A DNA stretch of 63,040 bases from the IMG/VR virus record IMGVR_UViG_3300031939_000001, positions 1 to 63,040 of that record. The stretch is one strand, 5' to 3'. Numbering within the stretch: the stretch's first letter is position 1; each line of letters starts with the position of its first letter. Positions 1 through 63,040 of the stretch are shown piece by piece. Both the position numbers and the translations under genes were made by a program. The notes under the pieces are model-generated. The model saw nothing but the letters and a program-made list of their open reading frames with translations. It made no database searches and was not told where the DNA came from. This DNA is from a virus (Duplodnaviria; Caudoviricetes).

Positions 1-126
1 GTGCACGGCGCCGACCGACGACGGCCAGCGGCCGGTGCACTGGTTGCACCTAGCGCGCACCGACCTGCTCGAGGGTGAGCAGCCGGCGGGGGGTTGAACG
101 CCAGTCCGGGGGACCAGGGCTCGCGG
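1..126 (+). repeat. Terminal direct overlap, identical to 62910-63035 (circular assembly)
   Basis: Exact 126-nt match; the last 5 nt of the window (ACTGG) diverge. Confidence 0.95.
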
Positions 127-183
127 GATCGTCTGCGCGTGGTGTGCGCGGCCGTCACCAACGAACTGGCGGGTCTGTGGGGT

Positions 184-217
184 GTGGCCGACCTAGGGGA
201 AGTGGCCGACCTAGGGG
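184..217 (+). repeat. Two copies of the 18-bp GTGGCCGACCTAGGGGAA unit also arrayed at 58901-59098
   Basis: Direct sequence match. Confidence 0.9.
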
Positions 218-223
218 CCTGCT

Positions 224-265
224 CGCGCGGGGGTCCGGGGGCATGGTCACCCGGACCCCCGCGCG
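224..265. terminator. GC-rich hairpin between convergent transcription units
   Basis: CGCGCGGGGGTCCGGG / CCCGGACCCCCGCGCG inverted repeat just past the stop of the last minus-strand gene. Confidence 0.7.
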
Positions 266-267
266 TC

Positions 268-486
268 TTATGCCGCGATCCGGCCGGGGTGCGCCGGCAC
301 GACGGGCACCACGGGGGCGCCGGCGGCGGCCGCGGCGTGGCGCTCGGCCAGCAGGCGGTCGATCGCGCGGTCGTCGTTGCGGATGGAGGACTCCATCCGG
401 GTGATCTGCGCCTTCGCCCGGTGCAGGCGGTCGACGTGCAGTCGCAGGTCGCGGTCGATCGCGGCGAGTGCGCGGTGCTCGGTCAC
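268..486 (-). CDS. Hypothetical coiled-coil protein
   Basis: GTG start after GGAGG RBS; helical sequence. Confidence 0.65.
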   Translation of the reverse strand: MTEHRALAAIDRDLRLHVDRLHRAKAQITRMESSIRNDDRAIDRLLAERHAAAAAGAPVVPVVPAHPGRIAA

Positions 487-574
487 GTCCGACCTCCCTT
501 GCGGTGGACAGTGGGGACACTGAGGAAGGGAAGCGCGGGCTTGACGAAACTGTGACAGAGAGTAGTCAGAGCGG

Positions 575-757
575 TCAACGGGGGTCACCAGCCAGCCGCG
601 CCAGGATGTCGGCGACGTCGTACCGGTCCCGCCCGTGCTTGCGCACCTGACCTCGGGAAACCCACTGCCGCAGGGTGGCCGCCCGGACGCCGAGCACGCA
701 CTCGACGGCCGCGGCGGTGGCGGTCAGGGGAGGCTGATCTGGCGACGCTGCGTACAT
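575..757 (-). CDS. Small helix-turn-helix DNA-binding protein (MerR/excisionase-like)
   Basis: LGVRAATLRQWVSRGQV..RYDVADI motif; start uncertain. Confidence 0.7.
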   Translation of the reverse strand: MYAASPDQPPLTATAAAVECVLGVRAATLRQWVSRGQVRKHGRDRYDVADILARLAGDPR

Positions 758-930
758 GCTTCGCAGAGGTCGAGGATCCGGCCGGCGACCAGCGCCGAGG
801 ACCAGCCGAACTGGACCTTGGCCTCGTATCGGGCCTGCGCACCATTGGTGACAATCCCGACCGGGACCGCCTGGCGGCAGTCGTAGGGGCCGATCTGGCC
901 GTCGCAGGAGATCACGGCGCGGGTGGTCAT
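724..930 (-). CDS. Hypothetical Cys-containing protein
   Basis: Tightly packed operon; CDG...DLCEAC. Confidence 0.65.
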   Translation of the reverse strand: MTTRAVISCDGQIGPYDCRQAVPVGIVTNGAQARYEAKVQFGWSSALVAGRILDLCEACTQRRQISLP

Positions 931-1115
931 CAGGAGAGCCTTCCGTCGGCCGAGGTCAGGGCGTTCTCGGCGTTGGTGATGTAGTCGTCGAGGTCCCACT
1001 TCTCGACGAAGTAGTCCGGCACGTAGGGCGCCATCTCGCGCAGACCCTCGAGCGCGTCGGCGAGTTCGTCGCGCAGCGCCCGGTAGGCGTCCCGGCCGAA
1101 GCGGTACTCGGTCAC
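930..1115 (-). CDS. Hypothetical protein
   Basis: Overlapping start/stop with neighbours. Confidence 0.65.
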   Translation of the reverse strand: MTEYRFGRDAYRALRDELADALEGLREMAPYVPDYFVEKWDLDDYITNAENALTSADGRLS

Positions 1116-1255
1116 GTCGATGCCTCCCAGTAGGGGCCGCCGGTCCAGGTGCGGCCGTCGAAGTCGCGGTGCGGGCCGTCGTGCTCGGTCCGCTCCTGGC
1201 AGTACCAGATGGCGCCGTCGTGGTCGTGGACCGCGCGGCACTGCTCGTAGCTCAC
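1112..1255 (-). CDS. Small C-x-C-x4-H-xG-xH zinc-binding protein
   Basis: CRAVH..YCQERTEHDGPH; GTGA overlaps. Confidence 0.6.
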   Translation of the reverse strand: MSYEQCRAVHDHDGAIWYCQERTEHDGPHRDFDGRTWTGGPYWEAST

Positions 1256-1950
1256 GCGACCACGACCCGGTCGATGCCGGCGGCGGCGATGACCAGCGAG
1301 CACATGTGGCAGGGCTCGTCGGTGCAGTAGAGCGTGCCGCCCGCCGCCCGGTCCCGGCCGGCGTAGATGACAGCGTTCATCTCGGCGTGCAGCGCGTCGC
1401 AGCGGCCGCGCTGCAGGTCGTAGCCGATCATCCCGGGCTGCTGGTCGTAGGTCAGCCGACCACGGGGGCAGGCGCCGTCGGTCAGGCAGCCGGGCTGCCC
1501 GGCGGGGGCGCCGTTGTAGCCGGTGGCCACCACCCGATGCTCGGCGTCGATGATGACCGCGCCCACCCGCCGGCGGGTGCAGTCCGCCCGGGCCGCGACA
1601 GCCCTGGCCAGGCCGAGGCCGTACTCGTCCCACGATGGGCGCACCGGCTCGACGTCGTCGCCGTTGAGGTACCGCTCCTGCTCCCACTCGGCGTCGACCC
1701 GGTCGGCGCGCTCGGACTCGACGCGCAGCGGCTCCTGCTCGCGCAGCTCGGCGGGGGTGCAGAGGCCGTCGGCCCAGGTGCGCTGGATCCAGTCGTTGAG
1801 GTCGGCGAGCGGATCGGCGCCGGGGGAGTCCCAGCCACAGCCCCCCAGCGGTGTCCCCCAACGCGGGCAGCCGGCGTAGTGCGGCTCGTTGCCGAACTGC
1901 CGGGTGACGCCGTGGCGACCCTCGTCGCAGGTGCACTCGGGCCCGGTCAC
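1252..1950 (-). CDS. dCMP deaminase with N-terminal extension
   Basis: RPSWDEY, CTRRRVGAVI, GYNG, HAEMNA and PCHMC motifs. Confidence 0.92.
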   Translation of the reverse strand: MTGPECTCDEGRHGVTRQFGNEPHYAGCPRWGTPLGGCGWDSPGADPLADLNDWIQRTWADGLCTPAELREQEPLRVESERADRVDAEWEQERYLNGDDVEPVRPSWDEYGLGLARAVAARADCTRRRVGAVIIDAEHRVVATGYNGAPAGQPGCLTDGACPRGRLTYDQQPGMIGYDLQRGRCDALHAEMNAVIYAGRDRAAGGTLYCTDEPCHMCSLVIAAAGIDRVVVA

Positions 1951-3350
1951 AGGGCGTCCTCCGGGGTGTCGATGAGCAGCCGCCAGCGGCGGACGTAGAG
2001 CTGGAACTCCCAGAGCAGCCCGGAGGCCTCGGCGAGGACGGCGTCGGCAGCGGGCAGGACGTCGTCGTCCAGCCAGCGCAGGAACGGCAGGCCCAGGTCG
2101 GTGAGCATCAGGCGGCCCGCAGGGTGGAGACGTGGCGGGCGACGTAGCGGCCGAAGGTGGCCACCGCGGCGTGCGCCTCGGGGTCGTGCGGGTGCAGCCA
2201 CCAGTAGCCCGACTCCGGCGCCGGCGACAGGCACCACCAGACGCCGGGTGGCACCGGGGCCTCGCTGCGCTCCTCGTCGGCGTTGGGCAGCACCCGGCAG
2301 CGGGCGCCCTGGCGCGGCTTCCACGAGGTCTTGATCTCGTCGCGGGCGCTCATCGGGTGGTCACCTCCGCGTGCCCGTAGAAGACGACGACGCGCAGCGG
2401 CCGGTAGGAGTGCTCCTCGATCGGGACGGGCTGCAGCAGGTCCTCATCCCGCTCCATCATCGAGACGGGCGACTCGGCGAGCCGGGCCACCTTGATCTCG
2501 GGCCACAGGCTTGGGATGCCCATGATCTGACTGTCGTTCGGGCCGCCGACCAGGCGCGCCTCGTAGTCGATCATCGGACCCTCTCCACGGTGACGGTGAC
2601 GACGGTGGGCTGGCCGGCGACCTTCCACGCCTCGCGGCTGATGGCCACGGCCATGTCGCGGTCGGCGCCGCCGAAGGATGCGGACTCCTCGTCGAGCCCG
2701 GCGATCGGCAGGGTGCGCTGGATCTTGAGGTCGCTCATCGCAGGGTCCTTCCGTGACGGGCCGCGCGGCGGGCGCGGGTGTTCATCAGCCGGGCCACGCG
2801 CTGCCGGCGGGCGCGGTCGACGGGGCGCTCGATCCAGAGGAACTTGATCGGGACGCCGAAGGCCTTGCCGATGGCCACCGTGAGGTTGCGCAGCTCGGCG
2901 GACGCCTCGCGGACGCGCGGGGTGAACCGGACGACGACGTCGTCGGGGAGGGTGCTCATCGGGACGCCAGCACCTCGGCGCGCAGCAGCCAGTGACCGGA
3001 GAAGGCGCCCGGGTAGGGGTGCGACTCCTGCTCGAGGACGAGGCGCGGCCAGGCGTCGAAGCGGCGACCGTTGAGGTGGGCCAGTCGGGCCAGCTCGGCG
3101 ATCTGCCGAGCCTCGAACTCGCGCAGCACGGCGCTCGGCGCGTCGCCGGGGCGCTGCAGCATGAAGGCGCTGACGAGCTGGTGGCTGGCCAGCTTGCGCG
3201 TGTCGCTCATCGGGTGACCTTCCGGGTCGGCCGGCGGTCGCAGACCGGGCACTCGTAGACGACTGGCAGCAGCGGCAGCGCGGCGTCGACCTTGCGGGCC
3301 TGCATCAGCCCCTTGCAGATGCCGCACTCGCGGCGCTCCTCGGTCACCAC
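1947..3350 (-). CDS. Run of small hypothetical genes (1947-2108, 2108-2353, 2350-2574, 2571-2738, 2735-2959, 2956-3210, 3207-3350 CxxC zinc ribbon)
   Basis: Chain of ATGA/GTGA-overlapping ORFs with GC3-rich codon usage. Confidence 0.65.
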
Positions 3351-3568
3351 AGGTCGGCCTCCGCGTCGATCGCGGCACGGACGAGGCAGTCCTTCGCCTC
3401 GAGCAGGTGGCGCAGCGCGGCCGAGAGCTCGGGGCCGTCGGGGAGCTGATTGACCAGGCCGTGCACGGTGTCGTGCACCGTGGCGCTGACCGTCTTGGGC
3501 AGCCCGTCGCGCAGGTGGTGGTAGTCGAACCACCGCAGCAGTTGCTCGGTGGCGGGGTGGCGGGTCAT
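3344..3568 (-). CDS. Small helical-hairpin protein, possibly Acb2/Tad1-like
   Basis: FDYHHL..LPDGPELSAALRHLLEAKDCLVRA pattern; family link from memory. Confidence 0.55.
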   Translation of the reverse strand: MTRHPATEQLLRWFDYHHLRDGLPKTVSATVHDTVHGLVNQLPDGPELSAALRHLLEAKDCLVRAAIDAEADLW

Positions 3569-4290
3569 GCGGCTTTCCCTTCGTGTTCTTGCTGTCGGAC
3601 GGCCAGGGCGAGGCGGACGAGGTCGCGCCCCTCCCAGCGGTGCGCCTGGTCGCGGTCGCACTCGACGGCCTGCACGCCACCGGCGGCGGTGTGGATGACC
3701 GGGCCGGTGTGCACGTCGGCGCGGACCGGCCAGAGGCGGCCGCCGCACTCGACGAGGTCTTCGTCCAGCCGCGGGCAGGTGCCGGGCAGCGGGCCGGGCT
3801 CGGCCGTGCCGTTGAGCGCCTGCAGTTGGGCGAGCAGGGTGTGGATCTGGTCGAAGCACAGGTCGATCCACGGCTGGGCGGCGACCCACTCCAACCGGCG
3901 GGAGAGCAGTCGGCACTCGGTGGTCACGTCGCGGGACGGCGGCGCGGTCATGTCGAAGGCGTCCCGGACGTTCTGCGCCCACCGGTGCAGCACGCCGAAG
4001 GCCGAGAGCCGGTCGTCCGCGCCGGACGCCGAGGTGACGTCGCCGGGGTCCACGTAGCGGGGGTCGCGGGCCACCACGGCGTCGATGCGGACCGGCGCCT
4101 TCGTGTTCTTCAGCCCGCCACCGCTGCCGCCGTCGCTGGTGGCCACGGCCATGGACTTGGCGGCGTCGACGTCGGCGAACTCCTCCTCCACCCGGATCAG
4201 TTCCTCGGCGAGCTGGTCGAGGTGGCGCCGGCAGATCGCCAGCCCCGCCTCGGCGCGGTGTGGTCGGCCGGGCAGCGCGCAGTCGCTCAC
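3565..4290 (-). CDS. Conserved actinophage Cys-rich hypothetical protein (possible transcription regulator)
   Basis: N-terminal C..H..C..H and C-terminal GTCP..CGGRL..VEC..H zinc motifs. Confidence 0.65.
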   Translation of the reverse strand: MSDCALPGRPHRAEAGLAICRRHLDQLAEELIRVEEEFADVDAAKSMAVATSDGGSGGGLKNTKAPVRIDAVVARDPRYVDPGDVTSASGADDRLSAFGVLHRWAQNVRDAFDMTAPPSRDVTTECRLLSRRLEWVAAQPWIDLCFDQIHTLLAQLQALNGTAEPGPLPGTCPRLDEDLVECGGRLWPVRADVHTGPVIHTAAGGVQAVECDRDQAHRWEGRDLVRLALAVRQQEHEGKAA

Positions 4291-5777
4291 TCCCGGTCCC
4301 GGGACTCGACGAGGGTCCACTCGCCGTCCTGGTGCACCCAAATCTCGCGGATCATGCGGTACCCGCGGCGCCGGTAGCCGATGGCCTGCCGGGCCGTGCC
4401 CAGCGAGGTGTGCGACTTCCACTCCGGGGAACGCTCCGAGACGCGGGTGACGAAGGTCTGCGGGTCGAACGGCGGGGGGCTGCCGGCGTCGCGCTGGTCC
4501 CACGAGGTGCTCACCCGGGCGCTCATCGGGGCGCCCGGTGGCGGCCGACGACGGGGATCTCCTCGGTGGTCGGCGCCCACGGCCCGTGGATGACCAGCGG
4601 CACCGGAGTGGTGTCGAAGCGGCCGCCGGGGGTGGTCACGCCGACCTGACCCTCGAGCGCGGTCAGGTCGGTGGCCAGCTCCTCGATGTCGAGGCGCAGG
4701 CCCTCGATGTCGTTGCCGAGCTGCTGGACCTCCCAGAGCACCCAGATCAGGCCGACCGTGGCCAGCACCAGCAGGCCGATGGAGAGCAGCAGGTTGCCGG
4801 TCATCGTCCGTCCTCCAGGTAGAGCAGGGCCGTGCGCAGGTCGAGGATCAGGGCGCGAAGCACGTCCGGGTCGTCGAGTGGGATCACGCCGGAGCGCGAC
4901 GGGCGGCTGGGGGACAGCGAGACGACCGGGGTGTGGTCGCGGCGCTCGCCGAGGATCACCGTGATCGGGCCGACCCGGGGGCCGACCAGCGGGCGCAGCG
5001 CGTGGCGGACCGGGCTCACAGGACGTCACCCACCCACGGGGCGGCCTGCCCGTCGAGCATCACCGCGTCCAGGGCGGCGATCTTCCGGTTGAGCCCGGCC
5101 ACCCGGGCCCCGATGAGCACCGGCGGCAGGTTGGACTGCCGATACCGCTCGCGCAGGTGGGCGAGCTCGGCGATGGCGTCGCGGACGTTGAGCGCGGCCA
5201 GCCCGAACAGGGTCTGCTGGACCGTGGCGGGGCGGGCGGTCATGCCGCGACCCGCAGGACGACGGTGAGGTGCATCTGATTGACCTCCGGGTAGTGCTCG
5301 ACGTCCCAGGCCTCCACGGGCGAGCGACGGATCAGGCGGACGAGGGTTTCGGTGTCCGGGGACAGGCCCGGCTGGTGCGCGCCGATGGCGTGCCCGCAGT
5401 GCGTGCACAGCTGGAAGTCGCCGGGCTTGTAGTCGTGGTCGGGGTGGCCGCTCGGGCAGCGGCAGACGATCACCGAGGGATCTCGCGGACCGCGCCGCAG
5501 CAGACACAGTCCAGCCACGCGGCCTGGCCGTCCTCGCGGACGATCATCAGGTGGCTTCCCGCCGCGCAGCCGCGACAGGTGGCGACCTCGACGACGCCGT
5601 ACTCCTCCACGGTGCTCACACGCCCACCACCCGGGCGAGCGCGGTGCACTGCGGGGGGTGCAGGTCGCGGGTCATCCGAATGAAGCGGACCCGGTACTGG
5701 CGCTGCCAGCCGTCGTTGGCGATCGTCGTCTTGTGGCAGTGCGGGCAGGTCCAGCGGTCCTCGGCGATGTCGCTCAC
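4287..5777 (-). CDS. Run of small hypothetical genes (4287-4526, 4523-4804 membrane-anchored, 4801-5019, 5016-5243, 5240-5473, 5470-5619, 5616-5777)
   Basis: 4-bp overlapping ORFs; several CxxC motifs; one N-terminal TM helix. Confidence 0.62.
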
Positions 5778-6466
5778 CGGGCGCCCCACTTCGCGTAGTC
5801 CGACGGGGCGGGCACGATCGCCCGGCCGGCGGGATGGCGGGCCATGGAGGCCTGCCGGTCGCGCCAGTCGAAGGCCCACTGGGCGAGGTCGGCGGGCATC
5901 ACGTCGCCGGGGAACCGGTTGTCGTCGAAGAGGGCGATCCAGGAGCGGGCGTAGACGGCGTCGACCAACTGCGAGCACAGCTCGTGCCCGCCGGTGGCCA
6001 CCCGGTGCTCGATCCACCGGGAGGGCAGGTGCAGGTGGATCGCGGCCAGCGAGGCGTAGTCGAGGAAGGAGTACGGGGTGCCGATCGACGCCTCGGCCTC
6101 GGCGACGATCCGCTGCCGCAGGGTGGCCTCGGCGCCGGTGAGCACGCCGGCGGTGGTCTCGGCGAGCAGCGGGTGCACGCGGCGCAGGTGGGCGAGGGTC
6201 CGGCGCTTCGCCGCGAGGGCGGACTGGACGGGGCCGTCGCTGATCAGCAGCGGCCGACCGTCGTAGTCGGCGAGGTGGCCGACGATGGCGCCGCCCGGCT
6301 GGGCCTCCACCGTGGCGCCGTCGGCGGTGGTGATGATCCCCGCGTGGCACCACTGCGCGGCGTAGGGGGAGGCGCCGGCCAGCCGCTGGCCGAGGCGGAT
6401 CGCGGTGCCGGTCAGCCCCTCGATGGGGGCGAGGAAGAACGAGCCGGGCTCGTAGCGGGCGCTCAC
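5774..6466 (-). CDS. Permuted papain-like NlpC/P60 enzyme (YaeF/YiiX type)
   Basis: WCHAGI..VEAQPGG, GTPYSFLDY, LCSQLV..Y, PADL; His precedes Cys. Confidence 0.82.
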   Translation of the reverse strand: MSARYEPGSFFLAPIEGLTGTAIRLGQRLAGASPYAAQWCHAGIITTADGATVEAQPGGAIVGHLADYDGRPLLISDGPVQSALAAKRRTLAHLRRVHPLLAETTAGVLTGAEATLRQRIVAEAEASIGTPYSFLDYASLAAIHLHLPSRWIEHRVATGGHELCSQLVDAVYARSWIALFDDNRFPGDVMPADLAQWAFDWRDRQASMARHPAGRAIVPAPSDYAKWGAR

Positions 6467-7020
6467 GCCGACACCAGCGCGAGGGTGAGGCCCAGCGGGG
6501 CCGACTTGGCCCGGGCCCGGGCGGCCGCGGCGTACTCCCGGCGCTTGCCGAGGAAGGACTGGCGCTGGGCGTAGTAGGTCTTGCGGGCGTCCTTGCGCCG
6601 GGCGTCGGCGGCCCGGCGGCACGGCCGACACTCCCAGCCGCCCTTGGGGTTCTTGTAGGCGTTCTCCGGGGTGCGCGGGTGGCCCTTGGTGCAGCAGTCG
6701 CTGCCCGGGCTGACGCGGGGGCCGGACTCCTCGCCGTCCGCGCCGACCGTCGCGCCGGTGTCCAGCAGCAGCATCCCGTGCTTGCGCCGCCAGGTCTGGC
6801 GCTGCCGGGGGGTCATCCCGCCGTAGACGCCGGAGACGACGTGGGTCACGCCGTAGGCGAAGCACTGCTCGATGAACGGGCAGCCGTCGCGGCAGATTGA
6901 GGCGGCCCGCTTGGCCTCCTCACCCTCCGGCTGGTCGGGGGTGAACAGGTCGGGGTCGCGACGGCACGGCTGGGAGCCGTCCATCTTCGGGAAGGGGGCC
7001 GGACGGGTGTAGGTCGGCAA
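6463..7020 (-). CDS. whiB: WhiB-family transcription factor with extra C-terminal zinc-binding domain
   Basis: C..DPDLF..IC..CP...C..GVYGGMT..QR; second domain CTKGHPRTPEN..ECRPC. Confidence 0.85.
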   Translation of the reverse strand: MPTYTRPAPFPKMDGSQPCRRDPDLFTPDQPEGEEAKRAASICRDGCPFIEQCFAYGVTHVVSGVYGGMTPRQRQTWRRKHGMLLLDTGATVGADGEESGPRVSPGSDCCTKGHPRTPENAYKNPKGGWECRPCRRAADARRKDARKTYYAQRQSFLGKRREYAAAARARAKSAPLGLTLALVSA

Positions 7021-7034
7021 GGGCTCGGCGCCTC

Positions 7035-7433
7035 TCAGAACGGCGGCGGCGCAGCCGGGTCGTCCTCGGGCACGGTCCCCAGCAGGGATCGCACGAGGGC
7101 GGCGGCTTGCGTCAGCGCGCAGTGGTCGATGTGGTCATCGGCCACCGGCGTGCACGCATGGGCACCGAGCACCGGTCCGCGATTGCCAGCGCGGATGTGT
7201 TCGGGACGTCGAAGGATCAGCCACTCCCCGCGAACCTCGTAGGTGCGCCGCCCGCCCATGAGGGCGGCCAGCTCACCGAGGTCGTTGAGGGCGACCGGAT
7301 CGACGCGAACATCCAGCCCCCCGACGGTGGCGGCCAGGAGGGGGGCGGAGCAGCGAGAGCAGGTGGTTGCGGTGGGCGCCTTCGTGATGAGGAAGTCGAA
7401 CCGCGGCACGGACGTTACCCGGCGATTACCCAC
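7035..7433 (-). CDS. Hypothetical zinc-ribbon protein
   Basis: CSRC..VRVDP..HAC..PPF. Confidence 0.7.
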   Translation of the reverse strand: MGNRRVTSVPRFDFLITKAPTATTCSRCSAPLLAATVGGLDVRVDPVALNDLGELAALMGGRRTYEVRGEWLILRRPEHIRAGNRGPVLGAHACTPVADDHIDHCALTQAAALVRSLLGTVPEDDPAAPPPF

Positions 7434-7585
7434 TGTGGGCCACCGATGACAGAAATCTCACGACAATGTTGCGAGGGTCCAGACGGAGCCCGGTCCGGGC
7501 GTCGGTGAAGGCCTGGCCGTAGAGCATCAGGTCGAGGCGGATGGCCTCATCGTTCTGGCTCGTGAGGTCTTCGGTGATCTTGTCT

Positions 7586-7750
7586 TGGTGAAGTGGTACC
7601 AAGTGGTACCCGAGTGGTTCCGTGGTACTACCTACGGTGGGTGGGGGGAAGTAGTACCGAGTACCCCCGTCGTAAGACGGGGTACTGGGTACTGCTTTCA
7701 CCCGGGGGGTCGTAGGGGGGAGAGTCCCATCAAGATCGCGGTACTGGTTC
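7586..7750. other. Putative lytic replication origin downstream of primase-helicase
   Basis: About 8 GTAC-core repeats (AAGTGGTACC twice in tandem) and hairpin 7660-7686 with GTAA loop; lower GC. Confidence 0.55.
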
Positions 7751-9962
7751 ACGACTCTTCCCGGAAGGGCTTGATCGAGCGGATGGTCGGATAGCCGCGC
7801 ACCGCCGGTCCGTCGGCGGCGATGAAGCCGTCCTGGGTCAGTTCGACGATCGCGGCGTAGATGTGCGTCCGGTTGCCCCCGACGGCGTCCACGATCGCGT
7901 TCTTGCTCAGGGCGGCACCGGCGGCCTCCAGCACCTTGGAGACGCGCTGCATGTAGCCGGTCGGCTGAAACCCCTTGCCCTTGTTCTTGCCGTCCTCAGC
8001 GGCCGCCTCAGCGGTCCGGGGCTCCTGCACGGTGATCGCGGTGCGGCCCGGTTGCGAGGAGTCGACGAGGACGACGGCCGCCTCCTGCGTGCGGTCGCCC
8101 TTGCGGTAGGCGCCGGCGTGCGGGCGGATCTCGCCCGGCCGGTCCTTGGCGACGCGCATCGAGAGCCGCCCGACCATGCCGACGCCGAGGGGCTCGATGA
8201 CCTCCACCATGTAGGCGGCGCCGTCCAGGGCGGCCAGCTTCGCCTGCGCGCCGATCGCGAACCGGCCGCGCGCCTCGGAGTCCTTGACGACGTGGTCGAT
8301 GAGCACCAGGGCGGCGCCGGTCTCGTGCGCGATCCGCCGGGGGATGGCGCGCACCCACTTGCTCACCTCGTCGTTGTCCTTGGACGGGACGGCGAAGGTG
8401 CCGAGGGCCTCGGTGACGCCGTCGAGCACGACGACGGCGTAGGAGCGGGAGAGCAGCTCCTCGAAGGCCAGGTGCTCGCGGGCCAGGGTGGACGGGTCGA
8501 CCTCGGGGCGCAGGTAGTGGAACCGCTCGCGCAGCGCCTCGCCCGGGACGCCCATGAGCAGCAGCCGGCGGAAGACCACGGCCGGGGTGGACTCGTAGTC
8601 GATCATCGCCACGAACTCGCCGGCCTTGAGCCGCTCGGCCATGGCGTGCAGGCCCAGCCACGACTTGCCCGACTCGCTCTCGCCGGCGAAGGAGTGCACG
8701 GCCGCCGGGTAGAGCAGGTGCACGCCGTCGACCCGGGCCATGATCGTCGGCTTCTGCGGCTCGTAGGTGCCGTCGATGAACGCCGTCGGGTCGATCGGCG
8801 CCCACGACGGGTGGTCCTCCTCCACGGGCAGCGCGACCGCCGTGGCGGCCCCTGGCGCGTCGAACACGCTCGCCGAGGGTGAGGACACCGGGGCGGGCTC
8901 CGGCGGGGCGCTGGCGGGGCGCTCCGGGCGTTCCGGTAATGGGCGGGTTCCGCTGACAGCGGAATGTGGCGATTCCCGGACGGGCTTGGAGCCGAAGCCC
9001 CTCGAGCGCAGTTCGCGGGCGGCGCCGGAGTAGTCGCGGCCGTAGCCGTTGAGCAGCGCGAAGGCGGCCAGCTTGGAGTAGGAGGTCTCCGGGTCGAACT
9101 CGGTGGAGCTGGTGAACACGTAGAGCAGGTCGTGGTCGCCGTAGCCGGTGGTCGCCGAGATCCCGACCTTCTTGCCCGGCCGCCGCCAGTAGCGCACGGC
9201 GCCCCGGGCGAAGACCAGCCGCCAGCCGGCGGGCACCAGGATGTCGGCCCAGTCGGTCTTCGCGGCGAAGTCGTCGCCGGGGGAGACCTGCCCGGGCTCG
9301 GCGAAGGTCGAGCCGGGGGCGGCGAACATCTCGCGCGCGGCGTTGGTGACGTTCTCCGCGCCGAGCTCGTCGAGGCTGGCGGCCAGCCGGTGCAGCGTCT
9401 GGTGCTCGTCGACCGTCAGGACCGGGACGCCGCCGGGCGCCGACGGCGGCACCAGCCGCCACGCCTTGCCGGTGGGGTGGGTGCGCCCGGCCGATGGGGC
9501 GATGACCACCCACCCGCCCTCGCCGCGGGTCTCGGCGAGCACCTGGATCTTGCCGTCCACCCGCCGGCGGGCCAGCTTGGTGTTGCCGGGCACCGGGCCG
9601 TCGACCCGGTAGATCCAGTGCAGGCCGCCGGACGGCGACATTTCGACGTAGGTGTTGAGCTTGGCCCAGAGGTCGATGACGCCCGCCTCGTGGAACATGT
9701 CGCGCAGCACGAGGTGCAGGCCGTCGGCGACGGCCGCGCCCTCCAGTTCGGTCATCTCCAGGTTGCCGGAGACGGCGCCGCAGATCAGCCCGATGCCATC
9801 GGCGGCCTGGGCCCAGCCCTCCACCTGCTCGCGGGTGGGGCGCGCGTGCTGGTAGGTCTGCCACGGCACGGCCGGGCGCTTGGAGCCGTCGATCGCCGCG
9901 CCAAGCACGCTGGCGCCGGCGTCGTGCCAGGCGAGGGCGGCGTCGACCAGCTCGGTGCTCAC
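7749..9962 (-). CDS. Bifunctional primase/polymerase fused to RecA-like helicase
   Basis: Prim-Pol motifs (KRP..W, SPSGGLHWIY, ETRGEGGWVVIAPS); Walker A GESESGKS; Walker B VVLDG; LIDH. Confidence 0.9.
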   Translation of the reverse strand: MSTELVDAALAWHDAGASVLGAAIDGSKRPAVPWQTYQHARPTREQVEGWAQAADGIGLICGAVSGNLEMTELEGAAVADGLHLVLRDMFHEAGVIDLWAKLNTYVEMSPSGGLHWIYRVDGPVPGNTKLARRRVDGKIQVLAETRGEGGWVVIAPSAGRTHPTGKAWRLVPPSAPGGVPVLTVDEHQTLHRLAASLDELGAENVTNAAREMFAAPGSTFAEPGQVSPGDDFAAKTDWADILVPAGWRLVFARGAVRYWRRPGKKVGISATTGYGDHDLLYVFTSSTEFDPETSYSKLAAFALLNGYGRDYSGAARELRSRGFGSKPVRESPHSAVSGTRPLPERPERPASAPPEPAPVSSPSASVFDAPGAATAVALPVEEDHPSWAPIDPTAFIDGTYEPQKPTIMARVDGVHLLYPAAVHSFAGESESGKSWLGLHAMAERLKAGEFVAMIDYESTPAVVFRRLLLMGVPGEALRERFHYLRPEVDPSTLAREHLAFEELLSRSYAVVVLDGVTEALGTFAVPSKDNDEVSKWVRAIPRRIAHETGAALVLIDHVVKDSEARGRFAIGAQAKLAALDGAAYMVEVIEPLGVGMVGRLSMRVAKDRPGEIRPHAGAYRKGDRTQEAAVVLVDSSQPGRTAITVQEPRTAEAAAEDGKNKGKGFQPTGYMQRVSKVLEAAGAALSKNAIVDAVGGNRTHIYAAIVELTQDGFIAADGPAVRGYPTIRSIKPFREES

Positions 9963-9981
9963 GACGCCTTCTCGTCGAGGT

Positions 9982-10575
9982 TCACGCGGCCGCCTCGTCC
10001 CGGGCGCGGGCGCGGGCCCGGCGCTTGTACTCGGCGCGCGAGGCGTTGGCCGCCGCGCGGCAGGCCTCGTCCACCGGCTCGCCGTTGCGCTTGTGCCGCG
10101 CGGCGGCCGTGGCGGTGCCGCAGGGGGCGAGCGTGCGGCCCTTGCGGACCCTCCGGGCGCGGTTGTAGGCGCGGCGAGCCTCCAGGCACTCGCCGCAGAG
10201 GGCCTCGCCGCGGCGCTTGTGGCCCGACGCCCCGGCGATGGTGCCGCAGGTCGGGTACGCCGTCCGGGCGCGCACCGCCTTGACCAGCGAGCCGGGCGGC
10301 AGGTTGCGCAGCCCGACGGGCAGGGCGGGGTTGTCGCGCAGCGGCGGCGCCTCGCCGAACTTCGCGGCCAGCTTGCCCCGGCTGTACTCGTCGTCGAAGC
10401 CGACGAACCGGTTGCCCAGGTCGTACTCGCTACGGTCGTCCGGGGCCACGGCGTGGCCGGTCGGGTCGATCAGGCCGAGGGCGTCGAGCAGCTCGCGGCG
10501 CTCGGCGACCGGTAGCTCGAGGAGCGCGACCGCGCGGGCGGCCAGCCGGTTGACCGACCAGTCCCCGGTGCTCAC
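9982..10575 (-). CDS. Hypothetical protein with two CGT..H.R.GE..C zinc motifs
   Basis: Duplicated motif typical of actinophage DNA-binding proteins. Confidence 0.65.
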   Translation of the reverse strand: MSTGDWSVNRLAARAVALLELPVAERRELLDALGLIDPTGHAVAPDDRSEYDLGNRFVGFDDEYSRGKLAAKFGEAPPLRDNPALPVGLRNLPPGSLVKAVRARTAYPTCGTIAGASGHKRRGEALCGECLEARRAYNRARRVRKGRTLAPCGTATAAARHKRNGEPVDEACRAAANASRAEYKRRARARARDEAAA

Positions 10576-12317
10576 GCGGCGTCCTCGACACGGGCGAGCC
10601 GGGCGTCGATCAGCGGCAGGTAGTCGGCCTCGCGCTCGATGCCGATGACCTGGACGCCCTCGAGCACGGCGGCCTCGATGGTGGTGCCGGAACCGGCGAA
10701 CGGGTCGAGCACGACGGCGCCGGGCGCGGCGACCAGGCGGATGAGCCAGCGCATCAGCGCCAGCGGCTTCACCGTGGCGTGGACGATCCTGGTGCCGCTC
10801 TCGTCCACGTAGGACGGCCGCTCGCGCGTCGGCGCCTTCGCCACGTACTGGAAGACCGGGAAGAACCGGCTGGCGCCGCCCTGGTCGGCGTGGAACGCCG
10901 GCGCGCGGTCACCCATGCCCCGGAAGGCGCCCTCCATGCTGTCGGACTTGGACGCGCCGGAGTAGGTGGCGCCCGACGCTGGCGCCTTCGCCCCAGCCGC
11001 CGGTGCCTGCCGGTCCAGCTCGCCGACCGGGCAGCCCCCGGCGCAGGCCCAGACCGGTGCGGTCACGTCGGCGCCGACGAAGCCATCGCCGCGCTCGTAG
11101 CCGGAGACGAAGCCGCCGGAGGCCTTCGCGCCGCCGCCGACCCGCTCGGTCGCGGTGCCGACCTGCTCGCAGCCGTCGGCGTGGGTCAGCAGGACGTTGG
11201 TCGGCCAGCGACCCCCGGCCGAGGCCGAGCCGCCGCCGGGGTGCAGGTTGGTGTCGCCCTCGCGCTCGGCGCCACGGGTGCCCGCATGGCCCCGGTCGCC
11301 GGAGTGGTTGCGGGCGTAGTCGGCGTCGGCGACGGTCACTCGGGTGGCGTCGATGTTGAGCGCACCGGTGCCGTGGGCGAGCACGTTCGTGGCGACCGTG
11401 CCGACCAGTGGCTTGCGGCCGACCACGATCGGCTCGAACGCGGGCTTGAGCGCAGTGCCCCAGCCCTGCCAGTCGGCCGCCTCGTCGGCGCCGGGGGTGG
11501 CCTTGTCGATCGCCTTGGCGACGTCCATGGACTTGGGGAAGCCGGACCCGTAGAGCCAGGCGATCGAGTCGCGGATCTCGAAGCCGGCGTCCTCGATGGC
11601 GACGGCCAGGCGGTGCCAGGTGCGGGCGCCGCCGAAGGAGAGCAGGTGGCCGCCGGGCTTGAGCACGCGCAGACATTCGGCGGCCCACATGCGGCACCAG
11701 TCCTGGTAGCCGTCGCCGGACCATGGCGGGTCGACGTACTCGCGAGTGCGCTCGACCCGGGCCTTCAGGTCGGCCATCCGCGACCAGTCCGCGCGACCGG
11801 TCCAGCGATGGCCGCGCTTCATGTTGTTCCACTCCACGACGGCCTGGGCCCAGGGCTCGTAGTCGAGACGCTTCTTCGCCCGCAGGGGGTACTTGTCGAA
11901 CAACCGAACCAGTCGCAGACAGCCCGTCTTGTCGCCCACGGTGTAGGTGCTCTGAGGGTGCGCGTTGCCACTGCCGTCCCCGTCGTTGATGTGGCCGATG
12001 CCGCCGAGGAACCGCTGGATTCGCTCCAGCGTGCCGCGCTCGTCGCGACGGACCTTGATCGCGAAGGTGCAGGTGTAGGTGCCGCGCTCGTGGCGCTGGA
12101 CGCGGAAGCAGCCCTCGCCATCGACGAACCCGGCGAGCCAGTAGGCGAAGGCGGCGTCTTCGTCCTCGTTGTGGGTGTCCCACTCGCGGCCCATAAATCC
12201 GAGCGAGTAGGGCGGGTCGCAGACGATGGCGTCGATCGAGTTGTCGGCGAGCTCGCGCATGACGTCGAGGCAGTCGCCGTGGTGGATGGTGACCTGTTCG
12301 GAGGCGTGGTGGGGCAA
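10572..12317 (-). CDS. N6A/N4C DNA methyltransferase (beta class) with in-frame LAGLIDADG insertion
   Basis: GDCLDV, DPPY, RVLKPGG, HATVKP, LDPFAGSGTT; insert YWLAGFVDGEG; TTG start after GGAAAG. Confidence 0.88.
   Translation of the reverse strand: MPHHASEQVTIHHGDCLDVMRELADNSIDAIVCDPPYSLGFMGREWDTHNEDEDAAFAYWLAGFVDGEGCFRVQRHERGTYTCTFAIKVRRDERGTLERIQRFLGGIGHINDGDGSGNAHPQSTYTVGDKTGCLRLVRLFDKYPLRAKKRLDYEPWAQAVVEWNNMKRGHRWTGRADWSRMADLKARVERTREYVDPPWSGDGYQDWCRMWAAECLRVLKPGGHLLSFGGARTWHRLAVAIEDAGFEIRDSIAWLYGSGFPKSMDVAKAIDKATPGADEAADWQGWGTALKPAFEPIVVGRKPLVGTVATNVLAHGTGALNIDATRVTVADADYARNHSGDRGHAGTRGAEREGDTNLHPGGGSASAGGRWPTNVLLTHADGCEQVGTATERVGGGAKASGGFVSGYERGDGFVGADVTAPVWACAGGCPVGELDRQAPAAGAKAPASGATYSGASKSDSMEGAFRGMGDRAPAFHADQGGASRFFPVFQYVAKAPTRERPSYVDESGTRIVHATVKPLALMRWLIRLVAAPGAVVLDPFAGSGTTIEAAVLEGVQVIGIEREADYLPLIDARLARVEDAA
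11730..12170 (-). mobile_element. LAGLIDADG homing-endonuclease domain inside the methyltransferase ORF
   Basis: LAGFVDGEGCF..F.I..LERIQRFLGGIG..LFDKYPLRAKKRLDYEPW; more AT-rich codons than the flanks; boundaries approximate. Confidence 0.85.
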
Positions 12318-12408
12318 CGGTCGACTTTCCGCGAGGTGGTGGGTGGTGGTGCTGCCCGGTGCCGGGCGGGAGTGGTGGCGGCCAGGCCGCCCGGCACCGG
12401 GGCGAGGG

Positions 12409-12915
12409 TCAGGCCGCAGCAGCCTCGGCGGCCTTGCGCTGCAGCAGGGCCTGCACCTCCGGGGGGAGGCTGTCGAGGTTGGGGATCTGACCGGCGGTGA
12501 CGGCCGCCGGCGCGGCGGCCGGGGTGGGCTTGGCGAAGCCGCCGCCGAGGAACTCGGGGTTCGCACCGAGCCACGCCGTCGCCCGGGCCACGGCGGCGCC
12601 GTCGTTGTTGGCGGCCTCCAGCACCCACGGGGCGGTCTGGCCGGTCTTGGCCACGCCCTGGCCCATGCGGGCGAGGATCGGCTGGCCGCCGATCTTGTCC
12701 TTGGTGGCGCTGATCAGCGCGACGTTGAACCACAACGCCGAGCGGTAGACCTGGCCGGTGTCCACGTCGGCGAGGTCGACGGAGACGGCGTCGGAGACGC
12801 CCATCTTGGTGGGGATGTTCTCCCGGTACTCCTTGGGCACCACGATGAGCAGGTGGCCGGAGAGGTCCGCCGGCTTGGCGATGTCACCGGACAGGGTGGA
12901 GGGTGCGTCGAACAC
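12409..12915 (-). CDS. Conserved actinophage protein, possibly ssDNA-binding/recombination
   Basis: GAAAGGA RBS; beta-rich core with flexible Pro/Ala tail; near the exonuclease. Confidence 0.55.
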   Translation of the reverse strand: MFDAPSTLSGDIAKPADLSGHLLIVVPKEYRENIPTKMGVSDAVSVDLADVDTGQVYRSALWFNVALISATKDKIGGQPILARMGQGVAKTGQTAPWVLEAANNDGAAVARATAWLGANPEFLGGGFAKPTPAAAPAAVTAGQIPNLDSLPPEVQALLQRKAAEAAAA

Positions 12916-12986
12916 AGGGGTCCTTTCGGAGGTGGTTGTGGTGCACCGGCCGCAGACGTCGGCGGCCGGGGTCTTGGGGGGTGCGA

Positions 12987-13277
12987 CTACCAGAGGTCGC
13001 GCTCGGCGAGCACGCCGATCACGCCGTAGCCGGCGAGGTCGAGCAGGGTGTCCTCGAGCGCCTCGTCGGGGACGCCGTTGCCGAGGCTCCGGTCGTGGGC
13101 GAGGTTCTGCAGCCGGGCGTGCTTGTCGAAGATCCGCACGCGCAGGCCGTTGAGCGGGCCGCCCGGGGCGTCCTTGATCGCCGACGGGCCATAGGCGCGG
13201 TTCTTGCGGATCAGTAGGTCGCGCAGCTCGTCGCACGCCTGGGCGATGCTCTCCTCGCGCCGCTCCTGCTCGGTCAC
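12987..13277 (-). CDS. DUF1599 / nucleotide-modification-associated domain protein
   Basis: KNRAYG..VRIFDKHARL..E.LEDTLLDLAGY. Confidence 0.78.
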   Translation of the reverse strand: MTEQERREESIAQACDELRDLLIRKNRAYGPSAIKDAPGGPLNGLRVRIFDKHARLQNLAHDRSLGNGVPDEALEDTLLDLAGYGVIGVLAERDLW

Positions 13278-13840
13278 TTGTGGGTGCCGCCCTGGACGAC
13301 GGTGGAGGCGCCGGAGTCCACGATCTTGCCGTTGGCGTCGGCCGAGGCCTGGCCGCCCTCGGTCTCGACGTAGCCCTCCCAGTAGTCGACGCGCTTGGTG
13401 CCGTCGCCCTGCACGCACACCACGTAGGTGCCGGAGGTGTCGCCGGAGTAGACGCCGGTCGGGTCGGGCTGGGGCAGGGTGATGGTGCCGTCGCCGTACT
13501 GGCCGTGCGCCTGCGACTGCTCGGGGTTGGTGAGCTGCGTGGTGGCCGGGACCGGGTAGCCGATCGACGGGCAGGACTTGATCACCTTGCCGTCGTTGGA
13601 CAGGAAGAACGTGGTGGTCGCGGTGCCCTTGATCTCGGCCTGCTCGACCTCGATCACGGTCTGGCGCATCTCGGAGTAGTTGCCGGTCGGAACCGGCTGG
13701 TCGCGCTGGTAGGTCTCCATCAGCGAGTTGCTGACCCGCTGGTCGTTCTGCGCGGCCGAGGGCCCCGGGTTGGTGCAGGCCGACAGGCCGAGCACGGCGA
13801 CGCCGGCGATGGGGACGAGGGCGAGGGTGCGGCGGTTCAC
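13274..13840 (-). CDS. Lipoprotein
   Basis: Signal peptide with LSAC lipobox; GYPVP..QLTNP, PQPDPTGVY. Confidence 0.8.
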   Translation of the reverse strand: MNRRTLALVPIAGVAVLGLSACTNPGPSAAQNDQRVSNSLMETYQRDQPVPTGNYSEMRQTVIEVEQAEIKGTATTTFFLSNDGKVIKSCPSIGYPVPATTQLTNPEQSQAHGQYGDGTITLPQPDPTGVYSGDTSGTYVVCVQGDGTKRVDYWEGYVETEGGQASADANGKIVDSGASTVVQGGTHK

Positions 13841-13853
13841 GGTTCTCCTTGGG

Positions 13854-14159
13854 TCAGCAGCCGAGGCGGGCGGCATCGGCGGTCAGGTCGGCCGGGGCGG
13901 CCTGGGCGAGGTCGACGTAGAGCGCGCAGAACTCGTCGCGGATCGACGCCTGCTGCTCGGGCACGGCGGTGGCGCGGTAGCCCTCGGCGAGGTCGCGCAG
14001 GTGGTCGACCTCGGCCTGGACGTAGCCCTGCGAGTGGGTGTTCACCTGAAACTCGCGGTTGACGTTCTGCTCGGTGAACCACCACCCGGCCGACCAGCCG
14101 CCGAGGACGACGCCGGCGGACACGATGAGCGCGCCGAGGGTGGCGAGGGTGGCCTTCAC
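13854..14159 (-). CDS. Membrane-anchored protein paired with the lipoprotein
   Basis: N-terminal TM helix, SQGYV motif, terminal Cys. Confidence 0.7.
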   Translation of the reverse strand: MKATLATLGALIVSAGVVLGGWSAGWWFTEQNVNREFQVNTHSQGYVQAEVDHLRDLAEGYRATAVPEQQASIRDEFCALYVDLAQAAPADLTADAARLGC

Positions 14160-14329
14160 GCCTGCTCCACCTGCTCGTTCCAGGCGGCCTGCCAGGTGCC
14201 CCGGCAGTGCACGGCGATGATGGCGTTCTCCTCGTCCAGCACCGTCAGGTCGCCGTCGGCATCCCAGTCGAAGGCGGTGCCCCGGAGGTAGTTGGTGGTC
14301 GTCCTGTCGGTGTCGCGGACCTTGATCAC
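14156..14329 (-). CDS. Hypothetical protein
   Basis: GTGA overlaps on both sides. Confidence 0.6.
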   Translation of the reverse strand: MIKVRDTDRTTTNYLRGTAFDWDADGDLTVLDEENAIIAVHCRGTWQAAWNEQVEQA

Positions 14330-15099
14330 TGCTTCCCTTCCATGACGCCGGCGCAGCCCTCGGAGGCCGCCACCGAGCGATCGGTCGTGTAGTACGGGCA
14401 GAAACGGCAGCCGTCGGTGTCCCGCGGCAGCAGCCCGACGAAGTCATCGAGCGCGTCGAGGTGCTCGGCGACGTTCATCCCGACGACGAGGTCATCGAGG
14501 TCGCCGAGCGCCCCGTGGCAGACCGTGGGGTCGAAGTCCTCGGTCCAGATGTGGGTGTCGGCGAGGAAGCCGGTGCGCGGCAGGAAGACGATCGCGACCT
14601 TCTTGACCGGCTTGCCCTGGTTGGCCCAGCCGACGCCGTAGGTGTGAGCCTGGACCCGGTACTGCCTGCTCGGGCCCGCTGACCGGTACTTCTTCAGTGA
14701 CGAAGCGCCCACGACTTTCCAGTCGACGACGGTGTCGGATTCCAGGTCGTAGAGGTCGCAGGAACCGCGCAGGCCCTCGCGGATGGTGACCTTCTCCTCG
14801 AGCAGCCAGCGGACCGGCTGACCCGTCTTCTGGCGGCCGACGTTGTCGGCGGCGAACGCCTCCTCCAGCCAGGCGTGCACGGCGGTGCCGATGGTCGCGG
14901 CCCAGCGGTCACCCTTGTTGCGCTCGGGGGCGCCGAGCAGCTTGAGTGCGGTCTTCCGCCGGCAGCCGGCGCCGATCTCCGACGGGCCGATCTGTGTCTG
15001 CCGGGAGCGCGGTGCGTTCTCGGCGCTGCCGGTGATGACCGAGAGCAGCTGGCCCAGCAGCGGCGGCGGACCGGCCGGGGCGGCGAAGGCGACGCTCAC
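14326..15099 (-). CDS. Cas4-like PD-(D/E)XK exonuclease
   Basis: GPSEIG.C.R, GTAVH, GSCDL..VVDWK, Q...Y, CRFCPY..C. Confidence 0.88.
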   Translation of the reverse strand: MSVAFAAPAGPPPLLGQLLSVITGSAENAPRSRQTQIGPSEIGAGCRRKTALKLLGAPERNKGDRWAATIGTAVHAWLEEAFAADNVGRQKTGQPVRWLLEEKVTIREGLRGSCDLYDLESDTVVDWKVVGASSLKKYRSAGPSRQYRVQAHTYGVGWANQGKPVKKVAIVFLPRTGFLADTHIWTEDFDPTVCHGALGDLDDLVVGMNVAEHLDALDDFVGLLPRDTDGCRFCPYYTTDRSVAASEGCAGVMEGKQ

Positions 15100-16799
15100 C
15101 GGGTCACCGCCACCAGGACGGCGCGGGCCAGCAGCGGCGGGACGGCGTTGCCGATCTGCTGGAACTGTTTGGTCTTGGTCCCCTGCCACGGGTAGTCGCG
15201 CGGGAAGGACTGCAGGACGGCGGCCTCCTCCAAGGTGACCCGCACCGACCACTTCCCGAACTGCAGCGTCTTACCCCGGCCGGGGTGGCAGTCCTCGGTC
15301 ATGCACTTGTGGCCGGGCTGCCCAATGCGCGGGTCACCCTGCACTGTGGTGGCCGGGCGCTCGGCGACCCACTGCGGACGCTCGTGCCCGAAGGCCAGCG
15401 TGGCGGCGGGCTCGTCGAGGTCGCGCAGCGTGGAGTTGGGGCGCAGGTTGGTCGGGCAGAGCTGGACGTCGCCGGGCGCCGGACGCTCGCCCGCCGGGTG
15501 CACCTTCCAGGCGCTACCGGCCTTGCCGTCGACCGTCGGCGCCGGGGCGTCGATCGGCCGCTCGTACCCCTTGACGTGCTCCCGCCAGTCGGTGCCCTCG
15601 CGCTGCTCGGGGCCGATCAGGTGCTGGTTGGCGCCGGTGGAGACGACCCAGTCCACCGAGTTGAGCCGGGCGCCGAACATGACCGTCGGCGCGGGCTCGT
15701 CGGCGACCCGCACGCCGGCCTTCTCGTGGGTGCCGTTGACGTAGGTGACGTCCGCGCCCTCGGCGTAGGACTCGCCCGGGCCGGGGTTGGTGGAGTCCTG
15801 GCCGTACCACTTCTCGGGGTCGTCGATCCACGCGGCCGCGCCGCCACCGGCGATCGTCGGGGCGGGCTCGTCGCTCGGCCTGGGGCGACCGGCACCGCCG
15901 GCGCCGGCGCCGACCATCCAGACGTCGCCGCCCGGGGCCCAGCGTCCGGCTTCCAGTTCGCCGTAAATCTCGGCGCGGCCGCCGGAGCCGCCGACCTTCT
16001 CCTTGTCCGGGCCACCAGTGGACCGCGAGCACGCGATCGTCGGGTACGGCCGGGCGGTCATGCCCCAGCCGAGCGCCTCGGCCATCGAGACCCACGGGAT
16101 GAGCCCGTCCTCGGCGCCGGTGAACCGGCTCTTGCCCTTGGCGTAGGCGGTGTGCGTCGGCGCCGGCAGGGACGCCTCGGCGGCGCAGGCGCAGCCCATC
16201 GGGAGCCCGGCGTCGCAGTGGCCGCAGACCGTGCGCCGCTTGGCGACGAGGATGGCGCGCTTGCGGGTCTGCGGGACGCCGTACTGCTCGGCCGAGAGCT
16301 TGCCGGTGGCCACCGAGTAGCCCCAGTCGCGCAGCACCTCGGCGTAGGCCTCCCAGACCGGGAGGACGGCGGGCACCTGCTCCAGGGCGATCCAGTCGTA
16401 GCCGCCGAAGGCGAGGGCGTCGCGGATCCAGCGCAGCGGTTCCAGCACCAGGCCGGTGCGCTCGTCGGTGTAGACGCCGTAGTCGATCGCCTCGCCGTTG
16501 GCGACCTTCTTGAGCTCGAGGAGCACGGTGTCCAGCGCGAGGCGCCCGGCGCCCTTGCCGGCGGCCGAGAAGGTCTGGCACGGCGGGGAAGCGATCAGCC
16601 CGCGCGCCTCGGGGAACTCCTGCGGGTCGTAGTGGCGGATGTCGCCCTCGTAGGTGGACAGCCCGGCCGCCCGGCGGGTGGCGCAGGCGGCGGCGTCGAT
16701 CTCGATGCCGAGGACGTGCAGGCCGAGCTCGCGGGCGGCCACGTCCCAGCCGCCCGGCCCGGCGAAGAGGTCGACGGCGTCGACCAAGGAGACGCTCAC
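15096..16799 (-). CDS. C5-cytosine DNA methyltransferase
   Basis: DLFAGPGG, SPPCQ, EQV, QTRKR, QIGNAVPP. Confidence 0.93.
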   Translation of the reverse strand: MSVSLVDAVDLFAGPGGWDVAARELGLHVLGIEIDAAACATRRAAGLSTYEGDIRHYDPQEFPEARGLIASPPCQTFSAAGKGAGRLALDTVLLELKKVANGEAIDYGVYTDERTGLVLEPLRWIRDALAFGGYDWIALEQVPAVLPVWEAYAEVLRDWGYSVATGKLSAEQYGVPQTRKRAILVAKRRTVCGHCDAGLPMGCACAAEASLPAPTHTAYAKGKSRFTGAEDGLIPWVSMAEALGWGMTARPYPTIACSRSTGGPDKEKVGGSGGRAEIYGELEAGRWAPGGDVWMVGAGAGGAGRPRPSDEPAPTIAGGGAAAWIDDPEKWYGQDSTNPGPGESYAEGADVTYVNGTHEKAGVRVADEPAPTVMFGARLNSVDWVVSTGANQHLIGPEQREGTDWREHVKGYERPIDAPAPTVDGKAGSAWKVHPAGERPAPGDVQLCPTNLRPNSTLRDLDEPAATLAFGHERPQWVAERPATTVQGDPRIGQPGHKCMTEDCHPGRGKTLQFGKWSVRVTLEEAAVLQSFPRDYPWQGTKTKQFQQIGNAVPPLLARAVLVAVTR

Positions 16800-17152
16800 G
16801 CGGCCACCTCCGGGTCGCCGTAGCCGGAGCAGCGCAGCAGGTGGGTGGCGTCGGACAGGCGCAGCAGCACCAGCCAGTCGCCGACGGTGGTCTCGCCCTG
16901 GCCGTTGCAGCGGAAGACCACCAGCGGCAGCGCGCCGCCGGCGGTGGACTCGGCCTGCTTCACCCACGCCAGCGGGTTGAGGTCGGAGCGGGCCTTCACC
17001 TCGATCGCCAGGCCGGGGGTGCCGAGGATGTCGCGGCCGCCCCGGCCGGCGCCGGTGGGCTCGGCGAAGGGGAAGCCGCGCTCCTGCAGCCAGTCGGCGA
17101 CGACCTTCTGCGTGCGGTAGCCGCGGTGCTTGCGCGACTGGTTGGTGCTCAC
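16796..17152 (-). CDS. Holliday junction resolvase-like PD-(D/E)XK nuclease
   Basis: K.RG..Q..VA..L, DI..LAIEVKA, PLVV. Confidence 0.8.
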   Translation of the reverse strand: MSTNQSRKHRGYRTQKVVADWLQERGFPFAEPTGAGRGGRDILGTPGLAIEVKARSDLNPLAWVKQAESTAGGALPLVVFRCNGQGETTVGDWLVLLRLSDATHLLRCSGYGDPEVAA

Positions 17153-17522
17153 TCGGTCACCACGACGTCGTCGTCGGACCACGGCTCCAGGTGGCGCCCC
17201 TCGTCGGCGGCCGCCTGGTAGTCCTCGAGCAGGTCGTCGACCGCGTACCACGCGGAGGACTTCTCGTCGTAGCCGTCGCGGTAGGACGTCAGCCAGGCCT
17301 CGATGGCATCGCCGGGCTGGGGGAAGTGCTGGGACATGGGCTCCTCGTTCACGGGCGGTGGGTCACGGAGACGGCGTCGGCGAGTGCCTCGGCGAAGCTG
17401 GGGTGCGGGGTGCTGCGGACCGGGCGGCCCTCGACGTGCACGACGACGCGCCACTGGCCGTCGCGGCGGCTGACCGAGGCGCGCACCTCGGGGCGGCGGA
17501 ACAGGCGGCGCAGCAGGCTCAC
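17149..17522 (-). CDS. Two small hypothetical genes (17149-17337, 17349-17522)
   Basis: RBS and overlaps. Confidence 0.6.
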
Positions 17523-17857
17523 GCCTCGGCCCGATCGAGCAGCCGGAAGCGGCGGCTGGTGTTGCTGCGCAGGTAGCCGCCGACCAGCGCGGGGTGCTCG
17601 CTGCGCAGCCGGGTGACGTCGACCGTGGTGCGGGTGCTGGTCTTGTAGGTGGCGATCGGCAGGCCGCCGATGCGGGCCTCCTCGGCCTCGCCCATCAGCG
17701 CCTGGATCTGCTGGACACAGGCGTCGATGACGTCCTGCCAGGGGCGGATCTTCTCGTCGAGGTCGGACTGCTGGGCGCGCAGCGCGTCGACCTCGGACTG
17801 GGCCCGGGCGATGGTGTCGAGCAGGGTGGCGTGCTGATCGAGGTCGATCGCGGACAT
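17519..17857 (-). CDS. Coiled-coil protein resembling the YqaJ C-terminal domain; first gene of the leftward operon
   Basis: IQALMGEAE..IATYK..VDVTRLRSEHP..Y..SRRF. Confidence 0.7.
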   Translation of the reverse strand: MSAIDLDQHATLLDTIARAQSEVDALRAQQSDLDEKIRPWQDVIDACVQQIQALMGEAEEARIGGLPIATYKTSTRTTVDVTRLRSEHPALVGGYLRSNTSRRFRLLDRAEA

Positions 17858-17859
17858 GC

Positions 17860-18386
17860 GGGGGCTCCACTGTGTTGCGGGAATGGATGGGGAACCCCTG
17901 GGGCGCGCGCTTCCCCGCGCACCACCAGGGGTCGATCGGAAGGCCACCGAGGGCCGGGTGGGATTAGCCCTTTGTGAGGGGAATCGCGGCACCTGCGGGC
18001 GATTCGCAGCCGCTACGCGCTTGACCGCCAGCGGGGCGGCCGTAGATTGGGCGCGCGGCGGATGTTTCGTCGGATGACGACACGGGGTATCTCCGTCCGC
18101 AGGTGGTAGTGGTTGCCCCCCCGACCCGGTGATTCAGCTTGGCGGCCAGGACCGGGCGGGGGTGTGGCTCACAGTGAGGGCGCGATGACGCCCTGTCGTG
18201 GAAGCCGCTGCAGCGTATGAAGCGGCGCGACAACGACACAACGGGGTTGCCCCGACTTTTCGGTGAGTTGTCGCGACCCCCACTGGCCTTGTCGTATCGT
18301 TCACAGCAAAGAGCCCCGTCGTAGGGGAGGAATCGGCGACCCCCGGGTGGCCGATTGCGGGGCTCCGACGCACAGACAGGGCGACG
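17860..18386. promoter_or_regulatory. Divergent control region (possible genetic switch)
   Basis: About 530 bp of lower GC between divergent operons; inverted CGCGACAAC (18226) / GTTGTCGCG (18267). Confidence 0.55.
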
Positions 18387-18833
18387 TTGGCGCAGGAAGT
18401 GGACGCTTTTATCCGCGCGGTGGACGCCGCCTGGGATCGACTCAATCGCATCGAGGGCCGGACGGTTCCCGTCCGCGAACTCTGCCGCCGCGCGCAGGCC
18501 AGCGCGGCCCTGCAGGCCAAGGTCTTCTACCACCTCAACCGCAAGCGGCAGTGGGTGGAGGGCCACCGGGTGCCGCGCGAGGTCATCGACCTGCTCGCCA
18601 GCCAGCTACCCATCGAGGACGAGGAACTCCTGCGGGCCGCGAGCCTGGCCGCCGGGTTCACCGTCGAGCTGGGCGTCGGCGACGGCGCGCCGGACCTGCA
18701 CATCCGGGCCATCGCCCGGTTCTGGGAGCGCGACGACGTCGACGAGGACCGCAAGGCGGCCGTCTACGAGCAGCTCATGGACGTCCTGCGCGAGGAGCAC
18801 CTGCGGGTCCGGCAGATGCGGGCCGCCGGGTGA
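18387..18833 (+). CDS. Putative repressor (divergent XRE-like)
   Basis: VRELCRRA..VPREVIDLLASQL..ELLRAA; divergent position. Confidence 0.55.
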   Translation: MAQEVDAFIRAVDAAWDRLNRIEGRTVPVRELCRRAQASAALQAKVFYHLNRKRQWVEGHRVPREVIDLLASQLPIEDEELLRAASLAAGFTVELGVGDGAPDLHIRAIARFWERDDVDEDRKAAVYEQLMDVLREEHLRVRQMRAAG

Positions 18834-18982
18834 CGTGCGCTGCGTCACCCCGCCCGGCGAGTCGGATCCCGACGGCCTAACGTGGCCCTCGCGCGTTTCG
18901 TTGCTGGGTAGCATCGGATCGCGCGCCGCCCCCCCGGGCGGCATCCCGACTCGCCTGCTCCAACCCACGGGGGAAGCTCACT

Positions 18983-19312
18983 TTGTCCTCTTCCCAGCTC
19001 GCCTCGGACACTCTGCGCGGCCTGGCCGGCGCCCTGTCCGGGCGCTACAGCATCGACCTGCCCGGCGGCATCCACCTGCACACCCGGCGGCTGCCGTGGG
19101 GGGTGGCGGCCGCCGCCATGGTCATCGACGGCGACCTGTACCTCTACTGGGACACCGACCAGCCGCAGGCCGGGCGGCACGCCCTCGAGCTGGTGCGCGA
19201 GCACGCGCCGGAGCTGCTCGGCTATCTGGACTCGATCGGCGACCTGCTCGACCCCCCGACGGGTGAATATCCGCTCCTGGTGCCCGACGCGCCGCTCGCC
19301 GAGGTCGGCTAG
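18983..19312 (+). CDS. Hypothetical protein
   Basis: GC3-rich ORF after GGGGAAG RBS. Confidence 0.65.
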   Translation: MSSSQLASDTLRGLAGALSGRYSIDLPGGIHLHTRRLPWGVAAAAMVIDGDLYLYWDTDQPQAGRHALELVREHAPELLGYLDSIGDLLDPPTGEYPLLVPDAPLAEVG

Positions 19313-19406
19313 CCGTGCTCGCCCTGGTATCGTCGAGCGCGGTGGTGGACGCCGGGTAGCCCTTCCCTTCGGTAGGACTGCTGACAGCCCGGCGTCCATC
19401 CCCGTG

Positions 19407-19437
19407 AACCCCCGGAGTGGTCGCCGCTCCGGGGGTT
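19407..19437. terminator. Hairpin terminator between convergent genes
   Basis: AACCCCCGGAGTGG-TCG-CCGCTCCGGGGGTT followed by T-rich tail. Confidence 0.75.
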
Positions 19438-19513
19438 TCGTGGTCTTCGGGGGTCGCCCCGCCGCCCGCCGAGGGGGGAAGGTCCGCCGGCGGGCGACGG
19501 GTGTCTCAGGCCC

Positions 19514-22285
19514 TCACGGCCGGGTGGGGCGGCGGCTGGTGAAGACCTCCCGGCCGTGCACGAACGGGGCGCCGTGCACGTCCTCCTCGAGCGCCAGCTC
19601 CTCGGCGACGCCGGCGACGGCCCGGAAGATGCGGGTGATCGAGACGTCCGGGAGGCCCTCCATGGGCACGTCCACGGTGATCCGGTAGACCCTGGTCATG
19701 GGGTGTCCTTGTGCAGCACCTGCGGGAGGTGGCCGAGCGAGGCGTCCAGGATCTCACTGCGCTTCGGGTCGTCGCTCATCAGCATCACCGCACCCGACCA
19801 TGTGCCGTGGGCGATGATGGCCCTGACCGCGCCGCAGTCGCTGTGCGCCATGGTCTCCACGTCGTCCAGGTCGAAGTCGGCGCCGCTGATGCCGAAGACC
19901 CGGGCCATGTCCTGTAGCCCGGTCGGCTGGTTCATGTAGTCGATCAGCGCGTCGGTGACGATCCCGCCGGCGGTGAACTTGGCGCCCAGCGTGCTGGCGT
20001 GCTCCTCGCCCAGCCACTCGACGGTGTACTCGGCGGTGCCGAAGACGGTGAGCCGGCGGTTGACCCGGTAGTCCTGGGTGACCAGGGCGATGTCGCCGGC
20101 GCGGTTGACCACCTGCGTCATCAGGCAGTCGAGGATCACGCCCTCCTCGAGCGCGTACCACTCGACGACGGCGCGCTGCATCGACCTCGGGCGCCCCGCC
20201 CACGGCTTGCCGGTGTAGGGGTCCCGGTTGACGTACTGGCGCGCCGGGCGCCAGCTCTCCGTGGTGAAGGCGATGGCGTCGCAGCCGAAGAACTTGGTCG
20301 CCAGCCACGCGGCCCGGAGCGTCTCGTCCCGGTCGGTCTGCAACGGCATGAGCACCACCACGGGCCTCTCGCCGCGATAGCCGTGCACGACGTTGCGGAT
20401 GTTGGTGTCCGCGTCGGGCCCGGACTGGTCGCGCAGCCAACTCTCCTTGCTCGCCCGGACGTCGACAGCGACCCTGTCGGCGAGCTCGATGATCCTCATG
20501 GGGCCCCTCTGTCGTGGCGGAAGTCGTACTGCAGCAGGGCGACGCCGGCGCCGACCTTCGGGGCCAGCACCCGGGCGTAGCGGCGGGCGTGCTGCGAGCA
20601 CACCGACCGCTCGGCGCGCCGGCCGCCATTGGTGGTGACGATAGACATGACCACTACCGCGCCCCGCGAGCACCGGCTGCCGTCGGTGATCCACTCGCAG
20701 CGCCGCTCGGTCACGACACGAGGATCCGCACCAGCGGGGCGACGGTGACCAGCGCGACGAAGGCGACCATCAGCGTGGTGCCGATCCAGGCGTAGACCCA
20801 GGCCAGCCGCCGACGACGGGGGTCGAGCCGGGCGTGGAGGTGGTGGCCGTCCCGGTCGCCGAGGCAGATTTCGTCGGGCAGGTGGCGCAGCAGGAACAGG
20901 GCGATCACCGAGTTGGCGCCGTAGTGGCCGATCGGCAGGCCGAGCATCAGTGTCTCGGCCGTCGCGACGGCCGGGTTGCCGGGGAACAGGTCGATCACGG
21001 CCGGATCTCGCCGTGGGCGTAGAGGTAGTCCCAGACCCACCGGGCGGCCGCCCGCGGCGTCATGCCCATGTCCGGCTCGCAGGCGGCGTCGCGGTCGCCG
21101 AGCCGGTGGCAGCCGCACCGGCCGAGCAGGTGCGCCGGGCCGCCGGTGCTCATCCGCACCATGCACTCGGCGTGCACCGGCTCGATCTTCGTGACCAGCC
21201 TGCCGTCCTCGCCCATCAGGACCGCAGGCATGAGCACGCCCCTGTCGCCCTCGACGACCTCCTCGGCGCAGTGCAGGCAGGGGGCACCGACCGGGGTGGG
21301 CACCCGGGAGGCGGGCTCCTCGCACACCGGCGCCGGGGTGGCCGCGCTGGGCCACGGGTCGCCGAACCAGGCGCTCACGACGACCGCCGGCGGGCGATGA
21401 TCGGGCTCCACACCTCGGGGTGCTCGTGGTCGCCGCCGCAGAGCAGGCTGTCCTGCGGCCGCCGGATGTAGATGCCGGAGACCGTCGGCGTGCCGCACTG
21501 GCAGCACACGTCGTTGCCGTCGAGCACCTTGAGCGGCTGGCGGAACCGGCCGTCGGCCATGCCGCCCTCCGGCGAGTCGAACCAGCACCGCTCGCAGAGG
21601 TTGTGCGTCCACTCCACTAGCGGGTCACCTGCACCTTGCTGGCGCGGCGGTGCAGCCAGTCGCCGACCCACTGGGGAGCGCGCGTCAGCCGAGCACTGGC
21701 GTGGCGCAGCTCGTCGGCGGCGTAGTCGCGCGCGACGTGCAGGACGTCGTCGGCGACCTCCTCGTAGGTGAGATGGCCGCCCTCGCGCATGGCGGCGAGG
21801 ATCCGGTCGCGCAGATCGGTCACGGGGTCTCCTCCTCTTGCAGGACGGCGCGCTCCAGGGCGCGGATGTCGGCGCCGATGTGCGACTCCAACTCGTCGGC
21901 GAGTAGCTCGAGGGCCCGGGCGTCGCCCCGGTCGAACATCCGCGACGCGGCGCCGCGCAACTGGTCGGCGGCGTAGGTGCGCAGCCAGCACTCCAGCAGG
22001 TCGGCGGCCTCGACGTCGGGGCTGGTCGCGCGCTTGACGTAGCGGACGATGCGCTGCAGGTCGGCGCGCAGCTCAGGGGCTGACACGGCGCCTGCGCTCG
22101 GAGTTGGCGACCAGCCGGACGGCCTTGACGCACCCCTGGTGATACCAGGCGCCGAGGTAGAACTCCGGGGTCTCGGCGATGGCGCCCAGGCGGATGGTGC
22201 AGAAGGCGCACAGCCGGTCGACGCGGGGGATCGGCCGGGTGCGCGGCGCGGCGAACATCGGCTCGGTCCTCGGCGCGGCGGTCAC
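19514..22285 (-). CDS. Accessory operon of hypothetical genes (19514-19699, 19696-20499, 20496-20714, 20711-20998 membrane, 20995-21378, 21375-21617, 21617-21823, 21820-22086, 22073-22285)
   Basis: Overlapping ORF chain; several Cys/His zinc motifs. Confidence 0.62.
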
Positions 22286-23790
22286 AGCGCGGCGCCCATT
22301 CGGCGCAGGTGCGCCCGGGCGTTGAGGCCGCCCCGATGGTCCGAGGGGGTGTTGGTCAGAAAGTAGGTGTGCCCGCGTGGGTTGATCACTCGCGGCTTGC
22401 CCTTCCCGTTCGCGTTGGTCTTCTGGTAGGTCCAGCCCTGGTCGATGAGCTTGGCGACCATCGCCTGGTACTCCTCGCTCATCTCGCGGCCGGGGTAGTC
22501 GCCGTCGTAGCCGGGCCTGACGACGCGCAGCGGCCGGGTGGCCTTGGCGCGCGCCATGAGCCCACGGAGTTCGGCGACGTCGTCGGTGTTGCTCCGGGGC
22601 GTCGGCGGGACGACGGCGGGTGCCGGCTCGGCCGCCTGCTCGGTCGCCTGCTCGGCCGCCTGCTCGGCCGGGGCGAGCGTCACGCCGAGGTAGAGGTTCG
22701 GTTTCGGTCGACCGCCGTACTGCTCGCCGTCTGGCGCGACGTCGCCCGGTCGGGCCTGTCGCCGCTTGGCGCCGTACCCGGCGCGGGTCATGGCCATGCC
22801 CATCGCGCGCGGGTTGCCCGCCGGCGGGGCGTCCACGGTCGGCCGCCAGGCCTCGTAGGCGGCCAGCAGCTCCGGGCTGCTCAGGTGGGCGGTGTCGTCG
22901 GCCGGGACGAGGGCGGTCTCGATGAACAGGTCGAGCGCGGCGTCGCGCTCGGCGAGCTCAGTGCTCCGGGGCCCCTGCTGCTGCGCCGCGGCGGGGGTTT
23001 CGGGCCGGGCCGGGGGAGGGGGGAGCGGCTCGTCGGGGGTCTTCGGCGCCGGCGCGGGGGCGCCGTCCAGGGCCCAGTAGGTGCGCCGGGGGTAGGTGTG
23101 GGTGCCGTGCAGGGTGATGCCCTCGGTCTGGTCGCGCACGAGGTGCAGCAGGCTCCGGCCGTAGCCGCGCTCCCGGGCGGCGGCCACCACGTCGCCGGCG
23201 TAGGCCGCGCCGCCGCGCTCGGTGAGGTGGTCCAGCAGCCACCGGCGGATCTCCTCGCGGCGGCTCTCGGCGGGCCCGGCGTCGGGCTGGTCGGGGGTGA
23301 ACGCCTCGAACGCCTTGGTCATGCGCGGCGACTCGCCCTCGTCCCAGTCGCCGACGGTGCGCGACGGGCGGCCGGCGGCGGCCGCCGCATCGTCGGCCGG
23401 GCCGTGGTCGGGGTAGCTGTCGTCGGTGTCGACGTCGACCTTGAGCCGACCGCCGGCCTTGCGCGCGGCGCGCTGGGCCTCGCCGAGGGTGCCGTTTCGC
23501 TCGATGACCGTTCGGACCCTCTCGACGGCCTGACTCGCCCCGACGGCGGCCGCCGTGGCGATCCCCTTGACCTGGGCGAGGGTGAACAGGGCCTCGGCCG
23601 GTGCGGCCATCGGTTCGATCGCGGGGCGCTCTGGCGCCCGCCATGGGTAGTCGCTGCCGAGCAGTCGGGTCAGCACTGGGGCGACCACGAGCCCGGCTAG
23701 GCGGCCGACGACACAGCACAGGTAGTGCGCGCCGTCCCTGCCGCCGCAGGTTCTGCAGGTGGACATGGGAAGTGGGTTCTCCTTTGCCAA
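22282..23790 (-). CDS. Multidomain protein: two winged-helix-like segments plus C-terminal HicA-like domain
   Basis: IRRWLLDHL..VVAAARERGYG; ELLAAYEAW..MGMAMTRAGY; GW..KP....P.G..TPSDHRG..NARAHLRR. Confidence 0.6.
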   Translation of the reverse strand: MAKENPLPMSTCRTCGGRDGAHYLCCVVGRLAGLVVAPVLTRLLGSDYPWRAPERPAIEPMAAPAEALFTLAQVKGIATAAAVGASQAVERVRTVIERNGTLGEAQRAARKAGGRLKVDVDTDDSYPDHGPADDAAAAAGRPSRTVGDWDEGESPRMTKAFEAFTPDQPDAGPAESRREEIRRWLLDHLTERGGAAYAGDVVAAARERGYGRSLLHLVRDQTEGITLHGTHTYPRRTYWALDGAPAPAPKTPDEPLPPPPARPETPAAAQQQGPRSTELAERDAALDLFIETALVPADDTAHLSSPELLAAYEAWRPTVDAPPAGNPRAMGMAMTRAGYGAKRRQARPGDVAPDGEQYGGRPKPNLYLGVTLAPAEQAAEQATEQAAEPAPAVVPPTPRSNTDDVAELRGLMARAKATRPLRVVRPGYDGDYPGREMSEEYQAMVAKLIDQGWTYQKTNANGKGKPRVINPRGHTYFLTNTPSDHRGGLNARAHLRRMGAAL

Positions 23791-24252
23791 TCAGCGCGCG
23801 AGAGCCAGTGGCACCCGGGCGCGGGGGTGGGGGGTGAGGTCGGGGATCTCCCAGCCTCGGGCGTGCATGTCGTTGACGACCTGGCCCTGGTAGGAGACGG
23901 CGAGGCCGGCGTCGACCAGCCGGCGGGCGGTGGCGGCCTGCACGCGCATGTGCGGCGCGCAGTTGGCCAGCACGATGGCGGCCCGGATCCCGGTGAGCGT
24001 CCAGCGGTACGAGCGACTGGTGATGTCGGCGTGACGGTCGGGGCAGTGGGTGGTGCAGTTGTGCTTGGTGTACTGGCGGCCGGTCTCGATCACCTTGGTG
24101 CCGGTGATCTCGCCGAGCCACGCCAGCGAGCCGTACCTGCCGGAGACCTGCACGACGGGCAGCACGGAGCCGGACACCTCGCGACTGCGCAGCGCCGCGA
24201 GGTTGTCGATCAGCGCGGCCGCATAGGCGACGTCGGCCGTGGTCAGTGGCAT
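23791..24252 (-). CDS. Divergent LAGLIDADG-fold protein
   Basis: VAYAAALIDNLA..LAWLGEITG..YRWTLTG..VL....PHMRVQ. Confidence 0.6.
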   Translation of the reverse strand: MPLTTADVAYAAALIDNLAALRSREVSGSVLPVVQVSGRYGSLAWLGEITGTKVIETGRQYTKHNCTTHCPDRHADITSRSYRWTLTGIRAAIVLANCAPHMRVQAATARRLVDAGLAVSYQGQVVNDMHARGWEIPDLTPHPRARVPLALAR

Positions 24253-24595
24253 CGGGGCTCGGCTCTCGGATGAGGCCCGGCCCCGGCCTCGGCGGGACGC
24301 GCATGGGGGTCGCGTCGCCGAGGCCGGGCCCGGGGGTCTGTGCACGCCAGGGCAGCGACGGGTGGGCCAAGGGGGGCTCTCTCCGTAGCGGGCCTGCTGA
24401 CGCGACCGTTCTTACGCCGTCGCGATGGGCCCGTCAATGTGACAGAACCAGGGTTGACGGGACACACTCCGTGAGGTTCCCTTCGACGGCGTTGGGATCT
24501 TCCCGACAGTGTGCCCCGCACCGCCAAGCCGGTGCACACTGCCCCACCAGCATCATCCTTCACACAGAGCGGCTTCCCCACCCCCCGTGCTGACC

Positions 24596-25382
24596 ATGAC
24601 CGCAACCACCACCGCCTGCGACACCTGCACCCACCACCTGCTCGGCCACGGGCGAGAGGGCTGCTTCTCGCCCTCCTGCCCGTGCCGGCTCTACATCGAC
24701 CCCACGTCGGTGCGCGCCGAACTGCGCGCCGTCGCCCGCGGCGAGGGCTGGGGCTGGCGCGAGCAGGAGTTCCTCGACGACTTCCATCGCGACGGCGAGT
24801 TCGTCACCGTCGTCTACACCGACTTCGACCGGGTGCTCGGCGCGAACACGGTGCTCGCCTACGTCGCCGGGCCGAACGCCGGGCGCCAGGCGGCCCTCGA
24901 CGCGCTGGCGGGGCTGGCGTGAGCGCCTCGGCCGAGCATCGACTGGTGGTGCTCGCCGACCTCGGCCGCGAGTACGCCGACCTGCTCGTGGTGATCCGCC
25001 GCGAGGTGGCCGCCCTGCTCGCCGACGACGTCGGCTGGACGGCGGTGGCCGCCGCGCTCGGCTGCACCCGGCAGGTGGTCCGCGCGCACTTCCTCGACTG
25101 GCCCCGCTACCGGCAGCTCAACCGGGCCCGCAACCGGGCGGCGGCGGCGGCCGAGTGAGCGGCAGGCCGTACAGCCGCGACACGCTCGACCTCGAGCAGC
25201 GCCGGCGCGATCTCAAACGCAGCGACCCGGAGCTCTACGCCTACATCGAGGCCCTGGCCGCCGCGCGGGAACTCAAACGGGCGGGCGACGCGGTGTCCGG
25301 GGCGCTCGACGGGCACGGCGCGGCCAACCGGCTCTGGGCCGAGGCTGGCCGCTGGGCCGCCGTCCGCGACCGACTGCGGTGA
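24596..25382 (+). CDS. Three hypothetical genes (24596-24922, 24919-25158 HTH-like, 25155-25382)
   Basis: GTGA overlaps; GWTAVAAALGCTRQ HTH-like motif. Confidence 0.65.
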
Positions 25383-25399
25383 CGCTCCGTAAGCACCGT

Positions 25400-25960
25400 C
25401 GCGACGCGCACGACAGCCTCTTTGTGAGGAAGTGACGACAACGGTGTAACTCACCCGATAGGGTGCCGCCCATGAGGTAACCCACAAACGCAAGAAGCCC
25501 GGTCCCTGGCAGGGGATCCGGGCTCTGCGACGGTCTAAGCGACTCGCTCTGGCAAGCACCAGCTTAGACCGTCTCCCCGGCCTGCGCGCAAGTGCGTGGG
25601 CCGTGTCGTCGAGAACGAGTCCGAGGAGCTGGTGCCCATCGCAGAACCCCCACCGCACGACGATCCGCCGTGGGGACTCGCGACCCTCCCGCCGGACGCC
25701 CGTCAGCCCCCGCGTGCGCCCCGCACCGGAGGCCATGAGTCGTCCCCCCTGGACGGCTGACGGGAACCGGCTCGACGGACCGCCCACCATTCCCCGGGCT
25801 GTCCTACCGGACAGCAACGGGGAGCCCCTGGCTCCCCGTCCCCCTTCCAGACGACGAGCGGCTTCGCCGCCGTCGGGACTGAGGGTTCCGTCGAGAAGGT
25901 GGGTCGTCCCCCCGTTGAGTAGGTAACGACTAGAGGGCGCGCGACGCGCCTGTGGAGAGG
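25400..25960. ncRNA. Highly structured non-coding region (candidate RNA or origin)
   Basis: At least seven inverted repeats, some nested; no ORF with phage-like codon usage. Confidence 0.45.
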
Positions 25961-25973
25961 GGCGTGCAGGTCG

Positions 25974-28014
25974 GTGGATATCCTGTGCAGAAGCTGCCGC
26001 GCGAAGATCCACACCGCCTGGATCGTCTGGGCGCCGGCCGGCGCGGTCACCTGCGGCGCCAGCACCTGTGTCAGCTGGGCCCGCGCCGGCGGCTGGCATG
26101 AGCAGGCGCGCGGCCTGGTCGACGTCCGCCGGGGACCGATGCGGCCGCGGGGGCGCCCCCGGTGCGACTACTGCGGTCACGAGCGGCCCGCACTGCGGCA
26201 CTGCTTCCGGGACGACGGCCAGGTGTTCTGCACCTTGACCTGCCGCCAGCGTGCGGCCAGGGTCGGCGCGTGACCGAACCGATCCGCTGCCTCGCCCCCA
26301 ATCCATTCAGTGCCGACCTGCCACCCTGCGGCCGCGAGCTCGGTCACGACGGCCTGCACACGGCGTCGTGGGACGAGACGATCGGCGAGCAGGCCGGTCT
26401 GGCGTCGATGAGCTGGGACAGCGCCCGGCTGGGTGAGATGCGTGAGCGGGCACGCAACGCGCCGGCGCCCCAAGACGAAAAGCGCAGCGACGATGGGGGG
26501 TGGCCGAGCCGGGTGCAGACGCCCCAGAACGATCACATCGCCCAGACGCTCGCCGACCGGTGGTCGGGCCCGGACGGCAGAGAGGAAGATGACCCGACAT
26601 GAGCATCGACACCGCGCCCCTCGAGCGGCGCTGGACCCGCGAACCGCGCGAGAGCCTGCAACGGCACGACGCCCGCAAGGGGCGGGTCGTGCGCGCCAAG
26701 CCCGGGCCCTGGTGGGACGAGCCGGACAAGGTGCAGTGGGTCGACCGGGCCACCGGGCTGGACTGCCTGATCAACCGCAACCAGATGGGCGCCTGGTGCG
26801 GCTACGTCGGCCTGCCGCCCGGCCACCCGTGGCGCGGCGCCGGGACCTACGACCAGATCAACGCGACCGTGCACGGCGGGCTCACCTACGGCCCCCGGCC
26901 GTGCGATGAGGAGGCGCCGGAGGGTCACGGGATCTGTCACGTCCCCTTCCCGGGGCGGCCGGCGGACGTCGCCTGGCTGGGCTTCGACTGCGGCCACGCC
27001 TTCGACCTCTCGCCGGTCATGGCCACGCTCTACGACGACGAGGAGCTGTTCCCCCACCCCCGGGCGTCCCGGGCCGAGTGGATGCGCGAGGTCTACCGGG
27101 ACGAGGCCTACGTCCGGCGCGAGGTCGAGCACCTGGCCGCGCAGGCGGCCGAGGCGGCCACCACCCGCCGGCGGCACGGCTACGTCAAGCATGACCGCGA
27201 CGAGCGCCGGCGCAAGACCAAGGAGATGGTGCGGCTGCTCAACCTGCCCCAGCGCACCGAGACCGAGGCCGCGCTGCTGGCCATGATGATGTGGCCGCGC
27301 GAGGCCCGATGAGTGGCCTGCTGACGCTCTGGGTCGTCTACGACCACCCGGCCGACTACCCGGACGACGTGGTCGTCCGCCGCTGGCAGGTCGGCCGGGA
27401 GGAGGCGCCGGTGCGGACCAGCGTGGTCGAGTGCTACCCGGACCTGGAGGCGGCCCGGGACGCCCTCGAGCAGCGCGGGCTGGTCTGCGTGCCGCGCTCG
27501 GCGCCCGACGACCCGGTCATCGTGGAGTCGTGGCTGTGAGGGCAGAGCGACCACTGCCGGTCGACGACCAGCCGCCGCGGATCACCGAACTGTGGGCCTG
27601 GACGACACTGGACCCGATGACCGACGTCGAGGGCATCCTCGGCGGCAAGCTGCCCGGCCTCGGGATCGCCGTCCCGCTGGTGACCTCGATGCGCCGGCTG
27701 GCCGAGCGGCTACGCCCGATCGCCGAGGAGGCCGTGCGGGGGATGGCCGAGCCCCGGCCGATCCTCATGCTGCGCCACTTCGTGCCCGCTCCGGGCGACG
27801 TCGGCCCCCCGGAGCCACCGTGAGGCACCGCCGCGCGGCCGGGCCGCCGGCGCCGACGAACGTCCGCGTCGTCCTGGTCGACGGGCGCGTGATCCCCTGC
27901 GAACTCGTTGCCGCTGACCGCCTGGACGCTGCCGCCCGACTACCCGCAGGACTGACGCCGATAAGCGTCGTTACGTCGGGTCGAGGTCGGGGCGGCGACT
28001 TCCGTTATCCCTAA
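25974..28014 (+). CDS. Accessory operon (25974-26273, 26270-26602, 26599-27312, 27309-27539, 27536-27823, 27820-28014)
   Basis: Overlapping ORFs; 26599-27312 has WCGYV..HGGLTY..WLGFDCGH, a common phage family. Confidence 0.68.
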
Positions 28015-28190
28015 GAGCGCCGCCGGGCCTTCTCGCCAAGCGTCCAGAGGCAGTCGAGGCAGACCCTGCCCGCCGTCCAGCCGAGGCGGTCGTCGGGCTC
28101 GTACCAGTCGTCGCCCGGCGTGCACAGGTACTCGCGCCCGCACCGGCTGCAGGTGACCATCCGCCAGCGCGGGTCGTCCTCGAGCGTCAC
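28011..28190 (-). CDS. Small CxxC/CxxC protein
   Basis: CSRC..CLDC. Confidence 0.55.
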   Translation of the reverse strand: MTLEDDPRWRMVTCSRCGREYLCTPGDDWYEPDDRLGWTAGRVCLDCLWTLGEKARRRS

Positions 28191-28465
28191 CAGTGCACGT
28201 ACTCCTTCGACGGGTCGCCGCCCGGGCGCCGGCGGCCGGTGCCGAGGTGGCGGATCCAGCCGTCCGGGTCGCCGGTGCCGTCCCACGTCGCGAAGGCCAC
28301 GACCGCGGCCTGGGGGCTCTCGTACTACCAGCCGTCGCTGTAGGACAGGGTGCCGGTCTGCCCGACGGCGATCCGCAGTCGCCCGAAGGTCAGCGGGTCG
28401 AGGTACACCGACCGGCCGTCGTCGAGGTCGCGGACGGCGTAGTGGCCACCCCCGTCGAGTTCCAT
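28187..28465 (-). pseudogene. Hypothetical gene with internal amber codon at 28325-28327
   Basis: Frame stays open past TAG to a TGA that overlaps the next GTG start. Confidence 0.65.
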
Positions 28466-28516
28466 CGCTTCCCCACTCCCTTGCAGAACGGCGGCGGTCC
28501 CACCAGGCTGACCACC

Positions 28517-28714
28517 ATGCCACTGCACCTGCTCGGCGGCCGCCGGTGCCCCCTCTGCGGCCGGGAGGACTTCCACATCCACCGCCGCGCGCCGATCGTC
28601 GAGGCGGTGCTCGATGAGGTCACCACCGAGGCCCGGAACGCCGCCGCCAGGCGGACGGCGCCGGGGTCACGGGCGCCGTCCGGTGAGCAGCTCGGCCTCT
28701 TCGACCAGGACTAG
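28517..28714 (+). CDS. Hypothetical protein
   Basis: CPLC motif, QLGLF tail. Confidence 0.45.
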   Translation: MPLHLLGGRRCPLCGREDFHIHRRAPIVEAVLDEVTTEARNAAARRTAPGSRAPSGEQLGLFDQD

Positions 28715-29099
28715 CGGCGCCGACGCTCGGCGACGACGGTGAGCGCGGTCACGGCGACCGCGACCGCGAAGCAGCCGACCGGGATCCCGGCGGTGCCGAC
28801 CGGCGGGAAGTAGGACCCAAGCGTCCAGCCGATCGCCAGGCACCAGGCGACCAGCGTGAGGATCCGCCAGTCCGCCCGGTGGCGCTCGACGACCACCCGG
28901 CGGGTGTGCGCGCCGGTGCGGCGGCCGCCGATGAGGCGCAGGCGGTGCGGCCCGGTCATCGAGGCTGGTTGCGCACGATCACGGTGCGGCCGTCCTTGGA
29001 CACCTCCAACCGCCTGACGTCCCCGTCCGCGTAGAGCTTGGCGAGCGACCACGCCTCCGCATCCGGTTGCTGCGTCGTCTCCACCTTGCTGTTGGCCAT
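28711..29099 (-). CDS. Two small genes (28711-28959 two-TM membrane protein; 28956-29099)
   Basis: AGGAGG RBS; ATGA overlap. Confidence 0.62.
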
Positions 29100-29191
29100 G
29101 CCAATCCTCCTGTTGACCCGGAATCCCCCAGCGGGCCCCGCTGACTCGGGCGCCCGATGGGCGGCACCTTACGGTGACGCGACCGCAACGA

Positions 29192-29234
29192 CAAAGACCC
29201 CCCGCCACCGGAGCGTTCCGGTGACGGGGGGTCT
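29192..29234 (-). terminator. Intrinsic terminator of the par operon
   Basis: AGACCCCCCGCCACCGGA / TCCGGTGACGGGGGGTCT stem with T tract on the minus strand. Confidence 0.78.
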
Positions 29235-29251
29235 GGGGGTGTCCGTGCTGG

Positions 29252-29428
29252 TCAGTCGTCCTTCGGCCAGGTCCGGCGGATCTTGCCCTCCTGGAGGTCC
29301 CACGTCCAGCAGCCGTGGTCGCCGGCGTGCCCGGCGGCCTCGGTGCAGACCATGAAGCTCGGGTCGAGGTCGAAGCACAGGACGTTCGGCAGTGGCTCCT
29401 GCATGACGTCGTTCTCGTCGATCATCAC
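29252..29428 (-). CDS. Small C-x4-GHxGxH protein
   Basis: CTEAAGHAGDH; GTGA overlap. Confidence 0.55.
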   Translation of the reverse strand: MMIDENDVMQEPLPNVLCFDLDPSFMVCTEAAGHAGDHGCWTWDLQEGKIRRTWPKDD

Positions 29429-29868
29429 TGCTCCTCCCCGTCCTCGGGGCCCATGTGGGCGTCGAGGAACATGTTGAGCGCCAGCTCCACGATGTCCTGC
29501 TGCGAGACGTCGGCGAGCACGCAGAAGCGGCGCAGGCGGTCGGCGATCGTCGGCAGCACGCGCACGCCAAGCTGCTGGCGCAGTTCGACGCGGCGCTTGC
29601 GCAGTTGCTCCAGGGTGGCGACGCCCTGCAGCACGGCGCCGGCGACCGGGGTCCGCTCCCCCGTGCTCGGCGCCTCCTGCTGGGCCGGGGCCGCCGGGCG
29701 CGGCGCGCGCTTGGCCGGGGCCTTCCTGCTGGCCGCCTTGGTAACGGGCTTGGTAGCAGGCGCGCTACCAGCGTCGGTAGCAGGCTTGCTAGCTGGCTGG
29801 GTAGCAGGCTCGTCGGCCGGTGGTGCACCGAGGTTGCCGAGGATGTCGCTGGCTTGCGCGCGAGCCAT
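29425..29868 (-). CDS. Ribbon-helix-helix centromere-binding protein (ParG-like)
   Basis: Disordered N-terminus; QQLGVRV..ADRLRRFC...VSQQDIVELAL RHH; downstream of ParA. Confidence 0.75.
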   Translation of the reverse strand: MARAQASDILGNLGAPPADEPATQPASKPATDAGSAPATKPVTKAASRKAPAKRAPRPAAPAQQEAPSTGERTPVAGAVLQGVATLEQLRKRRVELRQQLGVRVLPTIADRLRRFCVLADVSQQDIVELALNMFLDAHMGPEDGEEQ

Positions 29869-30062
29869 CACTGCACCTCCGACTTCTTGACGGTCAGCGC
29901 CGCGTTCACGGCGTCGATACGGTTCCGCAGGTCCGCAGCGGCGACCTTCGCCCGGGTGTTGCCGATCGTGGCCTGCGCTGCCGTCAGGTTCCACTCGGTC
30001 TCCCACTGGCGCACCAGCGCGCGGACGCGGCGCACCCGCAGGGCGTTGGCGTCGGCGACCAT
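29868..30062 (-). CDS. Small hypothetical protein within the par operon
   Basis: TGATG overlaps on both sides. Confidence 0.6.
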   Translation of the reverse strand: MVADANALRVRRVRALVRQWETEWNLTAAQATIGNTRAKVAAADLRNRIDAVNAALTVKKSEVQ

Positions 30063-30817
30063 CAGGCTGCCCTCATGTCGGCGAGCGCCCGGGCGACCTC
30101 GTCGGCGAGCACGGCGTAGTCCTCCACCGCGCGCGCCTTGGGCGCGTAGTCATCGAGCAGCTTGCGCATCGAGCGGGTCTCGTCGGCGAGCACGTCCTGC
30201 CGGATCGGCGAGAAGACCCGGTAGCCCCGGCCGGTGAAGATGCTCGGCACCAGCCGGGCCATCCGGGTCCGGCTCGGCCGCCACGGCAGCAGGCCGAGCA
30301 CCGGCGTGTGGAGCTGGTCGGCCCGGCCGATCGCCTCCCACGTCGTGTCCACCGACCCGGCCTCCACCGGGAACGGGATGATCGCGGCGTCGGCGGCCGC
30401 CAGCGCCGCCAGGGTCAGCCGCGACGTGACGGCGCCCCGGGTGTCGATGAGCACGACGTCGTAGACCTTGCGCAGGCCGTGCACGAGCGCGGCGGTCTGG
30501 TCGCCCACGTTGTGGTCGTGCTCGCTGACCGCGAGGCCTCCCCCGGCGGGGATGAGCACGAGCCCCTCGCGCAGCGGCACGGCGATCTCCTCGAGCCGGG
30601 CGGACCCGGCCAGCCAGTCATCGACGGCCGGCGCGTCCTCGCCGCGCCCGGGCGCCAACCAGCGGGTCAGGACGTGGTCGGGGTCGAAGTCGACGATGGC
30701 GACGGTGGCGCCGCGGGCGGCGAGCGCCGGGCCGAGCACGCCGGTGGTCACGGTCTTGCCGGCGCCGCCCTTGCCGACGATGGCGATGGATCCCTGGATT
30801 CTGGTAGCTGCTGACAT
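30062..30817 (-). CDS. parA: ParA-family partition ATPase
   Basis: KGGAGKT deviant Walker A, VDFDP, YDVVLIDT, AADAAIIP. Confidence 0.9.
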   Translation of the reverse strand: MSAATRIQGSIAIVGKGGAGKTVTTGVLGPALAARGATVAIVDFDPDHVLTRWLAPGRGEDAPAVDDWLAGSARLEEIAVPLREGLVLIPAGGGLAVSEHDHNVGDQTAALVHGLRKVYDVVLIDTRGAVTSRLTLAALAAADAAIIPFPVEAGSVDTTWEAIGRADQLHTPVLGLLPWRPSRTRMARLVPSIFTGRGYRVFSPIRQDVLADETRSMRKLLDDYAPKARAVEDYAVLADEVARALADMRAA

Positions 30818-30819
30818 AG

Positions 30820-31090
30820 CGCGAAAGCTAGCAGGACTGCGAGCCACCTCACAAGTCAGACACGCTGCAATCTAGCTACATCGTGGGCTATCGACGCACA
30901 TCGCCAGCTTGCTAGCACGCTTGGTAGCGACCTAGGTAGCTTGCTAGCTAGCGAGATAGGGACGTACATCACTAGCTATCGCCGTAGCCATCTAGTGGGT
31001 CAGCTAGGCCCGTAGTCACTCATCTAGCTGGACAGACAGTTAGGGATAGCGGTGACTAGCCGGATAGGTAGCGGGCTGGCCAACTAGTCG
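30820..31090. repeat. Centromere/operator-like TAGC/CTAG repeat field upstream of parA
   Basis: 12 CTAG in 270 bp, whereas CTAG is rare in the coding regions. Confidence 0.7.
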
Positions 31091-31229
31091 GCGACGGTCG
31101 CCCCCCGGCCGGTCCGGCGCCCCGGCGAGCCGGGTGCACGCTCAATGCCCCGGTCGGCGCGGCCGCTTCGGCGTGCGGAACGAGCCCGGCCGGTCCACAC
31201 TGCCCCTCGCAGGGGGAAGGGGGACCACC

Positions 31230-31547
31230 GTGAAGGTGAACGGGAGGGGCGCGACCAGGAGCGCCATCGCAGGGGCCGCGCTGCTGGTGGGCGTGGCGAC
31301 CGGGGGAGTGTGGGGCTCGGGCACCGGCAGCACCACGCCGGCGCCGGAGGCCAGCGGCTGCTACGTCGTCGCGGGGCGCGCGGGCACACTGCCGTGCGTC
31401 AGTCCGTACGCGAACGACCCGCAGACCCTGATCGCCCGCCGGGTCGCTGGGCGGGTGTTCGTCGGCTGTGTGCTCGGCGTGCTGGCCGGGCCGGAGGGCT
31501 GGTACTACGGCTGTCTCGGCGGCCTGGCGGCCAACATTCCGTGGTAG
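31230..31547 (+). CDS. Secreted/membrane small protein with Gly-rich, Cys-paired C-terminus
   Basis: Signal-like N-terminus; GCVLGVLAGPEGWYYGCLGGLAANIPW. Confidence 0.6.
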   Translation: MKVNGRGATRSAIAGAALLVGVATGGVWGSGTGSTTPAPEASGCYVVAGRAGTLPCVSPYANDPQTLIARRVAGRVFVGCVLGVLAGPEGWYYGCLGGLAANIPW

Positions 31548-31600
31548 GCCCGGATCGTCGTCGACCGTCGGTAACGTTCGGCCCTGGCCCGGAAGCCAGA

Positions 31601-31642
31601 AAGAGCCCCCCGCCCGTCGTGATGACGGGTCGGGGGGCTCTT
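31601..31642. terminator. Bidirectional hairpin terminator
   Basis: AAGAGCCCCCCG..CGGGGGGCTCTT between convergent genes. Confidence 0.78.
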
Positions 31643-31645
31643 GCG

Positions 31646-31864
31646 TTACAGCTCGACGCTGACGATCCGGGCGGCGGTGACCATCTCGCCCCGGACGTGC
31701 CAGCACATCCACGCGGCGAGGTTGCGCGCCTCGATGTCGGCGCTGGTCAGGCTCGGCCGGTCGTCCACGGCCACGGTGACGTGGTGGGTCCGCGCCCGCC
31801 ACGGCCGCTGATCGCGGTGGCGGACGACGTCGACCTCGATCTGGTAGATCAGCGAGTCGCTCAC
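31646..31864 (-). CDS. Hypothetical protein
   Basis: ORF directly after the protease. Confidence 0.6.
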   Translation of the reverse strand: MSDSLIYQIEVDVVRHRDQRPWRARTHHVTVAVDDRPSLTSADIEARNLAAWMCWHVRGEMVTAARIVSVEL

Positions 31865-31865
31865 C

Positions 31866-33080
31866 TCAGAGATGGTGCCGGAACTTCCACGCCTCGTAGG
31901 AGGCGGCCGCCTCGGTGGACTTCCGCCAGCTCCGGGGGTGGGCGGCGAAGCGGTCCATGTCGGCGAACGGGAAGTCGTCGAGCGGGGACCCCGGCGCCGG
32001 TGGGGGACCGGGCACCGGCGCCGGGGGGTCGGGGGGCGTCGGCACGGGGGCCGGCGCCGGGGGCGGCGGCGGGGTCGCGCCCCGCAGGCAGGCCAGCAGG
32101 GCGGCGCCGTTCACCACGCCCCACCCGGAGGCGTCGTCGCGCCCGGTGGAGGCGGGATAGGCGCCGTTGCTGCCGCCGGTGACGTCCCAGCAGACCTCCG
32201 GGTGCGCGGCGAGCACGGTGGGCAGGTCGAAGCGCGCGCCGCCGAGCGCCTCGAGCAGCAGCAGGTGCAGCCCGGCGTAGAGCGGCGCCACGGCCGAGGT
32301 GCCGCCGACGACGGCCGCCTGGCCGTCCACGATCACCCGGTAGCCGCTGTAGGGGTCGGCGTTGCCGGACACGTCGGGCACCTGGCGGCCGGCGAAGTGC
32401 GCCGAGACGCCGCCGCCGGTCGCCGAGTTCGGCCCGTCGTTCCACACCGTCTCGGCGGCCCGGGCGCCGTTGACGTCGAGCACCAGCCGGGTGCCGCCGC
32501 AGGCGACGACGTGCGGGCTGGACGCCGGGAAGTCGCAGTGCTTGCCGGACTCGCCGTCCCCGGAGCCCTGGTCGCCGGCGGCGCAGTAGACCGCGACGCC
32601 CTTGGCCTGGAGCTGGGCGAACAGCGCGTCGAACTGGTCGAGGGTGGCCGACGGCCAGGAGTCCTCGGGGCCGCCCCAGGAGATCGACACGACGTCGTTC
32701 TCGGCGCCGGCCTGGGCGATGGCGTCGTAGAATCCCTGGTCGGTGTTGGGCGCGAAGTAGACCCGGATGGTCGCGCCCGGGGCGACCGCGCCGGCCACCT
32801 CGATGTCGAGCAGCACCTCGCCGTCGGCGCCGTCCGGGCCGTCGGAGACCGGCTGGCCGCCGTCCACGCCGATCGAGGTGACCGACGGCTCGGGCAGGGC
32901 CTGCTGGGTGAAGTAGGCCCGAATGCTGGCCGGGTCCGCGGCGCCGCCGAGCTCGACGATGCCCAGCGAGTAGCCCTTGCCGGTGTAGGTCTCGGGGAAG
33001 CCGTAGGCGAGCGCGACCTGGCGCGCGGACAGCGGTGCGGTGGTGACGTGCGGGTAGCAGACGAACGGGCGCGCGGGCAC
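31866..33080 (-). CDS. Sedolisin/kumamolisin (S53) protease, catalytic domain only
   Basis: DGEVLLDIEV, ISISWG-like SISWG, AAGDQG, PASSPHV..GGT, GGTSAVAP, DVTGGSNG, G.D..SGWG. Confidence 0.88.
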   Translation of the reverse strand: MPARPFVCYPHVTTAPLSARQVALAYGFPETYTGKGYSLGIVELGGAADPASIRAYFTQQALPEPSVTSIGVDGGQPVSDGPDGADGEVLLDIEVAGAVAPGATIRVYFAPNTDQGFYDAIAQAGAENDVVSISWGGPEDSWPSATLDQFDALFAQLQAKGVAVYCAAGDQGSGDGESGKHCDFPASSPHVVACGGTRLVLDVNGARAAETVWNDGPNSATGGGVSAHFAGRQVPDVSGNADPYSGYRVIVDGQAAVVGGTSAVAPLYAGLHLLLLEALGGARFDLPTVLAAHPEVCWDVTGGSNGAYPASTGRDDASGWGVVNGAALLACLRGATPPPPPAPAPVPTPPDPPAPVPGPPPAPGSPLDDFPFADMDRFAAHPRSWRKSTEAAASYEAWKFRHHL

Positions 33081-33109
33081 GGCTCTCCTCTGTGGAGTGG
33101 TGAGGGGGG

Positions 33110-33139
33110 TTGGCGTTGCGTCGGGGGGCGCGCTACGGT
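33110..33139 (+). promoter_or_regulatory. SigA-like promoter for the CRISPR-repeat RNA
   Basis: TTGGCG-N18-TACGGT ending 5 nt before repeat 1. Confidence 0.55.
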
Positions 33140-33144
33140 CGGCG

Positions 33145-33246
33145 GCAGTCCCCGCACACGCGGGGGTGACTCGCAGCTTCGGCTGAGGATCGCAACGTCG
33201 AGATCGGGAGATCGAGACACGTCCCCGCTCACGCGGGGGTCCCTGC
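33145..33246 (+). CRISPR. Cas-less type I-E mini-array (repeat, 44-nt spacer, repeat)
   Basis: GCAGTCCCCGCACACGCGGGGGTGACTCG (33145-33173) and CACGTCCCCGCTCACGCGGGGGTCCCTGC (33218-33246) fit the 29-nt I-E layout N4-TCCCCGC-N4-GCGGGG-N8. Confidence 0.75.
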
Positions 33247-33280
33247 GGGGGCGGGACGCTCCGGTAGCGCCCGCCCCCGC
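33245..33280. terminator. Hairpin closing the mini-array and the late operon
   Basis: GCGGGGGCGGG..CCCGCCCCCGC inverted repeat. Confidence 0.65.
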
Positions 33281-33287
33281 CTCCGTG

Positions 33288-33748
33288 TCAGGGCAGCACG
33301 GGGGGCGTGAGCAGCCCGGCCACCTGGCCCTGCAGGGTTGCCACCTGCGACTGCAGGGTGGTGATGTCCTGACCCTGACTGGTCACGGTGGCCGACAGCG
33401 CGGTGACCGAGGCCGAGAGCTGGCCGAAGTTGGTCAGCACGGTCTGGGCGAAGTCGGCCGCCGTCTGGGAGAGCAGGCAGTTGGCCTGCAGCCAGAGCAG
33501 GTGGTTGGCCAGCGAGGTGATCGCGTCCAGCGCGGCCGCGGCGAGCGCGGCGTGCGCGGGGTCGGGGCTCGCGGCGAACTCGGCGAGGTCGGGCATTAGT
33601 ACCCCCTCGCCGCCCGGGCGGCCACGAGGTCCGCCCGGGCCTGCGCGACGGCGTCCTGGTCGACCGGATCGGCCTGCAGGAGCACCGCGAGCGCGCGCAT
33701 CGCGTCGATGACCGCCTGATCCAGCGCCGCCGGGTCGGGTGCGGTCAC
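33288..33748 (-). CDS. Two small late genes (33288-33596 coiled coil; 33596-33748)
   Basis: TAATG and GTGA overlaps after the holin. Confidence 0.6.
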
Positions 33749-33990
33749 ACCTGCTCCCGGTGTCGCCCCAGCGCCGCCGGCGTGAGGTCGCGGCCGACGG
33801 TGATGCTCGACAGCGACGTGCACACCGACAGCGCGGTGGCGCCGACCGCGAGCGACAGCGCCCCCAGCCAGTTGGTGTGCAGGACGTCGACCGGCGCCGA
33901 GGTCATCGTCAGGGCGGCGATGAGCGACTGCCCGAAGGTCTTGGCCGCTCGCTCGGCGGTGGCCGCCCAGAAGGCGCGGGACGTGAGCAC
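33745..33990 (-). CDS. Holin (r1t-like)
   Basis: FWAATAERAAKTFGQ..NWLGALS..ATALSVCTS. Confidence 0.85.
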   Translation of the reverse strand: MLTSRAFWAATAERAAKTFGQSLIAALTMTSAPVDVLHTNWLGALSLAVGATALSVCTSLSSITVGRDLTPAALGRHREQV

Positions 33991-34037
33991 GAGGGGGTGG
34001 ACTCCTTTCCGGTGGGAGGTGGGCTTAGTGGCAGCGA

Positions 34038-35930
34038 TCAGGCGACCAGGCCCTGCTGGATCAGCGCGGTGCGCAGGCTGTTCACCAGCGCCTGCGTGGT
34101 CGCCGCGTCCACGGCGGCGGCCGGCACCGACGCCACCTGCGTGCTGCCCCGCAGGACGGCGATCGAGGTGAAGTAGGCATTGTCCTGCGCGGTGACCATC
34201 AGCCCGGTGTTGCGGCTGCCGCCGATGGTGGCGTGCGACGTGGAGTCGTAGGTGGTCGACAGCGTCGCCAGCCGTGCCCCGGAGGAGTCGTACAGATCGG
34301 CCCTCAGCGCCTGCTGGTCGTAGGTGAAGGTGACCCGGAACCGGTCCCCGGCGACCGGGGTGAGCGGGGTGGTGGCCAGCACCGTGGCGGCGCCGCCGAT
34401 AATCAGCCGCACCCGGAACGAGGCGCTGGTGATCTCCGCGGCGAGCAGGTTGGAGGTGTCGACCGACCGGGCGATCACGGCCGCGCCGCCGCCGCCCTGG
34501 TAGGTGATGTCCGCCGAGGTCTGCCCGTTGTTGCCGACCGCCGCGGTCAGCGTCCGCCGGCCGCCGCCGGTGTTGGTGCACTGCAGCCCGGCCGCCGCCG
34601 CCGCCCAGGTGGCCCCAGACGAAGCGGTGTAGGTCTGCCCGGAGTCTGCGGCGAGCGCGTTCCCGCCGGAGCGCAGCCCCGAGTCGTTGACCACGGTGCG
34701 GTAGCTGGACGGGGTGCGGGTGCCGGTGACCACGTCGCGCAGCGCCTGGGCGCTCAGCACGTAGCCGAGGCTGGTCGGCAGCTGCGACGGCCGGGTGGAG
34801 GGCATCTGCACCACGGAGGCCAGGTACACGTCCTGCGCGATGTTCGACGACGGCAGAGAGATCGGGGACGCGGCGAACGCCGCGAGGCCGAGGTTGTCGT
34901 AGTCGTAGTGCGCGCTGTAGCCGCACACCACGCCGGAGACGACGACGTTCTGGTGCTGTCCGTAGCCGCGCGGGACCGGGTCGAAGAAGATGTCCGCGCT
35001 GGTCGCGGGGGCGGCCATGCCGTTGCACTGCGCGACCCAGGACGAGCCCACCGAGTTGCGCAGGCTGACCGCGTGGATCCCGTCGAGGCCGTTGCGGGCG
35101 GCGACCAGGCCGTGGAAGTTCCCCGAGTGCAGGTTGTCCAGGAAGATGCCGTACTGGCCGTTACCCCAGGCGTGCAGGTTGGTGTACGTCGACTCGGAGT
35201 GGTCGAGGTGGATGCCGTGCCTGCCGTTGTTCCGGCCGCGCAGGTTGGAGCCGACGACCTCCCGGTAGCCCGACTTGATCCAGATGCCGTCCTGGGCGTT
35301 GTCGTGGCCGTACAGGTTGTCGGCGAGCAGCACCCGGACGGTGTCGGAGCCGGAGCCGCCGGAGAGGACCCCCTCGAGGTAGAAGCCGTTGCCGGCGACG
35401 TTCGCCGCCTCCAGGTCGTGGATGCGGGAGCCGGTGCAGCGGATGGTGTGCAGCCCGTACCGGCTAGAGACGCCCTCGAGCGCCTTGCTGCCGAGCATCG
35501 TGAAGTTGTCGATCTCGATGCCGCTGTTGCCATTGGTCTGGTCGGCGTTCTGGATGATCGCGGCCAGCCCGGCGACGGTCTGGTTCAGCACGGTGCGACC
35601 CGGTCCGGCGCCGGTCAGCCGCACATTGTCGGGCACGGTAATGGTGGCGGTGACGGTGTAGGTGCCGGGGAGCAGCTCAACGGCGCCGCCGCCGTTGGCG
35701 GCCAGGTCGTTGATGGCGGCCTGGATTCCGGCGTCGGTGAAGGTGGTCACCACCCGTCGGCTGTCGCCGACCGGCACCAGGCCCGCCGTGAGCGCGGCCG
35801 GGAGGTTGGTCGAGTCGAACTCGCTGACCGGGTCGGCCGAGGCGGTGGAGTGCTTGGCGCGGGCGCGGGCGACGGGGTCGGTGCCATCCTCCCGAATGAG
35901 CTGACCACCCGGGTCGCTGAGGTCGGTCAC
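34038..35930 (-). CDS. Tailspike/depolymerase with right-handed beta-helix
   Basis: AGIQAAIN..GGGAVELLPGTY..LTGAG, repeated N..DGI strands. Confidence 0.78.
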   Translation of the reverse strand: MTDLSDPGGQLIREDGTDPVARARAKHSTASADPVSEFDSTNLPAALTAGLVPVGDSRRVVTTFTDAGIQAAINDLAANGGGAVELLPGTYTVTATITVPDNVRLTGAGPGRTVLNQTVAGLAAIIQNADQTNGNSGIEIDNFTMLGSKALEGVSSRYGLHTIRCTGSRIHDLEAANVAGNGFYLEGVLSGGSGSDTVRVLLADNLYGHDNAQDGIWIKSGYREVVGSNLRGRNNGRHGIHLDHSESTYTNLHAWGNGQYGIFLDNLHSGNFHGLVAARNGLDGIHAVSLRNSVGSSWVAQCNGMAAPATSADIFFDPVPRGYGQHQNVVVSGVVCGYSAHYDYDNLGLAAFAASPISLPSSNIAQDVYLASVVQMPSTRPSQLPTSLGYVLSAQALRDVVTGTRTPSSYRTVVNDSGLRSGGNALAADSGQTYTASSGATWAAAAAGLQCTNTGGGRRTLTAAVGNNGQTSADITYQGGGGAAVIARSVDTSNLLAAEITSASFRVRLIIGGAATVLATTPLTPVAGDRFRVTFTYDQQALRADLYDSSGARLATLSTTYDSTSHATIGGSRNTGLMVTAQDNAYFTSIAVLRGSTQVASVPAAAVDAATTQALVNSLRTALIQQGLVA

Positions 35931-35960
35931 GAAGAGGCTCCTTCGGTCGTGGGGTGGCGG

Positions 35961-36311
35961 TCAGTGGAAGTGCAGGTAGATGCCGGAGGCCACGCCGAGC
36001 AGCGAGACCGCCGAGCCGGTGGCCAGGCCCCAGCGCCAGCGGCGGTCCTCGGCCCGGACGGCGGCGGCGGCGCGGTGGGCCTCCTCGAGCGCCTCGATGG
36101 CGCGCAGCCGCTCGGCGCGCTCGGCGCCGAGGTCGACGTTGAGCTCGTCGAAGCGCCTTTCGACTTCCCTTCTCGGGACGTAGTCGTTGGGCAGGCGGCC
36201 GAGGGCGGTGTGCAGGTCGCGGGAGAGCTGGTCTACGGAGTTCTTGAGCTCGGCCAGGCCCTGGGTCACCAAGCCGATCACCGTGGGCCCCGATCCGTCG
36301 TTGGGGGTCAC
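35961..36311 (-). CDS. Coiled-coil membrane protein of the lysis cassette
   Basis: YVPRRE coiled coil plus C-terminal TM; follows the endolysin. Confidence 0.7.
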   Translation of the reverse strand: MTPNDGSGPTVIGLVTQGLAELKNSVDQLSRDLHTALGRLPNDYVPRREVERRFDELNVDLGAERAERLRAIEALEEAHRAAAAVRAEDRRWRWGLATGSAVSLLGVASGIYLHFH

Positions 36312-37300
36312 CAGAGCGACCAGACGGGCTTGTGCGCGGCGGTGTAGGCGACGAGGTTGCCGTCGGCCTGCATGACGAGCCGGGTGGCGCCGGAGCCGCG
36401 GGTGTTGCTCGCCCACAGCGGCTTGGTGCCGAGGTAGACGACGATGTTCTGGTCGGTCTGGAAGACCAGCCGGGCCCCGGGATGGCCGCTGGTGTTGGTG
36501 GCCCAGCGGGCGCCGGAGGGCCCGTAGACGACGGCGTTGCCGTCGGCCTGCATGGTGAAGCGGTAGGCGCCGCCGAGCAGCGCCTGGCCGACGGCGAGGG
36601 TCTGGCCGGGGGCGAGCGCCGAGGGTGCCGGTGCGGGCTTGGGTGCGGGCTTGGGTGCGGGCGCCGGCGCCGGTCCGGGGACGGGCTTGGGTGCCGGTGC
36701 GGCCGCGCCCATCAGCGGCAGCGGGATGCACAGGACGTCCTCGTCGAAGTCCAGCGCCGAGATCCCGGGGATGATCGGCCAGTTGACGTGGCCGACGCGC
36801 TGGTAGAGGTGCGCCTTGGCCGACAGCTCGCCGTTGCTCCACGCGGCGGTCTGCCAGCCGTACTGCACCGGCTGCTGGCCGGGGGTGACGAAGTGCTCGA
36901 CCACGTCGAAGCTGCCGTAGATGCCCACCGGCCGGTTGGTCGCCTGGTTGAAGGCGGCGGCGTAGGCGGCGATCGTCGAGAAGTCCGAGGGCTGTGCGTC
37001 GAAGTCGACGGCGAAGAAGATCACCGCGTCCCTCGGGTAGCCGACCCGGTCGGCCTCGGCCTCGGCCGCCGCACCGTCGGCCGCCCCGGCCGCGGCGCCG
37101 CCGGTGACCCGGTTGGCGGTGGTCTCCCAGACCAGGCCGACCATCAGGCCGGCGGCCCGGTAGGCGGCGATCTGCGCGGCGGTCAGGTCCTTGGACCCGC
37201 CGCCGGACAGGTAGCCGATGACGAAGCTGTAGCCGCACTGCTTGACGGCGGGTGGGGCGGGCCTCGCCCAGGCGAAGTCGATGCCACCGATCTCGGTCAA
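36308..37300 (-). CDS. Endolysin: DUF1906/GH25-like hydrolase plus bulb-type lectin domain
   Basis: GIDF..GYLS..K.LT..VWE..IFFAVDFD..GIYG..WQT.AWS; PK/PA linker; three QxDxNxVxY motifs. Confidence 0.87.
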   Translation of the reverse strand: MTEIGGIDFAWARPAPPAVKQCGYSFVIGYLSGGGSKDLTAAQIAAYRAAGLMVGLVWETTANRVTGGAAAGAADGAAAEAEADRVGYPRDAVIFFAVDFDAQPSDFSTIAAYAAAFNQATNRPVGIYGSFDVVEHFVTPGQQPVQYGWQTAAWSNGELSAKAHLYQRVGHVNWPIIPGISALDFDEDVLCIPLPLMGAAAPAPKPVPGPAPAPAPKPAPKPAPAPSALAPGQTLAVGQALLGGAYRFTMQADGNAVVYGPSGARWATNTSGHPGARLVFQTDQNIVVYLGTKPLWASNTRGSGATRLVMQADGNLVAYTAAHKPVWSLW

Positions 37301-37393
37301 CGGGGGTCCTTCCGGTTCTCCGGGCATGAAAAAAGCCCCGGCCGCCGGGTCGGCGGGGGGGGCGTGGGTCTGAGGTTGGGGTGATGGGGCGGG

Positions 37394-37963
37394 TCAGATG
37401 CCGAGGATCGTGCCGTAGGGGTTGGGGCCGCAGTCCTCGAGCACGAAGTCGTAGCGGCCACGGGCGTCGGCGCCGATGGTGGCGGTCGTGCCGCTGTTGG
37501 GGATCACCCACGAGTCGAAGCAGTAGCTGGCATTCTGTGTCGCCACGAAGTAGCCGACCCCGGTGATGGTCTGGCTGCCGGGCCCGCCGGTGAGCACATG
37601 GACGGTTCGCAGAGAGCAGACGGCCTGGTTGCCGTTGACCGTCGCGTTGACGCCGGCGGCGCCGAGGACGTTCCAGGTGCACTGCCCGTTCACGGTGTTG
37701 TTCTGGAGGGTGCCCATGGCGGTCGCCTTGTAGAGCCGCCCCGTCTGCAGGGTGACGATCACCCGCATGTACGAGGCGATCCCGGCCCCCGTGAACGACT
37801 GGTTTGTCGTCCCATCGGCGTAGCCGATGATCTTGGGGACGGTCGCGGCGACCGCGCTCAGGGAGTTGTCGACGTCGGTCGCGAGGTTCTGGATGTCCTG
37901 CGGCACGTTGGGCGCGGCGGTGCTGACCGGGTAGCGCAGGCCGTACTTGGGGGTGGTCGACAC
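37394..37963 (-). CDS. Minor tail protein
   Basis: TTPKYGLRYP..APNVPQDIQNLATDVD N-terminus. Confidence 0.72.
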   Translation of the reverse strand: MSTTPKYGLRYPVSTAAPNVPQDIQNLATDVDNSLSAVAATVPKIIGYADGTTNQSFTGAGIASYMRVIVTLQTGRLYKATAMGTLQNNTVNGQCTWNVLGAAGVNATVNGNQAVCSLRTVHVLTGGPGSQTITGVGYFVATQNASYCFDSWVIPNSGTTATIGADARGRYDFVLEDCGPNPYGTILGI

Positions 37964-38033
37964 TGAGGGGTCCTCCGGGGCGCGACGAGGAGCCCGGGCG
38001 CCAGGCGGCGCGCGGGCTGGGGGATGAGGAAGG

Positions 38034-38321
38034 TCAGGGCTGGCCGACGAGGCGGCCGAGGATGAACAGCTGGTTATCCACGTAGGCGCAGAGCACCCGG
38101 TCGTTGACCGTCGGGGTGTAGGCCGCGAGGTAGCCGGCGGCCGTGGTCTCCACCCCGCGCCGAGTGACCTTGACGAGGTAGGCGGTGCCGCTGGCCGCGC
38201 CGTTCGCGGTGGCCGTGGTGACCGTGGCGACCACCGACTTCCCGGCGCCGACCGCGTCGGCGACGTTCGTGGCGTGCTGGTCGGCGAGGGCGAAGGCGGC
38301 GCGCTGCAGTTCGCGGCTCAC
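38034..38321 (-). CDS. Small baseplate/OB-fold tail protein
   Basis: LAAYTPTVNDRV..ILGRL. Confidence 0.68.
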   Translation of the reverse strand: MSRELQRAAFALADQHATNVADAVGAGKSVVATVTTATANGAASGTAYLVKVTRRGVETTAAGYLAAYTPTVNDRVLCAYVDNQLFILGRLVGQP

Positions 38322-39466
38322 TGGTAGCTGTCCGTCCTGGTCGAGCGGCCGTCGATCTGCTGGGGCCGGGTGACGTCGAGCGGGTGGGTGACCGTGTCGA
38401 CGACGTGGCGTTCGACGGCGCGCGGGATGTCGTACCGCTGGCGGGGGGCCAGCACGTCGATCGCGTCGAAGGCGTCGATGGCCGGGTTGTGCACTGCGGT
38501 GACCGACACCTGGCTGGCCAGGCCGGTGGTCTTGTAGAGCACGGCGGCGCCGGCCTGGATCGCGCCGGCGGCGCTCATCGTCAGCGGGGTGTCGAAGTAG
38601 TAGGGGACCAGGCCGAAGCTGCTCGACGGGCTGACCGTCGGCGGGGTCGGCCCCCACGTCCCGCCGGCCACGTAGGTCTGCGAGTTGGGGTCGTTGTCGA
38701 AGACGTACTGGGTGGCGAAGGCGGACCCGGCGGCCGCCGAGGACTCGACGACGATCACGTTGTAGGTGACCGTCCTCGAGCGGGACCGGTCGAGGGAGAC
38801 CAGCACGCCGGAGTCGGAGGCGTCGATCAGCCAGTCGGCGGTGGGCTTGGTCGTCGGCTGGTCGGCGATGACGCCGTTGCCGTTGCGGTCGAAGTAGACC
38901 CACAGCCCGGCCTGCTTGGCGAGGTCGAGGATCGCGGTGTCGCGGGCCTGGTCGAAGGTCAGCGTCGGCGTGGTCGCCTTGCTCGTCGAGGTGACCGTCG
39001 CGGTGAGCCCGGCACCCTGGATGAGCTGCTGGATCTGGCTGACCACCAGCAGCCCCTTGGTGGAGGCGGCCGGGCCGAGGAACTTCGCCCGCACGATCCG
39101 CTGCCAGAGGTCCGGCGCGGTCAGTGACAGCTTCCCGCCGCCCTCGGTCAGCGTCTCGTCGTCGACGTCGAAGACCCCCATGGGGATCTGCACGGTCGCG
39201 CGGTTGGTGTAGGTGACATTCGCCGTCACCGTCAGCGTGGTGCCGATCGGTGCGAGCAGGTCGAACAGGCCGGGGGTCGGCGCGAGGTCGAGGGTGAGCA
39301 CCCGCCGCACGCCCGGCTCGGCGGTGTCGGTGATCTGGCCGCCGACCGGCGCCATGTTCTGCGCGCCGGCGACCGCCTGCCCCTTGTAGCTGGCCGAGAC
39401 GGTGTAGTTGAGCGCGAAGCCGGAGCGGATGGCAGAGCGGTAGGGGTCCGGGAGCGCGTAGGCCAC
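38318..39466 (-). CDS. Minor tail (hub-like) protein
   Basis: VRRVLTL..PMGVF..YFDRNG..YNVIVV..FG.VP; position in tail module. Confidence 0.8.
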   Translation of the reverse strand: MAYALPDPYRSAIRSGFALNYTVSASYKGQAVAGAQNMAPVGGQITDTAEPGVRRVLTLDLAPTPGLFDLLAPIGTTLTVTANVTYTNRATVQIPMGVFDVDDETLTEGGGKLSLTAPDLWQRIVRAKFLGPAASTKGLLVVSQIQQLIQGAGLTATVTSTSKATTPTLTFDQARDTAILDLAKQAGLWVYFDRNGNGVIADQPTTKPTADWLIDASDSGVLVSLDRSRSRTVTYNVIVVESSAAAGSAFATQYVFDNDPNSQTYVAGGTWGPTPPTVSPSSSFGLVPYYFDTPLTMSAAGAIQAGAAVLYKTTGLASQVSVTAVHNPAIDAFDAIDVLAPRQRYDIPRAVERHVVDTVTHPLDVTRPQQIDGRSTRTDSYQ

Positions 39467-39517
39467 CGGCGACCTCCTCGGGTTGGAAGGCCGCCGGTGG
39501 CCCGGCGGGGGATCGTG

Positions 39518-40987
39518 CTAGGCGATGTGGATGACGCTCGTCCAGCCGGGGCTGGTGGTCCCGGCCAGCAGGTCGAGGTAGCTGCGGTAGTCGGTGTAGA
39601 GCGACTGGTAGGAGGTCTCACTGGCGAGCACGTCGGTGTAGCTGCGCGCCGCCTGGGTGCCGCCCGCCGGCTCGTCGGTCTCGTCGTAGGGCAGCGTGGC
39701 GATCAGCCAGGACTCATAGACCTTGTTCGTCGGCTCGTCGTACTCGACGTCGGCGACCGAGATGTACTTGGTCGCGTTGTTGTAGCCGAGCGTGGCCGGC
39801 ACGTTGAGCAGTAGCACCTGAGTGTCGGCGAGCAGGGCGTCGAGGGCCGCCTTCTCCCCGGCCGTGCGGATGTTGAGCACGAGCTGGGAGTTCTCCCCCT
39901 TGCGGGCGCCGTCGGTGATGACCACGACGTTCTTGCGGCCCATCACCGAGAAGACGCCGCGCGCGGCGGTGTAGGTCCGCTTGGCCCAGGTGTCCGGGGC
40001 CAGGGACACCGTCATCGACAGGTCCGGCACCCCGGGGTGGATCAGCCACACCGCCTCCCCGGGCACCGTCACCTGCGCGGAGACGTTGCCCGGGGAGTTC
40101 ATCGCGAAGTAGCTGACCGCAGCGCCCATCGGGGCCTCGTAGTCGTAGGCCAGGGCCGCCCCCCCGGAGATGGGCAGCGGCGCCCCGTCCGAGGTCCGCA
40201 CGACACTGGTCGTGCCGTCCGGGTTGTTGCGGATGATCGTGTCCGAGGTCTCGGTCGAGTCCGCGTCGGTCAGGTTGAGCACCACCCGGGGCGGGGTGCT
40301 GGTGGTGTCGACCGTCGGGGTGATCGTCGCCGAGTACGCCTGCAGAACGTAGGTCGACGCGGACGCCTCGGCGGTGCCGGTCCAGGAGTAGACCTGCCCG
40401 CCGGCCGAGCCCGGGTTGACGTCGGGGGTGTCACCGTCGAAGTACGTGCCGACGGTGCCGCCGAGCTCGACCAGGGCGGCGGTGGCGTCGAGATAGTCCC
40501 CGACGGCCCAGTTGCTGCCGCCGGTGGCGCTCTGCACGACCGCCGTCATGCAGGTGGCCCCTAGCCCGGCCAGTGCGCCGGCGTAGGAGAGCCGCGTCCA
40601 GGCGCTCCCCGCCACCGCCGTCGCGGTGCCGGGGACACTGTTGATCAAGGTCCCGGAGGCGTTCCAGTAGTTGACCGTGAGCTGCAGCGTCTGCGCCTTG
40701 GAGCAGCGGACGTAGAGCGAGACGGTGTAACTGTTGCCGCCGGTGATCGCGAACGGCAGGCCGCTGCTCTTGCCGTCGAGCAGCACCCCGCCGCCGATCG
40801 CGGTGGCCGCGGTCGTCCAGGTGGCCCGAACGAGGGTGCTCGGGGCGCCCGGAAACGCCGTGTTCGCGGCGCCCTGCTCGGACAGGTTCCCCGCGCCGGA
40901 CGGGAAGTAGGTCCCCCAGCCGGGGGTGGCCGTCGCCCGGGGGTTGGGGGCCAGGTTCGTCCGAGTGGTGGCGTTGTAGAGGCTCAC
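39518..40987 (-). CDS. Distal-tail-like protein with carbohydrate-binding insertion
   Basis: TNLAPNP, YTVSLYVR, WTRLS, YFDGD, DYEAP, WLIHP. Confidence 0.75.
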   Translation of the reverse strand: MSLYNATTRTNLAPNPRATATPGWGTYFPSGAGNLSEQGAANTAFPGAPSTLVRATWTTAATAIGGGVLLDGKSSGLPFAITGGNSYTVSLYVRCSKAQTLQLTVNYWNASGTLINSVPGTATAVAGSAWTRLSYAGALAGLGATCMTAVVQSATGGSNWAVGDYLDATAALVELGGTVGTYFDGDTPDVNPGSAGGQVYSWTGTAEASASTYVLQAYSATITPTVDTTSTPPRVVLNLTDADSTETSDTIIRNNPDGTTSVVRTSDGAPLPISGGAALAYDYEAPMGAAVSYFAMNSPGNVSAQVTVPGEAVWLIHPGVPDLSMTVSLAPDTWAKRTYTAARGVFSVMGRKNVVVITDGARKGENSQLVLNIRTAGEKAALDALLADTQVLLLNVPATLGYNNATKYISVADVEYDEPTNKVYESWLIATLPYDETDEPAGGTQAARSYTDVLASETSYQSLYTDYRSYLDLLAGTTSPGWTSVIHIA

Positions 40988-40992
40988 GCGGG

Positions 40993-43900
40993 TCAGTACC
41001 TCCCTCGGTTGGTGGCCGCCGTGGCGAACTGGACGATGCGGCCGTCGAGCAGGGCCGTGGTGGCCTCGCCGTCGAGCTGCAGCACGATCGGCTGCTGCCC
41101 GCCGCCGGCGGCTGCCGGAGCGAGGCGGACGCCGCGGCCCGGGTAGGCCGGCAGCCCGGCGTTGATCTTCTGCAGCAGCGGCAGGTTCGCCGACGTCGCG
41201 GCCGCGTTGACGACGAACTCGCCGTCGGAGAGCCGGCGCAGGATCGAGTCCGAGGTCCCGGTGCCCGCGCCGCGCACCAGACCACCGGCCGCGTGGCCGG
41301 GGATCAGGTGGAACGCGGAGAACGCGCCGGCGATCTCCTTGCCCGTCTTGTCGACCGCGTCGAGCATCACCGTCTTGCCGTTGGGGATGCTGGCGATGGC
41401 CGCCTTGAGCGCGGCGATCCCGCCGCTGGCGTGGTCGTTGAGCGTGACCGAGACCGAGCCGTTGGGCAGCTCCTTGACCGTGAGGCCCAGGTTCTTCAGC
41501 GACTGGATCTGCGCCCCACTCGCAGCCGAGAGGGTGGCGGTGTTGCCCTTCCAGGTGGCGTCCTGGGTGAGCCCCATCTGCTGAATGACGCCCTTGAGGT
41601 TGCCGACCGACTTGACGTTCCCGTAGACCGCGAGGTCCTGGGACTTGGCCGCAGCGATCGACCGGTGCGTGGCGTCGGTGACGCCGAGGATCGCGTCCTC
41701 CTCGTTCTTGTAGTCCTGGATGATCCCCGGCAGCCACGCCGAGCTCTGGCCCTGCTTCTTCAAGGCGTCGAGCTGGGCCTGGCTGGACGCGATGGCCCGG
41801 TCGTAGGCGGCCTTGACCTTCGCGACCGCCGCCGGGTCCCCCACCGCCGCGCTGGTGACGGTGGCCGAGTCGACCCCCACCGTCGCCGCGGAGTCGACGA
41901 GGTTGAACTTCTGGTTGCCGATCTTGGCGCCGATCAGCGACTGGTATGCCTGCTTGCGGATGTTGGCGTCGATCGCGCCGTTGTTGTCGCCGATCGCCTG
42001 GGTCAGGTTCTTCGTGTCGGTGGTCAGCGTCTCGGTGTTCTTGCCGATCTTGCCCAGCCAGTCGAACAGCGTGGGGAGGAGCAGGATCGCCGCCGTGATC
42101 CCGAGACCCCAGGGGCCGCCGAAGAACGACATCAGGCTGCCCCCGGCGCTGCGCAGCCCGCTGAGGGCCCCGACACCGACGCGGCCGACGACCGCGCCCA
42201 TCCCAGCCATGCTTGCCCCGACCTCGGAGGTCACCGTGGACGCGGCCGACCTCATGCCCGTCCAGGCCCGGCCCAGGCCGGTGGACATGGCCAGGCCCGC
42301 CGTGGTGACCCCGGTGCGGATGGTCGCGTTGAGGGCGGCCATCGACTCGGCCGCCTTGGCGGGCAGGCCTGCCAGTGCCGCGCCCGCCTCGGTGACCGCG
42401 CCCCGCATCCCGGCGCCGAGCGTGGTGCCGAGTTCGGCCACCGACCCGACGACCTCACTCGCCCCGGCCTGGAGCCGGACGAAGGCGCCGGTGACGAGGT
42501 TGTCGATCGCGATGGCGGCGTCGCCGGCGGCCGCCTGCAGGGTGCGGAACGGCACCCACGAGTCGAACGCCGGGGTGGTCGAATACTCGGCGAGCTGCGC
42601 GAAGTATTCGCTCGTCGCCGCCCGCATCTGCAGGAACTGGGCGCGCACGGTGTCCGCCCCGGCGGTGACGCCGGAGGCGAACCGCGAGACCCCCTCGTTG
42701 GCGGCGATCATCGCGCCGTCGACACCTTCGGCGAAGGTGGTCATGGCGCCCCGGGTGGTGGACACCGCCGTCTTGACGCCGTTGAGCGTCGCCGGCAGCA
42801 GCCCGACCTTCGTCCTGGCCCCGTCGACCGAGGTGGCCCACAGGCCGGTCTCCTGGCGGGTGCCGAAGAGGGCGGTGCGCAGCCCGGAGACCCCGCCGGA
42901 GGCGGTCGAGGCGGCCGTGCCACCGAAGCCCACGAGTGCGGCGCCGGCGGTGCCGACACTGCGGGCGGCGGCCTCGGCACCGCTGCGGACGGCGGCGAAC
43001 ATGCCCACCCCGGGCCCGCCGAAGAGGTTGCTGCGCTGCAGGCTGGTCGCGCGGGCGTCGCCGAACGTCGCCCCGTAGCTGCCGAGGACGCCGCCGGTCG
43101 CCCGGGCCGCCGAGCTGGTGTTGCGGACCGCCGAGCCGACGAAGCCGCGCAGGCCACTCCCGCCGGAGGTGGTCCCGCCGGACCCCACGATGGCGCGGGC
43201 GCCGAGCAGGCCGGGGAACATGCCGGAGCGGAAGACCGCGATCCCGGCCAGTGCCACGACGGCGTCGCGGATGAGCCCGGGCAGCGCGGCGAAGGCCTTG
43301 GCGATCTCGCCGACGACGCCGAGGACGACGCCGAGGATCGGCAGCGCCACCGAGCCGATCGCCCCGATCGCGGTGAGCGCGATCGTGCCCCAGTCGCCGA
43401 GGGACTGGATCGCGGCGGACAGGCCGTCGCCGAAGTCGGTGATGATCTTCTGCGCGCTCTTGGCGACGCTCGAGGTGGCCACCTGCGTCCACAGGTCGCC
43501 GACCTTCGTCGCGATCCGGCCGACCTGCGTCTCGATCTCGCCAAACACCTTCTTGGCGGTGCCGAACACGCCGCTGGCCGTGTCGGAGTGGAAGACCTTG
43601 CCCAGGCTGACGGCGAACGCCTCGGCCTTGGGGATGCCGGTGGTGGCGATCCAGCTCGCTATCCCGCCGAGGACGGGCAGCAGGCCGGTGCCCACCTTGA
43701 CCATGACCGCCTGCAGCGAGTCCTCGAGCTGCTTGAACTGGAACTTCGCGGTGTGGGTGACCGCCTCCCACTTCGCCTGGAAGTTGTCGCCGTCCTTGAC
43801 GATCGCGCCGAGCTTGCTGTGGTACCGGTCGATCTGGTCCATCAGAATGGTCAGGCCGGCGCCGGAACGCTTGGTGAAGACCTGGGTGAGGAATGCGCCG

Positions 43901-44730
43901 AAGTCCTTGGTCGTCATTCCCGCGTCGACCATGTGGGTGTGCAGGTCATCGAGGGCCTGGGTCAGGCCGCCGGCCTTGATGTCATTGATCAGCTTCTCCT
44001 GGGAGAGGCCAATCTTTTCCAGCAGCGGACCGCCACCCTGGGCGACCTTGAAGAAGGACTGCACGGCCATTCGGAGCATGGTCGCGGCGTTGGAGCCACG
44101 AATGTTCAGGTCACCGAAGGTGGCCAGGGCGGCGCCGGTCTGGTCGAGGTTGACGCCGTAGGCCGCCATTGTCGGCAGGAGACCGTTGTGCATCGCGTCG
44201 TTGAGGTCGCTCATGCTCATGTCGCCCTCGCCGACGATCGAGAGCAGCTTGCCCATCGTCTGCGAGTAGGTGGCGCCCTTGTCGATGCCGGAGGCGATCG
44301 TCGAGGTGAGCGAGTTGACCGTCGCCTCAAGGTCGGCGTGGCCGATCGCCGCGCCCTTGGCGGCCACCGTCACCGCGTCGAGGGCGTCCTTGCCCTTCAG
44401 CCCGATCGAGGCCATGTGGTACAGGCCGGTCGCGAGCTCGGTGGGGCTCTGCGCGACCTTTCCGGCCAGGCCGAGCACCTGATCCTTCAGGGCGTAGACC
44501 GACGCGCCGGCCGCACCGGTCAGGTTCTTGATCTGCACCATCTGGGCCTGGAAGTCGCTGGCCTTCTTCACCGAGACCGCCAGCGCCGCGCCGAGCGCGG
44601 CGACGCCGAGACCGGCGGCGAGCCTGCCCACGGCGCCGCCGGCGGTCTCGGCTTCCGCCCCGACCTTGCGGAAAGCCGGGCTGGCGTTGTCGATTGCGAT
44701 GAGGTCCCAGACGAGCGCCAGCGTGCTCAT
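40993..44730 (-). CDS. Tape measure protein
   Basis: 1245 aa Ala/Gly-rich; TP901-type core; C-terminal GGLVRGAGTGTSDSI..LSDGEFVV. Confidence 0.93.
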   Translation of the reverse strand: MSTLALVWDLIAIDNASPAFRKVGAEAETAGGAVGRLAAGLGVAALGAALAVSVKKASDFQAQMVQIKNLTGAAGASVYALKDQVLGLAGKVAQSPTELATGLYHMASIGLKGKDALDAVTVAAKGAAIGHADLEATVNSLTSTIASGIDKGATYSQTMGKLLSIVGEGDMSMSDLNDAMHNGLLPTMAAYGVNLDQTGAALATFGDLNIRGSNAATMLRMAVQSFFKVAQGGGPLLEKIGLSQEKLINDIKAGGLTQALDDLHTHMVDAGMTTKDFGAFLTQVFTKRSGAGLTILMDQIDRYHSKLGAIVKDGDNFQAKWEAVTHTAKFQFKQLEDSLQAVMVKVGTGLLPVLGGIASWIATTGIPKAEAFAVSLGKVFHSDTASGVFGTAKKVFGEIETQVGRIATKVGDLWTQVATSSVAKSAQKIITDFGDGLSAAIQSLGDWGTIALTAIGAIGSVALPILGVVLGVVGEIAKAFAALPGLIRDAVVALAGIAVFRSGMFPGLLGARAIVGSGGTTSGGSGLRGFVGSAVRNTSSAARATGGVLGSYGATFGDARATSLQRSNLFGGPGVGMFAAVRSGAEAAARSVGTAGAALVGFGGTAASTASGGVSGLRTALFGTRQETGLWATSVDGARTKVGLLPATLNGVKTAVSTTRGAMTTFAEGVDGAMIAANEGVSRFASGVTAGADTVRAQFLQMRAATSEYFAQLAEYSTTPAFDSWVPFRTLQAAAGDAAIAIDNLVTGAFVRLQAGASEVVGSVAELGTTLGAGMRGAVTEAGAALAGLPAKAAESMAALNATIRTGVTTAGLAMSTGLGRAWTGMRSAASTVTSEVGASMAGMGAVVGRVGVGALSGLRSAGGSLMSFFGGPWGLGITAAILLLPTLFDWLGKIGKNTETLTTDTKNLTQAIGDNNGAIDANIRKQAYQSLIGAKIGNQKFNLVDSAATVGVDSATVTSAAVGDPAAVAKVKAAYDRAIASSQAQLDALKKQGQSSAWLPGIIQDYKNEEDAILGVTDATHRSIAAAKSQDLAVYGNVKSVGNLKGVIQQMGLTQDATWKGNTATLSAASGAQIQSLKNLGLTVKELPNGSVSVTLNDHASGGIAALKAAIASIPNGKTVMLDAVDKTGKEIAGAFSAFHLIPGHAAGGLVRGAGTGTSDSILRRLSDGEFVVNAAATSANLPLLQKINAGLPAYPGRGVRLAPAAAGGGQQPIVLQLDGEATTALLDGRIVQFATAATNRGRY

Positions 44731-45207
44731 TTACAGCCCCATTCCGTTCACCCTGCGGTCGATTTCGATGAGCACGCGCTCCATTAGCGCGGTCGCCATT
44801 GGGCGCGCCTTCTCGCCGCCGCGCTGGTAGTAGTCGACGGTCGGCGCGTAGGAGGTCTGCGCCCAGTGCTCATTGGGCTTGGGCGTCATGTAGCGGCCGA
44901 AGACCGGGTGCTTCCACGGGCCCTTGTCGCCGTAGCGGCCGCCGCCGGTGTACTGCACCCGGATCCACATATTCCGGCCGGAACTGCGGACGTAGCGGCG
45001 AGGCTTTCGCCGCGCCATCCACTCGTTCATGCCGCCGCCCTTGGGGAAGTCGGCGGCCGCCTCGGCCTGGATCTGCTGGACGACCGGGATGACCGCCTCG
45101 CGGAGGGCGGCGTTCATCTCCTTGCGGACCTCGACCAGCCCGGCGGCCCGGATCTTGGCCACCAGCCGGGGGAACTCGGTCTCCCCGTTGACGACGCGGA
45201 CGCTCAC
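44731..45207 (-). CDS. Tail completion-like protein
   Basis: WKHPVFG motif; position in tail module. Confidence 0.6.
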   Translation of the reverse strand: MSVRVVNGETEFPRLVAKIRAAGLVEVRKEMNAALREAVIPVVQQIQAEAAADFPKGGGMNEWMARRKPRRYVRSSGRNMWIRVQYTGGGRYGDKGPWKHPVFGRYMTPKPNEHWAQTSYAPTVDYYQRGGEKARPMATALMERVLIEIDRRVNGMGL

Positions 45208-45862
45208 ACCGACTCCTTGAGTAGTTGGTCAAGCCGGGACTGCACGGCCGGGTCGAGGCGCCCGGTCGGGTCGGCGCCGAGCGCCTGGGTCCACTCGCCG
45301 AGCGCGTCATCGACGTCGAGCGGCTCGAAGTCCCCCCCGCCGACCGCCAGGGCGATGAGCTGCGCCTGGCGGTCGGCGATGAGGAGTTGCCGCAGGCGCT
45401 CGACCAGCAGCTCGTGGGCGATGTCGCAGAGGTCGCGCAGCGGGAGGGCTACGCCGAACGGCTCACGCCGAGCGCCAGGTCCGGCCGGGCCGGGACCGCC
45501 GGCGGGGGCGTAGCCCCACCGTCGGGCCGCGACTCGGACGTCTCCTTGATGGGCGCGGGCCCAGAGGAGGAGTCGGACGGCGCCCCAGTAGGGCGCTCGG
45601 CATCGAGCGCCAGCCGGTCCCGGAAGACGACGAGGTAGTCATCGGCCTTCGCGCGGTTGCGCCGGCTGACCTGGCGGAAACGCTCCTGGTCGGCGTCATC
45701 GACGCACCCCAGCGCCAGCCGCCAGGCGACGGCCAGGCCGCGCAGCCCCTCGGCCTCGATGCCGTTGTCGAGCGCCTCGGCGAACTCGGTGACGGCGAAC
45801 TGGTCGATCTCCTCGGCGTAGACGAACTGCTCGCCGAAGTAGCTGAAGGTGGTGGTCCCCAC
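45204..45862 (-). CDS. Tail assembly chaperone GT via -1 frameshift at CGCCCTAC (45588-45595)
   Basis: -1 frame open from PYWGAVRLLLWA to LLKESV*, whose stop overlaps the next GTG. Confidence 0.72.
45449..45862 (-). CDS. Tail assembly chaperone (G)
   Basis: Follows major tail gene; ERPT..PSDSS motif. Confidence 0.8.
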   Translation of the reverse strand: MGTTTFSYFGEQFVYAEEIDQFAVTEFAEALDNGIEAEGLRGLAVAWRLALGCVDDADQERFRQVSRRNRAKADDYLVVFRDRLALDAERPTGAPSDSSSGPAPIKETSESRPDGGATPPPAVPARPDLALGVSRSA

Positions 45863-45867
45863 TGTGA

Positions 45868-46455
45868 TCAGCCCCGACCGTCGCCGGCGAAGAACCAGCT
45901 GTAGGCAGGCGTCGTGGACACGCCCTTCACCACGTTGGCGGTGAACGGGATCATGGCCATGTTGGGGGCCTTGGCGAACTGCACCGACAGGTCGCCGGAG
46001 TTGCGGCAGGTGCGGCCGATCCACCGGACCGTCGAGTCGAGCGACTCGTAGCCGAGCATGAACGCGGTCTCGGCCTGCGGGTCGGGCGCGTCGACCTGGG
46101 TCAGGCTCGTGACGGTCGCGCCGGTGACCGTCTTGACCGCGTTGTTCAGCGCCCGGGCGAGGTTGCTCGCCGTGAACGTGAGCAGGTCGAAGGACGCCGT
46201 CACGACGCGCTTGGTGGTGCGCGAGTCCAGCGGCATGTAGTCCTCGGCGGACTCCAGGTCGGAGCTGGTGGCGTTGTCGCTGATCTTGGTGCCGGACGAG
46301 GTGCGGCCCAGCGGGATCCAGGCGATCGGCCAGGGGTCGGTGAAGAGGCCGCCGGCGACGGTGTTGGCGGGCTCGGCGGTGCCCAGCGGGGCGAAGAGGA
46401 GGAAGCCGGCGTCCGTCAGGACGTTCGGCGCGGGCAGGGTGACGTTCGCGGTCAC
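45868..46455 (-). CDS. Major tail protein
   Basis: FAPLGTAEP..WIPLGRT..G; upstream of the chaperone. Confidence 0.82.
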   Translation of the reverse strand: MTANVTLPAPNVLTDAGFLLFAPLGTAEPANTVAGGLFTDPWPIAWIPLGRTSSGTKISDNATSSDLESAEDYMPLDSRTTKRVVTASFDLLTFTASNLARALNNAVKTVTGATVTSLTQVDAPDPQAETAFMLGYESLDSTVRWIGRTCRNSGDLSVQFAKAPNMAMIPFTANVVKGVSTTPAYSWFFAGDGRG

Positions 46456-46577
46456 GCGCGGGGCCTTTCATGCGAAAACCCCGCACCGGTGACCGGTACG
46501 GGGCGAACGGGGTGGGCTGTTCAGTTGTGGGGCGGGGCGCCGCCAATGACCCCTGGCGGCGGGGGAGCGGGGGCCGA

Positions 46578-46832
46578 CTAGGCGGCGGGCGGGACCGGCG
46601 GCAGCCCCTCGAGCGGCGCGGTGTCCTCGCCGTCGTCGGCGGGCGCGACGTCGTCGACCCGGCGCACCAGGCCCTGCTCGTCGTAGCGGTACCGCTCGAC
46701 GTTGCTGACCGGGACCGGGTGGCCCGGGCGGTAGGCGACGAGGCCGTTGAAGTAGATGTCCGCGACGGCCTCGAAGGTGCCGTACTCGGCGAGCTCGGCC
46801 GCGGCGCGGGCCTCGTAAGCGGGGGTGGTCAC
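46578..46832 (-). CDS. Hypothetical virion-region protein
   Basis: AYRPGHPVPVSNVE. Confidence 0.65.
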   Translation of the reverse strand: MTTPAYEARAAAELAEYGTFEAVADIYFNGLVAYRPGHPVPVSNVERYRYDEQGLVRRVDDVAPADDGEDTAPLEGLPPVPPAA

Positions 46833-46845
46833 TGAGCGGTCCCTC

Positions 46846-47292
46846 TCAGTCGATGGTGGTGGAGTAGCGGAGGACGTGGATGAGCACCGTGGCGCTGCCG
46901 TTGGCGTTGCTCACGGAGTGCACCTCGACGGAGGTCTCGACGGACGAGTCCGGCGACAGCACGCCGGTCAGGCGCCGGTCGTCGCGGGTCCAGGCGTCGA
47001 TCGCGTCGGCCACGGCGAAGCAGTCGCCCTCGGCGATCGAGCCGTCGGCGTCGCCGGTCTGCGCGACGATCTGCGAGCGGATCTCGCCCACCTCGCGGCG
47101 CGACCAGCCGTCGTACTGCAGCGCGGTCTGGTAGGTGCCGGCGTTGTCACCATCGACGTAGCCGACGGTGACGTACCGCTCCGGGGCGTCGCCGGTGATC
47201 GGCGGCCCGGCCAGCACCTCGACGTCGGTGAGCCCGGCGAGGGTGGGGATGGTGGTGACCATCGCCGCCTTGACGCTCGGCCAGGCGGGCAT
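46846..47292 (-). CDS. Tail terminator-like protein
   Basis: Position; V.VG..D..L.G pattern. Confidence 0.65.
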   Translation of the reverse strand: MPAWPSVKAAMVTTIPTLAGLTDVEVLAGPPITGDAPERYVTVGYVDGDNAGTYQTALQYDGWSRREVGEIRSQIVAQTGDADGSIAEGDCFAVADAIDAWTRDDRRLTGVLSPDSSVETSVEVHSVSNANGSATVLIHVLRYSTTID

Positions 47293-47864
47293 CAGCCCAC
47301 CCCCGGCGGCCGCAGGTAGGGGAGCAGCAGCTCCATCGTGTCCGGGTGCAGGAAGCCCAGGTCGCCACCGAAAGCGGGCGGGGCGTCGTCCATCCCGCCG
47401 GCGGGCAGCGGCTGGGCGCCGCGCTGGGTCTTCCACATGTGCCGGACCTGGATGAGCACCGCCCGGTTGACCGGGTCCGGGATGTCGGCGCGGCCGACGG
47501 TGTAGGTGACGGTGAAGACCGAGCCGGGGCCGAGGAAGGGGAGCTGGCTGCCCATGAGCATCCGGCGGGCCACCCCGCTGGCCGTGTTGAGCCGCCAGTT
47601 GGCGGTGTCGTCGATCGCCGTCGCGCCGAGCCAAGGCTCGATGAGCACGGAGGTCAGCGCGGTCGCCGGGGTCTGCGACAGCACGATGCTGTAGCCGTGG
47701 TCGTAGATTTCCTCGGTGACCGAGTTGCCCGCCGAGAGCGGGCCGATCAGGTCGCCGATGGCGGCCACGGCGTCGGCGAGCGTCTGGGTCAGCTCGGCGT
47801 CGTCGGTGGTGCGGGTGATGTTGAGGTAGGTCTTGGCGTCGGCCAGGCCGACCAGGGCGGACAC
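47292..47864 (-). CDS. Head-tail connector/adaptor
   Basis: LADAKTYLNI..DDAEL; VTYTVGR..IP..AVL..HMW.TQRG. Confidence 0.82.
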   Translation of the reverse strand: MSALVGLADAKTYLNITRTTDDAELTQTLADAVAAIGDLIGPLSAGNSVTEEIYDHGYSIVLSQTPATALTSVLIEPWLGATAIDDTANWRLNTASGVARRMLMGSQLPFLGPGSVFTVTYTVGRADIPDPVNRAVLIQVRHMWKTQRGAQPLPAGGMDDAPPAFGGDLGFLHPDTMELLLPYLRPPGVG

Positions 47865-47885
47865 GGCGGCCTCCCGGCGGGTCGG

Positions 47886-48137
47886 TTACTTGTCGCTGGC
47901 GCGGGGCGCCGCGGTGGTCTCGATCTCGTCCTCGCCGGGCGCCTGGTGCTTGCCGCGCTGGGCGGGCACCTCGGGGCGCCCCAGGCCGTACTTCGCGGCG
48001 TGCTCGACGGCGGACAGTTCGCCGTCGACCTCGGGGTCGGCCGTGGCGAGGTGGTGCAGCGCCTGGGCGCGCTCGACGGCGTCCTCGCCGAAGCGGACGA
48101 GCAGATCCTCGGGCAGGGTCGTCAGGTGGTCAGCCAC
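47886..48137 (-). CDS. Hypothetical protein
   Basis: GAGGAGG RBS; ETTAAP tail typical of post-capsid genes. Confidence 0.6.
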   Translation of the reverse strand: MADHLTTLPEDLLVRFGEDAVERAQALHHLATADPEVDGELSAVEHAAKYGLGRPEVPAQRGKHQAPGEDEIETTAAPRASDK

Positions 48138-48172
48138 GAAGGGCCTCCTCGGGGTGGGGGATGGTTGGAAAG

Positions 48173-48246
48173 CACGGGCGCCAGGGGTCGAACCTGGAAA
48201 CCTCCGGTTTTGGAGACCGGCGCTCTGCCTGTTGAGCTACGCCCGC
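48173..48246 (-). tRNA. tRNA-Trp (CCA anticodon); 3' CCA not encoded
   Basis: GCGGGCG acceptor, TAGCTCAACAGGCAGAGC D-arm, CCGGT-CTCCAAA-ACCGG anticodon arm, GGTTCGAC T-loop. Confidence 0.93.
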
Positions 48247-48626
48247 TTGCTCAGGTAATGGATTGCGCGCTCCAGGTGCAGGGCGTCGTCGCGAAATAAC
48301 CCAAGAGCGAGGTTGTGGCTGCTGCAGAGCACCCCACGAATGACGCCCGTCTCGTGACAGTGGTCGATGACGAGGCGGTCTGCGGAACCGCAAATCCAGC
48401 AGACCTTGCCCGCCTTGTACGCTGCGGCCTCGCCCTTTGTTAGCCCATGCCCAGCGTTACTGGGCTCCCCACTGCGGTCACGGTTCCTACCGCCGCGATT
48501 CTGAGACTTGCCAACCGCGCATAGATATGAGTTCCGATCCTTGCGGTGGTAAAGCCTCACCGGGCCACATGTCTGACATACGCCGCTCAGGGTCTGCGTG
48601 TTCTTTTCTAAGATCCGGTGCTGCAT
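48237..48626 (-). CDS. Endonuclease VII-family (His-Me) nuclease, likely free-standing homing endonuclease
   Basis: CWIC..LVIDHCHETG.IRGVLC..HN..LGLFRDD; lower GC. Confidence 0.85.
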   Translation of the reverse strand: MQHRILEKNTQTLSGVCQTCGPVRLYHRKDRNSYLCAVGKSQNRGGRNRDRSGEPSNAGHGLTKGEAAAYKAGKVCWICGSADRLVIDHCHETGVIRGVLCSSHNLALGLFRDDALHLERAIHYLSKRA

Positions 48627-48643
48627 CTGGTTATCCACTCGGG

Positions 48644-48692
48644 GTGACCCCCGGCCGCCTCTCGGAGTAGTGAGAGGCGGCCGGAGGTCACC
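48644..48692. terminator. Long hairpin downstream of the capsid gene
   Basis: GGTGACC..CCGGCCGCCTCTC / GAGAGGCGGCCGG..GGTCACC. Confidence 0.7.
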
Positions 48693-48708
48693 GATCGAGG
48701 GGGTTGGA

Positions 48709-50097
48709 TCAGCCGAAGGAGGGCGTGACCGCACCGGTGCCGGTGATGGTCGCGATCGACTCCAGGTGGCGGTTGACGATCGCGCCGATGTACGAGTAGG
48801 CGCGGAACAGCACGCCCACCGAGGAGGCGAACGGCTCGCGGAAGGCCTCCACGCGCAGGTCGCTCTCGTACAGCTCCAGGTCGTCGAACTTGGCCACGAT
48901 GATCGTGTCCTGGTTCGTGCCGGCGCCGACGTTGGTCGGGATCAGCGGGTCCACGTAGACCGGCAGGCCCAGCAGCTCGACGCCCTTGAAGCCGGGCGCG
49001 GAGGGCTGGGGGCCGCCGACGCCGATGGCGTTCATGGCCTGCGAGGACGGCACCATGAGCGGGCGGCCGTTGCCGTCGCTCTTGGAGGCCAGCCACCAGT
49101 ACCGGCGGGGGTGCATGACGATCGCGGTCGGCGCCTGCAGGCGGCCGCCCTCGACGGCGTTGATCGCCTGCGCCAGGGCGCCGTAGATGCCCTTGACCGT
49201 CGGGGTCGCCTCGGTCCAGGCGATCTGGTTGCCGGCCGCGATGGGCGCGGTGAGCAGACCGTTGACCACGGCGTTGTTGGACGCGCCGGTGCCCGCACCC
49301 GAGAGGGTGTTGACGCCGACCTGCTTGGCGTACTCGGCGGCCAGGTCACGCATGATGACCCGGTCGAAGTCGAGCGCCGTCTGGTCGAGCAGCTGCTGGC
49401 TCACGACCTGCGTGCCACCGAGCGTGCTGAAGCCGGTGCTGACGAAGCTGGACGTCATGTCCTGGCTGGTCAGCGCGGTGTTCTGGGTGGCCTGCTCGCC
49501 GATCGCGGTCCCGCCGGTGATCTTCGGGATCGAGATGGAGGACACGCCGGAGGGCACCGGGTTGTGGTTGTAGAGCTCGGCGGTGACGCGGCCCGGGCGG
49601 ACGAGCTCGATGTACTCGTTCACCAGCCACGCCGGCGGGGCGAACTCGCCGCCGGACCCACCGGCGGTGTTGGTGTTGCCCAGCGCGCGCTGCTCGTCGG
49701 CCATCTGCCGGGAGTGCCGGACCAGGCGCTCCATCGCCTCGTGAGCGCCGGAGCCCTGCAGCGACCGGTAGCCCATGTCGCGGAAGAAGGACGACTGGCG
49801 GTTGCCCTTGGCGTAGACCGGGGCGTCGGTCACCTGGGCGCCGCCGACGCGACGCTCCTCGGTGCCCTCGCCGGCGGCCTTGCGGGCCTCGGCCTGCTTG
49901 GCCTCGGCGGCCTCGCGCGCCTCGAGCTCCTCGATGCGCTCGTCGGCCTTGCGGATCTCCTCGAGCTTCGCGTCGAACGCGGCGCTCTCCTCCTCGGAGA
50001 AGGCCTTGTCGTCGCGTGCCTCGGCGGTCTTGACCAGCGCGTCGAGCTCGGCGCGCAGGGCCTCCCGCCGCTCCCGCATGATCGCGGAGAGCTTCAT
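48709..50097 (-). CDS. Major capsid protein (HK97 fold with delta domain)
   Basis: Coiled-coil N-terminus; GGEFAPPAWL, VSQQLLDQ, IVMHPR, LLGLPVYVD. Confidence 0.92.
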   Translation of the reverse strand: MKLSAIMRERREALRAELDALVKTAEARDDKAFSEEESAAFDAKLEEIRKADERIEELEAREAAEAKQAEARKAAGEGTEERRVGGAQVTDAPVYAKGNRQSSFFRDMGYRSLQGSGAHEAMERLVRHSRQMADEQRALGNTNTAGGSGGEFAPPAWLVNEYIELVRPGRVTAELYNHNPVPSGVSSISIPKITGGTAIGEQATQNTALTSQDMTSSFVSTGFSTLGGTQVVSQQLLDQTALDFDRVIMRDLAAEYAKQVGVNTLSGAGTGASNNAVVNGLLTAPIAAGNQIAWTEATPTVKGIYGALAQAINAVEGGRLQAPTAIVMHPRRYWWLASKSDGNGRPLMVPSSQAMNAIGVGGPQPSAPGFKGVELLGLPVYVDPLIPTNVGAGTNQDTIIVAKFDDLELYESDLRVEAFREPFASSVGVLFRAYSYIGAIVNRHLESIATITGTGAVTPSFG

Positions 50098-50362
50098 GGT
50101 GCTGACACCTCTTTCTGGGGTGCGTGGGGTGGGGGGTCCGCTGGTCGCGAGACGTGGCGCGAGGCGTGGGCATGGCCGAGCCGTGGCGCGAGTCGTGGCA
50201 GTGCGGGGTGTGAAAGCCCCGCCAGTCCCGGAGGACGACGGGGAGGAGTGCGGAAGCCGCCTGACGGCTGGGCCCGGGGGCCCTTCGTCGCCGTCAGGGG
50301 TCCGCGAAGGCCCGCCGAGCTGTGAGCCAGGGGCTCAGGCCGGGCGGGTGGTCAGAGGGGTC

Positions 50363-50578
50363 TCAGACCCCGGTGGGGTGGTGCCGGGCGCACCACGGGG
50401 TGCCGCCGGCGGTGTGCTTGCCGATGCGCGGGCACCGGCGGGCGTGGCAGTTGTTGCGGTGCAGCCACGCGCCGCCGATCAGCAGCGACGGCACCTGCGG
50501 GGCGAAGCCCGACCAGAGGTTGTAGGGCGTCGACTGCCCGGGGTTGTCCAGTCCGAGCAGGTGGGCCAGCCAGCCCAT
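50363..50578 (-). CDS. Small membrane protein with Cys/His tail
   Basis: YNLWSGF..NCHARRCPRIG..CARHHP. Confidence 0.65.
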   Translation of the reverse strand: MGWLAHLLGLDNPGQSTPYNLWSGFAPQVPSLLIGGAWLHRNNCHARRCPRIGKHTAGGTPWCARHHPTGV

Positions 50579-50583
50579 GGCGC

Positions 50584-51624
50584 TCAGGCGGCCTTGCGGA
50601 CGCCCAGGGCCTGCACCAGTCGGCGAGCGTCGGACAGGCCGCGACGCTGCGCCGCCTGCTCGACGTCGACCTGCTCGGCGGCCGGCGCCTCGCGCTGCTC
50701 CACCTCGGGCCGCTCGGCGGACCGCTCGTCGTCGGCCACCAGCGGCTTGTCGCCGTCGGGGTCGGTCACGGTGACGTAGGTGGAGCGCCGGCGCACCTGC
50801 TCGGCCTCGCCGGAGAGGGTGGCCATACCGTCGGCCGCCAGCGAGTAGCCCTGCCGGTACATGTCCGAGTCGCCCCGGGTCCAGAGGGTGAAGTAGACGT
50901 AGACGTCGTCCCAGTCCTCCAGGTAGGCCCAGCCCTGCTCGGAGTAGGCGTCGCTGATCGCCTCGGAGAGCGAGGAGGCGGTGTCGTTCGCCGTCATCCG
51001 CTGCTCGGCCTCGATCTGGGCGATGGCCCGGCGAAGCTCGAGGAGCTGGCCGGCGCCGACGGTGCGGCCGCCGCGCAGTTCGCGGGCGGTCTGCTCGACG
51101 AACAGCGCCCGGGCCTCGCGGACCGAGGCCGAGGTGGCCTCGCTGGCCGGGTAGGTCACGATCGACACGTCGCCGCCGTTGAGCGAGACGTCGACCAGCG
51201 TGCGGACCGCCTTGTCGCCGGTGTAGTCCCACTCCGAGCCGTTGGCCGCCACCCGGAAGGCGAAGGACATCTGGTCGAGGTCGCCCCTGCGCATCTTCGG
51301 CAGCAGGCGCTGCACGTCGGGGTCGGACGTGTCCAGCTCGGCGCGCATGTGCAGGCCGACCTCGTCGACCGTGAGCAGCAGCGTGCCGCTCTTGGTCCGG
51401 GCCAGCGGCTGGCCCTCGTGGTCGACGAGCAGCCGCACGTCCGGCTCGGCCGACAGGGTGCGGTTGAAGGCCGAGCGGTTGACCTTCTCGATGAACGGGC
51501 CGAGGTCGTACTCGGCGTCGAAGACGCTGGCGTAGCCCTCGACGATGACCGGCGCGGCCTCCTCGTCGGAGGTGCGCAGCTCGAACGTCCTGGCGACGGC
51601 GCGCTTCTCGATGGCAGCGTGCAT
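50584..51624 (-). CDS. HK97-type prohead protease with C-terminal extension
   Basis: GYASVF, LLVDH, LARTKSGTL, MSFAF, DVSIVTYPA. Confidence 0.92.
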   Translation of the reverse strand: MHAAIEKRAVARTFELRTSDEEAAPVIVEGYASVFDAEYDLGPFIEKVNRSAFNRTLSAEPDVRLLVDHEGQPLARTKSGTLLLTVDEVGLHMRAELDTSDPDVQRLLPKMRRGDLDQMSFAFRVAANGSEWDYTGDKAVRTLVDVSLNGGDVSIVTYPASEATSASVREARALFVEQTARELRGGRTVGAGQLLELRRAIAQIEAEQRMTANDTASSLSEAISDAYSEQGWAYLEDWDDVYVYFTLWTRGDSDMYRQGYSLAADGMATLSGEAEQVRRRSTYVTVTDPDGDKPLVADDERSAERPEVEQREAPAAEQVDVEQAAQRRGLSDARRLVQALGVRKAA

Positions 51625-51626
51625 GG

Positions 51627-52895
51627 TCAGACTCCCGTGGGGTTCTCGTCGTCGGGCGTCTCGCCCTTGTCGCTGGTGGGGGTGAGGAGCGGAGCCGAGC
51701 CCGACGGGCGGCCGAGGGGCGAGATCGTGAGGGGGACCATCGCGATCTCCTCCTGCTGCTCCTTGGTCATGGGCGGCAGGCCGTCGCGGGTGCGGATCTC
51801 GGAGGGGGCGACCACCTTGCCGGCGAGCCGGAGCAGGTCGACCTGGGTCTGGGTGTGCGCGTCGAGGCGCAGCAGGGGCTCGACGTTGAACTTCACGAAC
51901 TGACTGCCGGGCAGCAGCGGGAAGATCGAGTCCTCGAGCCGCTTGAGCCAGTGGCCCACGGAGTAGGTGAGGAAGCTGATCGCCCGCTGCTCGACGTTGG
52001 TGTAGGTCATCGACGAGCCGGACGGGCCGTCGATCATCGAGGCCGGGACGGTGAAGAAGCGCGCGATCTGGGTGACGTTCGCTTCCATCGTCTTGAGGAA
52101 CTGGCTCTCCTCGGGCTTGACCTGGATCTGCTGGTAGTCCAGGCCCATGCCGAGCACCACCGGCTCGCGGCCGCGCATCGCGGCCAGCACCCGCTCCTTG
52201 ATCGTGCGGGCCTGCTCGGCGTTGATCTGCTGGTCGGACTGCAGGATCGCCTTGGGGATGCCAGAGCCCTGGAAGAACTGGCTGGCGAAGTCCCGGGCGC
52301 CCAGGTCGATGCCGAGCATCGCCGCGGCGTAGGAGATCGGGGAGAGCCCGACGACGTCACCGGGCAGGGTGAGCCCCTTGCAGTGCCAGATTTCGTCGCG
52401 CGGGATCACCGCGCTCTTGCCGGTCCCGCTGGCCCAGCGGTACTCGACCTCGCCGCTGTCCCGGTTGACCCGCACGCTGACCGAGTCCGGGTTGACGATG
52501 TGCACGCCGGTCGGCAGCATCATCGAGTCGCGGCCGGTGATCAGCCCGTAGCAGTTGCCGCGCAGCAGCAGGCTCACCATGACCATGTGCAGCCACTCGG
52601 ACTGCGTGACCTTCGGCTCCGGCTCGACCATCAGCGCGGAGTCGGCGAGCTTCTTCGGGATCGGCGAGGCGTCGTTGCGCTTGGGCCGCTTGAAGGTCTC
52701 CAACGGCAGCGAGCTGATCGTGTTGGCCAGCAGGCTCACGCACGCCCACACCGTGGGGATCTGCAGCGCGATGTCGGGGTTGGTGCTCGGCGTGACGAAG
52801 CCGCCCGGGTCGGCGCCCGGGAACGGGGGGATCGGAGGGACGGGAAAGAGCGGTGTCGGCGAGGTGCGGGTTTCGCGACCGAACAGGAGGCCCAC
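51627..52895 (-). CDS. Portal protein (HK97 family)
   Basis: VWACV, LLLRGN.Y, GLSPI, QFL..IARFF.VP, EIR..GLPP. Confidence 0.94.
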   Translation of the reverse strand: MGLLFGRETRTSPTPLFPVPPIPPFPGADPGGFVTPSTNPDIALQIPTVWACVSLLANTISSLPLETFKRPKRNDASPIPKKLADSALMVEPEPKVTQSEWLHMVMVSLLLRGNCYGLITGRDSMMLPTGVHIVNPDSVSVRVNRDSGEVEYRWASGTGKSAVIPRDEIWHCKGLTLPGDVVGLSPISYAAAMLGIDLGARDFASQFFQGSGIPKAILQSDQQINAEQARTIKERVLAAMRGREPVVLGMGLDYQQIQVKPEESQFLKTMEANVTQIARFFTVPASMIDGPSGSSMTYTNVEQRAISFLTYSVGHWLKRLEDSIFPLLPGSQFVKFNVEPLLRLDAHTQTQVDLLRLAGKVVAPSEIRTRDGLPPMTKEQQEEIAMVPLTISPLGRPSGSAPLLTPTSDKGETPDDENPTGV

Positions 52896-52920
52896 CCGTG
52901 CCCCCTTTCTCGGGATCGAG

Positions 52921-53049
52921 TTAGCTGGTCGCGCGGTCGACGGCGAGGAGTACGCCGCCGACGATCAGAGCGATGGGAATGGAGAGAAGGGCGATTCCGC
53001 CGACGATCAGAACGAAGGCGAAGAGGGCCTCTATGTCGCGAATGGTCAC
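52921..53049 (-). CDS. Small hydrophobic protein between terminase and portal
   Basis: Two-TM 42-aa ORF with GTGA overlap. Confidence 0.6.
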   Translation of the reverse strand: MTIRDIEALFAFVLIVGGIALLSIPIALIVGGVLLAVDRATS

Positions 53050-54524
53050 CAGACGCTTCCTGCTATGTCGCCGCCGTAGGTGCGGTGGCCCCAGCAGGCC
53101 AACGTCGCGCTGACCAGCGGCGTGATGTCGGATAGGGGCTTCTTGCGGTCCCAGGCGATACCGCCGGCAAGGTCGCGGAGCACGGCGTCGCGCACCGAGA
53201 CGTCCAGTTCCTCCTGGCCAAGGTGCCGAATGGCCTTCTCCTTGACCGCGTCATAGAGCCAGCCGCAGGCGGCGGCGTAGTCGCGGGCCGTGACCTTGTG
53301 GACCTTGACGCCGGACTTCTCCATCTCGTCGGAGAGGGTGTTCGCGGGGCTTGCCGGGTCGATTACGACCGATCCGCCCCACTTTCGGGTCTTTTCGACC
53401 AGGAATGGCACGATCCAGTCGGTTCCGGGCGCGTTTTCGACCAGTTCCAGGTGCGGAATGCCGTCATAACGGGCGCCGCAGAGGCTCACGGAGGCCCGCT
53501 TGCGGTCCACCGAGACGTCCAGCGCCCACGTCGGGGTGCCGTCGACCTGGCTGCCGGCGTAGTCGCGCTCGGCGTCCGGGCCGTCCGCGCAGGCCTCCCA
53601 GCGCCCGGCCGCGAACACGCCGCCGGCGTTGGGGTCCTCGTCCCACCAGCCGAGGCGCTCGCGGGCGAACTCCTCGGGCGGCATGGCGCGGCGCTCGGAC
53701 TGGACGAACTCCAGGGCGATCCGGCGGCCGAGCTGGGGGTTGGCGCGGAACCAGCGACTCTCGTCATCGAGCCGGCAGCCCCTGACCTGGCCGAACTTGT
53801 GGGTGCAGGCGTCCTTCTGGCGGCACTCGCCGCCGACGTCGTCGGTCCACTCGACGTAGGCCAGCCGGGGATCGCGGCCGGGGCGGCCGCGGTCTCGGAT
53901 CGAGCGCAGCACGGCGCTCTGCTCGAGCCCGGCCGACGAGGCGTAGATGATCTGCGGGTCGGGGCGGGCCGACAGTGTCGGCAGCAGCGCGCCCATGTGC
54001 TCGGGCTGCAGGGCGAAGGCCTCGTCGAGGATGATCTTGTCCCCCGAGAGGCCACGGCCGCCGGTCTTGGTGCGGGCCTTGAACTTGATCCGACTGCGAC
54101 CGTCGTGGGTCTCGATGCCCTCGTCGCCGTTGCCCCGGGTGATCTTGACCCGGCTGGCCAGGGCGTCGGAGCCTTCGACCAGCTCGCACAGATCCCGGAA
54201 GGACTCCTGGGCGGTCGAATACTCGTGCGCCGACCAGATCACCAGCCGTTCGTCCGTGACGAAAAGCCAGCCGAGGGCCAGCATCTTGCACCAGCCGGTC
54301 TTCATGTTCTGGCGGCTGACGATCAGGCCCAGGTCGAAGGCGGCGCGCTTGCCGTCGGCGCGGAAGCCGAACGCGGCGTCCAGCAGGAGCTGCTGCTCGG
54401 CGTCGGGCGTGAAGCCGACCATCGAGCAGAGCTCGCCGACCTCCGGGCCCAGCGTGTAGGCGTAGTCGGGGAGGTGGCAGAACGCGGGCTCGACCAGGCC
54501 GGGGTAGTCAGCGAGCGGCGGCAC
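53046..54524 (-). CDS. terL: Terminase large subunit
   Basis: SRQNMKT, GRGLSGD.IILDEA, ANPQLG, F.RERLG.W, ALDVS, DITPL. Confidence 0.93.
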   Translation of the reverse strand: MPPLADYPGLVEPAFCHLPDYAYTLGPEVGELCSMVGFTPDAEQQLLLDAAFGFRADGKRAAFDLGLIVSRQNMKTGWCKMLALGWLFVTDERLVIWSAHEYSTAQESFRDLCELVEGSDALASRVKITRGNGDEGIETHDGRSRIKFKARTKTGGRGLSGDKIILDEAFALQPEHMGALLPTLSARPDPQIIYASSAGLEQSAVLRSIRDRGRPGRDPRLAYVEWTDDVGGECRQKDACTHKFGQVRGCRLDDESRWFRANPQLGRRIALEFVQSERRAMPPEEFARERLGWWDEDPNAGGVFAAGRWEACADGPDAERDYAGSQVDGTPTWALDVSVDRKRASVSLCGARYDGIPHLELVENAPGTDWIVPFLVEKTRKWGGSVVIDPASPANTLSDEMEKSGVKVHKVTARDYAAACGWLYDAVKEKAIRHLGQEELDVSVRDAVLRDLAGGIAWDRKKPLSDITPLVSATLACWGHRTYGGDIAGSVW

Positions 54525-54945
54525 GCTTGTGGTCCCGCTTGGCCCGCAACTCGTCGAGCGGGTCGGCGACCTTCACCTCGGCGCCGGCGAGGGCGGCCTC
54601 CATCGTGGTCCGCAGTTCCTTGACCATCGGGGCGTAGCCCATCGCCGCGGTGGTGGTGTCCACCCGCATGGCGAGGTTGAGCGCGACCGAGCCCAGCCAG
54701 GTGTCGGCCCGGCCGGCGGCGGTCAGGGCGGCGAGCACCTTGGCGTAGGTTCCACCCGGGCCGCCGGGCTGCTCCGTTGCCTCACCGACTGTGGAAGTCG
54801 GCCCGGCGGTCGCCGCCTTCTTCTCGGCGCGCACCTTCCGCTTGCGACAGCGGTCCGAGCAATACTTGCTGGCCGGGTGGTGGGCGACGAACGACTCCTC
54901 GCAGGCCTGGCAGACGCGCTTGTATTCGTGATCACCCATCGCCAT
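54508..54945 (-). CDS. terS: Terminase small subunit with N-terminal zinc ribbon
   Basis: CQAC..YCSDRC; LA.RVD; DPLDELRAKR; directly upstream of terL. Confidence 0.78.
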   Translation of the reverse strand: MAMGDHEYKRVCQACEESFVAHHPASKYCSDRCRKRKVRAEKKAATAGPTSTVGEATEQPGGPGGTYAKVLAALTAAGRADTWLGSVALNLAMRVDTTTAAMGYAPMVKELRTTMEAALAGAEVKVADPLDELRAKRDHKRAAAR

Positions 54946-55035
54946 CGCGCGTCACCTCCTGGGCCGCCGTCCGGGGTCGGTAAGATCGGCCCTTCGGGCC
55001 GGTGAAAGGTCAAAGTCGGACCCTGCTTTTAGCGC

Positions 55036-55090
55036 GGGGAGATTTTTGGCGACTGCGAGCGCGGTCAGCCGACCACCCCCCAAAAACGGG
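55036..55090. other. Candidate cos site
   Basis: GGCGAC-TGCGAGCGCG-GTCAGCC dyad between TTTTT and AAAAA tracts, about 110 bp upstream of terS. Confidence 0.45.
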
Positions 55091-55103
55091 GATAATGGCG
55101 CCC

Positions 55104-55245
55104 GGGAATGGCCCGTCGCCATTCCCGGAATGGTGCGCCTGCCATTCCGCGTGCCATTCCGCGTGCCCCTCGCCGGCCGTTACCCGTAGCCATTCAGTAG
55201 CCATTCCGTAGTGCCATTCCACACAATGGCGCATGGCCATTCCGC
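55104..55245 (+). repeat. GCCATTCC repeat cluster (7 direct copies plus inverted ones)
   Basis: Copies at 55118, 55141, 55153, 55189, 55200, 55213, 55236. Confidence 0.8.
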
Positions 55246-55539
55246 ACCATGCGTGGCGCCCATGGGCCCGGTGGTGGCAGGGGTAGGCGTGGCATGGCGC
55301 GCGGCATGGGCGCGGGTACCGGTCGGGCACGGTGCGGCCGTCGTCGGCGCGCGCCCTGGTCGCGCCCTGGTCAGCTGCCACCTAGCCGGGCCGGGCGCCT
55401 AGGGACACGGTTCGCCGGCTGGGACGGCCGTGCCCGCGACGGGCCAGCTCCCGTGCGGGAAGGGTGAGGCGTACCTGTATCTATGCGCGCGGTACTGCTA
55501 CGCTCGACCGGTCAGCAGTACGGAGGAAGGGATCCCGGA

Positions 55540-56494
55540 ATGTCCGAAGTCATCACGCGCGCCGACGTGGTCGCAGCCCTACGCCGCTACGGCGTGCCTG
55601 CCCGACTGGTCACGCTCGGCGGTGGAGTGCTCGCCGTTGATTGCGTCAGCGACCCTGCCCAGACTGACCAGTCAGTCATCATCACGCTTGACCTAGGCGC
55701 CGAGAGCACTGTGAGCAGTGTGGGGAGTGCCGAGATATCGGCGAACTACCCGCCGGACCCCAATCGGCCGGACGACTGTCCGCACCGTGAGGTAATCGCT
55801 TGGGAGGCTGACCACATAGCGCGACGCGCTATTGAGGTCGGTCGGGAGCTGGGCCTAACGACACTGCGGCCACTCGACCCGCGCGACTACGTGTCGGCCG
55901 CCGAATACCTCGGCACCGTCGATTACTGCCCGACCGGTCTGTCAAACGCGACTGACCGGGAACTAGACGCGCTAGAACGTGCCGCGCGCCGTAAGGGCTG
56001 GCGGCCGACTGGCGAGGCCGACACGGCCGACACGGGCGAGGACTGGGCACGGTGCGAGCTATTCGGTCACGAATGGAACGCGGACGACGTGTGCGACGCT
56101 TGCGGCGCCCCGATGGGTGAGCAGTCGTGACCGGGCGACGGATGGCACGGTGCCCGTACTGCGCCGATGATCGCTCGGCGCAGTACCGTGGAATCTGCGA
56201 CGGCTGCCCATCGGGACGAGCGCAGACCGTGCGGAACGTGCGCGGCCACTGGGGCGCCGCGACGGTCTGCGCTGATCACGAGCATGGTGCGCAGTCGTGA
56301 CCGGGCCGGTCTTCATCCGTATCGCCGTCGTTGGCTGCCCGTGCGGACTCTTCCCGCTGGCCGATGCGACGCACCGGACGTCGCGCGGCGCATGGGAGGC
56401 TGCCGCGCGACACGTTGCGCTAAATCCCGACAAGTGTCGGCCGGTCACAGCATGGGACTACGTACCGCCGGGGCTAGTGCCTGACCGCGACTAG
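55540..56494 (+). CDS. Three hypothetical genes (55540-56130, 56127-56300, 56297-56494)
   Basis: GAAGGG RBS, GTGA overlaps, upstream promoter. Confidence 0.65.
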
Positions 56495-56508
56495 CCGCGC
56501 GACCCGCT

Positions 56509-56610
56509 ATCGGGCCCGCCTCACCCAATCGGGGAGGCGGGCCCGACACGTTCCCGAGAGTGTTTGACACGTAGCAGCGGCGTACTGCTAGTCTGACCCC
56601 TGTCAGCAGT
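56509..56610 (+). promoter_or_regulatory. Terminator hairpin + promoter + GTCAGCAG leader unit
   Basis: CGGGCCCG..CGGGCCCG hairpin; TTGACA (56564), TAGTCT (56589), GTCAGCAG (56602). Confidence 0.75.
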
Positions 56611-56633
56611 TCCCAGACCGAAGGGTTACCACC

Positions 56634-57326
56634 ATGACCAGCACAACCGTCCCGGCCGATCCGACCACGGTTGCGGCCGATGCGCCGTCGCGCGTCGCGG
56701 GTATCGGAAGCGTCCGGCCCAGTGACCTCGTCCGTGCGCTGGACGCCGTGATGCCGCACGCGTCCACTGACGCATTCCTGCCGATGCTGAATGCCGTCAA
56801 GATCGAGACTCGCCTCTTCCCGACGGCCGATGGTGAGGCGCCGCGACTGGTCTTCGTCGCGACCGACCGTTACACGCTCGGGACCTACTCGATCCCGTGG
56901 GACGGTGGTGAGGTTAGTGCGCTGCTGTCGCTGACCGATGCCAAGGAACTACACCGCTTTGCCAAGGGTGCGGACAAGGTCATTCGTGACCGCGCGGGAT
57001 CGCTCCTGCTCGACGTGTCCGGCGGGCAGGTCTGCAACGTCAACGACGTGACCGGGCGCCGCGCAACCTACCTGCTCGGCGACGGCGCGACCTACGTCAA
57101 GTGGCAGGCAGTGATGCCGGGCGCTGACTACGGAACGGGCGAGACCGGCCGTATCGACGTGATCGGAGTCAATCCGGTGCTACTGGCGAAGTTCGCCAAG
57201 GCTGCCGGGAAGGGTGAGCCGATCCGCCTGCAGTTCGGACCGTCGGCCGTCAAGCCAGTGCGTATCACCGTCGGCGACTTTGTCGGTCTGATCATGCCGG
57301 TCAGGCTGCCCGACACGTCCGCCTGA
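56634..57326 (+). CDS. DNA polymerase III beta-clamp-like protein (two domains)
   Basis: ASTD..LPMLNAV, VATDRYTL, Y.KW..V, GVNP.LL, KPVRI..GLIMPVRL. Confidence 0.8.
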   Translation: MTSTTVPADPTTVAADAPSRVAGIGSVRPSDLVRALDAVMPHASTDAFLPMLNAVKIETRLFPTADGEAPRLVFVATDRYTLGTYSIPWDGGEVSALLSLTDAKELHRFAKGADKVIRDRAGSLLLDVSGGQVCNVNDVTGRRATYLLGDGATYVKWQAVMPGADYGTGETGRIDVIGVNPVLLAKFAKAAGKGEPIRLQFGPSAVKPVRITVGDFVGLIMPVRLPDTSA

Positions 57327-57430
57327 CCGGTCAGGCACCGTCGGGCCCGTTCCCTTCCATGGGGCGGGCCCGCGCGGCGCCTGACCGGTCACACGGCCGT
57401 TGTCAGCAGTCACAGAGGAAGGGGAGAGTC

Positions 57431-58128
57431 ATGGAACTGACCGAACTATCGGAGGATGCGCCCGGCTGGGTCGCGCGCGCCGATGACACGTCCGTGAGCC
57501 TATCTAACGACCCGGTCGAGAACGGTTACGACGTCCCGTCGGTCTGCGAATGGTGCGGGCAGGAACTGGACGACGACGACCCTGATGACGTTTGCATGTC
57601 GCCCCAATCGGAGGACGACCGGCACGCGCCCATCCCGGCGCCGTTGTCATGGGTCAACAGCGTGCACGCTTTCATTGACCCGCAACGGGATGAGGTCTGG
57701 GTCAGTATCTCCGTCGGCGACCCGCGCGGGGCATTCGTGATGCGCGCCGAGCGGATGCGCTGGACCGACGACGACGGCGACCACGACGAGATCCGACTAT
57801 CGGTCCCGTCGCCTGATCAGTCGCTCTTGCACATGCCGTTGACGCCGCTAGCGTCGCCCGGCTACTTCCGAGTCGGGAACTGACCGTGCGTATCAGCGGC
57901 GAGCTGGTCACCATTCCCGCGCGGGATATCCGCATCGGTGACGTGGTCATGTCGGGCGCGCCGACAGGCGTCGCCATGCGCTACGTGGTCGGGCAGCCCT
58001 ACGTTACTGACGGCTACGTCCGATTCCCGGTCGGAACCGAACCGAGCGGCTACGCACTGGGCCACTGGCAGGTGAGCGCCGACATTCTGTCGTATGCCGT
58101 TATCCGTGGGCTGACGACCGAGGACTAG
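57431..58128 (+). CDS. Two hypothetical genes (57431-57883 acidic, 57886-58128)
   Basis: GTCAGCAG leader and GAAGGG RBS. Confidence 0.65.
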
Positions 58129-58141
58129 CCGCGCGGCCGTT

Positions 58142-58240
58142 GCAACGGGCCCGATTCCCCAATCGTGGGAGTCGGGCCCGTTGCCGTGTCGCTGATGACA
58201 CGTAGCAGCGCAACGCGGTAGCGTCCGCCGTGTCAGCAGT
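58142..58240 (+). promoter_or_regulatory. Terminator hairpin + promoter + GTCAGCAG leader unit
   Basis: CAACGGGCCCGATTCCC..GGGAGTCGGGCCCGTTG; ATGACA-N18-TAGCGT; GTCAGCAG at 58232. Confidence 0.75.
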
Positions 58241-58263
58241 TCGCACTACCGAAGGGGGCCCCC

Positions 58264-58464
58264 ATGGGCGCCGTACTGGACCCGCAGACCGTGTCCGAGA
58301 TGCTCGGCACGCTCACTCTGCTCGGCACACTCTGCGCTTGCGCACTGGTCGGCAAGATCCGGGCGGCCGTGCGCCTGCACCGTGAGTGGTGCGCCATGCG
58401 TCGCCGCGCGGCCGACTACCGCGCGCGTCAGGCTGCTAGCCGCACGGCTCAGCGCGCGGCATGA
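58264..58464 (+). CDS. Small membrane protein
   Basis: One TM plus basic tail; GAAGGG RBS. Confidence 0.55.
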   Translation: MGAVLDPQTVSEMLGTLTLLGTLCACALVGKIRAAVRLHREWCAMRRRAADYRARQAASRTAQRAA

Positions 58465-58510
58465 TCACGCTCGGCGCTAGCGGCCGTGAGTAGCCGCTAG
58501 CGCGTCACTG

Positions 58511-58549
58511 ACGGGCCCGATTCCCCATTCGTGGGAGTCGGGCCCGTTT
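58511..58549 (+). terminator. Near-identical copy of the 58145 hairpin with T tail
   Basis: ACGGGCCCGATTCCCCATTCGTGGGAGTCGGGCCCGTTT. Confidence 0.78.
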
Positions 58550-58900
58550 CGCATTGTCAGGCGGCCGTGAGGCCTGCCGCGCGGCCGTGAGCCTTATCCG
58601 GGCACCGTGCCGCGCGTCAGGCGGCCGTCAGGCGGCCGACGGTCAGGCGGCCGACGGTTGCGCCGGGAGCTGGGGAACGACCGGGCGCCCGGCCCGGTCG
58701 CCCGGCCGTCGTTCCTGGTCGCGCCGGCACAGTTGCGCGCGTGCCATTCTCCCGCGCCCGGAATGGCCAGGGCGGCGGCCGGCGAATGGCACGCGGCGGC
58801 CGAGCCCGGCAGGCCGCGAATGGCGACCGCGGCACGGCCAGGGCGGGCCGGCGGAATGGCCCGACCGGGCGCCCCGGGGCAGGCTGGGCCGGACGGCAGG

Positions 58901-59098
58901 AGTAGCCGACCAAGGGGAAGTGGCCGACCTAGGGCAAGTGGCCGACCTAGGGCAAGTGGCCGACCAAGGGCAAGTGGCCGACCTAGGGCAAGTGGCCGAC
59001 CTAGGGGAAGTGGCCGACCAAGGGGAAGTGGCCGACCTAGGGGAAGTGGCCGACCAAGGGGAAGTGGCCGACCAAGGGGAAGTGGCCGACCTAGGGCC
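58901..59098 (+). repeat. Tandem array, 11 x 18 bp AGTGGCCGACCWAGGGSA
   Basis: Exact 18-bp period; essentially two variable positions. Confidence 0.95.
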
Positions 59099-59429
59099 GA
59101 CGCTCGGCTCGAGGAGCTCGGGCCGCCGGGGGTGTGGCGCCGGCGCAGTGCTCACAGCCGGAGCAACGCTGCTTGTGGGTGCGCAGCCGGTGGCACATGG
59201 TGCAGACGAGGTCGCACTTGCCGCTCTCCTCGAGCAGCCGTGACCACGCGATCGAGCCGCCCACCTTGCTGATCGAGAAGGACTTGTCGGCCGGGTCGCG
59301 ATGGTCGAAGTCGAACATGAACGGCGGCCCGACGTAGCCACAGTCCAGGCACTTACCGCCGTGCGCCTCGACGAGGCGTTCCTTGGTGCGCCGGCGGCGC
59401 TTGGCGACGTCGGCCGCGGTCGAGGACAT
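59091..59429 (-). CDS. HNH endonuclease
   Basis: CLDCG..FDFDHRDP..K...EE.GKCDLVC..CHR.R. Confidence 0.85.
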   Translation of the reverse strand: MSSTAADVAKRRRRTKERLVEAHGGKCLDCGYVGPPFMFDFDHRDPADKSFSISKVGGSIAWSRLLEESGKCDLVCTMCHRLRTHKQRCSGCEHCAGATPPAARAPRAERRP

Positions 59430-59493
59430 CGCCCACCGCCCCCGCCACGTTCCTGGTCGCTCCCAGCAGGGGGTGGTCAAGGCCTACGGCCCG

Positions 59494-59692
59494 CAGTTAT
59501 CGGGGGCAAGGAATCAGGCCTGCGATTATCGGGCGACGCCAGGATTATCGGGCTTCCGGCCGAAGTTATCGGGCCGTCCGGCGGAATATTGGCCGCCCGT
59601 GAAGTTATCGGGCGACGGCCAGGATTATCGGGCCGCCCGGAAGTTATCGGGCCGCCCGGCGGAATATCGGGCCGCGCCGAAGTTATCGGGCC
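59494..59692 (+). repeat. Iteron-like TTATCGGGC repeats, about 10 copies, mostly at 19-21 bp spacing
   Basis: Cores at 59497, 59526, 59545, 59566, 59586 (degenerate), 59605, 59625, 59644, 59664, 59683. Confidence 0.88.
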
Positions 59693-59699
59693 GGAAAGA

Positions 59700-60392
59700 T
59701 CAGCGGCGGCGACGCTTCTTGGCCGCCCGCGCCTTGGCGATATTGGCCCTGGACGCCGCGATCTGCTTGGCCGTCCGGGGCAGTCGGCGGGCGACCGCCT
59801 GCGCCTTCTTGATGCTCGCCCGGGACGCCGCGAGCTGCTTGGCGGATCTCGGTCGGCCCTTCTGCGCGGCGCGCGCCTTGGCCAGGTTCGCCCGGTCGGC
59901 CGCGCGCGCCCTCGCCGACGACGGTCGGGCGGAGCCGTGCCGGTGGCCGCCGGAGCCGCGCGACTGCAGCAGGTTGGCCATGTCGGCGGCGAGCTGCTTG
60001 GCCGTGCGCGCCGAGCGCGCCTCGCGTGCGCGGGCCAGCGCCATGTTGCGGCGCCGCGACTGCAGCGCATTGAGGCCGGTCGAGTGGTGCGGCCTGCGGG
60101 CGACCGCGGCCGAGCGCGCGTGGCGAATGGGCGCGTGGTGCAGCAGGCGGCTGGGCGCCTTGGCGCGGTACCCGCCGGTGCGCTTCCGCCCGGCGGTCTT
60201 CCTGGGGCGGTAGCTGGCGGGAATCCGTCGGTGGGCCCTCGGCATACCGCCGGGGCGCTGAGTGCGGTAGGCGTGCCGCCGTCCGGCGATCCAGCGCCCG
60301 CCGGTGGAGTGGAAGTGGATGACCGAGCGGTGGTGGCCACCGTCGGGGCCGCCGATGTAGACCGAGCTCGACGCGCCGAAGCGGCCGCTCAC
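59700..60392 (-). CDS. Extremely basic Arg/Ala-rich repeat protein
   Basis: Repeated R(T/S)AKQ(L/I)AA..AN(L/I)AKARA; GTGA overlap with the HNH gene. Confidence 0.65.
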   Translation of the reverse strand: MSGRFGASSSVYIGGPDGGHHRSVIHFHSTGGRWIAGRRHAYRTQRPGGMPRAHRRIPASYRPRKTAGRKRTGGYRAKAPSRLLHHAPIRHARSAAVARRPHHSTGLNALQSRRRNMALARAREARSARTAKQLAADMANLLQSRGSGGHRHGSARPSSARARAADRANLAKARAAQKGRPRSAKQLAASRASIKKAQAVARRLPRTAKQIAASRANIAKARAAKKRRRR

Positions 60393-60673
60393 CACTGCCG
60401 GGACCGGATCGGCCGGCGGGGCGCCCTGGCCGCGCGCATCGCGTTGCCCTTCTGGGCGCCGGCGGCGCGGTTGCAGGAGGCGTGCGCCGGGCCGCGATAG
60501 CCGCGCCGGTCGTCATCGTGGTCGAGGTCCCAGGCAGCTCCGGGCGGGATCCGCTGCCCGCACCGGGCGCAGGGCACGACGCCGCGAGCGACGCGCGGCG
60601 CCCACCGCTTGCGCAGGGCCTCGTGCTCGGCGCCGTAGCCGCGCTGCGCGGTGGTCTTCTTGGGTGCGACCAC
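60389..60673 (-). CDS. HNH endonuclease (packaging-associated type)
   Basis: RGYG..H, CARCG..WDLDH..PAHASCN. Confidence 0.85.
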   Translation of the reverse strand: MVAPKKTTAQRGYGAEHEALRKRWAPRVARGVVPCARCGQRIPPGAAWDLDHDDDRRGYRGPAHASCNRAAGAQKGNAMRAARAPRRPIRSRQW

Positions 60674-60693
60674 GACACGCCTCCGAAGGGGTG

Positions 60694-60736
60694 TTGACGT
60701 ATCCGCACCATGCTGTAACGTGGGCGCCGTCAGCAG
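60694..60736 (+). promoter_or_regulatory. Promoter with GTCAGCAG leader
   Basis: TTGACG (60694), TAACGT (60716), GTCAGCAG (60729), CCGAAGGG RBS. Confidence 0.7.
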
Positions 60737-60759
60737 GACCCACCGAAGGGATGCCAGTC

Positions 60760-61680
60760 ATGGCCAGCAGCACCGTCAAGTTCGTCGCCGACACCGTCGG
60801 CGGCTACTCCGTCTACCGCCGCGACGGCGGGGCCTTCCTCGGCCACGTCGGCAAGCGCAGCGAGCACTACAACATCGCCCGGCCGGTGACCGTGACCTAC
60901 TGGTTCGCCGGTGGCGCCGACGGGCGCACCCTCGCCGACGGCGAGGGGGTGTTCCTGCGCTTCTCGACCCGCGCGGAGGCCGCCGGGGCGCTCGTCAAGC
61001 GGTCGGTCGCGGTCGCGGCCGAGACGCCGCGCGACGAGGTCGCCGTCGCCGTTCCGACGCGGAAGATCATCCTGCGCCTGCACATCGAGGGCACCGTGGT
61101 CGAGCAGGAGGAGCACGCCGACGTGGAGTCGGCGCGCGAGCACGTCGCCGCGATGCTGGGGCGCCAGTTGCCGATCGACTTCCCGGACCGGGAGCGACTG
61201 CTCCACCTCGCCACCCAACTGCGCCCGGGCGCCCGGCTGAACCTGCCGGGCGGCGCGTACTTCACGCTGGCCGAGGCCGAGGTGGCCGACGACGACGAGT
61301 CGGGCATCGAGGACGACGAGGCGCTCGACATGGACGAGGTCTGCCGGATCCTGCGCGAGGTCTACCGGGTCGAGAACGCGCACGTCGCGGACACCGGCGG
61401 CGGGTGCATGACGATCTACGCCGGGCCCACCATCGAGGTGCCCGACTACGGCACGCGGTACGCGGTGTGCGCGGGCCCGGGCTTCTTCCAGCAGGGTGAG
61501 CCGTCGCTGGCGTGGACCGAGGAGTTCTGCTGGGGCAACGACGACTGGGACATGACTGGCGCCGTCTACGCCAAGGACGTGTGCGACAAGCCGGGCGACG
61601 CCGAGGAGGTCGCGTGGCGCATGGCCCAGTGGATGGGCGAGACGGGCGCGCACACCGTGAACCGGGAGGGGATCCGATGA
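60760..61680 (+). CDS. Acidic multidomain hypothetical protein
   Basis: Strong codon bias; own promoter; DTGGGCM motif. Confidence 0.72.
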   Translation: MASSTVKFVADTVGGYSVYRRDGGAFLGHVGKRSEHYNIARPVTVTYWFAGGADGRTLADGEGVFLRFSTRAEAAGALVKRSVAVAAETPRDEVAVAVPTRKIILRLHIEGTVVEQEEHADVESAREHVAAMLGRQLPIDFPDRERLLHLATQLRPGARLNLPGGAYFTLAEAEVADDDESGIEDDEALDMDEVCRILREVYRVENAHVADTGGGCMTIYAGPTIEVPDYGTRYAVCAGPGFFQQGEPSLAWTEEFCWGNDDWDMTGAVYAKDVCDKPGDAEEVAWRMAQWMGETGAHTVNREGIR

Positions 61681-61877
61681 CCACCACGTACCTGTCGGCC
61701 ACCGAGGTCGCCACGCTGCTCGGCGTGCAGCGCAACTCGCTGGGCCGCTACAAGCTGCCGGAGCCGGACGCGCTGATCGGCGGGACGCGCGGCTGGCGGA
61801 AGGACACGATCGAGACGTGGAACGCCAACCGGCGCGGGCAGGGCTGGCGGCGCGGGCAGTCGAAGGGCGGCGCGTGA
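61677..61877 (+). CDS. AlpA/excisionase-like HTH protein
   Basis: YLSATEVA.LLGV..LPEPD..RGW...TIETW. Confidence 0.78.
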   Translation: MTTTYLSATEVATLLGVQRNSLGRYKLPEPDALIGGTRGWRKDTIETWNANRRGQGWRRGQSKGGA

Positions 61878-62206
61878 TGGCCGGGGCCTACTGCCGCTAC
61901 TGCGGCCACCGGTGCTTCGTCTACCGGCAGGTCTGGCGCCACGGGCGGCTGGTCTTCTCCGGCCACCTAGCCACCTGCGCCGAGGGCAAGGCGTGGGACC
62001 GCTCGCAGGTCGGCGAGGACGCCGACACGGCGTACAACCCAGCGGACAGGCTCACCACCGGCGAGTGGGTCCGCGACTCGCAGGGGCGGCGCGGCTCCGT
62101 CTACACCGACGAGGCGGGTGGTTTCGTCCGCGTCCTCTACGACGGCGAGGAGGTGGACGTGCTGGTGGACGCCTCCCGGCTACGGCGGGCCCTGCCGCCG
62201 CTCTGA
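61877..62206 (+). CDS. Hypothetical protein (Cys motif plus SH3-like tail)
   Basis: YCRYCGHRCF..HLATC; TGATG overlap. Confidence 0.65.
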   Translation: MAGAYCRYCGHRCFVYRQVWRHGRLVFSGHLATCAEGKAWDRSQVGEDADTAYNPADRLTTGEWVRDSQGRRGSVYTDEAGGFVRVLYDGEEVDVLVDASRLRRALPPL

Positions 62207-62219
62207 TCGCCGATCGCCC

Positions 62220-62256
62220 GGGCGCCCGGTCCTCCCAGTTGGGGGGCCGGGCGCCC
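62220..62256. terminator. Hairpin between convergent genes
   Basis: GGGCGCCCGG..CCGGGCGCCC. Confidence 0.6.
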
Positions 62257-62262
62257 GCGCGT

Positions 62263-62436
62263 CTACGGGCGCAGGCGGGCCAGCCAGAACGCGGTGCAGT
62301 CGGCGCAGGAGGCGAGCCAGCGGGTGTGCCGCAGGCAGCGCCTCGGCGAGCACCGGGGGCACGGCTGGTAGCTGGCGTCCCGGTTGACGCCGGTGACGGC
62401 CAGCACCGAGCCGGTGCCACCGCAGGGCTGGCACAT
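62263..62436 (-). CDS. Small Cys-rich protein
   Basis: CQPCGGTG..CPRC..CADC; GGAGG RBS. Confidence 0.5.
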   Translation of the reverse strand: MCQPCGGTGSVLAVTGVNRDASYQPCPRCSPRRCLRHTRWLASCADCTAFWLARLRP

Positions 62437-62462
62437 CGGGCGCCTCCCGGCATGATCTGCGC

Positions 62463-62765
62463 ATGACGTATGGAGAGCGGGTGTGGCGGGTGCGGCGCAC
62501 CGTCGTGGTCGAGGTGTCGGCCCGGACGGCACTGCTGGCGCTCGACGCGGCGCGCGGCATCGACGACGAGCACTGGGAGTCCGTCGCGTTCCTGGTCGAG
62601 CACGTCGGGCCCGACGTGTCGGCACCGACGGCCGGCGGCCGCGACGACGACTACACCGAGGCGGCGGTCGACCGGGCCGAGGATGCCGACGACGAGGAGG
62701 AGGAGCAGTCGCCGCAGCAGGAGGCGTGGCTGGCCCGCCACCAGGGCGAGCCGATCGCCGACTGA
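62463..62765 (+). CDS. Acidic hypothetical protein
   Basis: GC3-rich ORF. Confidence 0.58.
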   Translation: MTYGERVWRVRRTVVVEVSARTALLALDAARGIDDEHWESVAFLVEHVGPDVSAPTAGGRDDDYTEAAVDRAEDADDEEEEQSPQQEAWLARHQGEPIAD

Positions 62766-62826
62766 TTAGGGGGCTTATCGGCGCGCGGCTTGCGGGCGGC
62801 CAGGCGGGCACGGTTCCGTCGTCGCC

Positions 62827-63006
62827 ATGACGACGAGATCCCGCTTCCAGGATGACCTGCGCGCCGTGGCGTTCGCCTGCCCGGCCTGCTACTCGAAGCC
62901 GGGCGAGCCGTGCACGGCGCCGACCGACGACGGCCAGCGGCCGGTGCACTGGTTGCACCTAGCGCGCACCGACCTGCTCGAGGGTGAGCAGCCGGCGGGG
63001 GGTTGA
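62827..63006 (+). CDS. Small zinc-finger protein (also spans the circular junction, ending at 97)
   Basis: CPACYSKPGEPC..HLAR. Confidence 0.65.
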   Translation: MTTRSRFQDDLRAVAFACPACYSKPGEPCTAPTDDGQRPVHWLHLARTDLLEGEQPAGG

Positions 63007-63040
63007 ACGCCAGTCCGGGGGACCAGGGCTCGCGGACTGG

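Follow-up and report, generated by a model that had tools for sequence, protein, structure and literature searches.

A type I-E repeat mimic in a cas-less soil phage: a candidate small-RNA gene with an inter-repeat motif shared among unrelated phages

What role could two repeats of the type I-E CRISPR kind have in a phage that carries no cas genes? The question is raised by a virus record of 63,040 bp, with a G+C content of about 72% and estimated to be 77% complete, which was analysed over its full length and is called the window in the following. The minus strand carries most of its genes in an order typical of tailed phages: terminase, portal, protease and major head protein, followed by tape measure and tail proteins, an Rv2525c-like endolysin, a beta-helix tail-spike-like protein, two small proteins, an S8/S53 peptidase and, further on, ParA. 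The repeat-bearing unit is situated in a gap of 207 nt between the stop codon of a 102-aa gene and the GTG start of the peptidase gene (Table 1). A first-pass annotation of the same DNA had reported that there is no cas operon in this genome, and a search of the 77%-complete record indeed returned 0 matches to Cas6e, Cas7e, Cse1 and Cas3_HD. Because the phage is without cas genes, an RNA made from the unit could act only via the I-E proteins of a host.

A search of sequencing runs listed four DNA runs (X1-X4) and 0 RNA runs. Contigs of X1 and X2, which are two soil metagenome runs, are identical to the window over positions 32815-34400, and one of these two runs may represent the sample of origin. 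X3 and X4 have no coverage of 33053-33214, and X1-X4 were uninformative about variation in the unit. An Rfam search of the locus gave nothing relevant and no CRISPR-DR match.

Table 1. Features of the repeat-bearing locus and its flanking genes (window coordinates).
Feature	Position	Strand	Basis and remarks
Flanking gene, 404 aa, S8/S53 (kumamolisin-like) peptidase	31866-33080	-	GAGGAG precedes the GTG start
Putative weak -35-like hexamer TTGGCG	33110-33115	+	4/6 consensus positions; missed by consensus promoter scan
-10-like hexamer TACGGT	33134-33139	+	Ends 10 nt before the first stem
Repeat unit 1: stem CCCCGC/GCGGGG, loop ACAC, 8-nt tail GTGACTCG	33145-33173	+	Direct reading, repeat search, shuffles; 20-nt core identical to array repeats in many Actinomycetes genomes
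4-bp hairpin, TTCG loop	33174-33185	+	Direct reading, centroid fold; aligns with the second repeat-like hairpin of L041, L265 and L047
Conserved motif GAGGATCGCAACG	33185-33197	+	13/13 nt common to L290, last 11 nt common to L041, L265 and L047; putative pseudo-handle and seed
Second imperfect hairpin (3 bp, 2x2 internal loop, 4 bp, loop GGGA), variable part	33197-33218	+	Direct reading, partly in folds
Repeat unit 2: stem as unit 1, loop TCAC, diverged tail running into the next hairpin	33218-33246	+	Direct reading, repeat search, shuffles
Strong hairpin, 11-nt arms 33245-33255/33270-33280, 100% complementary	33245-33280	.	Inverted-repeat search; best 50-nt fold -35.7 kcal/mol
Flanking gene, 102 aa, coiled-coil-like	33288-33596	-	Weak tail-protein match

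A repeat search of the window revealed two hairpin cores of 20 nt (33148-33167 and 33221-33240), which are identical at 19 of 20 positions (95%) and spaced 73 nt apart. True repetition is restricted to this core, while the preceding 3 nt and the following 6 nt differ between the units; the unit boundaries in Table 1 follow the 29-nt convention for I-E repeats and leave 44 nt in between (33174-33217). Within the 63-kb window, exact matches to the stem pattern CCCCGC-N4-GCGGGG number two, and both belong to the unit, whereas shuffled sequences lead one to expect 0.12 such stems and contained two or more in 0 of 100 cases. Two such stems are far more than chance would give, and the description of the locus as phage-borne, type I-E repeat-like and cas-less is upheld.

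It had also been suggested that the repeats be compared with actinobacterial arrays. We scanned the genomes of 185,579 species for the 20-nt core with either an ACAC or a TCAC loop and obtained 87 genome loci, many of which are arrays in which 4 to 66 copies follow one another at a period of 61 nt. The core is letter-for-letter identical in many of these arrays, which belong to Streptomyces, Micromonospora, Streptoalloteichus, Goodfellowiella, Actinocorallia and uncultured Actinomycetes. Over the full 29 nt, the best match of unit 1 is 26/29 (L109), with 23-24/29 for typical arrays, although 20 of the 29 positions are fixed by the search pattern and agreement in the flanks adds only weak support. 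The tail GTGACTCG of unit 1 fits the variable tail pattern of the arrays, including the C at the seventh place and the final G; the tail of unit 2 falls outside this pattern, as is common for the last repeat. Judged from its sequence, the unit is a mimic of I-E repeats and goes beyond a G+C-rich hairpin. It possesses direct repeats with the I-E stem-loop, while linked cas genes and the canonical spacing of I-E arrays are absent, its period being 73 nt as opposed to 61-62 nt in the real I-E arrays that were examined.

The repeat flanks suggest that the unit is oriented on the plus strand, as do comparison with the E. coli I-E repeat sequence, the array in L144, which runs away from cas3, and the likeness to other arrays in phages. 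The stem sequence equals its own reverse complement, so that a late transcript of the minus strand would contain these stems too, with different loops and flanks. A putative RNA gene on the plus strand would be antisense to the flanking late genes. The first-pass annotation had framed it with a promoter and a terminator-like hairpin. The two hexamers, TTGGCG and TACGGT at a distance of 18 nt, and the hairpin are present where it had placed them, but a simple scan of the locus called neither a sigma-70 promoter nor a terminator, and no T-run follows the 33245-33280 hairpin. This hairpin is likely the terminator of the small RNA and possibly terminates the late operon from the other side as well.

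The same region invites a different explanation, in which the hairpins work in cis, within the transcript of the minus strand, as a terminator, an attenuator or an element of RNA stability between the 102-aa and the peptidase genes, and their likeness to I-E repeats is coincidental. Such a role would agree with the minus-strand position of both flanking genes, with the retention of the same stems in the antisense RNA and with the consensus scan, which calls no promoter or terminator; moreover, the minus-strand unit folds slightly better than shuffles (z = -2.2), compared with z = -1.5 for the plus strand. Coincidence is nevertheless difficult to reconcile with a core that occurs twice and agrees at all 20 nt with the repeats of real I-E arrays, and with the finding of the same architecture and a homologous 57-nt stretch in unrelated phage contigs (see below). 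Relatives of the peptidase also speak against it: they were collected from 7 IMG/VR loci and the best 80 of 542 metagenome loci (identity <=52%), and an I-E-like unit in this arrangement, upstream of the gene, is absent from all 87, two of the 80 metagenome loci having one lone I-E-pattern stem each. We therefore regard a structure serving the late operon as quite improbable. A protein 100% identical to the peptidase exists on a second contig, and a 77% relative is likewise known.

The architecture of the unit recurs in other phage contigs. The 20-nt core with any loop was found in 78 IMG/VR loci, and a second IMG/VR scan, for pairs of stems at wide spacing, returned 19 loci; pooling of both scans resulted in 44 distinct phage-borne clusters of 2-6 I-E-type stems, the window unit included. 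In 20 of these 44 clusters (again with the window unit) the first stem is preceded by a TAnnnT box that ends 7-20 nt away from it, as compared with 658 of 19,200 random positions (3.4%) in the same loci. Similarly, in 26 of 43 clusters a 50-nt fold of <= -25 kcal/mol is found no more than 100 nt downstream of the last stem, one cluster with too little downstream sequence being left out, while only 19% of 576 random stretches reach this value; further degenerate repeats may add to the downstream figure. The window unit displays both features, the upstream TAnnnT box and the strong downstream hairpin (-35.7 kcal/mol). Spacings within the clusters often differ from 61 nt: 49-50 are frequent, 41, 43, 47, 64, 66, 67 and 74 also occur, and 73 is found in the window and in L302. 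Some of these values (43, 49, 61, 73) are suggestive of 6-nt steps, an idea that we dropped since 41, 47, 50, 52, 56, 59, 64, 66, 67 and 74 are found too.

The sequence between the repeats had been read by the first-pass annotation as a special design, namely a 12-nt hairpin followed by exactly 32 nt. This reading is not supported. The 44-mer folds at -9.6 kcal/mol, no better than its shuffles (-10.3 +/- 2.6 kcal/mol, z = +0.25), and its small hairpin aligns with a repeat-like hairpin in other arrays. Inter-repeats of 45 nt (spacing 74) are present in the phage arrays L303 and L288, the extra length in L288 being a 13-nt duplication, while L302 has 44 nt (spacing 73) like the window and L290 has 37 nt; because 45-nt inter-repeats also occur, the figure of exactly 32 nt carries little weight. 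Nor is the 32-mer a free spacer, because its start is a motif that is conserved between phages. The pentamer GATCG is seen twice within the 33197-33218 hairpin and a third time at 33188.

At the centre of this conservation is the 11-mer GGATCGCAACG (33187-33197), which is invariant in an alignment (A1) of the window with L290, L041, L265 and L047, that is, in four contigs of three phage lineages beside the window, L265 being a relative of L041. In these contigs the motif occupies the same place, the last inter-repeat of a phage I-E mini-array, always directly 3' of a hairpin and 21-23 nt past the end of the I-E stem. The hairpin that precedes it is a clear repeat-like stem, CTCCGC-N4-GCGGAG, abutting the preceding I-E hairpin in L041, L265 and L047, and a 4-bp stem in the window and L290. 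Elsewhere in 1.81 Mb of collected loci the 11-mer occurs only once, in L075 and away from any repeat. An IMG/VR-wide scan for the motif followed by an I-E-type stem within 4-34 nt, which left out the window's own record, detected only L290, L041 and L265, and a profile search with A1 in 332 collected loci yielded no further members, only generic array units. A blastn comparison of the window with five comparator loci (the E-value refers to these 5 loci and is not database-wide) produced a sole match, 33147-33200 against L041, with 79% identity over 57 columns. Between L041 and L047 the units are the only DNA in common. These observations point to a short RNA module that is common to otherwise unrelated phages, via transfer or via copying of a common host element. 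The hairpin together with GGATCGCAAC had also been considered as a type I-C-like repeat, which would make the unit a mimic of two systems. We dropped this reading: stems of the CTCCGC/GCGGAG type of L041 and L047 occur with ordinary I-E tails at 60-61-nt spacing in L053, and arrays with the tail GTGGATCGCAAC were not found in a sample of 401 Actinomycetes genomes, which likewise counts against it.

Two ways of parsing the inter-repeat can be considered. In the first (a), that of the first-pass annotation, the handle GTGACTCG is followed by 44 nt and the conserved motif begins at position 13. In the second (b), the middle hairpin is taken for a pseudo-repeat that has decayed, GGATCG for what remains of its handle, and a guide of 24-25 nt starts from CAACG. 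We lean towards (b). Under this reading CAACG would be seed positions 1-5, and position 6, the next after CAACG, differs in 3 of the 4 lineages. I-E Cascade leaves position 6 of the guide unpaired, and the same is stated for type I-F1 (PMC10120712). The variability at this position fits the seed reading and is suggestive, with four lineages only. Host CreR/CreA RNAs reportedly have 23-27 nt, a range that includes the 24-25 nt of reading (b) (bioRxiv 10.1101/2024.10.29.618823). Two features count against reading (b): the stem of the middle hairpin is just 4 bp long, and relative to L041 and L047 its pseudo-handle lacks 1 nt.

If the unit encodes a guide, a target might be expected, and several sets of sequences were searched for one. 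In the window, the 32-mer with up to 3 mismatches matches only itself, and the best other ungapped match, 20/32, is at the level of shuffles (mean 19.7, maximum 23), in agreement with the earlier impression by eye that there is no self-match. Against 50,697 GenBank phage records the spacer had no significant match (all E >= 3e-1, coverage <= 59%); the whole locus had no match in GenBank phages, and the unit only one weak 29-nt match. No target of the inter-repeat was found in 165 loci with I-E repeats, in the collected viral loci or upstream of cas8e in 30 Actinomycetes loci. A lone I-E-like hairpin is situated upstream of cas8e in 9 of these 30 loci, the motif GGATCGCAACG in none of them. The places where the first-pass annotation had proposed to look, phages and cas promoters, thus provided no target in GenBank phages or in the 30 cas8e upstream regions. 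A scan for seed plus PAM gave 11 matches, with about 13 expected by chance; one of them, 118 nt before cas8e in L324, was set aside as not significant. A 12-nt match in the cas8e coding region of L315 was judged to be chance, about 0.5 such matches being expected; it stems from an unusual D-R-N, the same site being D-P-R in 6 of the 9 cas8e loci in which a pattern search detected this protein motif.

The search was extended to possible hosts. For the prophage array of Actinopolyspora, a known host (L142, the same array as L079), the Cracr idea was examined, and no match was present within 1.5 kb upstream of the host cas8e. The major capsid protein had only 2 distant matches (32-35% identity) in 401 genomes of the phylum, and spacers of the collected arrays matched the phage at chance level at best, over <=27 nt.

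These results bear on two further explanations. The unit could be a working one-spacer mini-array directed against rival phages or plasmids, or a remnant of a recombination event involving a host array. There is precedent for viruses that carry mini-arrays against related viruses (PMC6858448), and the tail of repeat 2 is decayed as in the terminal repeat of an array. However, the 44 nt between the repeats differ from the 32-33 nt that I-E adaptation inserts, no protospacer was found in GenBank phages, this phage or the collected loci, and part of the supposed spacer is conserved between unrelated phages, unlike acquired spacers. We consider a mini-array of this kind, functional or residual, very unlikely.

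Alternatively, the RNA could be a pure decoy of the Racr kind, which would bind Cas6e and Cas7 in aberrant or oversized complexes and titrate them away from real crRNAs; its 44 nt would take about two extra Cas7 per RNA, and no target would be needed. Repeat identity and architecture are accounted for equally well by such a decoy, and the failure of all searches to find a target, in the phage itself, GenBank phages, I-E loci and cas8e upstream regions, agrees with it. Type I-E Racrs have been demonstrated experimentally, and a non-targeting crRNA also lowered interference (PMC10651486). Yet a decoy has no need of a conserved inter-repeat sequence, whereas a motif of 11-13 nt is kept across otherwise unrelated phage contigs, and Racr candidates are defined as solitary, unlinked repeats (PMC10651486), whereas the window unit has two. 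Under parsing (a) as well as (b), the conserved inter-repeat segment argues for a sequence-specific role as a guide over a pure decoy, which we deem unlikely.

Most likely, the unit would thus be a phage small-RNA gene that makes use of the type I-E Cas proteins of the host. More specifically, we propose that positions 33134-33280 comprise a small non-coding RNA gene on the plus strand that copies the host I-E repeat and has a guide-type, Cracr-like role, a proposition that we hold to be evenly balanced. Transcription would start from the TACGGT box and stop at the 33245-33280 hairpin, and the two hairpins of the transcript would be bound and cut by host Cas6e. The product of cutting would be a crRNA-like RNA some 73 nt long, composed of an 8-nt handle, the 44 nt and a 21-nt hairpin, in which GGAUCG and CAACG would serve as pseudo-handle and seed. 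Loaded with this RNA, Cascade would be sent, without cleavage, to a conserved site of the host, for example in the promoter of cas genes or of a CRISPR-guarding toxin, and the RNA would concurrently compete with the crRNAs of the host for Cas proteins.

A bolder version of this proposal concerns the module as a whole. A full I-E repeat hairpin, an abutting pseudo-repeat hairpin and the fixed GGAUCG-CAACG might be shared horizontally among actinobacterial phages, with the fixed segment acting as a universal pseudo-handle and seed by which host Cascade is parked at a single conserved site, in actinobacterial I-E systems or in their guardian genes. The length of the inter-repeat (44 nt in the window and L302, 37 nt in L290) might then set an unusual number of Cas7 subunits, helping the complex to avoid the recruitment of Cas3 or a partner anti-CRISPR. 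We offer this extension as speculation that is doubtful at present. If true, it would represent a natural use of over-long crRNAs, which to our knowledge have so far been known only from engineered constructs.

The locus is of interest beyond this single phage. Systems of type I-E are common in Actinomycetota (cas8e is present in 45 of the 401 sampled actinobacterial genomes), and an I-E example in a high-G+C soil phage would extend RNA anti-CRISPRs to this phylum. Within Streptomyces, S. avermitilis possesses an active I-E system (PMC4762764). The motif GGATCGCAACG provides a concrete handle for finding the targets of such RNAs. Should the target be a cas promoter or a guardian gene, the unit would act as a natural off-switch of compact size for the I-E systems of actinobacteria, with uses in phage work and in genome engineering of Streptomyces-like bacteria; should it be a mere decoy, it would add one more member to a known class.

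The first-pass annotation had proposed a decoy or a non-cleaving guide and had known of no described example. Its ideas belong to the right families, and both families are covered by published Racr and Cracr RNAs, including two I-E Racrs (PMC10651486) and 20 I-E viral Cracr arrays (bioRxiv 10.1101/2024.10.29.618823), so that its remark on the lack of described examples is outdated. The Racrs RacrIE1 and RacrIE2 inhibit a type I-E system (Camara-Wilpert et al. 2023, PMC10651486). Like them, the window unit is an intergenic viral repeat mimic with a promoter-like element close upstream and no cas genes. Racr candidates were chosen with a promoter within 250 bp upstream (PMC10651486); the window has a -10-like box 10 nt upstream, and its consensus scan is negative. 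In contrast to these candidates, which are single unlinked repeats, it consists of two full hairpins 73 nt apart with a conserved inter-repeat motif.

The likeness to Cracrs is closer in architecture. As described by Liu et al. (bioRxiv 10.1101/2024.10.29.618823), the hosts of the 20 viral I-E Cracr arrays include Actinomycetota, and a prophage I-E Cracr array exhibits Cas-dependent cutting and represses casA. Cracrs share with the window unit their location in phages, the lack of cas genes and the repeat-like units around a spacer-like sequence, with a promoter and a terminator of their own that are putative in the window. Spacers of non-canonical length and decay of the last repeat are further points in common. 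They are, however, defined in that preprint by similarity to host CreR/CreA with at least 9 PAM-proximal matches; for the window unit there were none in 30 cas8e loci and 87 array loci. The pseudo-spacers reported for Cracrs are short: the tested I-E array has 21-24 nt and viral I-F arrays have 17-21 nt, as against 44 nt in the window, or about 24-25 nt if the middle hairpin is taken as a pseudo-repeat. The host counterparts, CreR/CreA-like mini-arrays in I-E loci, likewise have two repeat-like units, the distal one degenerate, around a spacer of 20-60 bp, whose match to the cas8 promoter is partial and seed-weighted (Shmakov et al. 2023, PMC10120712). Copies of host regulatory mini-arrays have been found in some phages (PMC10120712), although the CreR/CreA-like elements themselves lie inside cas loci, between cas3 and cas8, whereas the window unit is located in a phage without cas genes.

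Finally, E. coli Cascade accepts spacers of more than 32 nt, and the larger complexes still bind and silence (Luo et al. 2016, PMC5009729; Songailiene et al. 2019, PMC6859484). Those crRNAs are laboratory constructs, while the long inter-repeat of the window is natural and known here from sequence alone. In the cited papers, the experimentally tested RNA anti-CRISPRs act in Gram-negative hosts or in E. coli, in a field that is recent. The long inter-repeat, the abutting pseudo-repeat and the conserved GGATCGCAACG do not appear in the main text of the cited Racr and Cracr papers and may already be contained in the supplementary tables of the preprint. With these features of its own, the unit most likely belongs to a known kind of phage counter-defence RNA.

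The region around the unit (32815-34400 of the window) is present without any difference in contigs from two soil metagenome sequencing runs belonging to different studies (X1 and X2), and the same phage genotype therefore recurs, with the caveat that X1 may be the sample from which the window itself was derived. The unit is flanked by a gene for a kumamolisin-like peptidase (see table), and in some relatives of this peptidase (P0011 and P0014) the phage holin domain PF16945 is fused in front of the enzyme, which suggests that the peptidase takes part in lysis.

Features in and near the unit, and methyltransferase genes of the phage
Feature	Position	Strand	Remark
S8/S53 (kumamolisin-like) peptidase gene	31866-33080	minus	just downstream of unit
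GCGTTGCG	33113-33120		-35 region of putative promoter
CGCAACG(T)	33190-33197		inside conserved motif
GATCG	33188, 33202, 33210		inter-repeat, three copies within 27 nt
12-nt identity to cas8e of L315	33188-33199		
Large DNA methyltransferase gene	10572-12566		
Large DNA methyltransferase gene	15096-16967		

Within the unit, the element GCGTTGCG is complementary to a stretch of the inter-repeat motif shared with other phage mini-arrays, and the two pair with each other in the minimum-energy fold of the plus strand. This complementarity may be due to chance, or may hint at self-regulation. The inter-repeat also contains three copies of GATCG, and two large DNA methyltransferases are encoded by the phage.

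Six IMG/VR viral loci (L287, L289, L291, L295, L298 and L300) each carry a pair of CCCCGC/GCGGGG hairpins whose two members, separated by 64-77 nt, are inverted and palindromic, with complementary flanks (...GGGGatcca at one end, tggatCCCC... at the other) and loops of GAAA type on one side and TTTC type on the other; these pairs are an element distinct from the mini-arrays. A prophage array in the genome of Actinopolyspora xinjiangensis (L142, ~3350-3800), which is also the array of viral locus L079, lies between an upstream TACTGT box and a downstream terminator; its five I-E-like pseudo-repeats are built on three distinct stems, and two of its inter-repeat segments have GTGTTTGACGA in common, which includes a -35-like TTGACG. 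Comparison of this array with the region upstream of the host's cas8e gave no match.

The 12-nt identity between the window and cas8e of L315 (~2005, minus orientation) falls within SGIKSGAVGD..VKGG, a conserved region of Cas8e. The identity is due to a D-R-N that is atypical and seen in this genome only, and was judged to be a chance match. Among 30 cas8e loci from sampled Actinomycetes genomes (L304-L333), nine possess a lone I-E-like hairpin at most 1.5 kb upstream of the gene, in most cases with the array-repeat-like strand opposite to cas8e. These lone hairpins are consistent with the CreR-type elements that PMC10120712 describes.
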